The notes beneath the pieces are model-generated. The model was not told the DNA's origin, ran no database searches, and worked only from the letters and a program-made list of their open reading frames with translations. Made by a program: the position numbers and the translations under genes. Of a DNA stretch of 64,000 nt, positions 1 through 64,000 are shown piece by piece. The stretch spans positions 3,188 to 67,187 of the forward strand of contig DWZS01000035.1 in the NCBI GenBank assembly GCA_019117445.1, given 5' to 3'. How positions within the stretch are numbered: position 1 is the first letter of the stretch; every line of letters starts with the position of its first letter. Origin of the DNA: Candidatus Limosilactobacillus excrementigallinarum. GTDB taxonomy: Bacteria > Bacillota > Bacilli > Lactobacillales > Lactobacillaceae.

Positions 1-1
1 A

Positions 2-358
2 TGTGCTGTTGTTACCCGTTACTTTGGCGGTATCAAGCTGAGCGCTGGCGGTCTGATCCGCGCATACAGCAACGCAACTTCCGAAGCAATCAAACAAGCA
101 GGACTAGTTCAACGCATTCAACAAGCCTTGCTCCAAATTAACGTGCCATATAAATTACATGATCAATTAATTTACTTTCTTAAGGAACAGCAATTAGAAG
201 TTGCTAACGAAGAATACGGTGTAGACGTTCAAACCACCATTTTCGTGGATGAAGCACAGGTTTCAGTAGTGCAAGAACAACTGACCAACCGGTTCAGTGA
301 CCAACTCACAATCCACAAAAATGGCTCCCGGTTTCATGAAATTCCATATCAAATCTAA
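2..358 (+). CDS. YigZ/IMPACT (UPF0029) family protein, C-terminal part. The 5' end lies outside the window.
   Basis: The frame is open from nt 2 (CAVVTRYFGGIKLSAGGLIRAY..., a typical UPF0029 motif) and runs in frame into track ORF 128..358. Confidence 0.7.
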   Translation, partial: CAVVTRYFGGIKLSAGGLIRAYSNATSEAIKQAGLVQRIQQALLQINVPYKLHDQLIYFLKEQQLEVANEEYGVDVQTTIFVDEAQVSVVQEQLTNRFSDQLTIHKNGSRFHEIPYQI

Positions 359-400
359 GAAAACGGCGTATGCAAATTATCGTTTGCATACGCCGTTTAA
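358..400. terminator. Bidirectional rho-independent terminator between convergent genes
   Basis: Perfect 16-bp stem AAACGGCGTATGCAAA (361-376) / TTTGCATACGCCGTTT (383-398) with a 6-nt loop. A/T runs flank both sides. Confidence 0.8.
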
Positions 401-407
401 CTTTATC

Positions 408-692
408 TCAACCAAGTAACTTGGCAATTACATTTAAAATAATCAGGACTAGACACAAAGCCAATAGTAACCGCACAGTGCGTTTTATGTGCCGATCACC
501 ACTTTGAATTTTATCCCAGTGGAGACCGATAAACCCGCCAACGATCGCCAAACAACCAAGAATGCCACAAATTCCAGAGTAAAAGTGATTATGCTGAATG
601 GTAAAGGATGCTAAGAATACTAATCCAATCACAAACACTAGCCCACTCAGTAAAGTTCGTCTATCCACAATTTCTCCAATCTTACTATTCAT
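408..692 (-). CDS. Small hypothetical membrane protein (about 94 aa, three hydrophobic segments)
   Basis: Track ORF 408..719. The likely start is the ATG at 692 (MNSKIGEIV...), which overlaps the kimA stop as ATGAATAG. No family was recognised. Confidence 0.55.
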   Translation of the reverse strand: MNSKIGEIVDRRTLLSGLVFVIGLVFLASFTIQHNHFYSGICGILGCLAIVGGFIGLHWDKIQSGDRHIKRTVRLLLALCLVLIILNVIAKLLG

Positions 693-2523
693 GTAAGTGA
701 TAACTATAAGTTGCCACAACGATATTCTGCCGTGAGTTTAGGACGGTCCGCAAACGCAGACTAGTCTGGTTGTGCAGAATCAATTGCCATGGATGCTTTG
801 GAATAAATTGCGGAACCAGAACTGTCGTAGAATAGTTCCGCGCTTCCGCTCGTTTAGCAATTACATCGACAAATCGTAACGTCGGTGTGGCAATCGACCG
901 GTAGGAGGAATGAATGTCAACAAAACGAACATCTGGATATTCTGCCTTAAACTCATTGGCAGTTTTATGCTCCTTACCAGGGTTCTCATCAAATGAAACG
1001 TGCATGGCAATCACGTAGTCACCAATTGACCGCGCATAGTTAATTGCCCCTCGGGTTACCCGCGTGACGTTCCCAACCAAAACGATGACCGTCGAGCCAT
1101 CATAATCATGAAGCTGGACTGCGGTCTTTTCAGCCACACGGAGCTGTTTACCAACCTTAATGTAGTGACTGTGAATCTTATGGAACATCCACAATAAGCA
1201 AGGCATAATAATCAGGTATGGCCAAACATTTTCGAAGTGTTGCCAGAATAAGGCTGCGACTAGTGAAAGTGAAATTAATGCCCCAACAAAGTTAATACAG
1301 GACTTTCCAATCCACCAACCTTCACGTTCCCGGAACCAGTGAATAATCATCGCAGATTGTGACAAGGTAAACGGTACAAACACCCCAACTGCATAGAGCG
1401 GAATCAGCATGCTGGTTTGTCCGTGGAAAATCAATATCAACACGATGGCGCCAACAGCCAGTGCAATTATCCCGTTAGAATAACCTAGTCGATCTCCCCG
1501 ATCCATAAATGCATGGGGAAGGAACTTATCTTTGGCCATATTATAAGCCAAAATTGGAAAGGCTGAAAAACCGGTGTTGGCTGCTACCGCTAAAATCATC
1601 GCTGTCGATAATTGAAGTAAGTAGAAGCCTAATCCATGACCACCAAAAATTCTTGTCCCAATTTGTGAAAGAACCGTTACTTTCGCATTCGGCACAATTC
1701 CTAAGTAAAAGCCAAAGAAGATAATCGCAATGAAGAAGAACGCTAAGATGGCACTCATGATTGCCAAAGTTGTTGAAGCGTTTTTTTCTTTAGGTTCATT
1801 AAAGTTTGGCACTGCGTTACTTACCGCTTCCACCCCGGTTAGTGAGGAAGAACCAGCTGAAAAGGCCCGGACAAACAACACAAAACTCATCCCAACAACT
1901 GGAGTTCCATAATCTGCGGGTGCGTGATAGGTAATATGACCAGTAGCAATATTTACTGCTCCGACGATCACCATTACAAAGATCATTATGACAAAGAAAT
2001 ATACCGGAACAGTCAGAAAGTTAGCACTCTCGCTCATGCCCCGTAAGTTCATAAACATGATCAAAAGAACGATGATAACCGAAATAGGTACCGAGTATTT
2101 ATATAATGCAGGAATGGCAGACGTAATCGCTTCGGTCCCAGAGGTTGTTGAAACCGCAACGGTTAACATATAGTCAACTAGCAATGATCCACCGGCTACT
2201 AATCCACCATTCTTACCCCAGTTTTTAGTAGCTACAATGTAGGCACCACCACCACTTGGGTATGCATGAATAATCTGTTGGTAAGATAGAGTAATTGCTA
2301 ATAATAGGACCAACACAATCGCCGCAATTGGAATCGAGTACCACATTGCCATCGCGGACAAAGTTACCAGAACCGTTACAATCTGCTCTGGTCCATAAGC
2401 AACTGACGAAATTGCATCAGAAGAAAGCATTGCTAATGCTTTAAACTTTGATAGGTGTGTTTTCCCTTCATCAAGGGTTTTCAAGGGTTTTCCAATTAAC
2501 ACCCGTTTCAAATAACGCCACAT
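685..2523 (-). CDS. kimA: KimA-type K+/H+ symporter (APC-superfamily permease with a cytoplasmic C-terminal domain)
   Basis: 612 aa. The N-terminus LIGKPLKT..KALAMLSSDAISSVAYGPEQI and a soluble tail of about 150 aa are typical of KimA/YdaO-like transporters. RBS is GAGGAG, 8 nt before the ATG. Confidence 0.75.
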   Translation of the reverse strand: MWRYLKRVLIGKPLKTLDEGKTHLSKFKALAMLSSDAISSVAYGPEQIVTVLVTLSAMAMWYSIPIAAIVLVLLLAITLSYQQIIHAYPSGGGAYIVATKNWGKNGGLVAGGSLLVDYMLTVAVSTTSGTEAITSAIPALYKYSVPISVIIVLLIMFMNLRGMSESANFLTVPVYFFVIMIFVMVIVGAVNIATGHITYHAPADYGTPVVGMSFVLFVRAFSAGSSSLTGVEAVSNAVPNFNEPKEKNASTTLAIMSAILAFFFIAIIFFGFYLGIVPNAKVTVLSQIGTRIFGGHGLGFYLLQLSTAMILAVAANTGFSAFPILAYNMAKDKFLPHAFMDRGDRLGYSNGIIALAVGAIVLILIFHGQTSMLIPLYAVGVFVPFTLSQSAMIIHWFREREGWWIGKSCINFVGALISLSLVAALFWQHFENVWPYLIIMPCLLWMFHKIHSHYIKVGKQLRVAEKTAVQLHDYDGSTVIVLVGNVTRVTRGAINYARSIGDYVIAMHVSFDENPGKEHKTANEFKAEYPDVRFVDIHSSYRSIATPTLRFVDVIAKRAEARNYSTTVLVPQFIPKHPWQLILHNQTSLRLRTVLNSRQNIVVATYSYHLHE

Positions 2524-2613
2524 AAATTATTCTCCTCAAATGTAATAAATCAATGGCTATTCTACTCCACTCGCTTCGTGAATTGCTACCATTTTTGTGA
2601 AATAATCTAAATA

Positions 2614-3483
2614 TTAATTGCTTGCCTTTGAATCTGGAAGCGATTGAAAAATAGTTGCTAAAATAATCAAGCCACTACCAACCCAATCTGCTAGACCGAA
2701 TGGTGTTGATAGGAAGGCTACTGCTAAAATCGTTGCTATCAATGGCTCAAAAGCCGCTAACATTCCAGTAGTACTAGGTAGGATGTACTTCACGCTTCCT
2801 AAAAAAAGGGTATACGCGAACAATGTTCCAAAAATAATAATAAAGAAAATCATACCAACATCACTTCTTGATAATTTAGGGGCAGGAAGTCGCCAATACA
2901 ACGGTAAAAAAGCCAAGCCAGAAATTAACATAGACCAGCCCACTACGTTGATGGTGCCATACTTTTTAAATAAGTCTCGTGGCATAATTGTATTAACCGC
3001 TTCCGAAATTGCCGCTAATAATCCCCATAAACAAGCTAACGGTGATAAAGCTAAATGATCGATATGACCACCCGTCACCAATAAGAACGTTCCAAGCAAG
3101 GCAACCACAATGGAAATAACATCAATTCGTCGAGGAAGCGTCTTAGTTCTAATTGCTAGATAACTAATAATAAATACCGGTCCCAAAAATTGAATGACAG
3201 TCGCAGTTGGTGCATTACTGTATTTGACTGCAACAAAGTATGATAACTGTGATGCACACATGCCAACAAAAGAAAACAAAATTAAGTAACCAACCCGGGA
3301 CCAACTGCTTAATAACGCTTTAACTTTAGCAAAGTTCTTCATGACTGAGTAAACAACAAGAAGTAACCCTGCTCCCAGTAATCGCAATCCAACTAGCCAA
3401 TACTCATTGATTGTTGGATTATCAAACAGATATTGGACAGCAGCCCCCGAGGCACCCCATAAGATGGCACCACTAATGGCCAT
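2614..3483 (-). CDS. EamA/DMT-family transporter
   Basis: 289-aa polytopic membrane protein with a duplicated EamA-like architecture. The true start may be a non-ATG codon a few codons upstream, after GGAGGAG at about 3520. Confidence 0.75.
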   Translation of the reverse strand: MAISGAILWGASGAAVQYLFDNPTINEYWLVGLRLLGAGLLLVVYSVMKNFAKVKALLSSWSRVGYLILFSFVGMCASQLSYFVAVKYSNAPTATVIQFLGPVFIISYLAIRTKTLPRRIDVISIVVALLGTFLLVTGGHIDHLALSPLACLWGLLAAISEAVNTIMPRDLFKKYGTINVVGWSMLISGLAFLPLYWRLPAPKLSRSDVGMIFFIIIFGTLFAYTLFLGSVKYILPSTTGMLAAFEPLIATILAVAFLSTPFGLADWVGSGLIILATIFQSLPDSKASN

Positions 3484-3582
3484 CGTAATTCCAATCCGCC
3501 GTGAACTAATAATATCTCCTCCAATAGTTAATTACTGGTTTCAAAGTTATCATATTCCAATATAAAACCCAACCCCCATAAC

Positions 3583-3616
3583 AAAAAAAGCCCTAGGCAC
3601 ACTTCACCTAGAGCTT
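3583..3616 (-). terminator. groEL terminator
   Basis: Minus strand reads AAGCTCTAGG-N9-CCTAGGGCTT followed by TTTTTTTG. The single non-Watson-Crick pair is U.G on the minus strand and C.A on the plus strand. Confidence 0.8.
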
Positions 3617-3634
3617 TCGTTAATCAATATTAAA

Positions 3635-5275
<1,641 letters not shown>

Positions 5276-5311
5276 TCACCTCATTATAAGAAAAGTTAAT
5301 TTGTTAATGAA

Positions 5312-5596
5312 TTAATCAACAACCGCAACTAAGTCCTTGTCATGAACAACTAAGTACTTATCGCCTTGGTATTCAACTTCATTACCAGCGTACTTATCAA
5401 AGAGGACCGTTTCGCCAACCTTAACACTAACTGGCACCTTTGTCCCATTATCAAGAACTCGACCATCGCCAACAGCGATAACTTCACCAGTAGTTGGCTT
5501 ATCCTTAGCGTTGGAAGCTAAAACAATCCCTCCAACAGTTTCTTCTTTTTCCTCTGCGGCCTTCAGAACTACGCGATCTCCTAATGGCTTTAACAC
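5312..5596 (-). CDS. groES: Co-chaperonin GroES
   Basis: Start refined to the GTG at 5596 ([13 protein letters not shown]...) with GGAGGG 6 nt upstream. The track ATG at 5617 has no RBS. Confidence 0.93.
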
Positions 5597-5633
5597 GTTA
5601 ATCCCTCCAAATATCATTAATTTCTGTAATCAT

Positions 5634-5660
5634 TTAGCACTATTTAGTAGTGAGTGTTAG
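5634..5660. promoter_or_regulatory. Second, degenerate CIRCE-like element overlapping the first by 4 nt
   Basis: TTAGCACTA-TTTAGTAGT-GAGTGTTAG. The right arm carries 2 mismatches. Confidence 0.5.
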
Positions 5661-5683
5661 CACTTAAACGTCTTAAGTGCTAA
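5657..5683. promoter_or_regulatory. CIRCE operator (HrcA binding site), perfect
   Basis: TTAGCACTT-AAACGTCTT-AAGTGCTAA has 9-bp perfect arms and a 9-nt spacer. It matches the consensus TTAGCACTC-N9-GAGTGCTAA and lies just downstream of the groES -10. Confidence 0.9.
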
Positions 5684-5694
5684 CCACATTTATT

Positions 5695-5722
5695 AGTATA
5701 ACATCATCTTGCCTAATTACAA
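5695..5722 (-). promoter_or_regulatory. groESL sigma-A promoter
   Basis: Minus strand reads TTGTAA (5722-5717), 16 nt, TGtTATACT (-10 at 5700-5695). Confidence 0.65.
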
Positions 5723-5764
5723 CTAAAAAGTTTGACCTTTTTTGACTAATTCAACTTAAATTAG

Positions 5765-5790
5765 CAAAAAATCCGGGCAACGCCCGGCAA
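5765..5790 (-). terminator. rex terminator
   Basis: Minus strand reads CCGGGCGTTGCCCGG followed by ATTTTTTG, directly after the rex stop. Confidence 0.7.
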
Positions 5791-5798
5791 TTCTTATT

Positions 5799-6446
5799 TT
5801 ATTCATCTTGTCCATTAAGATGATTACTTTCAATAAAGTAAATTAATGTTTGGAGTTCGTTCGTTAAGTCAATATTTTGAACTTGCACATTATCCGGCAC
5901 TGACAAACGAACTGGCGAGAAGTTTAAAATTCCGTGAACGCCAACTTCAACTAAATCATCCGTGACTGATTGCGCTTGGGATGCTGGAACTGTCAAAATC
6001 ACTACATCAATCTGTTGTTCCTTAATCTGCTTTTTCAGTTCGTTAGCTGGGTAAACCGGAATACCACTCTTGATGGTGTTGGCTAAGGCTGGCTTAGGGT
6101 CAAAAGCAGCACTTATCCGCAAATTAGTGCTTTGGTGGAAGTTGTAGTTCATTAAAGCACTTCCTAAACTACCGACCCCAACTAGCGCTACACTTGTGAG
6201 CTTATCCTGGTTCAAAATTCCTTTAAAAAACTTAATAAGACTCTCAACATCATATCCATATCCACGTTTTCCCAACTCGCCAAAGTATGAGAAATCACGC
6301 CGGATAGTTGCTGAGTCAACTTGAACCGCCTCTGAAAGTTCCGTTGATGATACTCGACGTTTATTAGCATTTAGCAAAGCATTTAGGTACCGATAGTATA
6401 CTGGTAAACGCTTGGCTGTTGCCCGCGGGATTTTACGCGTTGGCAT
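5799..6446 (-). CDS. rex: Redox-sensing transcriptional repressor Rex
   Basis: [16 protein letters not shown] wHTH plus a Rossmann GVGSLGSAL motif. Start moved to the ATG at 6446 (GGAGG 9 nt upstream). The track start at 6452 is a TTG 3 nt after the RBS. Confidence 0.92.
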
Positions 6447-6519
6447 AACCAAATTCCTCCATTCAATTTAAAACGTTTGTGAATTAACCTACTTGATATT
6501 CTAGCAACTTATTCTAACT

Positions 6520-6537
6520 TTGTGAACCTTTTTGCAA
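6520..6537. promoter_or_regulatory. Rex-box-like operator in the rex / ABC-F divergent intergenic region
   Basis: TTGTGAA-CCTT-TTTGCAA against the consensus TTGTGAA-N4-TTCACAA (2 mismatches). A further TTGTGAA half-site lies at 6477-6483. Confidence 0.45.
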
Positions 6538-6623
6538 GAAAAGATCCATTTAGTAGTTACTGCTTTTTTATGCTAAAATCGTTTTAGAATACTATTAATA
6601 CTGAAATTAAACGAGGTTACGGA

Positions 6624-8561
6624 ATGATATTACTCCAAGCAAACCATGTCGAACGTCGCTTCGGTGCTGACGTTTTATTTCACAATGTCAATATGCAAAT
6701 TAACGAGCATAGTCGAACTGCCCTCGTGGGTAGAAACGGTGCCGGTAAAACCACCCTGCTAAAAATGATTGCCGGCATTACAGAGCCAGATGAAGGAACA
6801 ATTTCAAAAGCCCATCACCTTACCATTGGGTACTTAGCTCAAGACCAGGGATTGGATTCACAAAACACAATTTGGGCTGAATTAGATTCGGTTTTCACGC
6901 CATTACATAAAATGGAGGCTGAAATTCACCAACTGGAGGAACAATTAGCGACATTGGATAGTACTACTGATCGATACCAGCACGCTATCCAGCAATATGA
7001 CGACTTCCAAACCACCTTTAAAGAGCGTGGTGGTTTTGAATATGCATCTAAAATGCGGGGTGTGCTAACTGGGTTTGGTTTTGATTCCTCAATGTATGAG
7101 CTCCCCATCAACTCACTCTCCGGAGGGCAAAAAACTAAGCTGGCCCTTGCCAAGATTCTTTTACAAGCACCTGACCTGTTAATCTTAGATGAACCAACGA
7201 ACCATTTAGATATGAATGTTTTGAGCTGGCTAGAAGACTACCTCCGCGGATATGCTGGTTCTGTGCTGGTAGTTTCGCACGACCGTTACTTTCTCGATCG
7301 CGTGGTTAACCAAGTCTACGATTTAGAAAATCAAACTCTAACTCGTTATTCTGGTAACTATTCACAATTTACTAAAGAAAAGACGGCCCGCGTCCAAGCT
7401 GAACAAAAACACTATGATCAGCAACAAAAAGAGATTGCAAAGCTGGAAGACTTTGTTAATAAAAATCTTGTGCGCGCTTCCACCACTAAACGTGCCCAAG
7501 CGCGACAAAAACAGCTAGATAAAATGGAACGGCTAGAACGTCCAACTGTTGATGACCGTTCAATCCACTTTGCGTTTCACTCCGCTAAGGACAGTGGGAA
7601 TGAAGTCTTAGACGTTCAAGAGCTCAAAGTTGGTTATCAAGAGCACGTCCTCGCTGGTCCATTAAGCTTTCAAGAACGACGGAAACAACGGATTGGCATT
7701 ATTGGACCAAACGGAATTGGTAAATCCACCCTTCTCAAAACTATTTTGCACAAACTCCCAGCAATTAGCGGCACTATTAAACTAGGCGCTAACCTTGATA
7801 TCGGTTACTACGACCAAGAGCAGCAACAACTGCATCCTAATAAAACAGTATTAGATGAAGTCTGGGATGATCACCCAGAAGTTCCAGAAACGGAAATCCG
7901 TTCCCTGTTAGGAAGCTTCTTGTTTGTTGGAGATGATGTTTTTAAAACCGTTCATGAGTTAAGTGGTGGGCAGAAGGCTCGGTTAGAGTTAACCAAACTC
8001 TCATTTCAGCCAATTAACTTCTTAATTCTCGATGAACCAACCAACCACTTAGATATCGACAGTCGGGAAGTTCTTGAAACTGCCATTAACGAATTTTCGG
8101 GAACCGTTCTCTTTGTATCTCATGATCGTTACTTTTTAAACCAAGTAGCAACTGACATTTTAGATATGTCCGCAACGGGAATTCAACATTACTCAGGAAA
8201 TTACGATAGTTTTCTTGAACAAACAGCAAAATTGGTCGACCCAGTGAACGTTCCTCAAAAAGCTGCAACTAAAAAGCATTCCTCAAAATCTACGGGTCAA
8301 CAAAACTATCAAGCTAGCAAGCAAGAGCAACGTGCCCGTCGTAAATTGGAACGGGAGGTTTCAAAATGGGAAACCACGTTGGATCAACTGCAAACGCAGC
8401 ACGATCAAATCGAGCAACAAATGAGTGATCCTGAAATTGCCACCGACATTGCAAAGCTAAGTGATTTGCAAAAAGAACTTGATCAATGCCAGGCTGAAAT
8501 GGATCAAGCTGAGGAAAATTGGACAAGTGCAGCTGAACAACTCGAAGAATTTAATCAATAA
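6624..8561 (+). CDS. ABC-F family ATPase (YdiF/Uup-like; two ABC domains, no TMD, C-terminal coiled coil)
   Basis: 645 aa. Two Walker A motifs (GRNGAGKTT, GPNGIGKST), two LSGGQ signatures and a long Q/E-rich linker and tail. It occupies the position of Bacillus ydiF. Confidence 0.88.
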   Translation: MILLQANHVERRFGADVLFHNVNMQINEHSRTALVGRNGAGKTTLLKMIAGITEPDEGTISKAHHLTIGYLAQDQGLDSQNTIWAELDSVFTPLHKMEAEIHQLEEQLATLDSTTDRYQHAIQQYDDFQTTFKERGGFEYASKMRGVLTGFGFDSSMYELPINSLSGGQKTKLALAKILLQAPDLLILDEPTNHLDMNVLSWLEDYLRGYAGSVLVVSHDRYFLDRVVNQVYDLENQTLTRYSGNYSQFTKEKTARVQAEQKHYDQQQKEIAKLEDFVNKNLVRASTTKRAQARQKQLDKMERLERPTVDDRSIHFAFHSAKDSGNEVLDVQELKVGYQEHVLAGPLSFQERRKQRIGIIGPNGIGKSTLLKTILHKLPAISGTIKLGANLDIGYYDQEQQQLHPNKTVLDEVWDDHPEVPETEIRSLLGSFLFVGDDVFKTVHELSGGQKARLELTKLSFQPINFLILDEPTNHLDIDSREVLETAINEFSGTVLFVSHDRYFLNQVATDILDMSATGIQHYSGNYDSFLEQTAKLVDPVNVPQKAATKKHSSKSTGQQNYQASKQEQRARRKLEREVSKWETTLDQLQTQHDQIEQQMSDPEIATDIAKLSDLQKELDQCQAEMDQAEENWTSAAEQLEEFNQ

Positions 8562-8576
8562 TTATCCATCTAAAGA

Positions 8577-8616
8577 AACGGCCCAGAGTGCTGAAAGCGC
8601 CTCTGAGCCGTTTTTT
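8577..8616. terminator. Terminator between convergent ABC-F and birA
   Basis: AACGGCCCAGAG-N12-CTCTGAGCCGTT followed by TTTTTT on the plus strand. Confidence 0.75.
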
Positions 8617-8631
8617 ACATGCCAAATTAAA

Positions 8632-9390
8632 TTAATAATTAACCTTCACTACTTCACCCGCACTAATAACTTTCGTTCCAGATGGTTGTTGAACAATCAA
8701 TTCGCCATCTTTAGCAATTCCCTTAACAACTCCTTTAACTGTACCACCCGCTAATTGTAAGGTAACCTCACGGTTCATTAAAATCAAACGTTGCTGATAC
8801 TCACCAATAAATTGTTTTTTAAGGTAGACTAACTTAGTTTGCCAAACTGCCTTGATTATGTCAGCCGCCAATCTGTTCCGATCTACTTCCTGCTGCGCAA
8901 TACTGCCAGCTTTTGCTTGGAGCTGTGCAGGAAATTTAGCTGTCGTTAAGTTAATTCCCAAACCAACAATCCATTTGGCTGACTGGCCTTCCAGAATTGA
9001 TTCCACCAAGATTCCTGCCACTTTTTTCTTGTTCAGTAAAATATCATTAACCCATTTCACCATAAACCTTTTCGTCGGGTAAAATTTTTCTAATACCTGA
9101 GTAATCGCTACCGCTAAGCTGGTTGTAAAGAGACCAGCATGCGATAATTCAGCAGTGGAAATTTGTGGTAATAAAACACTTAAATACAATCCAGAGTTTT
9201 GTGGTGAATAAAATGACCGTTTGCCCTTTCCATAACCAGTCGTCTGTGTTTCTGCAAGGATTGCTGTTGGACGCTGGCCATGAAGACGTTTGGCAACATT
9301 TTGCGTCGAATCAACTTGGTCTTTAACATAAACATTTCCCGGGAAATCATCTCCCAAAAATTGCTTAATTACTTCTTCTTCGAGTTTCAT
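8632..9390 (-). CDS. birA: Biotin--[acetyl-CoA-carboxylase] ligase, group I (no N-terminal HTH)
   Basis: GYGKGKRSFYSPQNSGLYLSV and KWVNDILLNKKKVAGIL motifs. Start refined to the ATG at 9390 (AAGGAAGGGAAA upstream), giving about 252 aa. Confidence 0.85.
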   Translation of the reverse strand: MKLEEEVIKQFLGDDFPGNVYVKDQVDSTQNVAKRLHGQRPTAILAETQTTGYGKGKRSFYSPQNSGLYLSVLLPQISTAELSHAGLFTTSLAVAITQVLEKFYPTKRFMVKWVNDILLNKKKVAGILVESILEGQSAKWIVGLGINLTTAKFPAQLQAKAGSIAQQEVDRNRLAADIIKAVWQTKLVYLKKQFIGEYQQRLILMNREVTLQLAGGTVKGVVKGIAKDGELIVQQPSGTKVISAGEVVKVNY

Positions 9391-9467
9391 TTTCCCTTCC
9401 TTATTGTTATAAAACAATAAAACCCCATGCCCCCTTCGAAAGAGCAATGGAGTTTTTTGTTTAAAAA

Positions 9468-12400
9468 CTATTTTTCGTCTGGGGTAAGTTGAATTAGCAA
9501 GTCTTGACTATCCATGACTGCCCCTTCACTAGCATAAATTTTGGCCACTTGACCACTAAACGATGCCTTAATCGTGGTTTCCATCTTCATTGCCTCAGTC
9601 ACAATCAATGAATCACCTTTTTGAACATGATCGCCTTCCTTAACGAGAATTTCGACCACTGTTCCGTTTAATGGCATCCCAATCTGTCCTGGATCACTCG
9701 GATCAGCCTTTGGAACCTTAACTTTGGCATCCGCATGTGTTTGATCTTCAACTGGCAATTCAACCTGCTCACCATCAACTGCAAAGAAGAGGTGCCGGTT
9801 ACCATCAACATCGACATCTGAAATGGAGTCTAAGCGAAGGATTTCGGTCTTCCCTGGTGCTAAGTGCACGTGAACCGTTTCGCCCGGCCGCATCCCTTGA
9901 TAGAACGTATTCGTATCTAATACACTGATCTTTCCATACTGCTGGTGTCGCTTGAAGTAATCCATAAAGACATCCGGATAAAGAACGTAGGATAATACCT
10001 CTTCTTCACTCGGCTGTCGACCAATCTTCTGGGCTAAATCAGCAGATTCCTTAGTAAAGTCAACTGGCTTTGCTAAACTCCCTGGACGCACTGTAATTGC
10101 TGTTTGACCCTTTAAGACAACCTTTTGTAATTCCTTTGGGAAGCCCCCATAAGGTTGACCTAGATCACCAGCAAAGAAGTTCACTACCGATTCAGGAAAG
10201 TCAAGGGTCGCGCCCCGTTCCAGAATATTGTCGGCCGTCAAATTATTTTGAATCATGAAAATAGCGAGATCACCAACTACCTTGGAACTTGGGGTCACTT
10301 TAACGATATCCCCAAGGAGCTGGTTAACTACTCGGTACATTCGTTTAACCTGTTCAAAGTCGTCAATTCCGAGTGATTTGGCTTGCTGTTGCAGGTTGGA
10401 ATACTGTCCACCCGGCATTTCAGTTTCATAAATATCTGGTAATGGCGCATCAATCCCGTTGGCAAAGTCCTTATACAGTGGCCGGATTCCAGCCCAATAT
10501 TGGTTAATCTTTTCAACATGATCAATATTCAATTCGGGTTGCCGATCATTTCCTTCCAAGCTGTAGTAAAAACTACTCATACTTGGCTGACTCGTAGTAC
10601 TAGACAGAGCACTCATTGCAACATCAACTACATCGACACCAGCCCGGGTAGCTTGATCATAAGTAGCAACCCCATTCCCAGTTGTATCGTGCGTGTGCAA
10701 ATGAACTGGTACATCATACTTAGCCTTTAGTTCGCCAACTAATTCGTAAGCTGCATCTGGCTTGAGCAAACCTGCCATGTCTTTGATGCCCAAGATTTGG
10801 GCACCCGCATCAACCAACTGGCACGCTAATTGCTTGTAGTAATCCAGCGTATACTTCGTTTCATGAGGACTTAATAAATCGCCCGTGTAACACATGGTCC
10901 CTTCAGCAATCTTACCGGTCTGCCGAACATAGTCAATACTCTTTTGCATTTGCTCAACCCAGTTCAAACTATCGAAAATTCTGAAGACATCGACGCCATC
11001 TTCCGCACTACGGTCAATGAATTTCTTTAAAACATTGTCTGGGTAGTTCTTATAACCAACTGCATTCGACCCCCGCAAAAGCATTTGCAACATTGTATGT
11101 GGCATTCGTTGACGCAGCATCTTTAGCCGTTTCCAAGGATCTTCCCCAAGGAACCGGTACGCAACATCAAAAGTTGCACCGCCCCAAGTTTCTGCAGAAA
11201 AGACGTTTGGCAATGCCCGGTCGTACACGTCTGCCACCGGCAGCATGTCATGGGTTCGCATTCGGGTAGCAAAGAGGCTTTGATGAGCATCCCGCATTGA
11301 GGTATCAGTTAACAATACCAATTTTTGGTTTTTAACCCATTCAATGGCAGCAGCTGCCCCGTCACGATCAAGAATCGTTTTGGCATTCACGATCGGCAAC
11401 AAACTATCATCATTAAGGTCAAGTCCATGTAACTTAACGTTGGCTGCATGGACCTGTTTTTGCCGTTGAACACCATTAAATCCATTGACCGTAACATCAC
11501 CAACATAATTAAGTAATTGCTGTTGGGTATCTGGCTGATGATCGAATTTAAATAACGATGGTGTTTGATCAATAAATGCGGTGTGGGCTTCTCCCTTTTG
11601 GAAGACCGGGTTCTTCAACACATTCAACATAAATGGAATGTTCGTCTTAACCCCACGAATCTGAAATTCATTCAGAACCCGGATCATCTTTTCTACGGTG
11701 TTATGGAAAGTTCGGGCATGAACACATGCTTTAACCAACAGTGAATCAAAGTATGGCGTCACAACAGCACCAGCATAGGTATTTCCACCATCAAGCCGTA
11801 CTCCATTACCACCTGGAGAACGGTAAGTTAAGATTCGTCCTGTGTCTGGCATGAAATTATTTTCTGGATCTTCAGTAGTAACCCGACATTGGATCGCATA
11901 GCCGTTCATCGTTAACTCATCCTGTGCTGGTAAATGCAGATCTTGATGGAGATCTGCACCAGCCGCGATACGAATTTGGGAACGAACAATATCAACCCCC
12001 GTGATTAATTCAGTGACGGTGTGTTCAACCTGAATTCGAGGGTTAACTTCAATGAAGTAAAAGTTATCCTTAGTAACCAGGAATTCTACGGTCCCGGCGT
12101 TTTGATAGTGAACACCCTTCATTAGGCGAACCGCAGCATCGCAAATTTCTTTACGCCGCTGGTTATCCAACGCCAAACTAGGTGCAAATTCAATTACCTT
12201 TTGATTTCGCCGCTGAACTGAACAATCCCGTTCAAAGAGGTGCATCACATGACCATGTTCATCGGCCAAAATTTGTACTTCGATGTGCTTAGGATTTTCC
12301 AAGTATTTTTCAACATAAAGTTCATCATCACCAAATGACGCTTTGGCTTCACTGCGTGCTCGATTGTAAGCCGTCTTTAGATCTTCATCATCCTTAACAA

Positions 12401-12917
12401 TTCGCATACCACGGCCACCGCCACCCATCGCTGCTTTGATCATGATTGGATAACCATGGGTATGCGCAAAATCAGCCATCTCCTGCATTGACTTCACCGG
12501 CTCATTAATTCCCGGAATAGTTTGCAAGCCATTCTTTTCGGCAACTTCCTTCGCCGTAATCTTATCACCAAAGATCTTCAACTGCTCAACCGTTGGGCCA
12601 ATAAATGTGATGCCATTTTGCGCACACTTTTCCGCAAATTCTTCATTTTCGGCTAAAAAACCATATCCTGGATGAATTGCATCCGCTCCCGTTTGCTTGG
12701 CAACCCGAATAATATCATCCATATCCAGGTATGCATCAATTGGCTTTTTGCCCGCACCAATTTGATAAGCTTCATCAGCCCGGAAACGGTGTACACCGTA
12801 CTCATCTTCCTTCGCATAGACTGCTACGGTTTGCAAACCGAGTTCGTGACACGCACGAATAATGCGGATCGCAATTTCACCACGATTGGCAATCAATACC
12901 TTCTTCAAATTTTCCAC
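9468..12917 (-). CDS. pyc: Pyruvate carboxylase
   Basis: 1149 aa with biotin carboxylase, carboxyltransferase and a C-terminal biotinyl domain (EAMKMET). The start is the GTG at 12917, or possibly the TTG 3 codons downstream. Confidence 0.95.
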   Translation of the reverse strand: MENLKKVLIANRGEIAIRIIRACHELGLQTVAVYAKEDEYGVHRFRADEAYQIGAGKKPIDAYLDMDDIIRVAKQTGADAIHPGYGFLAENEEFAEKCAQNGITFIGPTVEQLKIFGDKITAKEVAEKNGLQTIPGINEPVKSMQEMADFAHTHGYPIMIKAAMGGGGRGMRIVKDDEDLKTAYNRARSEAKASFGDDELYVEKYLENPKHIEVQILADEHGHVMHLFERDCSVQRRNQKVIEFAPSLALDNQRRKEICDAAVRLMKGVHYQNAGTVEFLVTKDNFYFIEVNPRIQVEHTVTELITGVDIVRSQIRIAAGADLHQDLHLPAQDELTMNGYAIQCRVTTEDPENNFMPDTGRILTYRSPGGNGVRLDGGNTYAGAVVTPYFDSLLVKACVHARTFHNTVEKMIRVLNEFQIRGVKTNIPFMLNVLKNPVFQKGEAHTAFIDQTPSLFKFDHQPDTQQQLLNYVGDVTVNGFNGVQRQKQVHAANVKLHGLDLNDDSLLPIVNAKTILDRDGAAAAIEWVKNQKLVLLTDTSMRDAHQSLFATRMRTHDMLPVADVYDRALPNVFSAETWGGATFDVAYRFLGEDPWKRLKMLRQRMPHTMLQMLLRGSNAVGYKNYPDNVLKKFIDRSAEDGVDVFRIFDSLNWVEQMQKSIDYVRQTGKIAEGTMCYTGDLLSPHETKYTLDYYKQLACQLVDAGAQILGIKDMAGLLKPDAAYELVGELKAKYDVPVHLHTHDTTGNGVATYDQATRAGVDVVDVAMSALSSTTSQPSMSSFYYSLEGNDRQPELNIDHVEKINQYWAGIRPLYKDFANGIDAPLPDIYETEMPGGQYSNLQQQAKSLGIDDFEQVKRMYRVVNQLLGDIVKVTPSSKVVGDLAIFMIQNNLTADNILERGATLDFPESVVNFFAGDLGQPYGGFPKELQKVVLKGQTAITVRPGSLAKPVDFTKESADLAQKIGRQPSEEEVLSYVLYPDVFMDYFKRHQQYGKISVLDTNTFYQGMRPGETVHVHLAPGKTEILRLDSISDVDVDGNRHLFFAVDGEQVELPVEDQTHADAKVKVPKADPSDPGQIGMPLNGTVVEILVKEGDHVQKGDSLIVTEAMKMETTIKASFSGQVAKIYASEGAVMDSQDLLIQLTPDEK

Positions 12918-13002
12918 CGCCTTAAATAACGAACATCTTTCCTACTTCACTGCTTAATCATACCATAATCTGCGTTTAACAGGGCTGGAAAATGAGAAAT
13001 TG

Positions 13003-13040
13003 ATTAAAAAGAACAGGGCGAATTATTTTCACCCTGCTCA
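13003..13040 (-). terminator. tsaD terminator
   Basis: Minus strand reads GAGCAGGGTG-loop-CGCCCTGTTC followed by TTTTT. Confidence 0.7.
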
Positions 13041-13048
13041 TTCATTAA

Positions 13049-14080
13049 CTATTCTTTTTTATTAACCGGAAATGATAATCCCGGTACTGCATTTAGATCA
13101 TTACCTGCACGATCGCCATGGCGATAAGCAACTTCGGCCGCCGCGCCAATCATTGCCGCATTATCACCACAATATTTCAACGGTGCTTGCAGCATCGTTA
13201 CATCTGGGAAATTCTTACGCATCTCGTTCGTTAATCGTTCACGTAATCCTTGGTTAGCCGCGACCCCACCAGCTAAAATTAATTGTTTAACTGGATATTC
13301 ACCTAATGCCCGCAGCGTTTTTTCTGTCAGTACATCAACCACACTCTGTTGAAAACTGGCAGCTAAATCATACTTATTTAACTGCTCACCACGTTGATCA
13401 GCATTATGACATGTATTAATGAACGCACTCTTTAATCCAGAAAAACTAAAGTCTAGATTAGCTTCCTTTTCCATGGCTCGTGGAAAATGGAAAGTATCTT
13501 GTCCCTGATGCGCCCATTCGTCAATGGTCTTTCCTGCTGGATAGTTAACTCCCAACACCCGACCAATTTTATCGTAAGCTTCACCGGCGGCATCATCTCT
13601 GGTCTCACCAATAATTTCGTATTCATGTTCACTAGGCATATAAACTAATTCTGTATGGCCACCAGAAACTAATAACGCCATTTGAGGAAATTGAAATTCA
13701 CCCACAAACCGTGCCGCATAAATATGGCCCTCCATATGATTAATTGGCACAAGTGGTAACTGATGAGCCCATGCCACCGTTTTAGCTGCCGTAACCCCAA
13801 TTAATAAGGAACCCACTAATCCTGGACCATACGTGACCGCAACCGCATCTAAATCTTGATAATCCACCTGAGCCGTTTCCAAAGCCTGATGAATACACCG
13901 GGTAATCCACTCAATGTGATGGCGACTGGCTACTTCCGGGACGACTCCACCAAACCGTTGATGGCTTTGGATTTGTGTAGCGACAATGTTAGATAATATT
14001 TCAACCCCATTTTTAACAACTGCAACACTAGTTTCGTCACAACTCGACTCAAAGGCTAAAATAAGCGTATCTTTTGCCAT
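13049..14080 (-). CDS. tsaD: tRNA N6-adenosine threonylcarbamoyltransferase TsaD
   Basis: 343 aa: [16 protein letters not shown]...HHIEW...HMEGH motifs. Confidence 0.95.
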
Positions 14081-14083
14081 TGG

Positions 14084-14662
14084 TTAATTTCCTTCTCTTT
14101 CTAATTTCTTTAACATATCAAATGCATCTTCACCGTTATCTCGATAATAATGTGCGCGAGTCTGGGTTTGCCGAAAACCGATCTCCCGATATAAGCGTTG
14201 GGCCTGCTGATTGGAGCGCCGCACTTCCAAGCTCATACTTACAAACTGGTCTGCTTGCGCCTTTCTTTCAATTTCATTCATTAAAAAGGTCCCCAGCCCA
14301 CGATATTGCCAAGTAGGCAATACGCCAAAATTTGTGATATGAACATCCTGTGCATAGGCATTAAAGGCGGCACCAATAAATCCCACTAATTGTTTAGAAT
14401 CCACGTCAATTAACAATAAATAAAGGGTATTGGGCCGATTCAAATCAATTTTAAAGGCCATTTTATTCCATGGCGTTCGTCCATAAATCTTTTTTTCGAC
14501 CTCTAAAAGTTGTGGGATATCCAGTAACTGCCCTCTGACAAGTCGATACCGCTGCCGATTAATAATGATATCATGATCTTGGTAATGAACCGGTTTGCCA
14601 TTCACATCATCGAGAAAGCCTGCAAACCAGCGACTAAACTTCTTGAACATAGTTAGCGTCAC
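14084..14662 (-). CDS. rimI: Ribosomal-protein-alanine N-acetyltransferase (GNAT)
   Basis: GNAT core YRGLGTFLMNEIE, sitting between tsaB and tsaD as in Bacillus. The start is uncertain because several in-frame ATGs overlap the tsaB end. Confidence 0.8.
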   Translation of the reverse strand: MTLTMFKKFSRWFAGFLDDVNGKPVHYQDHDIIINRQRYRLVRGQLLDIPQLLEVEKKIYGRTPWNKMAFKIDLNRPNTLYLLLIDVDSKQLVGFIGAAFNAYAQDVHITNFGVLPTWQYRGLGTFLMNEIERKAQADQFVSMSLEVRRSNQQAQRLYREIGFRQTQTRAHYYRDNGEDAFDMLKKLEREGN

Positions 14663-15362
14663 TATGCTTTCCCGGATGTTGCTTTAACCAGTTTACTTCC
14701 GCTTCAGTCATCCGTAAGTAATTTGGTACAAAATCATCAATATTACCCACTGCTGCTGCTTGTTCGCCGAGACGGGCTAATTGATACGTTGAAGGCAACG
14801 CATACGTTTGCGGCAGTAATTGGATGTTATCTGGTAGTTTAACCCCTTCTGCACTGATTTTTTTCGTAAGTTCGCCAACTAGGTAGCCACTCTGGCCACG
14901 CTTAATTACTGTCTCAATTAGTTGCCGATAGCCAATATGTTGTTCAGGAATGACATTGGTTAGCTGACCATCCTGGTATTGGTAACCGCCGGCAAATACA
15001 TTTCCCCGCCGCGCATCCATAAACGGAATAATTAATTGGTTAGTAATTGGTGGAACATTCGCAGCAATGACCTTCAAACTTGAAACTCCAACCAAGTCTT
15101 TTCCTAAGGTCATTGCTAACGTTTTGGCAGTCGTTACCGCGATTCGCACTCCAGTATACGAGCCAGGCCCCTTAGCAACAACAATTCGATCAACATCGCT
15201 TGGTTGCCAACCAACTTTGGTAAAAAGATCATTGATTGCGGGCAAAACATAAACGCTATGGTTACGCACCATGTTTAATGTAATTGTAGCTTTTAATTGA
15301 TCATCCTCCACAAGCGCAACACTCATGGGATGATTAGAAGTGTCAAGAGCGAGTATCTTCAT
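14634..15362 (-). CDS. tsaB: tRNA threonylcarbamoyladenosine biosynthesis protein TsaB
   Basis: MKILALDTSNHPMSVAL... Start refined to the ATG at 15362. Confidence 0.9.
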   Translation of the reverse strand: MKILALDTSNHPMSVALVEDDQLKATITLNMVRNHSVYVLPAINDLFTKVGWQPSDVDRIVVAKGPGSYTGVRIAVTTAKTLAMTLGKDLVGVSSLKVIAANVPPITNQLIIPFMDARRGNVFAGGYQYQDGQLTNVIPEQHIGYRQLIETVIKRGQSGYLVGELTKKISAEGVKLPDNIQLLPQTYALPSTYQLARLGEQAAAVGNIDDFVPNYLRMTEAEVNWLKQHPGKHSDANYVQEV

Positions 15363-15431
15363 CTTTCTCCGTCCTTTCATACAGTAAGTATCTTACCATA
15401 TTCGTCAAGTGAGCTCAGTGAGTTTCAACAT

Positions 15432-15465
15432 AAAAACGGCGACTGGTTAATCCCAGTCACCGCTG
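15432..15465 (-). terminator. galE terminator
   Basis: Minus strand reads GCGGTGACTGG-GATTAA-CCAGTCGCCG followed by TTTTTATG. Confidence 0.8.
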
Positions 15466-15471
15466 ATTTAT

Positions 15472-16467
15472 TTAATTACGATCATCATAGCCCTTTGGAT
15501 GGGTTGAATGCCACTTCCATGCCGTGGCAATAATATCATGAACATCATCATATTGTGGCTTCCAGCCCAGTACACTGCGAGCCTTATCACTAGCCGCAAT
15601 TAATGAGTCTGGATCTCCTGGCCGCCGGGCAGCAATCTTGGCTGGAATTTCCTTGCCAGTTACTTCCCGTGCTGCTTCTAGCATTTGCTTATTAGAGAAC
15701 CCTGTTGAAGAACCAAGGTTAAATGCGTTAGATTGGTTATTGTCTTCCAAGTACTTAAGTGCCAAAATATGCGCATCCGCTAAATCCATTACGTGAACGT
15801 AATCACGAACGTTAGTACCATCAGGAGTATTATAGTCATCACCAAAAATACTTAATTCTGGTCGCTTTCCTTGGGCAACTTGCATAATGATTGGAACCAA
15901 GTGGGTTTCTGGCCCGTGATCTTCCCCAATCGTGCCATCTGGAGCAGCCCCCGCCACGTTGAAGTAACGAAGCGCCACAAACTTAATGCCATAAGCTTTA
16001 TCTGCCCAGGCCATCATATGTTCCATCATGAGCTTAGACAAACCATATGGATTAATTGGCTTTTGCGGATCCGTTTCTTTAATCGGCATGTGCTCTGGAA
16101 TACCATAAGTAGCGGCCGTCGAACTAAAGACGATGTACTTAATTCCAAAGTCGCGCATCGCTTCCAATAAAGTAATCATTCCACCGGTGTTATTGTCAAA
16201 ATACTTCAGTGGTTCACTCATGGATTCAGGAACGATCGAGAATGCCGCAAAATGGACAACTGCCTTAATATCTTCGTTTAAAAAGATGCGATCCAGGAAA
16301 GCCCGGTCACGGATATCACCTTGATAAAACTTAGCTTGAGGATCAATTGCTTTCTTATGGCCAGTCGACAGATTATCTGCCACAACCACGTCTTCGCCAT
16401 TTTCAACTAACCGTTTGACCATGTGTGAACCGATATAGCCGGCCCCACCACAAACCAAAATTGCCAT
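15472..16467 (-). CDS. galE: UDP-glucose 4-epimerase
   Basis: 331 aa: [15 protein letters not shown]..., YGLSK catalytic motif. Confidence 0.95.
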
Positions 16468-16494
16468 CTTTGTTTGCCTCCATTTTTAATAAAA

Positions 16495-16521
16495 GTTTAC
16501 TAAAACTTTACTAGCATTATA
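16495..16521 (-). promoter_or_regulatory. galE extended -10 promoter plus a tandem TAGTAAA(G/C)TTT repeat over the transcription start
   Basis: Minus strand reads TGGTATAAT (-10 at 16521-16516), then TAGTAAAGTTT TAGTAAACTTT (16514-16495). Confidence 0.5.
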
Positions 16522-16551
16522 CCACGTTTTCATTTTAACAGAGATTTGATT

Positions 16552-17508
16552 TTAAATCTCTTGTAATTGGCTTCGTTCAATTTCGTGATCTAGGTATTCA
16601 AATAATAAGCCTTCACGGAGACCATTATTACTGAACCGGACTTCACGTAAATTCAGTTGTCTTAGTAACGCCATTAATGGCAGGAGTCCGCCAACGATCA
16701 CATCCGCACGGGAGCTATTGATACCACGAATTCCGGCCCGCCCATTGCGGTCAGTCGCTAACAACTCATGCATCATTTGGTTGGCTTCGCTGGTTTGCAT
16801 CGTTAGCCCATGAACTGGTTGGACAGTTGCCGGATCCTTCGCTAATTTCCACCGGTACATTTTGGCTAATGCACGATTACTACCGCCAAGCGCCACCACT
16901 TGCGTATGACGTGCCCGATTTAACCACCGCTGGGTCGATAACATTTCATCAACCTTAATTGTTGCGTCGTAGAGGTCAGCTGCCCTAACCTGGTCATTCA
17001 AATGATACTTTTGAGAAAGTGTCACTGAACCAATTGGTAAACTTACTAATTCTTCAGCCTGCCCTTGATCAACTAAAATCATTTCCATACTGGCACCTCC
17101 AGTATCGATGATTAGACCATTATCAATGGGTAAAGTACGGGAAACGCCGACATAATCTAAGTAAGCTTCTCGTTCACCCGAAAGAATTGTAAAACGGATG
17201 TCGAGCTCATTTTCGACCCGGTGTAAGAATTCTGCTTGATTAACCGCCTGCCGGACAGCAGCAGTGGCAACCGCAATTAGTCGCACATTCTTCAATTCTG
17301 CGCAAATATTTTTAAACCGGGTTAACGTTGCGATCGTTCGCTCCATTGGTTCCGGTTTGAGAACCTTTTCCGGCCCCATATTTTCTGATAAACGAACATA
17401 CTCTTTTTCATAACGGACTAATTCTGTCCGCTGATTTTCAAAAATACGGGTAATTCGTAAACGACAAGAATTCGATCCCAGATCGATAATTGCTAAGTTA
17501 ATACTCAT
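16552..17508 (-). CDS. ppx: Ppx/GppA-family exopolyphosphatase (short form)
   Basis: 318 aa: IDLGSNSCRL, DTGGAS(M)E motifs. Confidence 0.88.
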   Translation of the reverse strand: MSINLAIIDLGSNSCRLRITRIFENQRTELVRYEKEYVRLSENMGPEKVLKPEPMERTIATLTRFKNICAELKNVRLIAVATAAVRQAVNQAEFLHRVENELDIRFTILSGEREAYLDYVGVSRTLPIDNGLIIDTGGASMEMILVDQGQAEELVSLPIGSVTLSQKYHLNDQVRAADLYDATIKVDEMLSTQRWLNRARHTQVVALGGSNRALAKMYRWKLAKDPATVQPVHGLTMQTSEANQMMHELLATDRNGRAGIRGINSSRADVIVGGLLPLMALLRQLNLREVRFSNNGLREGLLFEYLDHEIERSQLQEI

Positions 17509-17511
17509 CGG

Positions 17512-19758
17512 CTACTCCTTTTCATTGGTCACAGTCTTGTTTAACCGCAGACCAGAAACGTGCTTAGTTAAAGTTTCAAAAACGTTACTAAAATGCTTTT
17601 TGTTTTTGCGCTCATGCTTTTCTTCTTTACGTAATGTTGTGGCCTCATCCATAAAGAATTGTTGTGAGTTCACCGGTTTTTGACCGTCTGGATGCATTTT
17701 GACATAGTGATTGCCCACTAATTGCCAAGCTTTAGTATTATCATGCCACATTTCGTGAAAAATACTAATTGCCCGGGATTTGGTATCATCCTCCGTTACC
17801 GGGAATAATTCTTCTACCCGTCGATTTAGATTTCTCGTCATCATATCAGCACTCGCCAAATATATTTCCTCATGGTCGTTTCCGCTAAAGTAATAAATTC
17901 GGGAGTGTTCCAGGAACCGTCCCACAATTGAATGGACTTGAATGTTACCATGCAATTCTGGTAAATCATTTCGTAAACAGGTAATCCCACGAACAATTAG
18001 ACGAATCTGTACTCCCGCAGCCGCCGCTTCATATAGGTGAGCAATAATCTGCTTGTCGGACAAGGAATTCATCTTCATACCGATCAATGCAGGATTACCA
18101 CTTTGCGCAATTTTTATTTGCTGATCAATTTTCTCGTTAATAAAATCCCGAATCCCGTTTGGTGACACATGTAACTTATGGAAATACTTCGGTCGTGCAA
18201 AGCCAGAAAGCATATTAAAGAGGTTCGTCATATCACTACCTAATTCATAATCACAGGTAAGTACGCCCATATCAGTATAGAAATGGGCAGTAACATCATT
18301 ATAATTACCCGTTCCTAAATGCATGTAGCGCCGTAAACCATCTTCATCCCGGCGAATAACTAACGCTAATTTACAGTGCGTCTTTAACCCCGCCAGTCCA
18401 TAGATAACGTGACATCCCATTTGCTCCAGTCGGCGTGCCCAGCGGACATTATTCTTTTCGTCAAACCGCGCCTTAACTTCGACCAAAACAGTTACTTGTT
18501 TTCCACGTTGGGCTGCCATACCAAGATATTTGATAATCGGTGAATTTCCGGATACCCGATAAAGAGTCATTTTAATCGCCAAGGTTGCATCATCCAACGC
18601 CGCTTGATGGATAAAATTGACCACCGCTTGAAAATCGTCATATGGATGCTGCATTAAATAATCTTTCTGCCGAATAGCATCGAAAATATTATGATCCATG
18701 TCTAAAATTGGGTTCAAATATGGTTTAAATGGCGAATAACGTAAATCATCATGACCATCGACCATCCCAGATAATTTTTTCAGAAAGCTTAAATCAACTG
18801 GACCATCCACCCGGTAAATAGCATTCTCAGCCACGTGTAAATTATCGCATAAACGCTCTTCTAACCAGCGGTCAAAGTGATTGCCGATTTCAAGTCGCAT
18901 TACTTGGCCATGTTCACGAGCTCGTAACTGGTGTTGAACAGACCGCAATAAATCAGACGTATCCTCTTCGGCTACATCTAAATCCATATCCCGCATTACA
19001 CGATACGTACCGCTGGCATCAATTTTGTATCCAGGAAATAGTACTGCCATAAATTCCTGAATCAAATCATCAATTAATACAAAATGATTCTTTTCCGGTA
19101 ATTTCACTAACCGCTTATAGATACTTGGCACCCGGATTGTTGCAAATTTATCGCCATGGTGCCGACGGTCTTCATGCGGTTCGGGAGTTTGACCAGCTAC
19201 TTCTTGGTCACCCTCCAAAACCGGATCATTTGCCGGCTTTCCATGCTTTTTCCGGTGAAGTTTTACCGCAATATTTAATGACCCATTATTAATAAATGGG
19301 AAGGGGCGGGAAGCATCGTCCGCCATGGGTGTCAATACTGGCAATAATTCATCATTAAAGTACCGACGGGTAAATTCGTAATCACGATCTGGTAAGTCTC
19401 GCTCCCGGAGAATTTGAATATCATGGCGAGCTAATTCGGTCAATACATGCTCGTTATATACTCGGTAGCGACGTTCTACCATCTGGTGTTCCTTATCATT
19501 AACAGCTGCCAACTGCTCTTCTGGCGTCATTCCAGAAGCATCCGTCGTTGTCACTTTAGCTGCGGATAATTTGTGTAAAGAAGCAACTCGGACCATGAAG
19601 AACTCATCCACATTGCTTTGGGTAATCCCAACAAAGTTCGCTTGCTCCAATAGTGGATTATGCGGATCTAGCGCTTCATCAAGCACACGACCGTTAAAAT
19701 CAATCCACGATAATTCACGATTAACGTAGTTCGTTGGTTTATAGAAATTTTTGTACAT
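17512..19758 (-). CDS. ppk: Polyphosphate kinase 1
   Basis: 748 aa: NRELSWIDFNGRVLDEA N-terminus, two PLD-like HxK-type regions, HCKLALV. Confidence 0.95.
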   Translation of the reverse strand: MYKNFYKPTNYVNRELSWIDFNGRVLDEALDPHNPLLEQANFVGITQSNVDEFFMVRVASLHKLSAAKVTTTDASGMTPEEQLAAVNDKEHQMVERRYRVYNEHVLTELARHDIQILRERDLPDRDYEFTRRYFNDELLPVLTPMADDASRPFPFINNGSLNIAVKLHRKKHGKPANDPVLEGDQEVAGQTPEPHEDRRHHGDKFATIRVPSIYKRLVKLPEKNHFVLIDDLIQEFMAVLFPGYKIDASGTYRVMRDMDLDVAEEDTSDLLRSVQHQLRAREHGQVMRLEIGNHFDRWLEERLCDNLHVAENAIYRVDGPVDLSFLKKLSGMVDGHDDLRYSPFKPYLNPILDMDHNIFDAIRQKDYLMQHPYDDFQAVVNFIHQAALDDATLAIKMTLYRVSGNSPIIKYLGMAAQRGKQVTVLVEVKARFDEKNNVRWARRLEQMGCHVIYGLAGLKTHCKLALVIRRDEDGLRRYMHLGTGNYNDVTAHFYTDMGVLTCDYELGSDMTNLFNMLSGFARPKYFHKLHVSPNGIRDFINEKIDQQIKIAQSGNPALIGMKMNSLSDKQIIAHLYEAAAAGVQIRLIVRGITCLRNDLPELHGNIQVHSIVGRFLEHSRIYYFSGNDHEEIYLASADMMTRNLNRRVEELFPVTEDDTKSRAISIFHEMWHDNTKAWQLVGNHYVKMHPDGQKPVNSQQFFMDEATTLRKEEKHERKNKKHFSNVFETLTKHVSGLRLNKTVTNEKE

Positions 19759-19761
19759 CGC

Positions 19762-21270
19762 TTAATCCCTCCCCACAATTATCAGTTTAGGATGTAATCC
19801 ATAAACTTCGGCGAATAACTGGTTCTTCCGCTCAAACGCCCACTGTTCCAAAACCAAATCATCAGTGGTTTTGACTTTAATCTGTAAGTCATCCCCAACT
19901 AGTGCTAAATGAACTTGGAGAATCTTTTGCAATCGTGAATCGTCTAAGGAATCTGCTACCCGTAAAATCGCTGCTAATTGGGCAACCGGCAATTGAATTT
20001 CACTATCCAAGTGCATGTAGTGCGGCTGACTAACTTCCGGCGTTTCAGAACTGTGGTACCGTGAAACTTCAGCAATTACTTCATTGTCCTGACTGGATAA
20101 ACCAATTAACGGGTTAGCTTCCAGAATATACGCTGAATGGCGATAGTGCCCTTGCGGATTAATAAAGTTACCAATGTCATCAACCTTACATGCTACCTCC
20201 AGTAACAAACGATAATGGTCATCTAAGCGGTGAATTGGCTTTAACGCATCATACAACTGCATTGCAACTGCGGTCACAAACCGCTTATGACTTGAATCAG
20301 CACCATAACGAATTGCTAGATTATCGGCAGCCGTTTTAACCATTTTAATAACCACTTTGGGGTGTGCACGCGTGACCTCTAATCCATCGAGCACTGAAAC
20401 GTCTGTCACATAAACTTTTTTGACGTTCAATAACCGCATCATTTGGCGAACAATCAAATAGGTTGGTAAGACCCAGTTAACACTCTGTTCATCAACATCG
20501 TAGTGATGAATAATGTATTGATCCGAAGCGTTCAGTAAGTGTTGATACCGTTTATGAAATTCCTTATGGGGAACCTTCTCAACATGCTTTTCAGCTGGTA
20601 AATACCGCTCTGCTAACGTTTCGGCACCTTGAATTAACATTGTCGACTCTTCATTATTTTTCAATTCTGGCACTAAGTACTCTAGCTTTGAACTAATGTA
20701 ATCTAAAATAATGTCACTAGGGGTGGCTGCTGTTTGCCGTAAATTATTAACCAATTGACTAAGGCGCGCCTTCCCCAAATCAATTTCCCAAGAACGGGTA
20801 TACTTACCCTTTTTGTAGTAGGCTAAATTACTGGTGTTAAGGCCAATATTTAAGACGTATCCGGTTAACTGTTTCTTCTCAATTTCCTCGTGCTCGACAA
20901 CTTGATCAACCGCTGCTAGGACATTAGCTAGTGTTTGATCCTTGTTTAACCACTTAATTTTTAATCCAGTCCGCACATAAATTTGATTTGCAACATACTT
21001 TCCCGTAACTAGATCAATATCCGTCAACGCTCCGTATAGGTAATAATTAGTTACTTGGTAGTCCGCCAGTAACCTTTTAAAGCCCAGCAGATTATTCGCA
21101 ATAGCTGAAATATTTTCCGCGTAATTAGCAATTGCTTGCTGCCCGACATGTAAAGATCCAGACCGGGCTTCATTGATAACCTGGTGCTTATCTAAATCAA
21201 TGATCCTTAAGGTTAACCGATCGGGTTTTAAGAAGATTAATCCCAATAATCCTTTTTCCACAGCAAACAC
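19762..21270 (-). CDS. Ppx/GppA-family phosphatase with a C-terminal HD-like domain
   Basis: The track ORF extends to 21387, but that extension would run through the upstream terminator and the thioesterase 3' end. The likely start is the GTG at 21270, preceded by AAGGAG. Confidence 0.8.
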   Translation of the reverse strand: MFAVEKGLLGLIFLKPDRLTLRIIDLDKHQVINEARSGSLHVGQQAIANYAENISAIANNLLGFKRLLADYQVTNYYLYGALTDIDLVTGKYVANQIYVRTGLKIKWLNKDQTLANVLAAVDQVVEHEEIEKKQLTGYVLNIGLNTSNLAYYKKGKYTRSWEIDLGKARLSQLVNNLRQTAATPSDIILDYISSKLEYLVPELKNNEESTMLIQGAETLAERYLPAEKHVEKVPHKEFHKRYQHLLNASDQYIIHHYDVDEQSVNWVLPTYLIVRQMMRLLNVKKVYVTDVSVLDGLEVTRAHPKVVIKMVKTAADNLAIRYGADSSHKRFVTAVAMQLYDALKPIHRLDDHYRLLLEVACKVDDIGNFINPQGHYRHSAYILEANPLIGLSSQDNEVIAEVSRYHSSETPEVSQPHYMHLDSEIQLPVAQLAAILRVADSLDDSRLQKILQVHLALVGDDLQIKVKTTDDLVLEQWAFERKNQLFAEVYGLHPKLIIVGRD

Positions 21271-21315
21271 CCCTTTACTTCTCCTTATTACTATTTCAGA
21301 ATACCACGGACCATG

Positions 21316-21352
21316 CAAAAAAGGGAATTCATCGATTGATGAATTCCCTTTT
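21316..21352 (-). terminator. Terminator of the acyl-ACP thioesterase gene
   Basis: Perfect hairpin AAAAGGGAATTCATC-GATT-GATGAATTCCCTTTT with a T-run on the minus strand. Confidence 0.85.
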
Positions 21353-21358
21353 AAATCT

Positions 21359-22108
21359 TCACTGCCATTTAATCGTTGCCGTAGCACACTTTTGTGTTCC
21401 TACCCAAATCTGATGCTGGGTCGTCCATTCCTGTTCATTATTTTCTAGAGTAATGGCCAGACTGTTGACCACTGTCTGTGGACGAACCTCATGCTCATAA
21501 TTCATCCGGATCTCCACTATTTGGTGTTTCTGTAAGAAGTCATGATCCAACGTATCAAGCATCCAATCAAAATACCGGGCATTATTCACATGACCGTTGT
21601 AATCAATATCAAAATAACGAACCTGGTAGTGGTTTTCTCGCCATTCATCGGTTGCCGTCACTTTATCTGGACGGGCCACCTTTGGCAATCGAAGACTGCT
21701 GGTTGCTTCATATGGGACCATAATTGTTTCTGGAATTTTAGCCATTCGGCGTATACTTAAATCCATGTAAACAAAGAGGCCGTTCACTGTCCCAATAATT
21801 TGATCATGACAGTCCTTGATCACGAATTGGCGAACTACAAAGTATTTATTGTAAGCAATAATTGCAGTTTCAAATTTGATCTGTTCATTTTCTTTCGGCC
21901 ATTCTCGTTGAAAATGCCCTTCATAATCAATAATCACCCAGCCACCGCCAAGCTCTTTGGTGACATGTTCATCCACCCCTAACTGAGCATTCTGCTTTTC
22001 GGAAGCTAAGATCATCAATGCCACTAGCATACTCAAACTGAGGTGACCACTGGGATCACATTCATAGTAATTAACTTGATGCTCAAGGATAAATTTTTGC
22101 CCTGCCAT
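21359..22108 (-). CDS. Acyl-ACP thioesterase
   Basis: 249 aa. It has the double hot-dog architecture typical of LAB FatA-like thioesterases (recalled family resemblance). Confidence 0.75.
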   Translation of the reverse strand: MAGQKFILEHQVNYYECDPSGHLSLSMLVALMILASEKQNAQLGVDEHVTKELGGGWVIIDYEGHFQREWPKENEQIKFETAIIAYNKYFVVRQFVIKDCHDQIIGTVNGLFVYMDLSIRRMAKIPETIMVPYEATSSLRLPKVARPDKVTATDEWRENHYQVRYFDIDYNGHVNNARYFDWMLDTLDHDFLQKHQIVEIRMNYEHEVRPQTVVNSLAITLENNEQEWTTQHQIWVGTQKCATATIKWQ

Positions 22109-22116
22109 AATAACTC

Positions 22117-22980
22117 CTAAAACTGGTGATACTGTTTATACAACTCTTGTCGTTTAATTCCTAACCGCTTTGCTACCAGTTTAATGGCAGCATTCGTACT
22201 AAGTCCATTAGCTACTTCTTGGTCAACCTGTTCAATTGGCGTCCCCTGCGGTTGTTCCTGAGCCTGCTCAATTGGTTGATCATTACCGGCCACTAAAATC
22301 ACAAATTCACCCCGGACCGGATTCGTGTCAGTCCACTCGATAGCTTCAGCAAGTGAACCACGAATAAACTCTTCATAGCGCTTGGTTAACTCCCGAGCTA
22401 AAACCACTCGTCGATCCATGCCCAAAACCTCCGCCATCGTTTTCAAAGTTTTTTTCAGTCGGTGGGGTGCTTCGTAAAAAATCATTGTTTCACGATGCGT
22501 TTGAAGTTGTTTTAACTGGCAGACTTGTTGTTGGTGTTTACGCTCTAAAAAGCCATAAAAAGTAAATGGCTGCGGACTCAGCCCCGATGCAATTAATGCC
22601 GTGATCCCAGCGTTAGCACCCGGAAGCGGCACAACAGGGATATCCGCGTTCACACAAGCAGCCACTAATTCCTTCCCCGGATCAGAAATAGACGGCATTC
22701 CAGCATCACTACATTGGGCAATTACCTGACCCGCCTTTAATTTTTCAATTAACTGGGGGATTCGTTCTGCCGTGTTGTGTTCATGAAACGAAATCGTGGG
22801 AGTATGAATATCAAAATGATTGAGTAAGATTTGCGTATGCCGAGTATCTTCGGCAGCAATTAGGTCGACTGCCGTCAAAGTCTTAATTGCTCGCATGGTT
22901 ATATCGTCTAAATTACCAATTGGTGTTGGTACTAAATACAGTTTTCCAGCGTTTTCGCGAAAACTCGACATTGTTTGCAT
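22117..22980 (-). CDS. rsmI: 16S rRNA (cytidine1402-2'-O)-methyltransferase RsmI
   Basis: GKLYLVPTPIGNLDDIT, AEDTRHT motifs. Start set at the ATG 9 nt after AAGGAG. Confidence 0.92.
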   Translation of the reverse strand: MQTMSSFRENAGKLYLVPTPIGNLDDITMRAIKTLTAVDLIAAEDTRHTQILLNHFDIHTPTISFHEHNTAERIPQLIEKLKAGQVIAQCSDAGMPSISDPGKELVAACVNADIPVVPLPGANAGITALIASGLSPQPFTFYGFLERKHQQQVCQLKQLQTHRETMIFYEAPHRLKKTLKTMAEVLGMDRRVVLARELTKRYEEFIRGSLAEAIEWTDTNPVRGEFVILVAGNDQPIEQAQEQPQGTPIEQVDQEVANGLSTNAAIKLVAKRLGIKRQELYKQYHQF

Positions 22981-22993
22981 TATCATTTACTCC

Positions 22994-23335
22994 TTAATTA
23001 TGCCGCCCATAAATAGCATCTAAGCAAAACGTACAAGACTCATTTGGCTCAAGGCGTTTACCGTACATGTCATTACAAACATGAAACCCTTCCTGATAGA
23101 GCTTTTGCAACATTTTTCGTGACTCAGAAAGACCTTCCTCTTGTTTTTGAACATGTTTATCCGCAATCACTTCGTGTAAGTGCTCATTTTCAATCGTTAG
23201 CCGCGCATTTTCTGCTAAGACCTTAGTCATCCGGTCAGAAAGAATTTCAATGCTTTCCATTAAATCCTTGGTTTGTTGACTTAACCGGGCAAATTGCTCG
23301 TAAATTTCGCTCTTATCAACTGGTTGTTTTTCCAT
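22994..23335 (-). CDS. yabA: DNA replication initiation control protein YabA
   Basis: 113 aa with a coiled-coil N-terminus and a C-terminal Cys/His zinc motif (HVCNDMYG...CTFC). It sits in the holB-yabA-rsmI context. Confidence 0.88.
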   Translation of the reverse strand: MEKQPVDKSEIYEQFARLSQQTKDLMESIEILSDRMTKVLAENARLTIENEHLHEVIADKHVQKQEEGLSESRKMLQKLYQEGFHVCNDMYGKRLEPNESCTFCLDAIYGRHN

Positions 23336-23345
23336 GACAATTCAC

Positions 23346-24353
23346 CTACCCATGTAGCAACTTTAAGATCCGTAACGTTTGCTGTTCGGCCACGTTTTGA
23401 AAACTAATATTTTGTCCCAACATCTGGTGAGCTTCAAGAGTCACCTGACTAGCCTGAATTAACTGATGCATCGAATACCGCTGGACACCATTAACAATGA
23501 TTTCCTGCCATTGCTGAAAATACAATTGATTACTTTCTGCTGGCATTAATTTAGCAACTAGTCCATCACGCCAGATTAACGCCATTAAATCCAGCATCAG
23601 TAATTGCTTTTCTCGTTCACTAGCAAGCCCCTTCATGACTGTTTGAATATCCACGAAAGCCACGGGATCTCCTTGAACTAATTCTTTAAACCACTGCACA
23701 ACTGTATCAATCGCTTTTGCTAACCAATCATCAGCTACCCATTGAGCTGCCTGCTCTGCTGAGTCTGTTAACCCTAAAATAATTGATCGTAAGTATTCTG
23801 GAATTTTTTTACTATCCAACAACTCTTGAGTAATTGTCTTAGCAAGCGGTTGTAATTCAATAATCTGGGTTCGGGATTGAATCGTGGGCAACACTGCATT
23901 TTTATTATTCGTTAACAAAAAGATGTAAATACCCGCCTCTGGTTCCTCAATAAATTTAAGGAGACTGTTTGCAGCACTAACGGTCATTTTATCGGCATCT
24001 TCGATAATAAAAACCTTTTTCTGGCCTTCCATCCCGGATTTGGTAAACTCTGCCTTTAAATGACGAATTTGATCAACTTTAATTTGCCGTCCTTCTGCAG
24101 TTGCTCGAACCACATCAGGGTGGTTGCCTGATAAAATTCGTTGACATTCATCACACGTGAAATCTGGCTGACCTGCTTGACGATGGGAACAAAAGATACT
24201 CAGTGCTAGCCACTGAGCTAATTCCTGTTTTCCAGAACCATTGGGACCCACAAATAGATAAGCATGCGCTAATTCTCCATTACTAATAATGTGTTGAAAA
24301 CGTTCAACAATCGCTGGCTGCAAATCCTGGGCTGTTAATGATTGCATTCCCAC
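23346..24353 (-). CDS. holB: DNA polymerase III delta' subunit
   Basis: 335 aa: AHAYLFVGPNGSGK, Cys-rich zinc module, SRTQ. GTG start with GAGGAG 6 nt upstream. Confidence 0.9.
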   Translation of the reverse strand: MGMQSLTAQDLQPAIVERFQHIISNGELAHAYLFVGPNGSGKQELAQWLALSIFCSHRQAGQPDFTCDECQRILSGNHPDVVRATAEGRQIKVDQIRHLKAEFTKSGMEGQKKVFIIEDADKMTVSAANSLLKFIEEPEAGIYIFLLTNNKNAVLPTIQSRTQIIELQPLAKTITQELLDSKKIPEYLRSIILGLTDSAEQAAQWVADDWLAKAIDTVVQWFKELVQGDPVAFVDIQTVMKGLASEREKQLLMLDLMALIWRDGLVAKLMPAESNQLYFQQWQEIIVNGVQRYSMHQLIQASQVTLEAHQMLGQNISFQNVAEQQTLRILKLLHG

Positions 24354-24377
24354 GTTGTGCTCCTCTCATTGTTGCGC

Positions 24378-24698
24378 TTAAAAGTGCAACATTTTATCGA
24401 CCGGTAAAATAAATACCGTTGCACCGCCAACTTGAACGTTAACGGGTACAGAATTGGCAGCATTGTCAATATAGGCTGTTGGCGTCATATATTCTTGACG
24501 GGTCTTCGCATTCGCCTTAATAATCTCTAACGCTTCATCCACTCGCTTATCCTTGACCACAATCATAAATGTGGTGTTCCCCTCATGAAGGAAGCCACCA
24601 GAAGTGGCCAACTTAGTGACCCCAATTTTATTTTTTGCTAGTGCATCCCGAACCCGATTACTATCCTTCGGTTGCACAATCGCCATAATCATTTTCAT
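24378..24698 (-). CDS. darA: Cyclic-di-AMP receptor, PII-like (DarA/PstA/YaaQ)
   Basis: 106 aa: VTKLATSGGFLHEGNTTFMI...GGATVFILPVD. Closely resembles B. subtilis YaaQ. Confidence 0.88.
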   Translation of the reverse strand: MKMIMAIVQPKDSNRVRDALAKNKIGVTKLATSGGFLHEGNTTFMIVVKDKRVDEALEIIKANAKTRQEYMTPTAYIDNAANSVPVNVQVGGATVFILPVDKMLHF

Positions 24699-24721
24699 AA
24701 GTTCTTCCTCCTTCTCATTCC

Positions 24722-25360
24722 TTATTCAAGGTTGAAACGATTTTGAATCATTTTCTGCACCGTATTAATAACTGTTGGCAGTGGCTGACTCGCATCTACT
24801 AGTTGAATTCGCTTTTGGTGACGTTGAGCTAAAGTCAGGTAAGCATTCCGAACATCCTGGTGAAATCGTAACTTTTCCCGATCTAATCGGTTAACTTGAT
24901 TTTGCCGATGTTTACTAATTCGTTCGAGCCCTAATTCTGATGGAATATCCAGATAAATAGTCAAATCAGGGAGAAGTCCATGAATGGCAAACTGGTTTAA
25001 TTCCCAAATATCATCCGCACCAAGATGACGTCCACCACCCTGGTAAGCGACCGAACTATCAACGTATCGATCACTCAAAACAATCTTTCCCGCCTGTAAT
25101 GCGGGCTCAATATCTTCTACAATGTGTTGCCGACGGGCCGCAGCAAATAACAATGCTTCCGTCCGTGCATCCATATTTGTATTGTGATCGTCAAAAAGAA
25201 TCTGTCGAATTTGTTCTGAGATTCGGTTACCACCCGGCTCTCGCGTTAATAAGACGGCTTGTTCCCCATACTTTTGCGTCAGCCATTCTTGAATCGCGCT
25301 GATAACACTTGTTTTCCCTGCACCATCGGGCCCTTCAAATGAAATAAACCTTCCTTGCAT
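24722..25360 (-). CDS. tmk: Thymidylate kinase
   Basis: MQGRFISFEGPDGAGKT... Start refined to the ATG at 25360 (TAGGAG upstream). Confidence 0.93.
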   Translation of the reverse strand: MQGRFISFEGPDGAGKTSVISAIQEWLTQKYGEQAVLLTREPGGNRISEQIRQILFDDHNTNMDARTEALLFAAARRQHIVEDIEPALQAGKIVLSDRYVDSSVAYQGGGRHLGADDIWELNQFAIHGLLPDLTIYLDIPSELGLERISKHRQNQVNRLDREKLRFHQDVRNAYLTLAQRHQKRIQLVDASQPLPTVINTVQKMIQNRFNLE

Positions 25361-25370
25361 ATCTATTCTC

Positions 25371-25619
25371 CTAATGTTGGATGACCCCATCATTAAGGTG
25401 CCCATGTGCTTTCCTTTTCCGGGCCCACTGATAAAGGTACATGTATTTGCATTCCTGCAGTTTAGTCCGATCAGTTAATTCGCTATCAACGTGGCCTTCA
25501 TAAACGGCTTGTTCCGTTTCGCGCGCCTGATTCCAACTATCTTTGGTTGCATAAATTAATTGCATGAGTTGACGATTACCGATTTTACGCATCCGCTGCG
25601 GATCACTTTTAAAGAGCAT
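25371..25619 (-). CDS. YaaL-like protein (DUF2508)
   Basis: 82 aa, placed between recR and tmk as Bacillus yaaL is. GGAG lies 8 nt upstream of the ATG. Confidence 0.65.
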   Translation of the reverse strand: MLFKSDPQRMRKIGNRQLMQLIYATKDSWNQARETEQAVYEGHVDSELTDRTKLQECKYMYLYQWARKRKAHGHLNDGVIQH

Positions 25620-25621
25620 GT

Positions 25622-26221
25622 CTACATCTCCGTTCTTCCTTGAACCGCCTTAAATAAAGTGACTTCATCAGTGTAGTCAATATCCGCACCTGCAGACAAA
25701 CCATGGGCAAGCCGGGTGACCTTAATTCCCGCGGGCTTCAATAACTTGGCCAAGTACTGAGCAGTTGTTTCCCCATCCATTGAAGCATTGGTAGCAATAA
25801 TTACTTCCTTAACTTCTGAATGCTTTTTCAAACGCTCAATTAATGATGAAATGTTAATATCCATCGGACCAGTGCCCTCACTTGGAGAAATTGTCCCGTG
25901 TAATACGTGGTATAAGCCATGATACTCATTCATCCGCTCCATGGCCATTACATCACGCGAATTTTCTACCACCACAATGGTCGTTTGATCACGCCCTTGA
26001 TCCTTACAAATTGGGCATGGATCGTCTTCGGTAATGTTTCCACAAATAGAACAATAGTGAAGATCCTCTTTAACTGATACCAAAGCCTTAGAGAAATCTT
26101 TGACATCATCTTCATCCATGCCGATTGTGTAAAAAGCGAGGCGAGTTGCTGTTTTTTCCCCAACTCCGGGTAATTTCATGTAGCTCGCAATCAACTTAGC
26201 AATTGGTTCTGGGTACTGCAT
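25622..26221 (-). CDS. recR: Recombination protein RecR
   Basis: 199 aa: [16 protein letters not shown]4 zinc finger, Toprim. Confidence 0.96.
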
Positions 26222-26222
26222 A

Positions 26223-26537
26223 CTACATCCCTAATCCCTTAGTGTACTTACCAAGTTTTTGCTGCGTTGCAGCATCCACTTTTTTGAGGCCATCATTGAC
26301 CGCTGCCACAACCAAGTCCGTTAACATTTCAACATCGTCAGGATCAACCGCTTCCGGCTTGATTTGTAAGTCAACTAACTTTTTATCACCGGTAAATTTC
26401 GCACTCACCATGTCATCTGGTGCAGTGCCAACAAATTCCTGTGCTGCTAAGTCCTTTTGCTCTGCCATCATCTGCTTTTGCATTTTTTGGGCTTGCTTCA
26501 TCATTTGTTGCATATTCATTCCGTTCATTCCACGCAT
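26223..26537 (-). CDS. ybaB: Nucleoid-associated protein YbaB/EbfC
   Basis: 104 aa: [15 protein letters not shown]... Confidence 0.93.
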
Positions 26538-26573
26538 TGTTTTATTTCTCCTTTATTAATACATCTATTCAAA

Positions 26574-28286
26574 TTAATCATTCTTAATTTCCACATCACC
26601 AGTTCCAAAAAACTTTTCGGCTTGACTGGTAATTTGATCATGTTGCTTTTGCTGACTCGTCTTTACTGGATCTTTTACTTGAGTGGTCGACTGCTTTTTA
26701 AAATAGCCTCGATCTGCCAAAAAATCATGCCGGATTTGTGGCCATTTGCCACTCGGGACAAACGCAACGTGCCGTTCACTACCAGCAATCTTTTCCAGCC
26801 CTTGATTGACATCATCAGCCAAATTCCCGACTGACGCTTTTTGAAGTAAAAAACCATTATCAAACGCTACCACAACCCCATCCGGACTTGCTGCAACCGG
26901 CTTAGAAAGTTCAATCAGTGACCGATAAGCTGGATTCAGCAAATTTAAAATATCTGGCCACATGTTTTGCAAATCAACTAAATCTTGCTTAGTAGCATGA
27001 TCTAAGATTTGGTAAACCTGTTCCAGGTTAATCCGCACTGGTTGACCAGTTGGTGCCGCCTTTTTAGGCTGTACTCGAGGCTGATTAACCGGTGGGGCTT
27101 GTTTTGATAACTTTTGAACCATTTGTTGCAAAGATTGAACCTGTTGCTTAAGCTGATCAATTTCATGTTGATCAGCAGTCCCAGTTGTTGATGGTTGCTC
27201 ACTGCTAATTTGACTCAATCGAATCGTTAATACTTCCAAATAAACATCTGGATGGGTAGTAAACCGCATTTCATCTTGAACTTGGTTTAAGACATCAATC
27301 ATCTGATAGAGTTGTTGAGTATTGGCTAACTGACTAAGTTCTTGAAAGTCCGCTTCTTTTAACCCTGTTGCTGCTATTTCAATGAGCTCCGGTGACTCTT
27401 GGTACAACAACAAATCACGAATAAAGGAAATTAGGTCCTCAATAAAGCGTTGTCCATCTTTTCCTTGACCCAAAATCTGGTCCATCGTCTTCAAGGCAGC
27501 CGGGCCTTCATGGGTAGCAACCTGTTGAAAATACGTTTGCAGCAACTTTTTGGTAACACTTCCAGTCACTAGCAAAGCATCATCTAATGTTACATCATCA
27601 TCACCAAACGATAAGGCCTGATCAAGAATACTAAGTGCATCTCGCATTCCACCTTCAGCAGCATTTGCAATCACCCATAGAGCCTTTTCTTCATACTTAA
27701 ATTTCTTTTGATCCAAAATGTACTTCATTCGGTCAAAAGTATCCTGCGGTGAAATCCGATGAAAGTCAAACCGTTGCACCCGACTTAAAATTGTTAACGG
27801 AATTTTATGTGGTTCAGTGGTCGCCAAAATAAAAATAACGTTAGCTGGTGGTTCTTCTAAAGTCTTAAGTAGTGCATTGAACGCGCCCGTCGATAACATG
27901 TGGACTTCATCAATTATATAAACCTTATAATCTGCTTGAGTGGGCGCATATTTAGCTTTATCACGAATATCACGGATCTCTTCCACACCATTATTAGAAG
28001 CAGCGTCAATTTCAATGACATCGTTTAACGTTCCGGCAGTAATTGATTGACAAATCTCACATTCGTTACAAGGTTCCCCATCTTTTTGATGGTGACAGTT
28101 AATCGCTTTGGCGAAAATTTTGGCTGCCGAAGTTTTACCAGTTCCCCGGGGCCCAGCAAAGAGGTAAGCATGACTAATCTGATTGGTAATAATCGCATTT
28201 TTTAACGTCTGGGTAATGACTTGTTGACCAACAACATCAGCGAACCGCTGTGGTCGCCAAACCCGATACAATGCTTGATAGCTCAT
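26574..28286 (-). CDS. dnaX: DNA polymerase III subunits gamma/tau
   Basis: 570 aa: YRVWRPQRF, GPRGTGKTS, Cys4 module, SRVQ. Confidence 0.96.
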   Translation of the reverse strand: MSYQALYRVWRPQRFADVVGQQVITQTLKNAIITNQISHAYLFAGPRGTGKTSAAKIFAKAINCHHQKDGEPCNECEICQSITAGTLNDVIEIDAASNNGVEEIRDIRDKAKYAPTQADYKVYIIDEVHMLSTGAFNALLKTLEEPPANVIFILATTEPHKIPLTILSRVQRFDFHRISPQDTFDRMKYILDQKKFKYEEKALWVIANAAEGGMRDALSILDQALSFGDDDVTLDDALLVTGSVTKKLLQTYFQQVATHEGPAALKTMDQILGQGKDGQRFIEDLISFIRDLLLYQESPELIEIAATGLKEADFQELSQLANTQQLYQMIDVLNQVQDEMRFTTHPDVYLEVLTIRLSQISSEQPSTTGTADQHEIDQLKQQVQSLQQMVQKLSKQAPPVNQPRVQPKKAAPTGQPVRINLEQVYQILDHATKQDLVDLQNMWPDILNLLNPAYRSLIELSKPVAASPDGVVVAFDNGFLLQKASVGNLADDVNQGLEKIAGSERHVAFVPSGKWPQIRHDFLADRGYFKKQSTTQVKDPVKTSQQKQHDQITSQAEKFFGTGDVEIKND

Positions 28287-28446
28287 AAATTTCCTCCTTG
28301 ATGAACAAACTTCTGCTAAACATTATACTAGGTTTTACTCACGGGATAAAAGCGAAATCTTGACTTCATACAACAAAAATAACCTGGAGGGGGCAATGTT
28401 CCCTCCTCCCGTACAACTCTCTACTATATAGTGATATTTTGAATCT

Positions 28447-28475
28447 AAAAAAAGGGACTGGCAATTGCCAGTCCC
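28447..28475 (-). terminator. Terminator following the SRP RNA
   Basis: Minus strand reads GGGACTGGCA-AT-TGCCAGTCCC followed by TTTTTTT. Confidence 0.85.
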
Positions 28476-28495
28476 TTGAGTTAATTGCATATCAA

Positions 28496-28575
28496 CTTAG
28501 AGCACAAAACACATCAAACTTAGTGCTGCTTCCTTCCGGATCTGACACGGTTCGTAAGCGCGTCCTTGCCCTAAG
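28496..28575 (-). ncRNA. ffs: Small (4.5S-type) signal recognition particle RNA
   Basis: Minus strand GTCAGATCCGGAAGGAAGCAGC matches the conserved SRP domain IV core (E. coli GGUCAGGUCCGGAAGGAAGCAGCC). The 5' CUUAGGGCA pairs with the 3' UGCUCUAAG. It sits between tadA and dnaX as Bacillus scr does. The ends are approximate to within about 10 nt. Confidence 0.85.
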
Positions 28576-28618
28576 GCCTTACGGCAATAAATATCATACA
28601 CTATTTCTTGGGTAAAAA

Positions 28619-29128
28619 CTAGTCTTGTTCACGGTTTCTTTTTCGTTTTGCTAATTTTTTTCTTTTGCGAATTTCACGAAAAAAGTGTTTTAACATCTGA
28701 CTGCACTCATCCTGTAACAACCCTTGATGAACCGCCACTTGATGATTTAGTCGGGAATCATTCAGTAGTGTATATAAACTATTGACTGCTCCAGCCTTTG
28801 GATCCGGTGCAGCATAATATACTTGGCGCAAACGTGAATGAATGATTGCACCACTACACATAATACACGGCTCCAAAGTAACGTAAAGATCGCAGTCTTC
28901 TAATCGCCAACTATGAAGAGCATCACAAGCTTCCATAATTGCTAACATTTCAGCATGGTAAATACTCTGCTGATATTTCTCACGCATATTATGTCCCGCG
29001 CCAATAATTTGTCCATCTTTAACAATGACCGCCCCAATGGGGACTTCGCCTAACAACTCTGCCTGGTGTGCTTCATTAATGGCCGCTCGCATAAAGTCTG
29101 CCGGTTCCGTATAATTAAACATCTCCAT
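28619..29128 (-). CDS. tadA: tRNA adenosine(34) deaminase TadA
   Basis: 169 aa: HAEMLAI...PCIMCSGA deaminase zinc motifs. Confidence 0.93.
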   Translation of the reverse strand: MEMFNYTEPADFMRAAINEAHQAELLGEVPIGAVIVKDGQIIGAGHNMREKYQQSIYHAEMLAIMEACDALHSWRLEDCDLYVTLEPCIMCSGAIIHSRLRQVYYAAPDPKAGAVNSLYTLLNDSRLNHQVAVHQGLLQDECSQMLKHFFREIRKRKKLAKRKRNREQD

Positions 29129-29263
29129 ATGTCACCTCCAAACAACAATTTGTGGTCCATTTTCTTTCTATCATACCTAATTTTAAAATAAAATCGACTG
29201 TCAATTCAGTCATTCCTCTAAAATTAATTTACAAAAAAGTTGAAAAACTAAAACGCTTTGCCA

Positions 29264-29279
29264 CCACCATATATGGTGG
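29264..29279. promoter_or_regulatory. NrdR box 1
   Basis: Perfect 16-bp palindrome CCACCATATATGGTGG, of the NrdR-box type (acaCwAtATaTwGtgt). Confidence 0.7.
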
Positions 29280-29295
29280 ATTAATAAAACTAATA

Positions 29296-29311
29296 ACACA
29301 ATATCTGCTGT
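29296..29311. promoter_or_regulatory. NrdR box 2 (degenerate)
   Basis: ACACAATATCTGCTGT. Its centre lies 32 bp from the centre of box 1, which is the usual tandem NrdR spacing. Confidence 0.5.
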
Positions 29312-29318
29312 TTACACG

Positions 29319-29346
29319 TTGATTTTTTACCGAAAAAAGCTATACT
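29319..29346 (+). promoter_or_regulatory. Candidate nrdHEF promoter
   Basis: TTGATT, 16 nt, TATACT. An alternative weaker promoter is TTGCCA (29258), 17 nt, TTAATA, which would place NrdR box 1 in the spacer. Confidence 0.4.
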
Positions 29347-29396
29347 AAGAAACATCAATTACAAGATTTAGATTAATCTTCGGGAGGATGAGAGTG

Positions 29397-29618
29397 ATGG
29401 TAACTGTCTTTTCAAAAAATAATTGTGTCCAATGTAAAATGACCAAAATGTTTCTCAAACAACATAATGTTAGTTTTGTCGAACATAATATTGATGAACA
29501 ACCAGAATTTATTGAACGGCTTAAAGCTGATGGTTTTCGTGCCACACCTGTGGTTAAGCTTCCTAACGGCGATGCCTTTTCTGGATTTCGTCCTGACATG
29601 CTGAAACAACTTGCCTAA
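29397..29618 (+). CDS. nrdH: Glutaredoxin-like protein NrdH
   Basis: MVTVFSKNNCVQCKMTK... has the CVQC redox motif. The start is the ATG at 29397 or the GTG at 29394, after GGGAGG. Confidence 0.92.
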   Translation: MVTVFSKNNCVQCKMTKMFLKQHNVSFVEHNIDEQPEFIERLKADGFRATPVVKLPNGDAFSGFRPDMLKQLA

Positions 29619-29713
29619 GGGTTTCAAGCTTAACAGGCACCGGTAAATATACAGTGCCTGTTTTATTTTTGCTATTTTTAATCAACCTAAGAGATAAGAG
29701 AGTGTGTGAATTT

Positions 29714-31885
29714 ATGGCTTTATCAGACATCGACCTAACCAAAGTTAAATACTTTGATTACAACAACGAAATCAATATTCCTAAGAATGGTCAAATCCAA
29801 TTAGACAAAGATAAGTTAGCATTAGACGATTTTATTAAAAATAACGTTGAACCAAATACTAAGCACTTTGCTTCTGTTCAAGAACGACTAACGTGGCTAA
29901 TCGACCATGACTATCTGGAAGAAGGGTTCATTCGTCAATATCGTAACGAATTTATTGACAAATTGTATAACTATTTAAAATCTAAGCACTTCCATTTCCA
30001 CTCATTCATGGCAGCATACAAATTCTATGCTCAGTATGCTTTGCGGACGAATGATAAGGAATATTACTTAGAAAATTATATCGATCGAGTAGCAATGAAT
30101 GCACTTTACCTCGCTAATGGAAATGAGGACTTAGCGATGGACTTAGCGCATGAATTAATTAATCAACGTTATCAACCAGCTACCCCTACCTTCCTTAATA
30201 CGGGGCGTAAACGTCGGGGTGAATTCGTTTCCTGCTTTGAAATTCAAACCACGGATAATATGAATACCATTGGTCGAACCATTAACTCTGCCCTCCAGCT
30301 GTCCAAGATTGGTGGTGGGGTTGGTATCAACTTAACCAACCTGCGGGAAGCTGGCGCCCCAATTAAGAAGATAAAAGGTGCCGCCAGTGGTGTGGTCCCA
30401 GTTATGAAACTTTTGGAAGACGCATTCTCATATTCTAACCAACTGGGACAGCGGCAAGGCGCCGGAGTTGTGTACCTCAGCGTCTTCCACCCAGACATCG
30501 TCGAGTTTCTTGGTGCCAAAAAGGAAAATGCCGATGAAAAAATTCGAATTAAGACTCTTTCTCTAGGGGTGACTGTTCCTGATAAGTTCTATGAACTCGT
30601 TGAAAACGATGAGGATATGTACTTGTTCAGTCCTTATGATGTGGAACGGGTCTATGGCGAACCATTTGCCTACGTTGATATTACCAAAGAGTACGATAAC
30701 CTGGTCGCTAACGATGAAATAACCAAGAAGAAAATTAACGCCCGCGACCTTGAAGATGAAATCTCTAAACTACAACAAGAGTCTGGTTACCCATACATCG
30801 TTAATATTGATACCGAAAATCGTGCCAATCCGATTGACGGTAAAATCATTATGAGCAACCTTTGTTCAGAAATTGCCCAAGTGCAAAAGCCTTCTGTCGT
30901 GAATGATGATCAAACCTACCAAGAATTAGGGACGGATGTTTCATGCAACCTAGGTTCTACTAATATTGCAAATATGATGGAAACTCCCGACTTCGGTAAG
31001 TCAATTCGTGCCATTACCCGTGGTTTAACCCACATTTCTGATATTGAAAACCTGGACATTGTCCCATCAATCAAACGTGGAAATGCTCGGTCACATGCAA
31101 TTGGGCTTGGTGCGATGGGCTTGCATGGTTATCTCGCAAAACACCACATTCAATATGGTTCTCCGGTTGCCCTAGAATTTACCAGTGTCTACTTCATGTT
31201 ATTAAACTACTGGACATTGGTTGCTTCACACGAAATTGCCGTTGAACGACATGAAACTTTTGCTGATTTCGACAAAAGTGCCTATGCGGACGGTTCCTAC
31301 TTTGATAAATACATTACGAAAGATTGGGGACCACAATCAGAAGCCGTTCAGGAATTATTTAAAGGAATCTTTATTCCATCCACTGATGACTGGCAACAAC
31401 TCAAAGCTGCGATTATGAAAGACGGGATTTACAATGCTTACCGACTTGCGGTGGCGCCGAACGGTTCCACTTCCTACATTGGTGATTCGACTTCCAGTCT
31501 TCAACCGATCATCAACAAAATTGAAGAACGACAAGAAAAAATGATTGGTAAAATTTATTATCCAGCTCCGTACTTGAGTAATGACACAATGCCTTATTAT
31601 AAATCTGCTTATGATACTGACATGCGTTCAGTGATTGATACCTATGCAGCTGCTCAGCAACACGTTGACCAATCGCTTTCCATGACACTTTTTATGCGTT
31701 CCACCATCCCTGAAGGAATGTATGAATGGAAAGACGGTCGCACAGATAAGATGACCACTCGGGATTTAAACATCCTTCGTCACTATGCTTATCAAAAGGG
31801 GATCAAATCAATCTACTACATTCGGACATTTACTGACGATCAAGACGAAATTGGTGCTAACCAATGTGAGAGTTGCGTAATTTAG
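29714..31885 (+). CDS. nrdE: Class Ib ribonucleotide reductase alpha subunit
   Basis: Start refined to the ATG at 29714 (MALSDIDLTKVKYFDYNNE...). NLCSEI active-site region and C-terminal CESCVI. Confidence 0.96.
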   Translation: MALSDIDLTKVKYFDYNNEINIPKNGQIQLDKDKLALDDFIKNNVEPNTKHFASVQERLTWLIDHDYLEEGFIRQYRNEFIDKLYNYLKSKHFHFHSFMAAYKFYAQYALRTNDKEYYLENYIDRVAMNALYLANGNEDLAMDLAHELINQRYQPATPTFLNTGRKRRGEFVSCFEIQTTDNMNTIGRTINSALQLSKIGGGVGINLTNLREAGAPIKKIKGAASGVVPVMKLLEDAFSYSNQLGQRQGAGVVYLSVFHPDIVEFLGAKKENADEKIRIKTLSLGVTVPDKFYELVENDEDMYLFSPYDVERVYGEPFAYVDITKEYDNLVANDEITKKKINARDLEDEISKLQQESGYPYIVNIDTENRANPIDGKIIMSNLCSEIAQVQKPSVVNDDQTYQELGTDVSCNLGSTNIANMMETPDFGKSIRAITRGLTHISDIENLDIVPSIKRGNARSHAIGLGAMGLHGYLAKHHIQYGSPVALEFTSVYFMLLNYWTLVASHEIAVERHETFADFDKSAYADGSYFDKYITKDWGPQSEAVQELFKGIFIPSTDDWQQLKAAIMKDGIYNAYRLAVAPNGSTSYIGDSTSSLQPIINKIEERQEKMIGKIYYPAPYLSNDTMPYYKSAYDTDMRSVIDTYAAAQQHVDQSLSMTLFMRSTIPEGMYEWKDGRTDKMTTRDLNILRHYAYQKGIKSIYYIRTFTDDQDEIGANQCESCVI

Positions 31886-31940
31886 TCAACACGATATAAT
31901 TACTAAGGATTTAATCGTTTTATTAATAAGGAGATAACGA

Positions 31941-32942
31941 ATGAAAATTAAAAACTATCAGGCCATCAATTGGAATGAAGTTTCCGATATGATTGACAAA
32001 GCCACCTGGGAAAAGTTAACCGAGCAATTCTGGTTAGATACCCGAATTCCTGTTTCAAATGATTTAGATGATTGGCGTGAATTAGACACTGATCATCAAT
32101 GGACCGTCGGCCACGTTTTCGGTGGTTTAACCCTTCTAGATACCCTTCAATCTCAAGCAGGATTAACTGCCTTGAAAGAGGATGTTAAAACGCCGCACGA
32201 AACTGCAGTTTTAAATAACATCCAATTTATGGAATCAGTTCACGCCAAGTCATACTCCACCATCTTCTCCACCTTAAATACTCCAGATGAAATTCGTGAA
32301 ATTTTTGACTGGTCAGATAGTGAAGAATATTTACAAAATAAAGCTGTTAAAATTGGTAATATCTACCTAGACGAAAGTGTTGACCCTCTGAAGAAAAAGG
32401 TTGCAAATGTCTTCTTAGAGACGTTTTTGTTCTACTCTGGTTTCTACACTCCACTCTACTATCTTGGGCATAATAAGTTGAATAACGTTGCCGAAATCAT
32501 CAAATTGATTTTACGGGATGAATCAGTGCACGGAACGTACATCGGCTACAAGTTCCAAGTTGGTATGCGTCAACTAAGCGAGAAGCAACAACAAGATATG
32601 AAAGATTGGATGTATAACTTCCTTTACGAACTATACGATAATGAAGAAAATTACACCCACCTGCTTTATGATCAAATCGGTTGGACTGACGATGTTCTAA
32701 CCTTTATTCGTTACAACGCTAACAAGGCCTTAATGAACCTTGGTCAGGATCCATTGTTCCCAGATACTGCATCAGATGTTAATCCAGTCGTGATGAACGG
32801 AATTTCTACCACTACTTCTAACCATGACTTCTTTAGTCAAGTTGGTAATGGTTACCGGCTCGGTGCAGTTGAAGCAATGAACGATAGCGACTACCATGTC
32901 AAAGATCCTAATGCTGGTAAAGACCGCAATTCTCGTAATTAA
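31941..32942 (+). CDS. nrdF: Class Ib ribonucleotide reductase beta subunit
   Basis: 333 aa with di-metal ligand motifs (ESVHAKSYS, RDESVHG). Confidence 0.96.
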   Translation: MKIKNYQAINWNEVSDMIDKATWEKLTEQFWLDTRIPVSNDLDDWRELDTDHQWTVGHVFGGLTLLDTLQSQAGLTALKEDVKTPHETAVLNNIQFMESVHAKSYSTIFSTLNTPDEIREIFDWSDSEEYLQNKAVKIGNIYLDESVDPLKKKVANVFLETFLFYSGFYTPLYYLGHNKLNNVAEIIKLILRDESVHGTYIGYKFQVGMRQLSEKQQQDMKDWMYNFLYELYDNEENYTHLLYDQIGWTDDVLTFIRYNANKALMNLGQDPLFPDTASDVNPVVMNGISTTTSNHDFFSQVGNGYRLGAVEAMNDSDYHVKDPNAGKDRNSRN

Positions 32943-32955
32943 TTATGATTACTAA

Positions 32956-32983
32956 CCGCGACATTAATTGTCGCGGCTTTTTT
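32956..32983 (+). terminator. nrdF terminator
   Basis: CCGCGACA-TTAAT-TGTCGCGG followed by CTTTTTT. Confidence 0.85.
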
Positions 32984-33058
32984 ATACCTGCTCATAGCTG
33001 CAACAATATTTATTTTTTAATTTTTGTTAGTCGTTTCACAATCTATACCGAAATTCAG

Positions 33059-33072
33059 TGTAAGCGCTGTCA
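33059..33072. promoter_or_regulatory. cre site (CcpA) upstream of the adhE promoter
   Basis: TGTAAGCGCTGTCA matches TGWAANCGNTNWCA at all constrained positions. Confidence 0.6.
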
Positions 33073-33149
33073 TTAGCATCGGCATAGCCTTTATATTTCT
33101 GACTCTTTTGTTTACCATAAAACCTTGTGAGAAAGTTGCTTTACCGGTC

Positions 33150-33167
33150 TTGTGTTTTTATTCACAA
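33150..33167. promoter_or_regulatory. Rex box 1 at the adhE promoter
   Basis: TTGTGTT-TTTA-TTCACAA has one mismatch to TTGTGAA-N4-TTCACAA. It abuts the -35. Confidence 0.7.
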
Positions 33168-33173
33168 TTGCTA

Positions 33174-33201
33174 TTTACATTTCAAAAATATTTTGTATAC
33201 T
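33174..33201 (+). promoter_or_regulatory. adhE promoter
   Basis: TTTACA, 16 nt, TGTATACT (extended -10). Confidence 0.6.
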
Positions 33202-33205
33202 GTAA

Positions 33206-33223
33206 TTGTTCAGTTATTAACAA
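33206..33223. promoter_or_regulatory. Rex box 2 (weaker), downstream of the adhE -10
   Basis: TTGTTCA-GTTA-TTAACAA. Confidence 0.45.
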
Positions 33224-33254
33224 ACTTTTTCAATAACAAGGGAGAATTATTATT

Positions 33255-35891
33255 ATGGCTGATTCAAAAAAGAAAGTTACCGAAGCAACCGCGACTGATC
33301 AAGCTGCGGAAGCTAAAAAACAAATTGATGATTTAATGGATAAGAGTGAAGTTGCTTTTAACGAACTACGTAACTTTACCCAAGAACAAGTTGACCATAT
33401 CTGTCAAGCCATGGCCCTCGCTGCTGAAGAGCATCACATGGAACTGGCAATGGAAGCTGCCGAAGAGACTGGCCGTGGAGTTGCTGAAGATAAGGCCATT
33501 AAAAACATCTACGCTAGTGAATATATTTGGAATAACATCCGCCACGATAAGACCGTTGGCATTATCAAAGACGATGATGAAAACCAAACTATTACCATCG
33601 CCGACCCATTAGGGATCATTGCTGGGGTGGTTCCAGTTACTAACCCAACTTCAACGGTTATTTTCAAGTCAATCATTTCTTTGAAGACGCGGAACACGAT
33701 TGTCTTTTCGATGCACCCACAAGCATTAAAAGCCTCTATCCACACCGCCCAAATTCTTGAAAAGGCAGCTGAAGAAGCAGGTGCCCCAAAGAATGTAATT
33801 CAATGGATTACTAAACCTTCACGTTACGCAACTGTTGACCTTCTCCAACACGAAAAGACAGCAACCATCTTAGCTACTGGTGGCCCAGGCCTGGTTAAGG
33901 CTGCTTATAGTTCTGGTAACCCAGCATTGGGGGTTGGCCCTGGTAACGGTCCCGCATATATTGAACGAACAGCTAACATTCCACGGTCTATTTATGACAT
34001 CGTTCTTTCAAAGACCTTTGATAATGGGATGATTTGTGCTTCAGAAAACTCCATCGTGGTTGACGATGAAATCTACGATCAAGTCAAAGCTGAACTGAAG
34101 AAGTGGAATTGTTACTTCATTAAGCCAGACGAAATTGATACCTTCACCAAAGGTTTCATCGATCCTAAGCGTCACCAAGTAGCGGGGCCAATCGCCGGCC
34201 GCTCAGCGAACGACATTGCTGAAATGTGTGGTTTGAAGAACATTCCTGCCAATACCAAGGTATTAATTGCTGAATACGAAGGAGTTGGTGACGACTACCC
34301 ACTTTCAGCAGAAAAACTATCCCCAGTCTTAACCATGTACCGAGTTCACTCCCACAAAGAAGCCTTCGATAAGTGTAAGGAACTTCTACATTATGGTGGT
34401 GAAGGTCACACGGCTGCTATTCACACAACAGATGACAGTTTAGCAACTCAATACGGGTTGGAAATGCGGGCTTCCCGGATTATCGTAAATTCACCTTCTG
34501 CACTCGGTGGGATTGGTAACATCTATAACAACATGACCCCATCATTAACCCTGGGAACTGGTTCGTATGGTAAGAATTCCGTTTCTCACAACGTTTCTGA
34601 CTATGATCTCTTAAACTACAAGGTCATTGCAAAACGGCGCGAAAACCGGCAATGGGTTAAGATTCCCCCAAAAGTTTACTTTCAACGGAACTCATTAAAG
34701 GAATTGCAAGACATTCCAAACATTAACCGGGCCTTTATCGTTACCGGTCCAGGAACTGTTAAGCGTGGTTACGCACAACGAGTAATTGACCAACTTCGTC
34801 AACGTCCGCTGGAAGCACACTTCCAAGTATTTGACGAAGTTGAAGAAGATCCATCAACTGATACTGTCAACAAAGGGGTTGCGTTAATGCGTGACTTCAA
34901 GCCTGACACAATTATTGCCCTTGGTGGTGGTTCACCAATGGATGCCGCAAAGGCAATGTGGATGTTCTATGAACACCCAGAAACCAGCTGGAATGGGGTT
35001 AAGCAGAAGTACTTGGATATTCGGAAGCGGGCTTACCAAATTGGTAAACCACACAAGGCTCAATTCATTGGGATTCCAACCACTTCTGGGACTGGTTCTG
35101 AAATTACTTGTTTCTCGGTTATCACGGATTCTAAGACCCATGTTAAGTATCCATTAGCTGACTATGCCTTAACTCCGGATATTGCGATTGTTGATTCACA
35201 ATTCGTTGAAACTGTGCCACCAAAGACCACTGCTTATACTGGACTAGATGTCCTTTGTCACGCTACTGAATCTTATGTTTCAGTAATGTCCACTGATTAT
35301 ACCCGTGGTTGGTCACTTCAAGCCATCAAAGGGGTTATGGAAACCTTAGCAGCTTCGGTGAAGGGTGATCAAGATGCACGGCGGCGGATGCATAACTACT
35401 CAACGATTGCCGGAATGGCCTTTGGTCAAGCCTTCCTTGGTATCAACCACTCTCTCGCCCACAAGATGGGTGGTGCCTTTGATCTCCCTCACGGTCTTTG
35501 TATTGCAATCGCCCTTCCCCAAGTAATTCGCTTCAATGCTCAACGCCCACAAAAGCTGGCAATGTGGCCACACTACGCTACTTATCATGCTACGAAGGAT
35601 TATGCAGACATTGCACGATTCTTAGGACTTAAGGGTGACACTGATGAGGAATTAATGGAAGCCTACGTCCAAAAGATTATTGAATTGGCTCATGAATGTG
35701 GTGTCACATTGAGCCTCAAGGCCAATGGTGTTAGTCGCAAAGACTTTGACAAAGCCGTTGATAAGTTGGCTGTATTGGCTTACGAGGACCAATGTACTAC
35801 AACCAACCCAGTTGAACCATTAGTAAGTCAACTGAAGGAACTCTTAGAACGTTGTTACGATGGTACTGGTGTTGAACCGCAAGACAAATAG
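33255..35891 (+). CDS. adhE: Bifunctional acetaldehyde-CoA/alcohol dehydrogenase
   Basis: 878 aa with an N-terminal ALDH domain (MICASENS) and a C-terminal Fe-ADH domain (GGGSPMDAAK, HxxxH). Confidence 0.97.
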   Translation: MADSKKKVTEATATDQAAEAKKQIDDLMDKSEVAFNELRNFTQEQVDHICQAMALAAEEHHMELAMEAAEETGRGVAEDKAIKNIYASEYIWNNIRHDKTVGIIKDDDENQTITIADPLGIIAGVVPVTNPTSTVIFKSIISLKTRNTIVFSMHPQALKASIHTAQILEKAAEEAGAPKNVIQWITKPSRYATVDLLQHEKTATILATGGPGLVKAAYSSGNPALGVGPGNGPAYIERTANIPRSIYDIVLSKTFDNGMICASENSIVVDDEIYDQVKAELKKWNCYFIKPDEIDTFTKGFIDPKRHQVAGPIAGRSANDIAEMCGLKNIPANTKVLIAEYEGVGDDYPLSAEKLSPVLTMYRVHSHKEAFDKCKELLHYGGEGHTAAIHTTDDSLATQYGLEMRASRIIVNSPSALGGIGNIYNNMTPSLTLGTGSYGKNSVSHNVSDYDLLNYKVIAKRRENRQWVKIPPKVYFQRNSLKELQDIPNINRAFIVTGPGTVKRGYAQRVIDQLRQRPLEAHFQVFDEVEEDPSTDTVNKGVALMRDFKPDTIIALGGGSPMDAAKAMWMFYEHPETSWNGVKQKYLDIRKRAYQIGKPHKAQFIGIPTTSGTGSEITCFSVITDSKTHVKYPLADYALTPDIAIVDSQFVETVPPKTTAYTGLDVLCHATESYVSVMSTDYTRGWSLQAIKGVMETLAASVKGDQDARRRMHNYSTIAGMAFGQAFLGINHSLAHKMGGAFDLPHGLCIAIALPQVIRFNAQRPQKLAMWPHYATYHATKDYADIARFLGLKGDTDEELMEAYVQKIIELAHECGVTLSLKANGVSRKDFDKAVDKLAVLAYEDQCTTTNPVEPLVSQLKELLERCYDGTGVEPQDK

Positions 35892-35907
35892 TCGGATTTA
35901 ACTATTC

Positions 35908-35942
35908 AAACCGGAATGCCCCTTGGCATTCCGGTTTTTTGT
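35908..35942 (+). terminator. adhE terminator
   Basis: AAACCGGAATGCC-CCTT-GGCATTCCGGTTT followed by TTTT. Confidence 0.9.
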
Positions 35943-35981
35943 GTTATTGTAATGGTGGAATTTTAAGAACGGAGGAAGCTT

Positions 35982-36803
35982 ATGAAACAAGCATTAACAA
36001 TCGCCGGTTTTGATTCAAACGGGAGTGCCGGTTTAGCTGCAGATTTACACTCATTTTATGCCGCGAGCATTTATGGTCACGGTGTTTTAACCGGTGTCGT
36101 GGCTGAAAATGCAACAACGATTACTGCAACCACCACCACGTCGCCAAGTTTTATCAAAGAAGAATTTAATGATCTTGCTGAGTTTCACATAACGGCTGCT
36201 AAGACCGGGATGCTTGCTAATTCAGCCATTATCAAAACCGTGGCTAACTGCTATTCTACGGCCGTCTTTGGCCCATTAGTGGTCGATCCGGTCATTATCA
36301 CTAAGCGCCACAATCGTCTGCTGAGTGACGATGCCTTTACAGATTTTCGTCATGAGTTAATTCCATTGGCGACTGTGTTAACACCTAATTTTACCGAAGC
36401 TGAAGAACTTCTCGACCATGACTTTACTAATCAAGCCGATATTGTGGAAGGTGCACATCAGCTGCAAGCCATGGGCGCTCAAAACGTGGTAATTAAAGGT
36501 TCCCATGATCAAGCCCAGCCACTTATTCATAATTACGTTCTTTTGGCGGACGGTACTGATTTTTGGATGAATAATCGGTTTGTTAAAACTAATAAAGTCA
36601 ACGGTGCTGGCGATTCCTTCTCGGCCATCATTACTGCAGAATTAGCAAAGGGTCAGCCCGTGGTCAACGCAATTAAGCGGGCTAACCAATTCGTAGATGT
36701 CGCTATTCACCATCCGCTGGCAGTTGGTCAAAACTTTGGTCCCATTAATCACTGGGCGGGAGAAAAAGCGTTCACCAATGACAACGATTCCATAGATGGA
36801 TAA
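35982..36803 (+). CDS. Ribokinase-superfamily HMP-P kinase / pyridoxal kinase (ThiD/PdxK-like, divergent motifs)
   Basis: 273 aa: LTIAGFDSNGSAGLAADLHSF, VVDPV, GAGDSFSAIITAEL. Substrate specificity cannot be assigned by eye. Confidence 0.7.
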   Translation: MKQALTIAGFDSNGSAGLAADLHSFYAASIYGHGVLTGVVAENATTITATTTTSPSFIKEEFNDLAEFHITAAKTGMLANSAIIKTVANCYSTAVFGPLVVDPVIITKRHNRLLSDDAFTDFRHELIPLATVLTPNFTEAEELLDHDFTNQADIVEGAHQLQAMGAQNVVIKGSHDQAQPLIHNYVLLADGTDFWMNNRFVKTNKVNGAGDSFSAIITAELAKGQPVVNAIKRANQFVDVAIHHPLAVGQNFGPINHWAGEKAFTNDNDSIDG

Positions 36804-36851
36804 CCTAAAATTTGTTACACTTAAATTAACTAAATCTCTTGGAGGTTCATT

Positions 36852-37481
36852 ATGAAAGCCGATACCTATTTTGATCACGAACATATTAATCAAGTCCTGG
36901 ATGAAATGGAAGTTTTAGTAATTGGAATGCATGATGGAGAAAGCATTTATCAAACCCCCGTTCATTTTGGCTATGAAGAAATCGACGGTCAATATACGCT
37001 TTGGTTCCATGGTGACGATGCCCACACCACCGGTCGATTATTGGCTGCTGATCCCCACGTTGGTTTTGAACTGGATGGTGGGCAAAAATTCCGCCTTGTA
37101 CCAAAGCCTTTCCATTACAGTGCTGAGTTTAAAAGTGTCATTGGACAGGGAATTGTGACGAAGGTAACCGATCATCAGGAAATGCTGCATGGTCTCAATG
37201 TCATGACTGACCACTATATCAAAGAACACCCCGAATTTACGGAGCGGATGCTAGGTAAAGTGACCGTCTGGCGGCTTGATGCTAATAAGATTTCTGCGCG
37301 GATCCACATTCCTGCGGGGATCAAAGATATGCAGCCGGGAGAAAAATTATCTGGTCCAGAAACCGTTTATGGTGATCCCAATACGACAGTGGACCTGGAT
37401 GCGCTCGCGAGCGCATCCCAAAATGCCGATTATTCAGATGTCTATACTGACGACCATTCAAAAGATGAGCCATCTAAATAA
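36852..37481 (+). CDS. Pyridoxamine 5'-phosphate oxidase-like FMN-binding split-barrel protein with an acidic C-terminal tail
   Basis: 209 aa. The core of about 160 aa resembles the PNPOx/5-nitroimidazole-reductase-like family (recalled resemblance). The tail of about 45 aa is D/S/T-rich. Confidence 0.55.
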   Translation: MKADTYFDHEHINQVLDEMEVLVIGMHDGESIYQTPVHFGYEEIDGQYTLWFHGDDAHTTGRLLAADPHVGFELDGGQKFRLVPKPFHYSAEFKSVIGQGIVTKVTDHQEMLHGLNVMTDHYIKEHPEFTERMLGKVTVWRLDANKISARIHIPAGIKDMQPGEKLSGPETVYGDPNTTVDLDALASASQNADYSDVYTDDHSKDEPSK

Positions 37482-37497
37482 CCATTCATCATCATGT

Positions 37498-37540
37498 AAA
37501 AAGGCGAAGGTGCTGACAAAACAGCTCCTTCGCCTTTTCT
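37498..37540. terminator. Bidirectional terminator between convergent genes
   Basis: AAAAGGCGAAGG...CCTTCGCCTTTT hairpin. Confidence 0.75.
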
Positions 37541-37544
37541 TAAC

Positions 37545-38108
37545 TTAATTAAAGGGATCCCACGTGTACTTTGCCCGTTGGCCCCCAACCAATTTTGGCC
37601 GCGAACGCAAGTAACGAGTGTGGGCCTGACCAACAGTATCAATTGTAGTCCGCACCGGAATTTGAACTGCCTGAACGTGCATACCAATATCGCAATCCCC
37701 AATGTCCATCCCAGCTTGAGCAGTAATATGTTCAACTTCTACTGGATCCTCAAATCGTTCAAAAGCGGCAATTTGAGCTGCTCCACTGGCATTTACTGAT
37801 GGATAAACTGTCACAATCTCCCAACCATGTTGTTTTGCTACCTGACGTTCCACCGTTAGGGCCCGATTAATCTCCGCACACCCTTCAACCGCTAAATTAA
37901 TGCCCCGGGGTGCCAAAATATCCACTAATGTGTTAACAATCGTTCGTCCGACATCTACTGACGGTGCGCCGCTTAACTTTACTCCTGCCACTTCACTCGT
38001 CGAAATACCTAAAACAAAAGTATCCCCTGCGTGTAAATTAGCCACCTTCAGTAACTCCTGCACTCCTTGGGTTACCTGTTGCCTAACCTTGGCTAAATCA
38101 ACTGTCAC
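37545..38108 (-). CDS. TIGR01440/UPF0340 (YwlG-like) family protein
   Basis: A promoter TTGCGA, 18 nt, TACAAT lies inside the track ORF's 5' extension. The likely start is therefore the GTG at 38108, after GAGGTGA. About 187 aa. Confidence 0.65.
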   Translation of the reverse strand: MTVDLAKVRQQVTQGVQELLKVANLHAGDTFVLGISTSEVAGVKLSGAPSVDVGRTIVNTLVDILAPRGINLAVEGCAEINRALTVERQVAKQHGWEIVTVYPSVNASGAAQIAAFERFEDPVEVEHITAQAGMDIGDCDIGMHVQAVQIPVRTTIDTVGQAHTRYLRSRPKLVGGQRAKYTWDPFN

Positions 38109-38162
38109 GATCATCACCTCAATCATATTGTACCGAATTTGAAACCGTTCTCGCAACCACCA

Positions 38163-39191
38163 TTAATTATTTGAAACCGTGCTTTCTCTGGCCACCAATT
38201 TTGATGGTAGAACCACTTGCCATGGCACTGTCCGCCGGTTGCGCCACCGATCAAGCAGTAGTCTAACTGCTGCCCGCCCCATTTCACTACTTGGTGCGTG
38301 AACTGAAGATAATGAAGGCACTAAGTAAGACGCTACTTGTGAATCGTTAAAGCTGACTACCTCAATATCTTCAGGAATTACCAAGTGATGCAATTGAATG
38401 GAACGATATGCACCGATCGCTAACTGGTCACTAGCAACCACCACGGCGGTTGGTAATGTGTCATTGTTCAACAACTCCTCCATCGCCTGGTATCCCTCAT
38501 GAGTACTCCAATCGGTCGTTAGATTCTTGGATCGCAAGTGGTGAATCTGCATCCAATTAAGATAGGCCGTAGTCCGAATATCAGTAATCTGCTCACCAGT
38601 GATTCCCGTCTTCTCCATCTGATTAATTGCTCCGCCAATGAGCGCGATTTGGCGATGTCCCTGTTGGTAAAGCATGTTCAGCGCTCGTTCGGTTTCGGCA
38701 TGGTAATTATTACGGACAAGATCAAATTGATCAAAATAACGGTACTCATCCACGACCACCAAATTACGGTTGCAACGGTAAACACTATTCAAAAAGCGCT
38801 CACTAAACGTACCAATGATGATCACCCCATCAAACTTGCCTACCGTTTGATAATCAAAGTCAGGATTCGGGAACCGCACAAAGGCCCCAATTTTAATTGC
38901 CAGCGTGGCTGCTTCTTCATGAATCCCCTCATCAATCGTCGCGAAATACAGGTCTCGGGTCTCCTGACTACTGGTTAGTGAACATAACACGATCAGCTCA
39001 CGGTCCCGGTGGGGCAGTGATTGCACCATTTCACGATGTTCACGCGGATCGTAATGGAGCTTTCTGACTACCTCCATAACCCGCTCTCTCGTGGTGGAAC
39101 GAACCGAAAACTTTTTGTCCTGGTTTAATACCCGGGAAACCGTTGCTGGAGAAACCCCCGCTTCTTTTGCAATATCACGAATACTTGCCAT
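38163..39191 (-). CDS. LacI-family transcriptional regulator (probable alpha-galactoside operon regulator)
   Basis: 342 aa: MASIRDIAKEAGVSPATVSRVLN HTH plus a periplasmic-binding-protein-like core. It is divergent from the alpha-galactosidase gene. Confidence 0.88.
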   Translation of the reverse strand: MASIRDIAKEAGVSPATVSRVLNQDKKFSVRSTTRERVMEVVRKLHYDPREHREMVQSLPHRDRELIVLCSLTSSQETRDLYFATIDEGIHEEAATLAIKIGAFVRFPNPDFDYQTVGKFDGVIIIGTFSERFLNSVYRCNRNLVVVDEYRYFDQFDLVRNNYHAETERALNMLYQQGHRQIALIGGAINQMEKTGITGEQITDIRTTAYLNWMQIHHLRSKNLTTDWSTHEGYQAMEELLNNDTLPTAVVVASDQLAIGAYRSIQLHHLVIPEDIEVVSFNDSQVASYLVPSLSSVHAPSSEMGRAAVRLLLDRWRNRRTVPWQVVLPSKLVARESTVSNN

Positions 39192-39235
39192 TTGTCTTCT
39201 CCTTAGATCCTTTTGTTTATTAGGATAACACTAAA

Positions 39236-39259
39236 TGTTTACTAATAAAATAGTAAACG
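39236..39259. promoter_or_regulatory. Inverted repeat, candidate operator in the regulator/melA intergenic region
   Basis: TGTTTACTA-ATAAAA-TAGTAAACG has 8-bp arms of GTTTACTA. The adjacent AGTAAACGTTTCAT is a CG-centred LacI-type half-palindrome. Confidence 0.5.
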
Positions 39260-39313
39260 TTTCATTTGCCTTTATCACACCGTTATTGCCCTTCTGTTTC
39301 ATTTTACAAGTCA

Positions 39314-39339
39314 AGGAAAGCGTTTACTGTAAGCGCTTT
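39314..39339. promoter_or_regulatory. cre-like / LacI-type imperfect palindrome upstream of the alpha-galactosidase gene
   Basis: AAAGCGTTTACTGTAAGCGCTTT is 20/23 self-complementary. It contains two overlapping 12/14 matches to the cre consensus. Confidence 0.5.
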
Positions 39340-39380
39340 TTATTTTACTCTTGAATCATCAAATGAAAGGGTGTTAGCTT

Positions 39381-41564
39381 ATGATTACTTTTGACGAAAA
39401 GCAACGGGTCTTTAACCTGAGTAATTCTTCAATTTCTTACCTTTTTTCAATTGAAGAGGGCGGCCTGTTAAGCCATTTGTACTATGGACCGAAGATCCGT
39501 CATTACCATGGCGAACGTCGCTATCCACGGGTTGATCGGGGGTTTTCTGGTAACCTGCCACAATCCATGGACCGGACCTATTCTAAAGATGATTTACTTC
39601 AAGAATATTCCGGTAATAATACCGGAGACTACCGGTTGCCAGCCATTACCATCAAGGGAGCTGATGGCGCCCGCTTAACTGATTTCCGCTATGATTCCTA
39701 CCGGATCCTTTCTGGTAAACCAGCCCTCCAAGGTTTGCCTTCATCATACGTTAATGACGACGATGAAGCACAAACTTTGGAAGTAACGTTAAAGGATGCC
39801 ACACTCGATGTGGAATTAATACTGGTTTATACCATCTATCAAGATCGGCCAGTAATTACCAGGAATGCTCGTCTGAAAAACACTAGTAATCAAGCAATTG
39901 AAATTGATAAAATTGCTTCGCTTCAACTCGACTTACCAAAGTATGATTACGACCTTGTTTACTTACCTGGCCAATATGCGTTAGAACGACAAACCCGGCG
40001 GATTAATCTCCATCAAGGAATTTTTGAAATCTCTAGTCGACGGGATTCTAGCTCTCACCATATGAATCCATTTGCAGCTTTAGTCGACCCTAACACGGAT
40101 GAATTTAATGGTAATGCCCTCGGCGTACTGTTGGTGTACTCTGGTAATCATCAAATCTCAATTGAACGGGATCAAATTGATCAAACCCGTTTAATTGCCG
40201 GAATTAATGATTTTAACTTTGCTTGGCATCTTGAACCGGGAGAAGAATTCCAAACTCCCGAAGCCATTACCGTCTTTAGTACGAAAGGTCTCAATGGCAT
40301 GTCGCAAGCATTCCACCACTTACTGCGTGAACGAGTTGCCCGCGGTAAATTTAAGTACGCTGACCGTCCAATCGTTATTAATAACTGGGAAGCCACTTTC
40401 TTTGACTTTGACGACCAAAAACTTGATGAAGTCGTTAAAGAAGCACAGCCACTAGGCATTGAAATGTTCGTTCTTGATGACGGTTGGTTTGGCCATCGAA
40501 ATGATGACAATTCATCACTCGGTGACTGGTTTGTTAACCACGATAAGGTTAATCTCCAACGGGTTGCTAAGCAAACGCATGACGCTGGAATGAAATTTGG
40601 CCTTTGGTTTGAACCAGAAATGGTTTCGGTGGATTCTAAACTTTACCGTGAACATCCCGAATGGGCTTTAGCGGAACCAGGACGGGGATCGACTCTCTCC
40701 CGGAACCAATTAGTACTCGACTTTAGTCGTCCAGAAGTTGTTGATAACATCTTTAATCAGATGTGTCAGATTTTAGACAACGTGCCGATTGACTACATTA
40801 AATGGGACTGCAACCGAAACTTAACGGAAGTCTTTTCCCAAGCAGCTCCGGCTGACCATCAAGGGGAGATCGCCCACCGCGTGATCTTAGGTGTTTACGA
40901 TCTAATGGATCGCTTAACGAAACGTTACCCAGATATTCTCTTCGAAGGTTGTTCTGGTGGTGGTGGTCGCTTTGACGCCGGGATTCTTTACTACATGCCA
41001 CAAAGTTGGCCATCTGACGATACCGACGCTGGTGAACGACTCAAGATTCAAGATGGAACATCGTTAGTCTACCCAATTTCTTCCATGAGTGCCCACGTTT
41101 CAGTATCACCAAATCAACAAACTGGTCGTGACATTAGTTTCAAGACCCGTGGTGATGTCGCAATGGCAGGCGTATTTGGTTATGAACTCGACCTGGCAGA
41201 TTTAACTGACGATGAAAAAGAATTAGTTAAAAAGCAAATTGTTTTCTATAAAAAGCACCGGCACCTAATCCAATATGGAGATTTCTACCGCCTAGAAAGT
41301 CCATTTAAGGGTAATACCGTGGCTTGGGAATTTGTCAGTCCTGACAAATCAGAAGCGTTACTGTTCATGTTTAGAAAGCAACATACCAACCGGATGGAAA
41401 TTGTTAACACGAAATTAACTGCATTGGATCCCCACCGTGATTACCGCGATGAAGATAGTCAAGCCGTTTATGGCGGTGATGAACTCATGAATGTAGGTCT
41501 CTTCCGTGACCCAACCCACGTTGGTGATTATTTATCAGAAGTCCATTACTTCAAAGAAATCTAG
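39381..41564 (+). CDS. melA: Alpha-galactosidase (GH36)
   Basis: 727 aa: FVLDDGWF, KWDCNR, GCSGGGGRFD motifs typical of GH36. Confidence 0.93.
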   Translation: MITFDEKQRVFNLSNSSISYLFSIEEGGLLSHLYYGPKIRHYHGERRYPRVDRGFSGNLPQSMDRTYSKDDLLQEYSGNNTGDYRLPAITIKGADGARLTDFRYDSYRILSGKPALQGLPSSYVNDDDEAQTLEVTLKDATLDVELILVYTIYQDRPVITRNARLKNTSNQAIEIDKIASLQLDLPKYDYDLVYLPGQYALERQTRRINLHQGIFEISSRRDSSSHHMNPFAALVDPNTDEFNGNALGVLLVYSGNHQISIERDQIDQTRLIAGINDFNFAWHLEPGEEFQTPEAITVFSTKGLNGMSQAFHHLLRERVARGKFKYADRPIVINNWEATFFDFDDQKLDEVVKEAQPLGIEMFVLDDGWFGHRNDDNSSLGDWFVNHDKVNLQRVAKQTHDAGMKFGLWFEPEMVSVDSKLYREHPEWALAEPGRGSTLSRNQLVLDFSRPEVVDNIFNQMCQILDNVPIDYIKWDCNRNLTEVFSQAAPADHQGEIAHRVILGVYDLMDRLTKRYPDILFEGCSGGGGRFDAGILYYMPQSWPSDDTDAGERLKIQDGTSLVYPISSMSAHVSVSPNQQTGRDISFKTRGDVAMAGVFGYELDLADLTDDEKELVKKQIVFYKKHRHLIQYGDFYRLESPFKGNTVAWEFVSPDKSEALLFMFRKQHTNRMEIVNTKLTALDPHRDYRDEDSQAVYGGDELMNVGLFRDPTHVGDYLSEVHYFKEI

Positions 41565-41576
41565 AGGTGACTAATT

Positions 41577-42983
41577 ATGAGTAAGTGGAAAAACACAATT
41601 TGTTATGGTTTAGGAGCGTTTGGTCATGATTCCTTTTACGGAATCCTTAACACCTATATGCTAATGTTTATTACGAGTCTAATGTTCTCAAACGGCAGTA
41701 AGAGTTACACCACCAAAATGGTTGCCATCGTCACAATGATTTTAATGGTTATTCGGATCATTGAATTGGTCCTCGACCCATTCATCGGCTCCATGATTGA
41801 TAAGACCGATTCTAAGTGGGGTAAATATCGTCCATGGATCTTTGGTACCGGGTTAGTTTTGGGAATTGGTAGCCCATTCCTCTTTACTACAATGGGCGGT
41901 ATGTCGACCAATAACGGTGGCCTCTTCCTGGTTCTATTTACTATTTTATTCTTGGCTTTGTACTTAGTTTATGCCTTTAAGGACATCTCATTCTGGGGAT
42001 TGCTTCCTGCAATGTCTCTCAGCTCTGATGACCGTGGATTTACTGCTACTGGTGCCCGGATTGGTTCCACTCTTGGTGGAAACATCATTACCGTTGTTTA
42101 CGCTTCACTTTTGACCTTCTTCTCTGGTTCTAAGAACTTTACCGTTCATGGTTGGTTCATGTTTGCCCTTACCATTGGGATCGTTGAACTGATTGGTTCT
42201 TGTTTTGCAGCCTTTGGAACTAAGGAAAAAGACTCCGTCGTAACCGAACAAAATGCAGAAAAGATTACCCTGAAACAAGTTTTCCATACCCTGTTTCATA
42301 ATGATCAATTATTGTGGATGTCCCTTTCCTACATCATCTACTGCTTAGGTACTTCTACTACGAACAACTTCTTACTCTACTACTTCCGTTACGTTTTAAA
42401 CGCTCAATCAAGCTGGGCTTTGGTCGGCTGGGTCGGCATGGTAACCGGATTTATCTCCATTATCTCTTACCCAACCCTTGCTAAATACTTTGGTCGGCGC
42501 AAGATCATGGTTGGTGCACTTTGTGTTGAACTCATTGCCTTTGTTATCTTCTCATTCACCCAAACCGTAACCATGACCTTAGTTGCGCAAGTCCTTTACA
42601 CCCTTGCTAACCCACTGGTCTTCATGGTGCTCTTATTAACCATCGCTGACTGTGTTGAATATGGACAATGGAAGACTGGTCACCGGTCAGAAGCTGCTAC
42701 TTCCGCCGTTCGGCCAATGCTTGATAAGTTCTGTGGGGCAGTTACGACTGGATTAACTGGAATCATTGCTGGTTTGGCTGGGATGACTGGTAATGCCACT
42801 GCTGCTTCCATCTCCACTCATGATATTTTGATTTTCAAATCCTTCTGCTTCTACATCCCATTCTTCTGCATCTTAATCGGCATGATCATCTTCATCGCCA
42901 AGGTTAAGTTGGATGAAAAGATGCACAAGGACATCGTTGATAAGATTGCGCAAAACATCAAGGCCGAAGATAGCAACAATTAA
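41577..42983 (+). CDS. Glycoside-pentoside-hexuronide (GPH):cation symporter (raffinose/melibiose-type permease, no IIA domain)
   Basis: 468 aa, 12-TM. DPFIGSMIDKTDSKWGKYRPW is the GPH signature. Confidence 0.85.
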   Translation: MSKWKNTICYGLGAFGHDSFYGILNTYMLMFITSLMFSNGSKSYTTKMVAIVTMILMVIRIIELVLDPFIGSMIDKTDSKWGKYRPWIFGTGLVLGIGSPFLFTTMGGMSTNNGGLFLVLFTILFLALYLVYAFKDISFWGLLPAMSLSSDDRGFTATGARIGSTLGGNIITVVYASLLTFFSGSKNFTVHGWFMFALTIGIVELIGSCFAAFGTKEKDSVVTEQNAEKITLKQVFHTLFHNDQLLWMSLSYIIYCLGTSTTNNFLLYYFRYVLNAQSSWALVGWVGMVTGFISIISYPTLAKYFGRRKIMVGALCVELIAFVIFSFTQTVTMTLVAQVLYTLANPLVFMVLLLTIADCVEYGQWKTGHRSEAATSAVRPMLDKFCGAVTTGLTGIIAGLAGMTGNATAASISTHDILIFKSFCFYIPFFCILIGMIIFIAKVKLDEKMHKDIVDKIAQNIKAEDSNN

Positions 42984-43034
42984 ATTTCATAACTCCCTAT
43001 CTAACTCATTAATTTAATTTGATGCTTCGGCCTG

Positions 43035-43076
43035 AAAAAGGCGTCAGGGTTCCATTTCAGAACTCTGACGCCTTTT
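43035..43076. terminator. Bidirectional terminator (permease / thrB)
   Basis: AAAAAGGCGTCAG...CTGACGCCTTTTT. Confidence 0.85.
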
Positions 43077-43092
43077 TATATTCTCATCTTTG

Positions 43093-43956
43093 TTATTTTT
43101 CAACCGTTACTCCAGCATGATCAGGACGTAAAACTTCAACGCGATCGTTCAGGTGGTGATCACGGAGCGCAGTAATTAAATCAGTAGCCTTATCATGCGC
43201 TACCAATGTCATAATCGTCGGCCCGGCCCCACTCAAATAGGTCGCTACTGCACCGTGATCATGAGCAATTTTACGAACTTTTGCTAATTCCGGCACTAAA
43301 GCAGCCCGGTACTCCTCATGAAATTCATCCGCCTCCATTAATTCTCCGGCTACAGCATAATCTGGTTTAAATAGCGCTGCCACCAGAGTATTGGCCACTG
43401 CACTAGCATGGGTAGCGTGATGATAAGTCAGTTCATTTGGCAATACTGCCCGGGCTTTCTTCGTTGCTAAATTATAGGCTGGAATATAGGCAACTAAATC
43501 AAATGGCGGTAGCGGAGCTTTCACTGCTGTAAAATGATCATTCACCTCAGTACCGACTACCAAACCACCCAAAATTGCTGGGGCCACGTTATCGGGATGC
43601 CCTTCAATTTGACTAGCAATTTCAACCTTTGTTTCATCACTAAGGTTTAACTTTGCTAATTGGTTGGCCAGTTCAATTCCCGCTACAATGGCACTCGAGC
43701 TGCTTCCTAAACCGTGAGTAACCGGGATTGCACTTTCGACTTTGAGGTGGTGTGGTGTTAAGTCAGGAGCCACTTTTAGTGCCGTTTTAACAATCATATT
43801 TTGGCGATCATGCGGTAAATTCCCCAGTTGATGATCGACTCGCCATTCATTACTCGGCCCAATCACGGTTAAATGCAGATACATCGAAACTGCGATCCCA
43901 ATGGAATCAAATCCTGGGCCTAAATTAGCGCTCGAGGCTGGTACTTGAATTTTCAT
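43093..43956 (-). CDS. thrB: Homoserine kinase
   Basis: MKIQVPASSANLGPGFD..., GLGSSS. Start refined to the ATG at 43956 (GGTGG 8 nt upstream). Confidence 0.93.
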   Translation of the reverse strand: MKIQVPASSANLGPGFDSIGIAVSMYLHLTVIGPSNEWRVDHQLGNLPHDRQNMIVKTALKVAPDLTPHHLKVESAIPVTHGLGSSSSAIVAGIELANQLAKLNLSDETKVEIASQIEGHPDNVAPAILGGLVVGTEVNDHFTAVKAPLPPFDLVAYIPAYNLATKKARAVLPNELTYHHATHASAVANTLVAALFKPDYAVAGELMEADEFHEEYRAALVPELAKVRKIAHDHGAVATYLSGAGPTIMTLVAHDKATDLITALRDHHLNDRVEVLRPDHAGVTVEK

Positions 43957-43969
43957 TCTGGTCACCACC

Positions 43970-45244
43970 CTACTTTAAAACCTTATATGCAGCGCCTAAG
44001 TTGATACTCGAATCTTTAGCAACCCGTGCTTTAAAATCGGCTAATTGTTGGGCAGTCATTTCATGAGTAATAATCACCACATGGGCTAAGCCATCCGCTT
44101 CTGTCTGCGTGATTTGACTAAAGCTGGCGTCAATTTCCGTCATAATTTGCGTTAACTTCAACATTTGCCCTGGCACATCTGGCATCATGATGGAAAGAAA
44201 GTATGGGTAAACGACGTCACGTGGTGCTGCAGGAATATACTGCCGTTGATAATTATTAAAGAAATTACCATTTGTTTTCAAAACTAGGTTTTTCGTGACC
44301 GAAATAATATCACTTAAAACACTATTGGCAGTTGGTAGGCCACCAGCCCCAGGACCATAGAAAAGGGTATCGCCCACAGCTTCCCCCGTTACCATGACCG
44401 CGTTATATTCGTTATTAATTGTTGCTAACGGGTGGTCCGCCGGTACTAAGGTTGGTGCAACTTCAACAAATACCCCATCATCAATTACCTGCGCGATCCC
44501 GACCAGTTTGATAACGTAACCGAATTTACCCGCTTGCTGCACATCAAAACCGTTTAAATGATCAATCCCCGTTACAGCAAAATCATCAACCGTTAATTGA
44601 GTACCAAAGGCAAATTGACTTAAAATGACCATCTTGTAAGCTGCATCCTTACCAGTAACATCATTAGTGGGATCCGCTTCAGCAAATCCCAACTGCTGGG
44701 CCGCTTTGAGTGCTTGGTCATACGACCAGCCTTGCTGACTCATTTGCGTAAGAATGTAGTTCGTGGTTCCATTCACGATCCCCTTAACCTCAGTAATTTT
44801 ATCCGCCGCAAAACTATTAGTAATCGTCCGCAGAATTGGAATTCCCCCAGCTACACTAGCTTCATACATCAAATCGCAATGATGGTCATGAGCGAGTTTC
44901 ACCAATTCTGGACCATAGGTTGCCAAAAGATCCTTATTCGCAGTGACCACATTTTTATGGTTACGCAGTGCCGCCTCAATGTATTCTTTAGCGGGATGGA
45001 TTCCACCAATCAGTTCCAATACAATTTGAATTTCATCATCATTAATGACGTCATCAACTGACGTCGTTAGTTCAATTTTTCCTGCAACATCTTGGTGCCG
45101 CTCTGGATGATTCACGAGGACCCGCTTCACATTTAATTTGCGTCCGGTGACATTTACCACCTTATCTTCATTATGCTGGATCATCTGTAACACACCAGAG
45201 CCGACCGTTCCTAGGCCAAACATCCCGATTTGAATGGTTTCCAT
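43970..45244 (-). CDS. hom: Homoserine dehydrogenase
   Basis: 424 aa: GLGTVGSG Rossmann fold, C-terminal ACT domain. Confidence 0.93.
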   Translation of the reverse strand: METIQIGMFGLGTVGSGVLQMIQHNEDKVVNVTGRKLNVKRVLVNHPERHQDVAGKIELTTSVDDVINDDEIQIVLELIGGIHPAKEYIEAALRNHKNVVTANKDLLATYGPELVKLAHDHHCDLMYEASVAGGIPILRTITNSFAADKITEVKGIVNGTTNYILTQMSQQGWSYDQALKAAQQLGFAEADPTNDVTGKDAAYKMVILSQFAFGTQLTVDDFAVTGIDHLNGFDVQQAGKFGYVIKLVGIAQVIDDGVFVEVAPTLVPADHPLATINNEYNAVMVTGEAVGDTLFYGPGAGGLPTANSVLSDIISVTKNLVLKTNGNFFNNYQRQYIPAAPRDVVYPYFLSIMMPDVPGQMLKLTQIMTEIDASFSQITQTEADGLAHVVIITHEMTAQQLADFKARVAKDSSINLGAAYKVLK

Positions 45245-45283
45245 CTTGCCACCTCATTTTCTCATTATTTTTTCATTTTTAGC

Positions 45284-45314
45284 ATTGTAACATACGTCCC
45301 TTCCAGGTTACAAT
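45284..45314. promoter_or_regulatory. Two-fold-symmetric overlapping divergent promoters (hom-thrB leftward, thrC rightward)
   Basis: ATTGTAAC-N15-GTTACAAT. On each strand this reads TTGTAA, 18 nt, TACAAT. Confidence 0.6.
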
Positions 45315-45356
45315 AACCAATAATCAATCACTAAATCTAGAAATGGAGGCTTTTTC

Positions 45357-46850
45357 ATGCAATACCGTAGTACCCGTGGCCAAATTACAGCAACATTAAA
45401 TTCGCCCCAAGCAGTCATCCAGGGGCTTGCTCCTGATGGTGGTCTTTTCGTCCCCGTCGATTTCCCCAAAGTCGACCTACCGCTGCAGAATTTAGCAACA
45501 ATGTCCTACCAAGCAATTGCGGAATTAGTATTAGGCTGGTTCTTTGATGACCTTAGTAAAAACCAGCTTCACCAAATTGTTCAAGGCGCCTATGGTTCCC
45601 AATGGGATGATGCAACTATCGCACCACTTTCAGAAAAGCACGCTGGTAACTACTATCTTGAATTATTTCATGGACCCACTCTAGCCTTTAAAGACATTGC
45701 GTTACAAGTCCTACCGCGTTTAATGCAAAAATCTTTAACCATTGAAAAAAACAGTAATGAAATTATCATCCTCACAGCAACCTCCGGTGATACTGGAACT
45801 GCTTCAATGCGTGGCTTTAGTGATCAAGATGGTACACGGGTGATTGTTTTCTACCCTCACGGTGGTGTTAGTCCTGTTCAGTTAAGCCAAATGTTAGGTC
45901 AGCGGGGAGATAACCTGACCGCCATCGCCATTGAAGGTAATTTTGATGATGCCCAAACTGCCGTTAAAACCATTTTTAATGATCAGAGCTTTAATGACCT
46001 ATTAATAGCCAATGGTTTTCAATTCTCATCTGCTAACTCGATGAACATTGGCCGGCTGATCCCCCAAATTGTCTATTACTTAAGTGCATATGGACAACTT
46101 GTGCGGCGTGGAGACATTCAACTAGGTGACCAAGTCAACTTTACAGTGCCAACAGGAAACTTTGGTGATATCCTCGCTGGCTATTATGCTAAAAAACTTG
46201 GATTACCAATTAATCGCCTCATTTGTGCATCCGACGAAAACAATGTTTTAACGGATTTCTTTAAAACCGGTCATTATGATCGAAAACGCCCATTTTTCCT
46301 GACCAATTCACCGGCCATGGATATTTTGGTCTCCAGTAACCTGGAACGACTGCTGTTTGATATTTACGATGAGAGTGCTCCTAGTATCAAGCAGTTAATG
46401 AAACAGTTAAATAACGATGGTAAATACTCAATTGATGATGGTGCCCGTGCTAAACTGCATGAACACTTTAATGCTGGTTTTGCCACTCAGCAAGAGGTTC
46501 TACAGGAAATCAAGCGCATCTATCAACAGGATGGCTACGTGATTGACCCTCACACCGCCGTGGCTTCTTTCGTTGCTAACCAATACTATGCCGCCAATAA
46601 CGATCCCACCCTAAATGTCATTATTTCAACCGCTAGTCCTTACAAATTTCCCGAAACAGTTTACCAAGCAATTACTGATAAGCAGAGTTCAGTCACGGGG
46701 TTAGATGCAATTACTGAACTACACAAGCTCCTTTTGCAACCATTAAGTCCAAACGTTCAGCAACTGTTTGATCAAAAGCAGCAGAGCGAACGAGTGATTC
46801 AGCCTGCCCAAATGAAATCAACTATTCGACAAATTCTGCAACTGCAATAA
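45357..46850 (+). CDS. thrC: Threonine synthase (long form)
   Basis: 497 aa: MQYRSTRG..., FKDIALQ PLP-lysine motif. Confidence 0.93.
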   Translation: MQYRSTRGQITATLNSPQAVIQGLAPDGGLFVPVDFPKVDLPLQNLATMSYQAIAELVLGWFFDDLSKNQLHQIVQGAYGSQWDDATIAPLSEKHAGNYYLELFHGPTLAFKDIALQVLPRLMQKSLTIEKNSNEIIILTATSGDTGTASMRGFSDQDGTRVIVFYPHGGVSPVQLSQMLGQRGDNLTAIAIEGNFDDAQTAVKTIFNDQSFNDLLIANGFQFSSANSMNIGRLIPQIVYYLSAYGQLVRRGDIQLGDQVNFTVPTGNFGDILAGYYAKKLGLPINRLICASDENNVLTDFFKTGHYDRKRPFFLTNSPAMDILVSSNLERLLFDIYDESAPSIKQLMKQLNNDGKYSIDDGARAKLHEHFNAGFATQQEVLQEIKRIYQQDGYVIDPHTAVASFVANQYYAANNDPTLNVIISTASPYKFPETVYQAITDKQSSVTGLDAITELHKLLLQPLSPNVQQLFDQKQQSERVIQPAQMKSTIRQILQLQ

Positions 46851-46866
46851 TTGCAAATCAATGACA

Positions 46867-46908
46867 AAAGAGGAGCATAGCAATCAACGGTCACTATGCT
46901 CCTCTTTT
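46867..46908 (+). terminator. thrC terminator
   Basis: AAAGAGGAGCATAG-N13-CTATGCTCCTCTTT. Confidence 0.8.
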
Positions 46909-46913
46909 AGGTA

Positions 46914-46941
46914 ATAAAAAAACCGCCAAAATGGCGGTTTT
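46914..46941 (-). terminator. rplL terminator
   Basis: Minus strand reads AAAAACCGCCATTTTGGCGGTTTTTTT. Confidence 0.85.
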
Positions 46942-46955
46942 TAATTGGGATAAAA

Positions 46956-47321
46956 CTACTTAAGGGTAACAGTAGCACCAGCGTCTTCAAGCTTAGCCTT
47001 GATGTCGTTGGCTTCGTCTTCCTTAGCGTCTTCCTTGATAACAGATGGTGCGTTATCAACAAGGTCCTTAGCATCCTTAAGGCCAGAACCAGTGATGTCC
47101 TTAACAGCCTTAATAACCTTAACCTTAGCAGTACCTGGTTCAGTTAATTCAACAGTGAAGCTATCCTTAGCAGCACCGTCGCCACCAGCAGCACCTGCAA
47201 CTGCAACTGGAGCAGCAGCTGAAACGTCAAATTCGTCTTCGATTGCCTTAACAAGGTCGTTAAGGTCAGAGATTGATGCTTCCTTTAATGAAGCAATAAT
47301 AGCATCCTTATCAAAAGCCAT
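46956..47321 (-). CDS. rplL: 50S ribosomal protein L7/L12
   Basis: 121 aa with the typical Ala-rich hinge and C-terminal domain. Confidence 0.97.
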
Positions 47322-47387
47322 TTTTAAATTCCTCCAATGATTAAATCTTGTTTAATTGATAGTTTAAATGTAACTGTAAGCACACAA

Positions 47388-47888
47388 TTATGCGGCTTCG
47401 TCGGCCTTGTCGGCAACGGCCTTGACGGCCCGTGCGATCTTCCGCATTGGGTCTTGCAATGCAGATGCAAGCATGGAAAGAAGATCGTCCCGACTTGGCA
47501 GTTCAGCGAATTCATTGATTTCATCAAGCGTCTTGATGTCTTTTTCAATGAAACCACCCTTAATTTCAAGAGCATCGTGGTCCTCTGCAAACTTCTTCAT
47601 AATCTTTGCAGGAGCAATTGGATCTTCATTTGAAAAGGCAACTGCAGTTGGGCCAACAAACACACTCTTTAAGTCTTCGTAATCAGTACCGTCAACGGCC
47701 CGTTCCAAGATCTTGTTCTTGATAACAACCATCTTGACACCAGCATCACGAAGTTGCTTACGCAAATCAGTGACTTCATCAACCGTCAAACCACGGTAGT
47801 CAACAACGATAGCTGATTCAGCATCAGTCAACAAACCATTGGCAACTTTAACGGCTTCAGCCTTTTTAGCAATAGCTGCTTCACTCAT
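47388..47888 (-). CDS. rplJ: 50S ribosomal protein L10
   Basis: 166 aa. Confidence 0.96.
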
Positions 47889-48040
47889 GAAATTACACCT
47901 CCTATATTAAATTTGGTACGGATTTAAAAAAATCCCTATGACCGGCAGACATAGAGAAGGAACATTTCATTTCTTCCTCGGCAGGTATGATTGAGGCTTG
48001 CGCCACCTGAGTCTTAGGCAGAGTCATATTTATAACCACT
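47889..48040 (-). promoter_or_regulatory. rplJL 5' leader (L10-leader-type autoregulatory RNA, position-based call)
   Basis: Structured 5' UTR of about 150 nt between the promoter at 48046-48074 and the rplJ RBS. It was not aligned to a covariance model. Confidence 0.45.
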
Positions 48041-48045
48041 AAAAC

Positions 48046-48074
48046 AGTATACATAACTCAAGTTCATTTTGCAA
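48046..48074 (-). promoter_or_regulatory. rplJL promoter
   Basis: Minus strand reads TTGCAA, 17 nt, TATACT. Confidence 0.6.
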
Positions 48075-48099
48075 GGCGTCATTAAAAATAAAAAAATGC

Positions 48100-48128
48100 T
48101 TGCGTTAGATTTTTTCTAATGGTATTCT
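48100..48128 (+). promoter_or_regulatory. Promoter of the steT-like leader
   Basis: TTGCGT, 17 nt (the last nt form TGg), TATTCT, an extended -10. Confidence 0.55.
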
Positions 48129-48159
48129 AATGTCAATCAAAATTTTGGAGGAGACGCAA

Positions 48160-48234
48160 ATGTTACAACTGAATTTGACTCATTTTAATTTATCCTCTTC
48201 CTCAACCTCATCATCTCTGATTGTGGTTGGGTAA
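48160..48234 (+). CDS. Putative 24-aa leader peptide MLQLNLTHFNLSSSSTSSSLIVVG
   Basis: Strong RBS GGAGGAG 6 nt before the ATG. There are eight consecutive Ser/Thr codons (48193-48216), and the 3' end of the ORF is complementary to the terminator's left arm. The ORF is too short for the ORF track. Confidence 0.55.
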   Translation: MLQLNLTHFNLSSSSTSSSLIVVG

Positions 48235-48270
48235 TTTTGGTGTTCATTATTTTATAATAACAATTAATGG

Positions 48271-48322
48271 GCCGTCTCAACCACTTGCAGTTTTGCGAAT
48301 GGTGCTTGAGGCGGCTTTTATT
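48271..48322 (+). terminator. Leader (attenuator) terminator upstream of the steT-like gene
   Basis: GCCGTCTCAA(48271-80)...TTGAGGCGGC(48306-15) forms 10 bp with one G.U. An inner helix CCACTTGC/GCGAATGG extends it, and TTTTATTGTG follows. Confidence 0.7.
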
Positions 48323-48348
48323 GTGTCATAGAAATGGAGGAATTAGTT

Positions 48349-49680
48349 ATGCAGGATAAACAACCAACTGAAGACTTGAAGCGTTCGCTCGGCTTTGGCT
48401 CAGCAATTTCAATCGTGATTGGAACTATCATTGGATCAGGAATCTTCTTTAAACAAGGCTCGGTTTTAGATAGTGCCGGCAGTTCCACAATGGCTATTCT
48501 GGCTTGGGTCTTTGGTGGGGTTATTACCCTGACCGGTGGTCTTACCGTTGCCGAAATTGGTGCTCAGATGCCATATACTGGTGGTCTTTACGTATATATT
48601 GAGAACATTTATGGTCGGATTCTTGGCTTTTTGGCCGGGTGGATGCAAATTATTGTCTACGGTCCAGCGATCATTGCCTCGGTAGCAGGGTTTATGAGTA
48701 TCCTCATGGCCAATTTCTTTGGATTAGGTAATGAATGGCGAATTCCATTAGCGATTATTACTGTTGGCCTCATTGGATTAATGAACCTGTTGGAAAACAA
48801 GGTTGGTGCTCTATTCTCCGTCATCACCACTTTAGGAAAATTAATCCCGATTGCCGCAATTATCATTTTTGGCCTCTTCTGGGGACACCAAGATGCCTTT
48901 GGACAAACTGTTCGTGAAATTCAGCAAAGTTCCGGTGGTTTTGGTGTCGCTGTGCTCGCCACCCTCTTCGGGTACGACGGCTGGATCCTGATTGCCAACC
49001 TTGGTGGCGAAATGAAGAATCCGCAAAAATTACTTCCGAAGGCGATCATTTTCGGAATCACTGCTGTTTTGATTATCTACACTTTAATTACCGTAGGAAT
49101 TCTCCGTTTTCTTCCCGTTGCGACAATTCATCGCCTTGGTGAAAATACTACTGCCTATCTAGCAACCAAGGCCTTTGGACAGATTGGTGGTAAACTGCTG
49201 TCAGCCGGAATCATCATCTCGATGATGGGAACGTTAAACGGTAAAATGTTAACTTTCCCCCGCATTGTGTATGCCATGGCTAAACGACAAGACATCCCAT
49301 TTTCGAAATTCTTAGCCTACCTCAGTCCGAAGGGTAAATCGCCAGTTACGGCTACTATTTTTATTGTCGTCCTAGCCTTCATTATGATGCTCTTCTTTGA
49401 TCCAGATCACCTATCGGATCTCTGTGTATTTACGGTTTACTGCTTCTACATGTTGGCTTTCTTTGGGGTCTTTATTCTACGGAAACGTAATAAGTTTGCA
49501 AAGCGGCCTTTCTCGACTCCTCTCTATCCATTTGTCCCGATCATTGCAATTGCCGGTGGAATCTTTGTCCTCGTCAGTGAAATCTTCAATGACCCGGCGG
49601 GTGTTATTCTCTTCATCGGGATTGTGATTGTAGGGTTACCAATTCTTTACTTTGTTAAAAAGTATTACCAAAAAGGGTAA
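48349..49680 (+). CDS. steT: APC/LAT-family amino acid transporter, SteT-like serine/threonine exchanger
   Basis: Start refined to the ATG at 48349 (GGAGG 8 nt upstream). The sequence closely parallels B. subtilis SteT/YkbA along its length (IGTIIGSGIF, GGLTVAEIG, YGPAII, GGEMKNPQKLLP). This is a recalled comparison, not an alignment. Confidence 0.75.
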   Translation: MQDKQPTEDLKRSLGFGSAISIVIGTIIGSGIFFKQGSVLDSAGSSTMAILAWVFGGVITLTGGLTVAEIGAQMPYTGGLYVYIENIYGRILGFLAGWMQIIVYGPAIIASVAGFMSILMANFFGLGNEWRIPLAIITVGLIGLMNLLENKVGALFSVITTLGKLIPIAAIIIFGLFWGHQDAFGQTVREIQQSSGGFGVAVLATLFGYDGWILIANLGGEMKNPQKLLPKAIIFGITAVLIIYTLITVGILRFLPVATIHRLGENTTAYLATKAFGQIGGKLLSAGIIISMMGTLNGKMLTFPRIVYAMAKRQDIPFSKFLAYLSPKGKSPVTATIFIVVLAFIMMLFFDPDHLSDLCVFTVYCFYMLAFFGVFILRKRNKFAKRPFSTPLYPFVPIIAIAGGIFVLVSEIFNDPAGVILFIGIVIVGLPILYFVKKYYQKG

Positions 49681-49708
49681 ATCACCATATTGATAATATC
49701 TAAATCAC

Positions 49709-49760
49709 ACGGGTGCGTGATCACGAAGTCATAAATGTCTTCTGCCACGCACCCGTTTTT
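49709..49760 (+). terminator. steT terminator
   Basis: ACGGGTGCGTG...CACGCACCCGT (11 bp) followed by TTTT. Confidence 0.75.
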
Positions 49761-49817
49761 GGTTATCAAGTTGTTGTACAATTAGATTATCTAAGTTTGA
49801 GTGAGGTTAAAGTACCG

Positions 49818-50768
49818 ATGAAGAAAAATGGATTACTATTAGTAAATCTTGGTTCACCAGATGAACCGACAACTCCTGCAGTTAAGCAATACTTAACCGA
49901 ATTTTTAGGTGATCAAAACGTTGTTACCCTGCCCCGGTGGTTTTGGCAACCATTACTAAAGGGAATTATCCTGCCGACCCGTGCTTGGCGGTCAGCCACA
50001 TTTTATCGTGATATTTGGGAACGGGATGGCTCACCCCTAATTGCTAATACTGCACGACTTACCAAACGGGTTCAGGATGCTCTACCCGATTGGCAAGTCG
50101 CCATGGCGATGACATATCGCAAACCGGCAATTTCAACGGTATTACATCAGCTCCAACAAACCTGTGATCAAGTTTATGTATTCTCACTGTTTCCGCATTT
50201 CACCCAAAGCACTACCCAATCCATCATTGACCAAGTCCACGCCGTTGATCCGACGATTCCAATCATTGACCGTTTTGCTGATCAACCTGCCTTTTTGGAT
50301 CTCTTAGCGAAACATATTCAGGCTTTTTGGGATGATGGTAACTTCGATCAATTAATGATTTCCTACCACGGGATTCCTGTATCAATGGTTAAAGCTGGTG
50401 ACCCTTATCAATCTGAAACCGAACGAACAACCGTTGAATTAAAAAAGCGACTAGCCATTCCCGACCAGCAAATCAAAATGGTTTATCAATCAAAGTTCGG
50501 CCCCATGCCTTGGTTAAAACCGTACCTTAAAAATGAATTGCTTCGCCAAGCTCAACTGGGTAAGCGACGCATCATGATTGCTTCACCCTCATTTGTTACA
50601 GATTGTCTTGAAACACTAGAAGAAAACAGCGTTCAAAATTACCAGGCCTTTCGGGCTAATGGCGGTCAAGAACTCGCCATGATGCCAGCCCTGAATGATA
50701 ATCCAGAGTTTGCTGCTTTGATCGCCAATCTAGCCAAGGAGGCCGCTAATGAACAAGAAAAGTCTTGA
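49818..50768 (+). CDS. hemH: Ferrochelatase / coproporphyrin ferrochelatase
   Basis: Start refined to the ATG at 49818 (MKKNGLLLVNLGSPDEPT...). About 316 aa with the SYHGIP and FVTDCLETLEE motifs. Confidence 0.88.
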   Translation: MKKNGLLLVNLGSPDEPTTPAVKQYLTEFLGDQNVVTLPRWFWQPLLKGIILPTRAWRSATFYRDIWERDGSPLIANTARLTKRVQDALPDWQVAMAMTYRKPAISTVLHQLQQTCDQVYVFSLFPHFTQSTTQSIIDQVHAVDPTIPIIDRFADQPAFLDLLAKHIQAFWDDGNFDQLMISYHGIPVSMVKAGDPYQSETERTTVELKKRLAIPDQQIKMVYQSKFGPMPWLKPYLKNELLRQAQLGKRRIMIASPSFVTDCLETLEENSVQNYQAFRANGGQELAMMPALNDNPEFAALIANLAKEAANEQEKS

Positions 50769-52053
50769 TGAAATTAATGGTAGTGTTAAAGTACCGACAG
50801 TCTATGAATCTGCCTTCTGGCAAAAATTTCTCGCTTACTGTGGCCCCGGTGCTCTAGTAGCAGTTGGTTATATGGATCCTGGTAATTGGCTAACTTCTTT
50901 AGCGGGCGGTGCTCAATATCGTTACTCACTATTAAGTGTTCTAATCTTCTCCATCTTGGTCGCAATGATAATGCAATCTCTATCCATTAAGTTAGGGGTG
51001 GTTACTCGAACAGATCTTGCGCAAGCCATTGCTGCTCGGGTTTCAAAACCTGTTCGCATTGTTTTATGGCTCTTAAACGAACTGGCCATGATGGCCACCG
51101 ATCTAACTGGGGTCATCGGCACCTCCGTGGCTCTTTATTTATTATTTCATCTTCCCCTTATTGTTGGCGTATTACTAACGGTCGCGGACGTCATCGTCGT
51201 TTTACTCTTCTTGCAATTTGGTATTCGCAGAATTGAATTCATTGTGTTAGCAACAATCCTAACTGTTGCAGGAATCTTTACTATTGAAGTCGTCCGTGCT
51301 CATCCAGAATGGTCGCCGATTTTAAATGGTTGTATCCCCGCCACTAATATTATTAACAATCACGCTCAGTTGTTACTAAGTTTGGGAATCATTGGTGCCA
51401 CAATCATGCCACATAATATCTATCTTCACTCCGCGCTTGCCCAAAGCCGCCGTTATGATGAACATGATCCCCGCCAAGTTCACGAAACTTTGCAATTTGC
51501 CAATTGGGACTCCATTATTCACTTAGTAGCCGCTCTGCTCGTCAATGCCCTGTTAATGATTATGGGTGGAACCTTATTTTTCCATCATGGAACCCTCAAT
51601 AGTTTGGCAGACATCTTTTATGGATTAAATAATTCCAAGATTGTTGGCTCATTAGCTAGTCCCGTCATGAGCGGTCTTTTTGGTTTTGCCCTCTTGATTA
51701 CTGGATTAATTTCTTCAATTACCAGTACCTTGGCGGGGCAAATCGTCATGGAAGGTTATATTAACCTTCATTTACCCCTTTGGAAGCGACGCTTGCTGAC
51801 TCGTTTAGTGACCCTGATTCCAGTGATTATCATTGGCTGTTGTATTCACTTTAATGAACAGGAATTTGAACAGTTAATTATTTTCGCCCAAATTATTTTA
51901 AGTGTTGCCTTACCTTTTACCCTTTTTCCCCTCATTATCATTACAAGTAACCACCAGATCATGGGGCAATATGCCAATCATCATTGGCAAATGATTAGTT
52001 ACTTAATCATCGTCATTGCGTTAACCTTTCTCAACTTGGTCGCGTTTTTATAG
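50749..52053 (+). CDS. mntH: Nramp-family divalent metal (Mn2+/Fe2+):H+ symporter
   Basis: 434 aa: GPGALVAVGYMDPGNW, MPHNIYLHSAL. AAGGAGG lies 6 nt upstream. The gene overlaps hemH by 20 nt. Confidence 0.92.
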   Translation: MNKKSLDEINGSVKVPTVYESAFWQKFLAYCGPGALVAVGYMDPGNWLTSLAGGAQYRYSLLSVLIFSILVAMIMQSLSIKLGVVTRTDLAQAIAARVSKPVRIVLWLLNELAMMATDLTGVIGTSVALYLLFHLPLIVGVLLTVADVIVVLLFLQFGIRRIEFIVLATILTVAGIFTIEVVRAHPEWSPILNGCIPATNIINNHAQLLLSLGIIGATIMPHNIYLHSALAQSRRYDEHDPRQVHETLQFANWDSIIHLVAALLVNALLMIMGGTLFFHHGTLNSLADIFYGLNNSKIVGSLASPVMSGLFGFALLITGLISSITSTLAGQIVMEGYINLHLPLWKRRLLTRLVTLIPVIIIGCCIHFNEQEFEQLIIFAQIILSVALPFTLFPLIIITSNHQIMGQYANHHWQMISYLIIVIALTFLNLVAFL

Positions 52054-52056
52054 TAT

Positions 52057-52100
52057 AAAAAAAGCATCAGAACTGTTAATTAACAATTCTGATGCTTTTA
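52057..52100. terminator. Bidirectional terminator (mntH / rplA)
   Basis: AAAAAAAGCATCAGAA-loop-TTCTGATGCTTTTAT. Confidence 0.85.
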
Positions 52101-52117
52101 TAATTTAGCCCACTGAA

Positions 52118-52810
52118 CTAGAAAGTTGTCAAATCAAGCGTAACGCTTGGTCCGAAAGTTGAAGCAATGGAAACGTGTTGAACGTAAGTCCCACGAACAG
52201 AAGCTGGACGTGCCTTCACAACAACATCTTCAATCGTCTTCAAGTTTTCTACTAACTTATCAGTATCAAATGATGCCTTACCAAATGGTACGGCAACGTT
52301 ACCGTCACGGTCAGTCCGGTAAGTAACCTTACCAGCCTTTGATTCTTCAACGGCCTTTGCAACATCCATCGTTACAGTACCAGTCTTAGGGTTTGGCATT
52401 AAGCCCTTTGGCCCTAAGACCCGACCTAGACGACCAACTTGTGGCATCATGTCTGGAGTTGCGATTGCAACGTCAAAGTCTAACCAACCGTCTTGGATCT
52501 TTTCTACTAAGTCTTGGTCACCAACAAAATCAGCACCAGCATCCTTAGCAGCTTGCGCGTTGTCACCCTTAGCAAAGACAATTACAGTTTGGTCTTTACC
52601 AGTACCGTTTGGTAAAACAACGGCACCACGTAATTGTTGGTCTGCTTGCTTAGTGTCAACGTTTAACTTAAATGCAACTTCAACAGTTGAATCAAAGTTT
52701 GCAAAATCAATATCTTTTACTAATTGAACCGCGTCGTTAACAGCGTATTCTTTCTTGCTGTCAACCTTCTTCAGCGCTTCAAGGTATTTCTTACCATGTT
52801 TTTTAGCCAT
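52118..52810 (-). CDS. rplA: 50S ribosomal protein L1
   Basis: Start refined to [12 protein letters not shown] (ATG at 52810, AAGGAGG upstream). Confidence 0.96.
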
Positions 52811-52902
52811 CTTGTGTTTTCCTCCTTGCAAATGTGGTCTAACGGGTTGACCTCCCACGTAGGAACTTTTATTTTGATAAAAGTCCCGGCGCTGTACGTC
52901 GC

Positions 52903-53328
52903 TTAGTCTTCAACAGTGAAGCCCATGCTCCGTGCAGTACCTTCGATCATGCGCATAGCTGCTTCAACGTCAGCAGCGTTTAGATCTTGCATCTTAGTTT
53001 CGGCAATTTCCTTAACTTGATCCTTGGTTACCTTAGCAACCTTCTTCGTGTTAGGTTCACCGGAACCATGTTCAACACCAGCGGCTTTCTTAAGTAATAC
53101 GGCAGCAGGTGGGGTCTTGGTAATGAAGTCGAATGAACGATCTTCGTAAACGGTAATTACAACTGGGATCAGCATACCCTTTTGGTCTGCAGTCCGTGCG
53201 TTGAATTCCTTAGTGAATCCCATAATGTTGATACCTGCTTGTCCAAGTGCAGGACCTACTGGTGGAGCTGGTGTTGCTGCACCGGCAGGAATTTGCAACT
53301 TAACAATGTTAGCTACTTTTTTTGCCAC
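52903..53328 (-). CDS. rplK: 50S ribosomal protein L11
   Basis: 141 aa, GTG start. Sequence (M)[29 protein letters not shown]. Confidence 0.96.
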
Positions 53329-53454
53329 GAGACAAAACCTCCTTAGTCCGTGTTGTGGTAATGATGAGGCAGTAAGTTTTTACCTCTCCCACAGTATGCA
53401 TACTGCATACCAAAATAAATTACCACAAAATTACATAAAATTCAAGTTATAGAA

Positions 53455-54003
53455 TTAATTATCCATCGTATCAATTTGGTCAAAACCAACTTCGGCACTA
53501 GTTTGCCGACCGAACATTTCAATATCCACGTTGACCTTCATCTTGTCATGATCAACCGCCGTTACTTTTCCGGTCAAATCAGCAAATGGCCCAGCAATAA
53601 TCTTGATGCTGTCGCCAACATTAACGTCAATGTCCGTTCGTGCGACATCCGCTCCCATTCGCTTCATGATCCGATCCACTTCTTCTGGAAGCAATGGGGT
53701 TGGCTTGGAACCACCACCATGGGAACCTAAGAATCCGGTAACGCCAGGTGTATTCCGTGCAATGTACCAAGCTTGATCAGTCATCACCATTTCAACTAGA
53801 ACATAACCTGGAAACGTCTTTTCTTCCGTTTCCTTCGCTTGGCCATCCTTAACTGTCCGCACCGTTTCTTCAGGAACCACTACCCGGAAAATGTAGTCTT
53901 CCATGCCCATTGATTGAGCCCGGGACTCCAGGTTGCTCTTAACCCGATTTTCGTATCCAGAATAGGTGTGCAGTACATACCAGCGTTTTTCATGTGATTC
54001 CAT
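53455..54003 (-). CDS. nusG: Transcription termination/antitermination protein NusG
   Basis: 182 aa: KRWYVLHTYSGYENRV, KOW domain. Confidence 0.96.
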   Translation of the reverse strand: MESHEKRWYVLHTYSGYENRVKSNLESRAQSMGMEDYIFRVVVPEETVRTVKDGQAKETEEKTFPGYVLVEMVMTDQAWYIARNTPGVTGFLGSHGGGSKPTPLLPEEVDRIMKRMGADVARTDIDVNVGDSIKIIAGPFADLTGKVTAVDHDKMKVNVDIEMFGRQTSAEVGFDQIDTMDN

Positions 54004-54109
54004 GATGATTCTCCTTTAATAATTTTGTCAAAATAAAAAAACCTCGCTCCTCACGAAGTTTTGCTTCTTTTGAATTATAGCAAAAAATACTCGCTTTGAC
54101 TAGCCATCA

Positions 54110-54289
54110 CTATTTGACAAAGGCCAGCATCCCCGCTTGAATGATCCAGTCTGCCAACGCGAAAAAAATCACAAAGAAAATCGTTAGCGAAATTACCACT
54201 CCTGTGTCGCGCCGATTTTCCTTCCAAGTGGGCCAGACCACCTTATGCATTTCTTGAACAACACTCTTTAAAAATCTAAATAAATGCAT
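54110..54289 (-). CDS. secE: Preprotein translocase subunit SecE
   Basis: A 59-aa ORF absent from the track: MHLFRFLKSVVQEMHKVVWPTWKENRRDTGVVISLTIFFVIFFALADWIIQAGMLAFVK. RBS is GGAGGAAAAC. It lies between rpmG and nusG. Confidence 0.88.
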   Translation of the reverse strand: MHLFRFLKSVVQEMHKVVWPTWKENRRDTGVVISLTIFFVIFFALADWIIQAGMLAFVK

Positions 54290-54301
54290 TGTTTTCCTCC
54301 A

Positions 54302-54451
54302 CTACCTAGTTTCACGATGAACGGTATATTCACCACAATGTTTACAAAACTTTTTTAACTCTAACCGTTGTTCACGGGTTGGTTTAACCGTAACGGTGTA
54401 GTTGCGAGCACCACACTTTGTGCACTCCAAGCCAACTTTTCTTTGCGCCAT
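54302..54451 (-). CDS. rpmG: 50S ribosomal protein L33
   Basis: A 49-aa ORF absent from the track: [52 protein letters not shown] is GGAGGTGA. Confidence 0.9.
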
Positions 54452-54490
54452 TACAGTCACCTCCATCTATCTAAGGCTATCATTTTCCGA

Positions 54491-54530
54491 AAATAAAAAC
54501 AACTCCTATCTAGTTCTTAGACAGGAGTTG
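54491..54530 (-). terminator. Terminator after the sigH-like gene
   Basis: Minus strand reads CAACTCCT-N15-AGGAGTTG followed by TTTTTATTTT. Confidence 0.75.
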
Positions 54531-54550
54531 CTCCAAACAAGCGTTGTGAA

Positions 54551-55123
54551 CTAATTAAGGATTCGCTGCTTAAACTTCTTCCGTGCTCGTTCAAAGGCAC
54601 TACGAATTGTTAATGGCGAACAACATAATTGACGAGCCACATTTTCCAAGCGTTCACCAGAATTAATCCCCAAAAAGGCATTCTTTTCTAAATGGGAACA
54701 CTCTTGCAAAAACTGCTGGTACAGCAGTCGAAAATGGCTAACCTCATCTGGTTGAAAGTCAATGTCTACCAAGCGCTGGTCAATCTGAACTTCTGTAATC
54801 ATTTCAACCTGATTCGTTGGGATCCGCTTTTGTGCAGCTTGCTGTCGATAAAGATCCCGAATCTTATTCATCAGCGCTTGACGCAGGTACCAGCAAAACC
54901 GGGACTCATGGCAAGAGTAGGAACAAGCCGTTCGATATAATACAACTGCTGCCTCTTGTTTCCAATCATCCAATGGTACTTCATCTAAACGAAACTGATA
55001 CCATAATTTACAAATTAATGGTAAGTATTGCCGATACAAGATTACAAAACTCGCCGAATCTTTTCCTGCAACTTGCTTAATTAGTTCACTCTCTGGGGTT
55101 GTTTGAATCAATCTTGGACTCAT
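54551..55123 (-). CDS. sigH: Sigma-70-family alternative sigma factor, SigH/ComX-like by position
   Basis: About 190 aa with regions 2 and 4, in the rlmB-[yacP]-sigH-rpmG-secE-nusG position of Bacillus sigH. The likely start is the ATG at 55123 (GAGG 9 nt upstream). The track start is 55138. Confidence 0.7.
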   Translation of the reverse strand: MSPRLIQTTPESELIKQVAGKDSASFVILYRQYLPLICKLWYQFRLDEVPLDDWKQEAAVVLYRTACSYSCHESRFCWYLRQALMNKIRDLYRQQAAQKRIPTNQVEMITEVQIDQRLVDIDFQPDEVSHFRLLYQQFLQECSHLEKNAFLGINSGERLENVARQLCCSPLTIRSAFERARKKFKQRILN

Positions 55124-55374
55124 TAGACGCAACCTCATTTTCCACTAACCCCTAACGGACCCACTTGAAAATTAGCTAGCTAATCATCTCACCGTCACAG
55201 CGTCTTGACCGGGGGTATAGAACCAGCTCTCACCTTAGTTCCACGACGGCTTTTCTCCTGCGCTTTATCCCGCTGTCGCAAAATTTGACCGTCACTCGTT
55301 AGTTGTCTCAAATAATTTACCAAACTTCTTTAAAAGAGACAATACACAAAATTTGTCTCTGATCTTTGGATAAG

Positions 55375-55417
55375 AAAAAACAATCCTTAGAACTAGTCAT
55401 TCCTTAGATTGTTTTTT
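55375..55417. terminator. rlmB terminator (bidirectional hairpin)
   Basis: AAAAAACAATC-N21-GATTGTTTTTT. Confidence 0.7.
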
Positions 55418-55421
55418 CAAA

Positions 55422-56171
55422 TTATTTTAATGGATGCCGAGAACTGAACCCTTGATAAATTAATAAGCTGGCCGCCACACTGGCGTTCAAGCTTTGCACT
55501 TGGCCAACCATGGGAATCGTCAACATTTCATCACAGGTCTTCTTTAATAATGGAGAAATTCCCTTCCCTTCATTACCAATCACGACTGCGACTGCTCCTT
55601 GAGCATCCCACCGGCGATAGTCAGTCCCTTGCATATCTGTACCAAACAACCAAACGCCCCGCGCTTTAAGTTCCTTCGCGGTTTGCACAAGGTTGGTAAC
55701 CCGTGCTACTGGAACTCGTTCAATAGCACCAGCAGAAGTCTTCGCCACTACGGAAGTTAAACCTACGGCTCGGCGCTTAGGGATGATAATACCATGCACT
55801 CCAGCTGCATCCGCAGTCCGCATAATTGATCCCAAATTATGCGGATCCGCTAACTCGTCCAAAATCAGCAGGAACGGTTCTTCATCATGCGCCTGCGCGT
55901 TGGCAAATAAATCATCAATCGTTGCGTAATGATAAGCCGCCACCGCTAAAGCTACCCCTTGGTGGTTTTGGTGATCAACCATTTGATCGAGTTTGGTTTT
56001 GGGAACGTTTGAAATAACGAGGTGCCGCTCTTTGGCAAGCTTGATAATCTGGGCAATTGCGTCAGTGCGTAACCCCTTTTGAATAAAGACCTTATTGATC
56101 TCCTGATCCGATTTTAATGCCGCAACAGCCGGGTGACGGCCGATCACAAACTCTGGTGTCTCATTGTTCAT
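55422..56171 (-). CDS. rlmB: 23S rRNA (guanosine2251-2'-O)-methyltransferase (SpoU/TrmH family)
   Basis: 249 aa with SpoU motifs ([30 protein letters not shown]). Confidence 0.9.
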
Positions 56172-56574
56172 ATTGCACCCTCCCTAAATCAACCTGTTTG
56201 ATACACCATCGACATAATTCCGCAAGCCGCTCTGTTTGACCAGATAATTGCAAGTAGCCCATTAGTGCTTCGAATCCCGTTGAAATACGGTAAGTCAGCA
56301 CAGACGTGTGCTTGGCATGCGTATAACTATTTGCATTCCGACCGCGTTTAAAAAATTCCCATTCTTCATCAGTTAACAGAGATTGTTCTTCCATTAACTT
56401 AATCAAACCAGCTTGGGCTTTGGCAGAAACGTATGCGGTGGCTTTCTTTTGCAGACGATTTGGCTTCGTCATACCAAGATTTAAAAGGTGCTCCCGTACG
56501 GTCACTTCATATACGGCATCACCAAGATAGGCTAATGCAATTCCATTCAATTGTCGATAATCCGCTTTTGCCAT
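56161..56574 (-). CDS. mrnC: Mini-ribonuclease 3
   Basis: Start refined to [23 protein letters not shown] (ATG at 56574). It lies immediately after the cysS stop. Confidence 0.9.
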
Positions 56575-56575
56575 G

Positions 56576-57985
56576 CTATTCCTTTCTATACCGTGTTCCC
56601 TGCGGCGTGTCTTCAATAATAATTCCTTGGGCCTTTAAATCATCACGAATTTGATCACTTAAAGCAAAATTCTTTTGCCGCCGCGCTTCATCTCGCTTCG
56701 CGATGAGTTGCTTAATTATTTCATCATCGATCTGACCAGTAGCCTTTAGCTTAACCCCAAAAATCAGTAACAGTTCCTTCAATAACTTTTGAATGTTCTC
56801 AATAGCATCCTTAGCAACCGTCTTTTTTTCAGTATAGCGATTAGCAAACTTAACTAATTCATAAACCACAGCAATCCCATTTTGAACGTTAATATCATCA
56901 TCCATGGCTTCAATAAATGATGACCGGAAAGTAGCTAATTGATTAGCAACCGTGGTATCGCCACCATCAGTCGCATCATTTTTCCGGTATTCCAAATTAT
57001 TAAATGCTGTTTGGATGTGGGCTAAATTATTTTGAGCGTCCACTAAATTATCCTCGCTGTACTGGATTGGCCGCCGGTACTGGGTCGTTGCCATAAAGAA
57101 GCGCAACACTTGTGGATCGACGTGTTTAATAATGTCGTGAACAGTAATGAAGTTATGCAAGGACTTACTCATCTTTTCATTGTCCTTACCAATCGTTACA
57201 AATCCATTATGCATCCAATAGTTTACAAATTTTTTGCCCGTCGCCGCTTCTGATTGTGCAATTTCATTTTCATGGTGCGGAAATTCCAGATCCTGACCAC
57301 CAGCATGAATATCAATTGTATCGGCTAAATACTTCGTGGACATCACTGAACATTCAATATGCCAACCTGGCCGACCGGCGCCCCATGGTGAATTCCAACT
57401 AATTTCGCCTGGCTTAGCTGCCTTCCACAAAGCAAAATCCATTGGATCAGCCTTTTTATTCACTTCATCAGCACTAACGTGTTCACTCGCCCCAACTTCC
57501 AAATCATCAATTGATTGACCTGACAATTGACCATAATGTTTGAATTTACGGGCCCGATAATAAACGTCCCCATCAACAGCGTAGGCATAGCCACGCTGGA
57601 TTAAACGTTGAATAAATTCAATGATTTCTGGAATGTTGTCCGTTGCGCGCGGATGCATCGTGGCGGGTTCGATATTGACCGCCGCCGTATCTTCTAAAAA
57701 GGCTCGGATATACTTATCGGCTAATTCTGGGACAGTAATTCCCTGATCATGAGCCGCCTTAATCATCTTGTCATCAACATCAGTAAAATTAGAGACGTAG
57801 TTAACGTGATAGCCAATGAACTCTAAGTACCGACGCACCGTATCAAAAGCAATCGCACTCCGCGCATTGCCAATGTGAATGTAGTTGTATACCGTTGGCC
57901 CACAGACATACATATTAACCACACCGGGATGAACTGGATGAAATTCTTCTTTTGTTCTGGTTAAAGTATTATATATTTTTAGCAT
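56576..57985 (-). CDS. cysS: Cysteine--tRNA ligase
   Basis: Start refined to [15 protein letters not shown] (ATG at 57985, AAAGGAG upstream). HIGN and KMSKS motifs are present. Confidence 0.96.
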
Positions 57986-58135
57986 CTGTAAAACTCCTTT
58001 GTGGGCCAATTTTGATAGTTTAATAGTACCACACTCACCGCGCGACCACACTTCTCTCCGCTAATTTTTTGAAAGCAAAGAATTATTTACCTTTTGGTCA
58101 CACTTTCTTCACAATCTATTGCTAGTATATAAACC

Positions 58136-58287
58136 GTAGTAGAAAACAACTACTACAAATTAACCGAAACCGATTATTTTTCAATTACTCCTCCCAATAG
58201 TAACCGAAAAATACTCCTTTACGAAATCTTCCCCAAAGATATTCGTAAACCAAGTCGTGGTTCTCCCAAGCCACGGCTTTTCTTTTT
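58136..58287 (+). ncRNA. Candidate small RNA with C-rich loops and an intrinsic terminator (hypothetical)
   Basis: Extended -10 TGcTAGTAT (58120-58128). Hairpin GTAGTAG-N7-CTACTAC (58136-56). Hairpin 58222-58245 has loop CCCCA. The terminator AAGTCGTGG-TTCTCCCAAG-CCACGGCTT + TTTCTTTTT (58252-58287) has a U.G pair on the plus strand that would be A.C on the minus strand. Confidence 0.35.
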
Positions 58288-58299
58288 GCTAACAAAAAA

Positions 58300-58349
58300 A
58301 CAAAAACGAGCAGATCAGTGTTTACACTCCACAGCTGATCTGCTCGTTT
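58300..58349 (-). terminator. yacL terminator
   Basis: Minus strand reads AACGAGCAGATCAG-N16-CTGATCTGCTCGTT followed by TTTGTTTTTTTG. Confidence 0.85.
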
Positions 58350-59480
58350 TTATTTATCATCATGTGAATCTTCTTGATCGTTACTAATCCCCTTGGCTGA
58401 ATGCAATGGTCGGGCAAAAATCATCCGTCCGGCATCCGTTTGAAGCGCACTAGTGACTTCAACTTCAACATTCTCATTCATGTAGTAACGACCATCTTCA
58501 ACCACGACCATCGTTCCATCATCAAGGTAGGCCACCCCTTGCTGACGCTCCGTTCCTTTTTTAACAACGGTTACGTGCAGGTGTTCACCTGGAATTACGC
58601 GTGGACGCAAGGACTTCGCAAGGTTATTAATGTTTAAAACCTGAACATTTTGGAACTGAATGACCTTATTTAAATTCCAGTCATTGGTTACGATTACCCC
58701 ATCAACTTTTTTAGCGAGGGCGATTAATTTACTATCGACCTCTGGGATATCTTCAAAATCACCATCATACATTTCGATGGGCACAATTTTTTCCTGACGG
58801 AGTTTATTTAAAATATCCAAGCCGCGCCGGCCGCGAACCCGTTTAATACTTTCGCCAGAATCAGCAATGTATTGTAGTTCATACAACACAAAGTTCGGCA
58901 CTAACAAGGTTCCTTCCAAAAACCCCGTCTTTACCAAGTCATAAATCCGCCCATCAATTAAGATATTCGTATCCAAGATCTTGTAGTGGTGATAATTAGC
59001 ATCTTGTTGCTTGATGACCTCGCCACTTTGACTGTTATCCTTGGTACCGCGTTTAATTGTCAGAAAAGTCCGCCAGTCATCCAACCGGGTCGTCCCCATC
59101 CGAAAACCAAAATAACTAAATATCAACATCAATAAGATTGGCACAATGTTGTTAACAACCGGAATATGGGTCCGCCATAGTGGAATAGAAATTAAAATTG
59201 CTAAAATCAGGCCAATAATAGTTAATAATGCCCCAAAAAATAAATACAACGGACTCTTTTGCGTTAAGTAGTCTTCCGTTTGCTGCACCAACTTTAAGAT
59301 CCAACCAATCGAAATTAGTGAAATTAACCAGAAAATCACCCCACCAATAAAGAGGTCAGCAATAATCATTAATACCGAGTTGTACTGAACACCAATTGCT
59401 GGCCATAAAGGTGGTAAATAGTAGTAACCAATTGCGGCTCCTAAAATCGTAAAAACTAGTCGAACAATTCCCTTTCTCAT
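58350..59480 (-). CDS. yacL: PIN/TRAM-domain membrane-anchored protein YacL
   Basis: About 376 aa with N-terminal TM helices, a PIN domain and a C-terminal TRAM domain. Start is the ATG at 59480, after AAGGAGG. Confidence 0.8.
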   Translation of the reverse strand: MRKGIVRLVFTILGAAIGYYYLPPLWPAIGVQYNSVLMIIADLFIGGVIFWLISLISIGWILKLVQQTEDYLTQKSPLYLFFGALLTIIGLILAILISIPLWRTHIPVVNNIVPILLMLIFSYFGFRMGTTRLDDWRTFLTIKRGTKDNSQSGEVIKQQDANYHHYKILDTNILIDGRIYDLVKTGFLEGTLLVPNFVLYELQYIADSGESIKRVRGRRGLDILNKLRQEKIVPIEMYDGDFEDIPEVDSKLIALAKKVDGVIVTNDWNLNKVIQFQNVQVLNINNLAKSLRPRVIPGEHLHVTVVKKGTERQQGVAYLDDGTMVVVEDGRYYMNENVEVEVTSALQTDAGRMIFARPLHSAKGISNDQEDSHDDK

Positions 59481-59498
59481 TACGCTTCCTCCTTTCAA

Positions 59499-60872
59499 TT
59501 ATGCTAATGCTAATTGCAGCGTCTGACTAATGGTAGTTACCCCAACCACTTCAATGTTCTGCGGTGGCGTCCAGTTTTGCAAGTTATTTTTCGGGATAAA
59601 GATCCGCTTGAAACCTAACTTAGCTGCTTCGGCCACCCGTTGCTCGATCCGGTTGACCCGCCGAATTTCACCCGTTAGACCAACTTCACCCACAAACGCA
59701 TCCGTGGGCTTCGTGCCTTTATCACGGTAGGAAGAAGCAATTGCCACCGCGATTGCTAGATCAATTGCGGGTTCATCTAATTTCACACCACCAGCCGCTT
59801 TTAGATAGGCATCCTGATTTTGTAATAACAAATTAGCCCGCTTCTCTAAAACCGCCATAATTAATGAGACCCGATTACGACTTAACCCGGTTGCAGTCCG
59901 CTGCGCATTTCCAAATACGGACGGGGTGATTAAAGCTTGAATTTCAACTAAAATCGGGCGAGTCCCTTCCAGTGAAACCACTACTGCAGAACCCGTAGCA
60001 TCTTTGAGTCGCTCCTCCAAAAAGATTTCGGAAGGGTTCGCAACTTCTTTCAACCCCGTCCCGTTCATTTCAAAAATGCCTAACTCATTGGTTGAGCCAA
60101 ATCGATTTTTGACTGACCGTAGGATCCGGTAGGTGTGGTGAAGGTCCCCTTCAAAGTAGAGAACCGTATCCACCATGTGCTCCAAAATCTTGGGGCCGGC
60201 TAACACCCCACCTTTAGTGACGTGGCCCACCACAAACACGGTAATATTCTTGCCCTTGGCAATCTGCATTAGTTGGGCCGTCACTGCCCGAATTTGAGCA
60301 ACACTCCCGATTGCTGATGTGACATCGGTCGCTTGCATCGTCTGCACGGAGTCGATGACTACGTATTCCGGATTCATCTCATCAATGGTGGCCCGAATAC
60401 TATCCATGTTCGTTTCCGGATAGATATAAAAATCGTCACCAGACACGTCTAAACGTTGCGCCCGCATCTTAATTTGGTTAGCGCTCTCTTCACCAGAAAC
60501 GTACAGAACCGAGTGTCCTTCTTGGCTTAATTGCCCGGATACTTGCAACAACAGGGTCGATTTTCCGATTCCTGGATCACCACCAATTAACACTAACGAT
60601 CCCGGAACAATCCCACCACCGAGCACCCGGTTCAACTCATGGAGCTGCGTTTTGACCCGAGGTGTTTTTTGGGTATCGATTTCATTAATTCGTTGGGGTT
60701 TGGCAACAATCCCCGTTAGTGTCGTAGTCGTAGTTTTCGGCTGCTTAATTGTCGACTGATCCACTTCTTCGACTAGCGTATTCCATTGTCCACAGTTTGG
60801 GCACCGGCCTAAGAACCGTGGTGAAATGTAGCCACAATTTTGGCAAACAAAGTGTGTCTTGGATTTTGCCAT
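59499..60872 (-). CDS. radA: DNA repair protein RadA
   Basis: 457 aa: C4 zinc finger, GDPGIGKST Walker A, KNRFG, Lon-like C-terminus. Confidence 0.96.
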
Positions 60873-60886
60873 AATTTCAATCCCTC

Positions 60887-61423
60887 TTATTCTTTGGTTG
60901 AGCCGAAACCACCTTCCCGAACCGCTTGTGGTTGTTCTTCTTCATCCGCCGTTAAATATGGAACAAAGATTCCCTGCGCGATTCGTTCTCCCTTTTTGAT
61001 GTGATAGTCGGTCAACCCGTAATTAATTAATTGAACAAAGATTTCCCCTTCATTCGCCGGATTATCATAGTAATCCGCATCAATAATTCCGACGCCATTT
61101 GGTAAAATCAGGCGCCGCTTCAGGGGGCCGCTTGAGCGGTTAAAAAGCATTAATACCTCGTCCGGTTGCATGTAAGCTTTGATGCCGGTGGGTACCAGAT
61201 AAGGCTTCAAGCTCTGATCACCAGCAGTAATATCATCCGTCGTCAATTGGTCCTGGTGATGAATTTTCCATAAAGTTTTAATAAAGTTTCCCTTCCAAAT
61301 GGACGGCAGCACAAAATCTTCCGCTGCTTCGAAGTCGTAGCCAGCCGCTTGTTTAGTTTGCCGCTGTGGAAGATGGAGCCCTGCCTTCATTTTATGCGAA
61401 ACAATTTTAAATCCGCGTTGCAT
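60887..61423 (-). CDS. dut: dUTP diphosphatase
   Basis: 178 aa: [15 protein letters not shown] motifs. Confidence 0.85.
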
Positions 61424-61544
61424 AATTTCACCCCGTTTATCTGATTACTTATTAATTGTAACATGAACTTGGCTTGACTTTTATTATTAAAACAGTGACA
61501 ATTTAGTGTGCAAAAAGAGATCGTTAGAAGGGAGTGCGTTTCGC

Positions 61545-61838
61545 ATGCACTTGGTCGTTGCCGAGGACAAGATTAGTGCCCTGACGGATGATCAGCAGTG
61601 GGCCGGAGAAGTCAGCTTCTCACCGGTAACCCCTGACAGTAATCATGTCGTCGTTGAACGAGTTTTTGTGGTTCCAGAATTCCGCCATCGAGGGCTCGCC
61701 AGCCAGTTAATGGCACGCTTTGTTCAGCTTGCCACAGCAAAGCAGTGGATTGTCAAAATCATGTGTCCTTATGCCAAGCAATATTTCAAGTTGCATCCGG
61801 AAGCACAATCCGTCCTGTTGCCACAAGATCGATTTTAA
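61545..61838 (+). CDS. Small GNAT-family N-acetyltransferase (YjdJ-type single domain)
   Basis: About 97 aa: VERVFVVPEFRHRGLASQLM...CPYA. Start refined to the ATG at 61545. Confidence 0.65.
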   Translation: MHLVVAEDKISALTDDQQWAGEVSFSPVTPDSNHVVVERVFVVPEFRHRGLASQLMARFVQLATAKQWIVKIMCPYAKQYFKLHPEAQSVLLPQDRF

Positions 61839-61853
61839 AAGGAGATTATCATT

Positions 61854-62537
61854 ATGGATCAAAATGAATTAAAAGCCCAAGTGGGTAAAGAAGCCGTTAA
61901 GTACATTCAAGACGGCATGATTGTTGGACTGGGAACTGGTTCAACCGTGCGTTATATGGTCGACGCCCTTGGTGAACGGGTCAAAAATGAAGGCCTCAAG
62001 ATTGTTGGGGTAACAACCTCTAACCGGACTACTAAGCAAGCCGAATCACTCGGTATCACGATCAAGGACATTGATGATGTTGATCACATTGATCTTTGTA
62101 TCGATGGAGCTGACGAAGTCGATGATGACTTTAACGGGATCAAAGGGGGCGGTGGTGCCCTCCTTTGGGAAAAGATCGTTAATAATGCCTCAACTAAAAA
62201 GATCTGGATTGTTGATCAATCTAAGTTAGTTCCCCGGATTGGAGACTTTGGAGTTCCTGTGGAAGTTATTCCGTTTGGTGCTCAACACGTCTTTAACACC
62301 TTTGAAAAGAAGGGTTATAAGCCAGTTTGGCGAATGGATGGTGACCACAAGTACCGTACAGACGAAAATAACTTCATCATTGATATCCACCTTGGTCAAA
62401 TCGATGATCCTCATGCTCTTGCGGAAGATCTCATTCACACCGTTGGGGTGGTTGAACATGGTTTGTTCCTGAACCGGGTTGATGATGTAATTGTTGGTCG
62501 TGATAACGGTCCCGAAGTTTTGCACGCAACGAAATAG
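61854..62537 (+). CDS. rpiA: Ribose-5-phosphate isomerase A
   Basis: 227 aa: [26 protein letters not shown]. Confidence 0.95.
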
Positions 62538-62548
62538 TTATTAATTTT

Positions 62549-62584
62549 CAGCGCTCATCAGTTTGTTCTGATGAGCGTTTTCTG
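62549..62584 (+). terminator. rpiA terminator
   Basis: AGCGCTCATCAG-TTTGTT-CTGATGAGCGTT followed by TTCTG. Confidence 0.75.
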
Positions 62585-62603
62585 AAAAAGGAGTTTGTTC
62601 ATA

Positions 62604-63218
62604 ATGGAAGAAAATACACGTAGAATGCTGAATGGTCAGCCCTATCGACCAGATTCTCCCGAATTAGACGCTTTCCACGAAATCGCTCACCGTCTTTGTC
62701 AAGATTACAATCAATTACGGGATATAGACACGACGCACCGCAATCAAATTATTGATCAACTGATGCCCCATCATGGGCAAGAACCATACCTACAGGGGCC
62801 AATCCAATTTGATTACGGTCGTTTTACCACCGTTGGCGATCATTTTTATGCTAATTTTAACCTGACCGTCTTGGACACCTGTCCAATTACCATCGGTGAT
62901 AACGTGATGCTAGGGCCTAACGTCAGTCTAATCACGGCAACCCACCCGCTTCGCTGGCAACAACGTAATCCCCGTCAACAAAGCGACGGCACCTTCACTG
63001 ATCTGGAACTGGGCCAACCAATTACCATCGGCAATAACTGTTGGTTTGGCAGCAACGTGACCGTTTGCCCCGGCGTCACCATCGGCGACGGCTGTGTAAT
63101 CGGAGCCGGTGCAGTGGTGACCCATGATATGCCCGCAAACTCATTAGTTGTTGGCGTTCCAGCACGGGCAGTTCGCCAGATTACCGAAAATGACCATCTG
63201 GATTCCTACCCCTATTAA
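62604..63218 (+). CDS. maa: Maltose/galactoside O-acetyltransferase (hexapeptide-repeat)
   Basis: About 204 aa: MLNGQPY N-terminal Mac motif and left-handed beta-helix repeats. Confidence 0.88.
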   Translation: MEENTRRMLNGQPYRPDSPELDAFHEIAHRLCQDYNQLRDIDTTHRNQIIDQLMPHHGQEPYLQGPIQFDYGRFTTVGDHFYANFNLTVLDTCPITIGDNVMLGPNVSLITATHPLRWQQRNPRQQSDGTFTDLELGQPITIGNNCWFGSNVTVCPGVTIGDGCVIGAGAVVTHDMPANSLVVGVPARAVRQITENDHLDSYPY

Positions 63219-63265
63219 ATAAATACGGTATAATGGTCTTTAATATCTTTAAAGGAGTGATTTTT

Positions 63266-64000
63266 GTGAGTTTTAAAATTACCAATGATGATCTGCAAGA
63301 CTTTGCCCAAGATTATCACAACCGACCTGCTGCAAAGGTCTTAGAAAATGCGGTCACTACAAATGGGGTCCGTGCCGCCAGTTTTAATTGGCATTCCATC
63401 GCGGATGATGCACCAGTCTTTTCGATTGACCTCGCCACTGGTGACGTCGCTGATCAAAAGCAATCTGGTCGTTGCTGGATGTTTGCGGCTTTAAATACGA
63501 TGCGTCATGAGATGCAGCAAAAGTTTAACTTGCCAGATAACTTTGAACTATCCCAATCCTATGCCTTTTTCTGGGACAAATTTGAAAAAGCCAACTGGTT
63601 TTACGAAAACATTATTAACACTGCTCAATTGCCGCTTGGTGACCGTAAAGTCGCATGGTTACTTGAAACACCGCAGCAAGACGGTGGCCAGTGGGACATG
63701 CTGTGTGCCCTCATCGAAAAGTACGGTGTCGTGCCAAAGTCAGCAATGCCTGAATCGTACAATTCTAGCCGGTCCAACGAAATTAACGCGGTGCTGAACA
63801 ACCAACTCCGGCATGATGCGGTCGTTTTACGGAAGCTAGTCAATGATCAGACAACGGATGATGAAATCAACTCCATTCGTAAACAAATGCTCAATAACGT
63901 TTACCGGATGCTTGCCTACGCATTTGGCGAACCAGTAACTAAATTTGACTTTGAATACCGGACGAAGAAGGATAAAGAATACCATCGCGACGCAGATCTA
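63266..64000 (+). CDS. pepC: Aminopeptidase C (C1-family bleomycin-hydrolase-like cysteine peptidase), 3' end outside the window
   Basis: GTG start after AAAGGAG. The frame is open to the window edge, which is why it is not in the ORF track. QKQSGRCWMFAALN is the active-site Cys motif. Confidence 0.9.
   Translation, partial: MSFKITNDDLQDFAQDYHNRPAAKVLENAVTTNGVRAASFNWHSIADDAPVFSIDLATGDVADQKQSGRCWMFAALNTMRHEMQQKFNLPDNFELSQSYAFFWDKFEKANWFYENIINTAQLPLGDRKVAWLLETPQQDGGQWDMLCALIEKYGVVPKSAMPESYNSSRSNEINAVLNNQLRHDAVVLRKLVNDQTTDDEINSIRKQMLNNVYRMLAYAFGEPVTKFDFEYRTKKDKEYHRDADL

Follow-up and report, generated by a model that had tools for sequence, protein, structure and literature searches.

A predicted serine-sensing leader-peptide attenuator upstream of a BasC/SteT-type amino-acid exchanger gene in Lactobacillaceae

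How might a bacterium tie the expression of a single amino-acid exchanger gene to the charging of a tRNA? The question is raised by a locus within 64,000 nucleotides of Limosilactobacillus DNA (the window), in which a permease gene is preceded, in this order, by a promoter, a Shine-Dalgarno (SD) sequence, a 24-codon open reading frame (ORF) rich in serine codons and a terminator. A sequence-only reading had proposed a trp-style attenuator here, with four leader segments pairing in alternative ways (1:2, 2:3 and 3:4) according to the position of the translating ribosome. Our analysis supports every sequence-testable element of that model, and the elements are conserved across two genera. Judging from sequence comparison and modelling, the leader is probably a ribosome-mediated transcription attenuator with tRNA-Ser charging as its signal and a single target, a gene for a BasC/SteT-type exchanger of small neutral amino acids.

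Leader anatomy and the regulated unit

The features of the locus are collected in Table 1. The promoter that had been proposed can be read directly, and nearly every orthologous locus keeps it, as TTGCaa-17-TGnTATTCTAAT, 5' of the leader ORF; a strict consensus promoter scan did not report the one at 48100-48128. From its position, transcription is expected to start near 48135. The strong ribosome-binding site and the ORF were likewise confirmed in the sequence, with the frame conserved among orthologues, and codons 12-19 are, as described, eight Ser/Thr codons of the form UCN or ACC, namely seven Ser and one Thr (ACC). These tandem codons overlap region 1, whose CUCAACC core lies at 48201-48207. 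All four regions stand where the sequence-only reading had put them, and nearly all of its coordinates were exact; the permease ATG is at 48349 rather than 48350, and GGAGGAG was placed at 48147-48153. In the window, the UAA follows region 2a directly.

The leader frame is open upstream as far as an in-frame ATG at 48130. We rejected this codon as the leader start: it follows closely on the -10 box, has no SD and is at or upstream of the expected transcription start, so the start is taken to be 48160. On both strands of the 64 kb window, the leader ORF is the only SD-preceded intergenic ORF of 8-45 codons with six identical residues in seven, and no other run-type leader ORF in the window was convincing. 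One other ORF with a run, of Val (60652-60759), lies far from any leader position. The leader ORF is unannotated in all sources examined, so current genome annotation misses it, and a search for the leader peptides gave no hit in NCBIfam and no identical sequence in a set of about 15 billion proteins.

The terminator behind the permease gene makes the regulated unit monocistronic. A GTG at 49713 was considered as the start of a next gene in an operon with the permease and was rejected, since that stretch is the permease terminator; the operon is also disfavoured by the ferrochelatase match, which starts only at residue 36.

Table 1 Features of the leader and of the regulated gene in the window.
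Feature	Position	Strand	Remarks
Promoter	48100..48128	+	-35 TTGCGT 48100-48105, 17-nt spacer, extended -10 TGgTATTCT 48120-48128; read directly
Region 0, 5'UTR arm AUCAAAAUU	48136..48144	+	Partner is the post-stop tail 48233-48241; in MFE fold
Leader SD GGAGGAG	48147..48153	+	ATG 6 nt downstream
Leader ORF, 24 codons + UAA, MLQLNLTHFNLSSSSTSSSLIVVG then stop	48160..48234	+	Read directly
Regulatory codon run, codons 12-19	48193..48216	+	UCC UCU UCC UCA ACC UCA UCA UCU
Region 1 CCUCAACC, anti-antiterminator 5' arm, within Ser run	48200..48207	+	MFE fold
Region 2 (2a + stop + 2b)	48223..48241	+	Partners are regions 1 and 0, or region 3
Region 2a GUGGUUGGG	48223-48231	+	UAA 48232-48234 directly 3'
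Region 2b tail AAUUUUGGU	to 48241	+	Overlaps stop codon
Region 3 CUCAACCAC	48276-48284	+	Inside terminator hairpin
Region 4 UUGAGGCGGC	48306-48315	+	Then UUUUAUUGUG
Intrinsic terminator	48269..48322	+	Hairpin 48269-48317, then UUUUAUU
Permease SD GGAGGA	48336-48341	+	5' of ATG 48349
LAT-type APC amino-acid exchanger gene, 443 aa	48349-49680	+	Regulated gene
Permease-gene terminator	49709..49760	+	-29 kcal/mol, z = -6.8, then UUUUU

Conservation of the leader and its serine codons

Fifty-eight distinct leaders, from Limosilactobacillus and Lactobacillus, show this layout 5' of the orthologous permease, among them those of such widely used gut and probiotic species as L. reuteri, L. johnsonii, L. 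acidophilus, L. helveticus and L. jensenii. Limosilactobacillus coleohominis is a close relative of the organism in the window. Most counts below refer to 56 distinct leaders drawn from the window and 79 loci (L042, L074 and L. acidophilus were found in addition), in which a mini-ORF with a Ser run and an SD lies about 115-200 nt 5' of the permease. An SD-like motif is present 4-11 nt ahead of the start in 56 of 56; although this motif was a selection criterion, every locus bearing a Ser-ORF satisfied it. Alignment of related upstream regions, one of the checks suggested by the sequence-only reading, shows the mini-ORF and the Ser run to be conserved and compensatory changes to be present. No counterpart was found before the permease in L. 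fermentum, L. gorillae, L. gastricus, the L. pontis group, Ligilactobacillus, Paucilactobacillus and Loigolactobacillus, where the leaderless orthologues have short 5' regions and no T-box ahead of the gene. A pattern scan of metagenomes returned 120 hits, mostly by chance, 19 of which carry the Ser-ORF architecture. In 18 of these 19 the ORF is followed by the same permease, so that no second target gene was found among them.

Across 50 leaders, the run residues, about 400 in total, comprise S 311, T 39, A 25, N 10 and V 5. Compared with the neighbouring gene, UCC and UCU are over-represented in the runs, and UCG and AGU are avoided: the Ser codons there are 35% UCC, 32% UCU, 24% UCA, 9% AGY and 0% UCG, against 18% UCC+UCU and 27% UCG in the permease genes alongside. 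Attenuators are known to have biased regulatory codons (PMC1183508), and the Ser codons sensitive to serine starvation in B. subtilis are UCN (PMC3862929). Part of the bias may be structural and not linked to tRNA charging, since the CCUCC of the Ser run is complementary to SD sequences.

In the sequence-only reading, the leader sensed serine and threonine together, matching a Ser/Thr exchanger. Its serine half stands, the serine run being conserved. For threonine there are the one ACC in the window, the 39 Thr residues among the roughly 400, the acceptance of Thr by both BasC and SteT (PMC6445583, PMC2494555), and two leaders, L054 and L060, that encode TSSSTTT(T)S with four to five Thr codons. 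Those two are the only leaders with real Thr runs; in most leaders the run has no Thr at all, and a single codon would give small leverage for stalling. Moreover, the position occupied by ACC in the window, just after CCUCA, holds GCC, GUC, AUC, AGU or UCU in other clades. It co-varies with its helix partner in region 2, which argues that the Thr codon is structural. By these comparisons serine is most likely the regulatory amino acid, and we consider joint sensing of serine and threonine unlikely.

The leader conserves only its Ser run, its frame and its capacity to pair; the remaining peptide, including its N-terminal sequence, varies freely. This bears on a second alternative, in which a translation-dependent leader would report general ribosome stalling caused by antibiotics or global translation stress, as leaders of the erm, vmlR and bmrB type do. 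Such leaders have the same arrangement of ORF, terminator and antiterminator, and those studied in Firmicutes are often antibiotic sensors (PMC9226507, PMC6851288). No arrest motif is conserved here, where the N-terminus varies and the Ser run is the sole conserved peptide feature; serine identity survives switches between UCN and AGY; and the target is an amino-acid exchanger rather than a resistance gene. We regard a general stalling sensor as very improbable.

The frame itself is informative. In 50 distinct orthologous ORFs, the distance from ATG to CUCA takes five values (32, 38, 41, 44 and 50), all of them 2 mod 3, and, measured from the UGAG anchor in region 2, the stop codon sits at -10 to +9 nt. 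The Ser frame alone is open, the other two being interrupted by stops in 40 and 53 of the 56 leaders. UCN and AGY serine codons are mixed in 31 of 56, and the frame in which the RNA motif GGCUGAGUGA is translated differs between clades, two being used. Taken across orthologues, this comparison shows selection on both the frame and the Ser run. A structured RNA switch with an incidental ORF, bound by a ligand, a tRNA or a protein, would instead use helices 0:2b, SD:CCUCC and 1:2 as a sensor whose stabilisation favours termination. The three helices are indeed conserved or co-varying, and the nucleotide motif CUGAGUGAUUUUGGUGU is kept whatever the reading frame. Such a switch is nonetheless hard to reconcile with a strict frame (50 of 50 ORFs over five length classes) that is the only one open, with an SD and start codon that are always there, with serine retained despite UCN-to-AGY changes that alter the RNA, with the unconserved sequence of the 30-40 nt between AUG and Ser run, or with the failure of any Rfam family, the T-box included, to match; we give it a slimmer chance still than a general stalling sensor.

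The Rfam scan that had also been suggested found no leader match, T-box or otherwise, at the gathering threshold in the whole window, nor on the leader in 32 related loci. T-box RF00230 had no leader hit in either set, although these scans do pick up T-boxes at other places in L059, L071 and L072. A cmscan of 48030-48400 at E <= 10 gave only chance-level hits to unrelated families and no covariance-model match to Thr_leader, Leu_leader, His_leader, Trp_leader or Leu/phe_leader. RF01743, the Lactococcus Leu/Phe leader, does not match the window leader, so there is no sequence relationship between the two. The hallmarks of a T-box (Stem I, specifier loop and T-box sequence) are absent from the leader by the Rfam covariance model. 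With no Rfam hit on the leader beyond chance level, a T-box or other known RNA family was rejected as the identity of the leader, and the sequence-only reading was right to see no T-box.

Alternative helices, terminator and modelled switching

Folding of 48135-48330, another suggested check, gives the 1:2 hairpin plus the terminator as the minimum free energy (MFE) structure (-55.3 kcal/mol, z = -4.06, with 0 of 200 shuffles as good), and unconstrained folding of the free RNA likewise gives 1:2 and the terminator. The predicted 3:4 terminator hairpin is borne out: alone it reaches -26.9 kcal/mol (z = -4.4), and a strong hairpin followed by a U tract stands at the same place in 56 of 56 leaders, at -19 to -38 kcal/mol. 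For L056 the automatic pick was a minor downstream hairpin, and the printed fold shows the strong hairpin and U tract. A simple terminator scan did not detect the leader terminator at 48269..48322 because its loop and stem exceed the limits of the scan.

For the anti-antiterminator helix 1:2 (CUCAnnn/nnnUGAG), 87% of cells are paired in an anchored alignment, against 30-45% in slid controls, and 6 of 10 pairs show compensatory changes on both sides. Covariation in this helix scores 0.36, against 0.16, and 0 of 500 shuffles came up to the observed score. Anchoring on the predicted pairs biases these values towards pairing, a bias mitigated by RNAalifold on an unbiased MAFFT alignment, which recovers the same helix. 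An extra covarying helix, 0:2b, joins the 5'UTR with the post-stop tail. It recurs in other clades with differing sequences (GUACAC/GUGUAC, ACACACA/UGUGUGU, AUACCA/UGGUAU and ACAGGAAA/UUUCUUGU).

The antiterminator 2:3 has the proposed 9 bp in the window (48223-31 with 48276-84). Constrained folds of transcripts that stop at the terminator loop, with the Ser run masked, put region 2 in a helix with the 5' arm of the terminator for 52 of the 56 leaders. The helix is lost when a ribosome is modelled on the stop codon, in keeping with the suggestion, and with the UAA next to region 2a, that a ribosome there covers region 2. Region 2 also co-varies with the terminator 5' arm between clades: own pairs average -14.8 kcal/mol and crossed pairs -11.6 kcal/mol, with 41 of 20000 permutations as good for 12 clade representatives. 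This test replaced an all-against-all 2:3 control over 49 leaders, which was uninformative because most clades share a GAGUGAUU/AAUCAY core. The alignments thus show covariation in helices 1:2 and 0:2b and between region 2 and the terminator arm, and the modelled folds yield a 2:3 antiterminator that is mutually exclusive with the terminator. In full-length folds with region 1 masked, the terminator is still thermodynamically favoured, so the antiterminator must win kinetically, as in classical attenuators.

In the MFE folds, the leader SD pairs with the CCUCC-rich run for 34 of 56 leaders, and some or all of the permease SD is paired for 37 of 56. These pairings, the complementarity of the Ser run to GGAGG and a proposal that leader ORFs boost downstream translation (PMC4833913) would suit a leader acting mainly after transcription, on translation or stability of the permease mRNA through CCUCC:permease-SD pairing or re-initiation, but we hold this to be the least probable reading of all, as the SD pairing is a trivial consequence of Ser codon composition, region 2 co-varies with the terminator arm, and every leader has a canonical terminator (hairpin plus U tract) 20-30 nt 5' of the permease SD and not overlapping it.

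The exchanger, the proposed mechanism and related systems

Publicly annotated merely as 'APC family permease', the product of the regulated gene matches Pfam AA_permease_2 (2.9e-57), and the NCBIfam model that fits it best, TIGR00911 (L-type amino acid transporter), gives 2.9e-55, which is below the model cutoff. Its best solved relative is BasC (6f2g, E = 4e-88), followed by SLC7/eukaryotic LATs. By sequence similarity the permease belongs to the LAT subfamily of APC transporters (SteT/BasC type). The earlier label 'SteT-like' is apt at the level of this subfamily; the closest characterised relative is BasC among those testable, the SteT sequence lying outside the direct comparison. BasC (Carnobacterium sp. 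AT7, PDB 6f2g) and SteT (B. subtilis) are prokaryotic LAT exchangers, and the likeness of the permease to BasC extends end to end (residues 18-440 against 8-431). BasC is an Ala/Ser/Cys exchanger with Gly, Ala, Ser, Thr and Cys as substrates and a Km of about 45 uM for external L-Ser; Ser is transported by both BasC and SteT (PMC6445583). By analogy with BasC, and from the leader's own Ser codons, the permease would exchange Ser (or Ser/Thr, or Ala/Ser/Cys). In contrast to BasC and SteT, its substrate is only predicted and its score lies under the TIGR00911 cutoff. The locus provides a sequence-based prediction of function, serine uptake, for a permease with only a family name. An obligate exchanger alone gives no net gain of amino acids, a point against the uptake logic.

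In the proposed attenuation mechanism, a ribosome would load on the new transcript at GGAGGAG/AUG (48147/48160) and translate the 24-codon leader. With seryl-tRNA plentiful, it would reach the UAA (48232) and cover region 2, the 3:4 terminator would form, and transcription would end near 48319-48322, giving a short RNA of about 185 nt. With no translation, region 2 would be locked by regions 1 and 0, and the terminator would form again. With seryl-tRNA scarce, the ribosome would stall early in the Ser run (48193-48205), masking region 1 and baring region 2; region 2 would then pair with the emerging region 3, leaving region 4 without a partner, and the polymerase would read into the permease gene. 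Read-through would in turn mean more serine uptake. We infer termination, read-through, the response to serine and the permease substrate alike.

RNA polymerase outruns ribosomes in B. subtilis and possibly other Firmicutes ('runaway transcription'; PMC7858274, PMC13323073), so an attenuation mechanism there would need a pause. The polymerase may pause after the 1:2 hairpin, at a conserved U-rich UGAUUUUGGUGU, which would synchronise it with the ribosome. If the leader works, the two are synchronised where runaway transcription is thought to disfavour attenuation, and the locus offers a natural, compact test case for ribosome-polymerase coupling in Firmicutes.

The leader resembles the enteric attenuators (trpL, hisL, leuL, thrL, pheL and ilvL; Rfam Trp_leader, His_leader, Leu_leader and Thr_leader) in several respects: (i) a short translated ORF carries tandem regulatory codons in segment 1; (ii) four segments offer the alternatives 1:2, 2:3 and 3:4; (iii) the stop codon lets a terminating ribosome mask segment 2; and (iv) an intrinsic terminator precedes the structural gene, with termination as the untranslated default. 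It is unlike them in sequence and by covariance model (an Rfam search as loose as E <= 10 hits none of them), and it differs in its serine codons, in a single transporter gene as target instead of a biosynthetic operon, in its Lactobacillaceae host and in the additional 5'UTR:tail helix. The attenuator specificities listed as known in PMC3766115 comprise His, Leu, Thr and Trp, along with Ile/Val and Phe.

Such an attenuator had been called unusual for a lactobacillus. Leader-peptide attenuators are indeed rare in Firmicutes, though not unknown: a His leader lies upstream of hisS/hisZ paralogues in bacilli (PMC2965389), S. aureus ilv-leu has a Leu-rich peptide (PMC5794164), and B. subtilis has yfmH-yfmG (PMC7491331). 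Lactococcus also has one, the Leu/Phe leader (RF01743). These share with the window leader a Gram-positive, T-box-dominated host and a translated ORF that overlaps the anti-antiterminator and antiterminator, with a terminator downstream. They are unrelated to it in sequence and differ from it in their targets and in their amino acids, which are Leu, His or, in YfmH, a 13-residue mixture.

The mechanism itself is classical. Text searches, which covered papers other than subscription-only ones, found no published description of a serine leader peptide, and leader-peptide attenuation for serine appears undescribed before, its serine specificity and transporter target being new. We lean slightly towards the broader view that this is the first serine-sensing leader-peptide attenuator, representing an independently evolved family unrelated to the trp, his, leu and thr leaders. 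It would form a fixed cassette with the BasC/SteT-type exchanger, apparently moved between Lactobacillus and Limosilactobacillus, read the subset UCC, UCU and UCA, and have its default state locked by the extra 5'UTR clamp. If true, serine would be added to the short list of amino acids sensed in this way, and leader-peptide attenuation would govern nutrient uptake rather than biosynthesis. The leader, of about 190 nt, is also a candidate serine-responsive part for engineering lactobacilli.

Another solution for the same protein subfamily is found in the B. cereus group, where a Thr T-box precedes orthologues of steT (ykbA) (PMC2494555). There, too, exchanger expression is tied to tRNA charging through a 5' choice between terminator and antiterminator. 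The T-box binds uncharged tRNA directly, whereas the predicted sensor in the window is the translating ribosome.

The leader locus and its permease

The Ser leader sits in a divergent intergenic region, and the layout that the sequence-only reading had described at 48100-48349 is present there, with region 1 inside the Ser run, region 2 at the ORF end, stop codon and tail, and regions 3 and 4 as the terminator arms. Among ORFs of 8-45 codons preceded by a Shine-Dalgarno (SD) sequence on both strands of the 64 kb window, the leader ORF is the only one in leader position with 6/7 identical residues. An in-frame extension in the ORF list would begin at ATG 48130, directly 3' of the -10 element; it was rejected as the start codon because it lies at or upstream of the inferred transcription start, predicted near 48135. 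The promoter (TTGCaa-17-TGnTATTCTAAT) is preserved across orthologous loci. In the -10 region (48113-48131, and the equivalent site in the related permease loci L002-L070) conservation extends far past the -10 box as TTCTAATGRTATTCTAAT, a direct repeat of TTCTAAT kept from Limosilactobacillus to Lactobacillus, which could be a binding site for an extra regulator or reflect a start-site or discriminator constraint.

Features of the Ser leader and its surroundings (window coordinates unless a locus is named)
Feature	Position	Strand	Remarks
rplJ, rplL and L10 leader (RF00557)	47918-48036 (L10 leader)	-	divergent from Ser leader
Leader SD GGAGGAG	48147-48153	+	spacer to ATG 6 nt
Leader ORF	48160-48234	+	peptide MLQLNLTHFNLSSSSTSSSLIVVG
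Ser run, codons 12-19	48193-48216	+	UCC UCU UCC UCA ACC UCA UCA UCU
Regions 1 / 2 / 3 / 4	48201-07 / 48223-31 / 48276-84 / 48306-15	+	read from sequence
Leader terminator	48269-48317, then UUUUAUU	+	-26.9 kcal/mol alone, z = -4.4
Permease, 443 aa, APC (Pfam AA_permease_2)	ATG 48349	+	SD GGAGGA at 48336-41
Permease terminator	49709-49760	+	strong; own terminator of the permease gene
Ferrochelatase-like gene, mntH	3' of permease	+	then rplA, rplK, nusG on -
tRNA-Thr(AGU) pair (L. johnsonii)	L066 2590-2663 and 4397-4470; L070 likewise	opposite to cassette	Rfam

Among proteins of solved structure, BasC of Carnobacterium (6f2g) is the nearest to the permease (E = 4e-88, end to end), and the eukaryotic SLC7 L-type amino acid transporters come next. 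The exchange substrates of BasC are Gly, Ala, Ser, Thr and Cys, and its external Km for L-Ser is ~45 uM (PMC6445583). SteT of B. subtilis is the Ser/Thr exchanger of the BasC subfamily; in the B. cereus group a Thr T-box precedes its orthologues (PMC2494555). The initial description of a SteT-like exchanger holds at the level of the SteT/BasC subfamily. In public sources the Lactobacillaceae protein carries no more specific name than 'APC family permease' or 'amino acid permease'. Since the permease gene has its own terminator, the regulated unit is this gene alone. The mechanical ORF call for the downstream ferrochelatase-like gene, GTG 49713, falls inside that terminator and was rejected; the family match starts at residue 36, which places the start probably near 49818.

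The clusters rplJ-rplL and nusG-rplK-rplA adjoin in most bacteria. Here (46956-54003) the two clusters, both on the - strand, are separated by the permease, the ferrochelatase-like gene and mntH, which all lie on the + strand; the permease of L. fermentum (L082) occupies the equivalent position without a Ser leader. Just past rplL, the threonine-pathway genes hom (-) and thrC (+) diverge (43970-46850); no leader ORF or Rfam element was seen in their intergenic region of ~110 nt. A small SRP RNA (RF00169, 52.4 bits) at 28483-28582 on the - strand is unrelated to the Ser leader.

RNA structure of the leader

Scanning one genome per species gave 79 loci whose permease relatives are 58-99% identical. 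The window and these loci together hold 56 distinct leaders, in addition to two found at a lower threshold (L042 and L074) and that of L. acidophilus (MHTEYFYFLESSFSSSCSHLLE). As the sequence-only reading anticipated, the minimum free energy (MFE) structure of 48135-48330 consists of the 1:2 hairpin, the proposed anti-antiterminator, and a long terminator hairpin (3:4), at -55.3 kcal/mol (z = -4.06; 0/200 shuffles as good). Between mini-ORF and permease, 56/56 leaders carry a hairpin of -19 to -38 kcal/mol and, directly after it, a U tract; the stem sequences vary widely. All 43 distinct segments from Ser run to tail fold into a common hairpin, CUCAnnn against nnnUGAG. In an alignment anchored on predicted pairs, which favours pairing, 87% of the cells of helix 1:2 are paired, compared with 30-45% when the partner is slid. 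Six of ten pairs show two-sided changes (AU/GC/UA, CG/GC/UA, CG/UA), and the covariation score is 0.36 versus 0.16, with 0/500 shuffles reaching it. MAFFT and RNAalifold on 19 whole leaders independently recovered the same seven pairs, three of them compensatory.

The proposed antiterminator, helix 2:3, is matched clade by clade: GUGGUUG/CAACCAC, AAAGCAGU/ACUGCUUU, AACUGGUU/AACCAGUU, UGAGUAG/CUACUCA and UGAGUGAUU/AAUCACUCA. An all-against-all control gave no discrimination because the core is common to many clades; among 12 clade representatives, own pairs average -14.8 kcal/mol and crossed pairs -11.6 (41/20000 permutations as good). A further helix, 0:2b, absent from the sequence-only reading, pairs the 5'UTR segment immediately 5' of the leader SD with the post-stop tail (AUCAAAAUU at 48136-48144 with AAUUUUGGU at 48233-48241) and encloses the whole leader ORF. 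It covaries, with differing sequences in most clades (GUACAC/GUGUAC, ACACACA/UGUGUGU, AUACCA/UGGUAU, ACAGGAAA/UUUCUUGU, GCAUAC/GUAUGC), and would be a second clamp that holds region 2 while the RNA is untranslated or after its translation.

The switch was simulated by hard-constraint folding, with region 2 taken as the ORF end, stop codon and ~8 nt further. Unconstrained leader RNA gave 1:2 plus the terminator. When ~29 nt around the third Ser codon were masked and the transcript ended at the terminator loop, region 2 paired with the terminator 5' arm in 52/56 leaders (e.g., GUGGUUGGG:CUCAACCAC in the window and GCUGAGUGAUU:AAUCAUUUGGC in reuteri); this helix was lost with a ribosome placed on the stop codon. 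In full-length RNA the terminator remains the MFE structure even with region 1 masked, which means that the antiterminator can prevail only kinetically, as it does in classical attenuators.

Coding constraint on the Ser run and the proposed attenuation model

Across leaders the residues of the Ser run are S 311, T 39, A 25, N 10 and V 5. The combined Ser/Thr signal originally proposed stands for serine; the single threonine codon of the window, ACC, is by the helix 1:2 alignments a helix position, replaced elsewhere by GCC, GUC, AUC or AGU, each with a matching partner. Dual Ser/Thr sensing therefore does not apply to the window. It is possible in L. secaliphilus and a related metagenome-assembled genome (L054 and L060), whose runs, of the type TSSSTTT(T)S, contain 4-5 Thr codons (ACA, ACC). 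Serine codons in the runs are UCC 35%, UCU 32%, UCA 24%, AGY 9% and UCG 0%, against UCC 8%, UCU 10%, UCG 27% and AGU 20% in the adjacent permease genes. This bias is in line with reports that regulatory codons favour the most starvation-sensitive isoacceptor (PMC1183508) and that the serine codons sensitive to starvation in B. subtilis are UCN (PMC3862929); some of the bias is imposed by CCUCA pairing.

The distance from ATG to CUCA takes five values (32, 38, 41, 44 and 50 nt), all 2 mod 3 (50/50 distinct ORFs), so indels come in threes, and stops interrupt the other two frames in 40/56 and 53/56 leaders. Both UCN and AGY codons are used in 31/56, which means that serine identity is preserved despite RNA-altering changes. 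No peptide conservation was found outside the Ser run among distinct leaders. The RNA motif at the ORF end, GGCUGAGUGA, is read in frames that differ by clade (GCU GAG UGA in reuteri, GGC UGA in vaginalis-type). There are thus two layers of constraint, a translated Ser run and an RNA structure. A translation-independent RNA switch, which the conserved structure alone might suggest, is made unlikely by these frame statistics, the single open frame, the mixed serine codons and the unconserved 30-40 nt between AUG and Ser run. A general stalling sensor, responding for instance to antibiotics, is likewise unlikely, given that the Ser run is the sole conserved peptide feature and the target is an amino-acid exchanger. 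A purely post-transcriptional role leaves unexplained the conserved terminator and its co-variation with region 2.

We consider classical ribosome-mediated attenuation keyed to seryl-tRNA the best-supported model, and a likely one. A ribosome stalled early in the Ser run would leave region 2 free to form the antiterminator; one at the stop codon would cover region 2 and let the terminator form; and with no ribosome, 1:2 and 0:2b would also lead to termination. The geometry fits as well: 30 nt separate the start of the Ser run from region 2a, and a ribosome whose A site holds any of codons 12-14 would stop short of it. RNA polymerase outruns ribosomes in B. subtilis (PMC7858274, PMC13323073); if it does so here too, a pause would be needed. 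A candidate site at which the two could be synchronised is UGAUUUUGGUGU, a conserved U-rich stretch that immediately follows the 1:2 hairpin. The Ser leader is real, and the trp-style attenuator first proposed is supported, with refinements, by the conserved frame, helix 1:2 and terminator and by the co-variation of 2:3. Folding also predicts pairs between the leader SD (48147-48153) and the first Ser codons (48194-48201; CCUCUUCC, anti-SD-like); pairing with a CCUCC-rich start of the run, a consequence of its composition, is predicted in 34/56 leaders and, speculatively, may limit re-initiation or confine translation to the first ribosome.

Known attenuators and distribution

In its predicted mode of action the Ser leader resembles those of trp, his, leu and thr, but it belongs to no Rfam family; no T-box or amino-acid leader model matched it even at E <= 10, consistent with the first impression that no T-box is present. 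The leader peptides match no NCBIfam model and are absent among ~15 billion predicted proteins. The attenuators listed in a 2013 survey respond to His, Leu, Thr, Trp, Ile/Val or Phe; most of them control biosynthetic operons, and most come from Proteobacteria (PMC3766115). Firmicutes examples are few: the His leader in bacilli (PMC2965389), ilv-leu of S. aureus (PMC5794164) and yfmH-yfmG of B. subtilis (PMC7491331). No serine leader peptide was found in the openly accessible full-text literature. The mechanism itself is classical; if the model holds, the novelty lies in sensing serine, in controlling a transporter, in the host group and in the added clamp helix.

Identity between the window and L. 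coleohominis is 99%. An SD and Ser-run mini-ORF lie ~115-200 nt upstream of the permease in most Limosilactobacillus (including the coleohominis, reuteri, vaginalis-type, panis, frumenti, mucosae, secaliphilus and equigenerosi groups), and the leader is present in many Lactobacillus (johnsonii, helveticus, jensenii, mulieris, psittaci, kalixensis, corticis), with peptides such as MLFFNNQNQQFSSSSASNSIKAE (reuteri), MKYLHRTNLNTSSSSSSTSSGT (johnsonii) and MFYLNANVASTSSSSSSSR (helveticus). Neither leader nor T-box was found upstream of the homologues of L. fermentum, L. gorillae, L. gastricus, the L. pontis group, Ligilactobacillus, Paucilactobacillus and Loigolactobacillus. The L. pontis-group homologues (L044-L048, L051, L052, L078; 74-77% identical) share an AT-rich block, cctaatctaattttaatcttttcttaattaaa...tacaatag, ~40-110 nt 5' of the permease start; it may serve as promoter and operator for another mode of control.

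A metagenome scan with a loose DNA pattern gave mostly chance matches and no second target gene; of those with the ORF architecture, 18/19 precede the same permease, 90-125 nt upstream. Leader and permease stay linked in differing genomic contexts, between ribosomal-protein operons in several Limosilactobacillus and, in L. johnsonii (L066, L070), with a tRNA-Thr(AGU) gene on either side, the two having identical Rfam scores. Permease identity between Lactobacillus and Limosilactobacillus is 75-82%. These patterns suggest that leader and permease move as a unit, and the tRNA flanks suggest insertion or duplication at a tRNA locus. Threonine, the amino acid of the flanking tRNA genes, is itself a substrate of the exchanger family.
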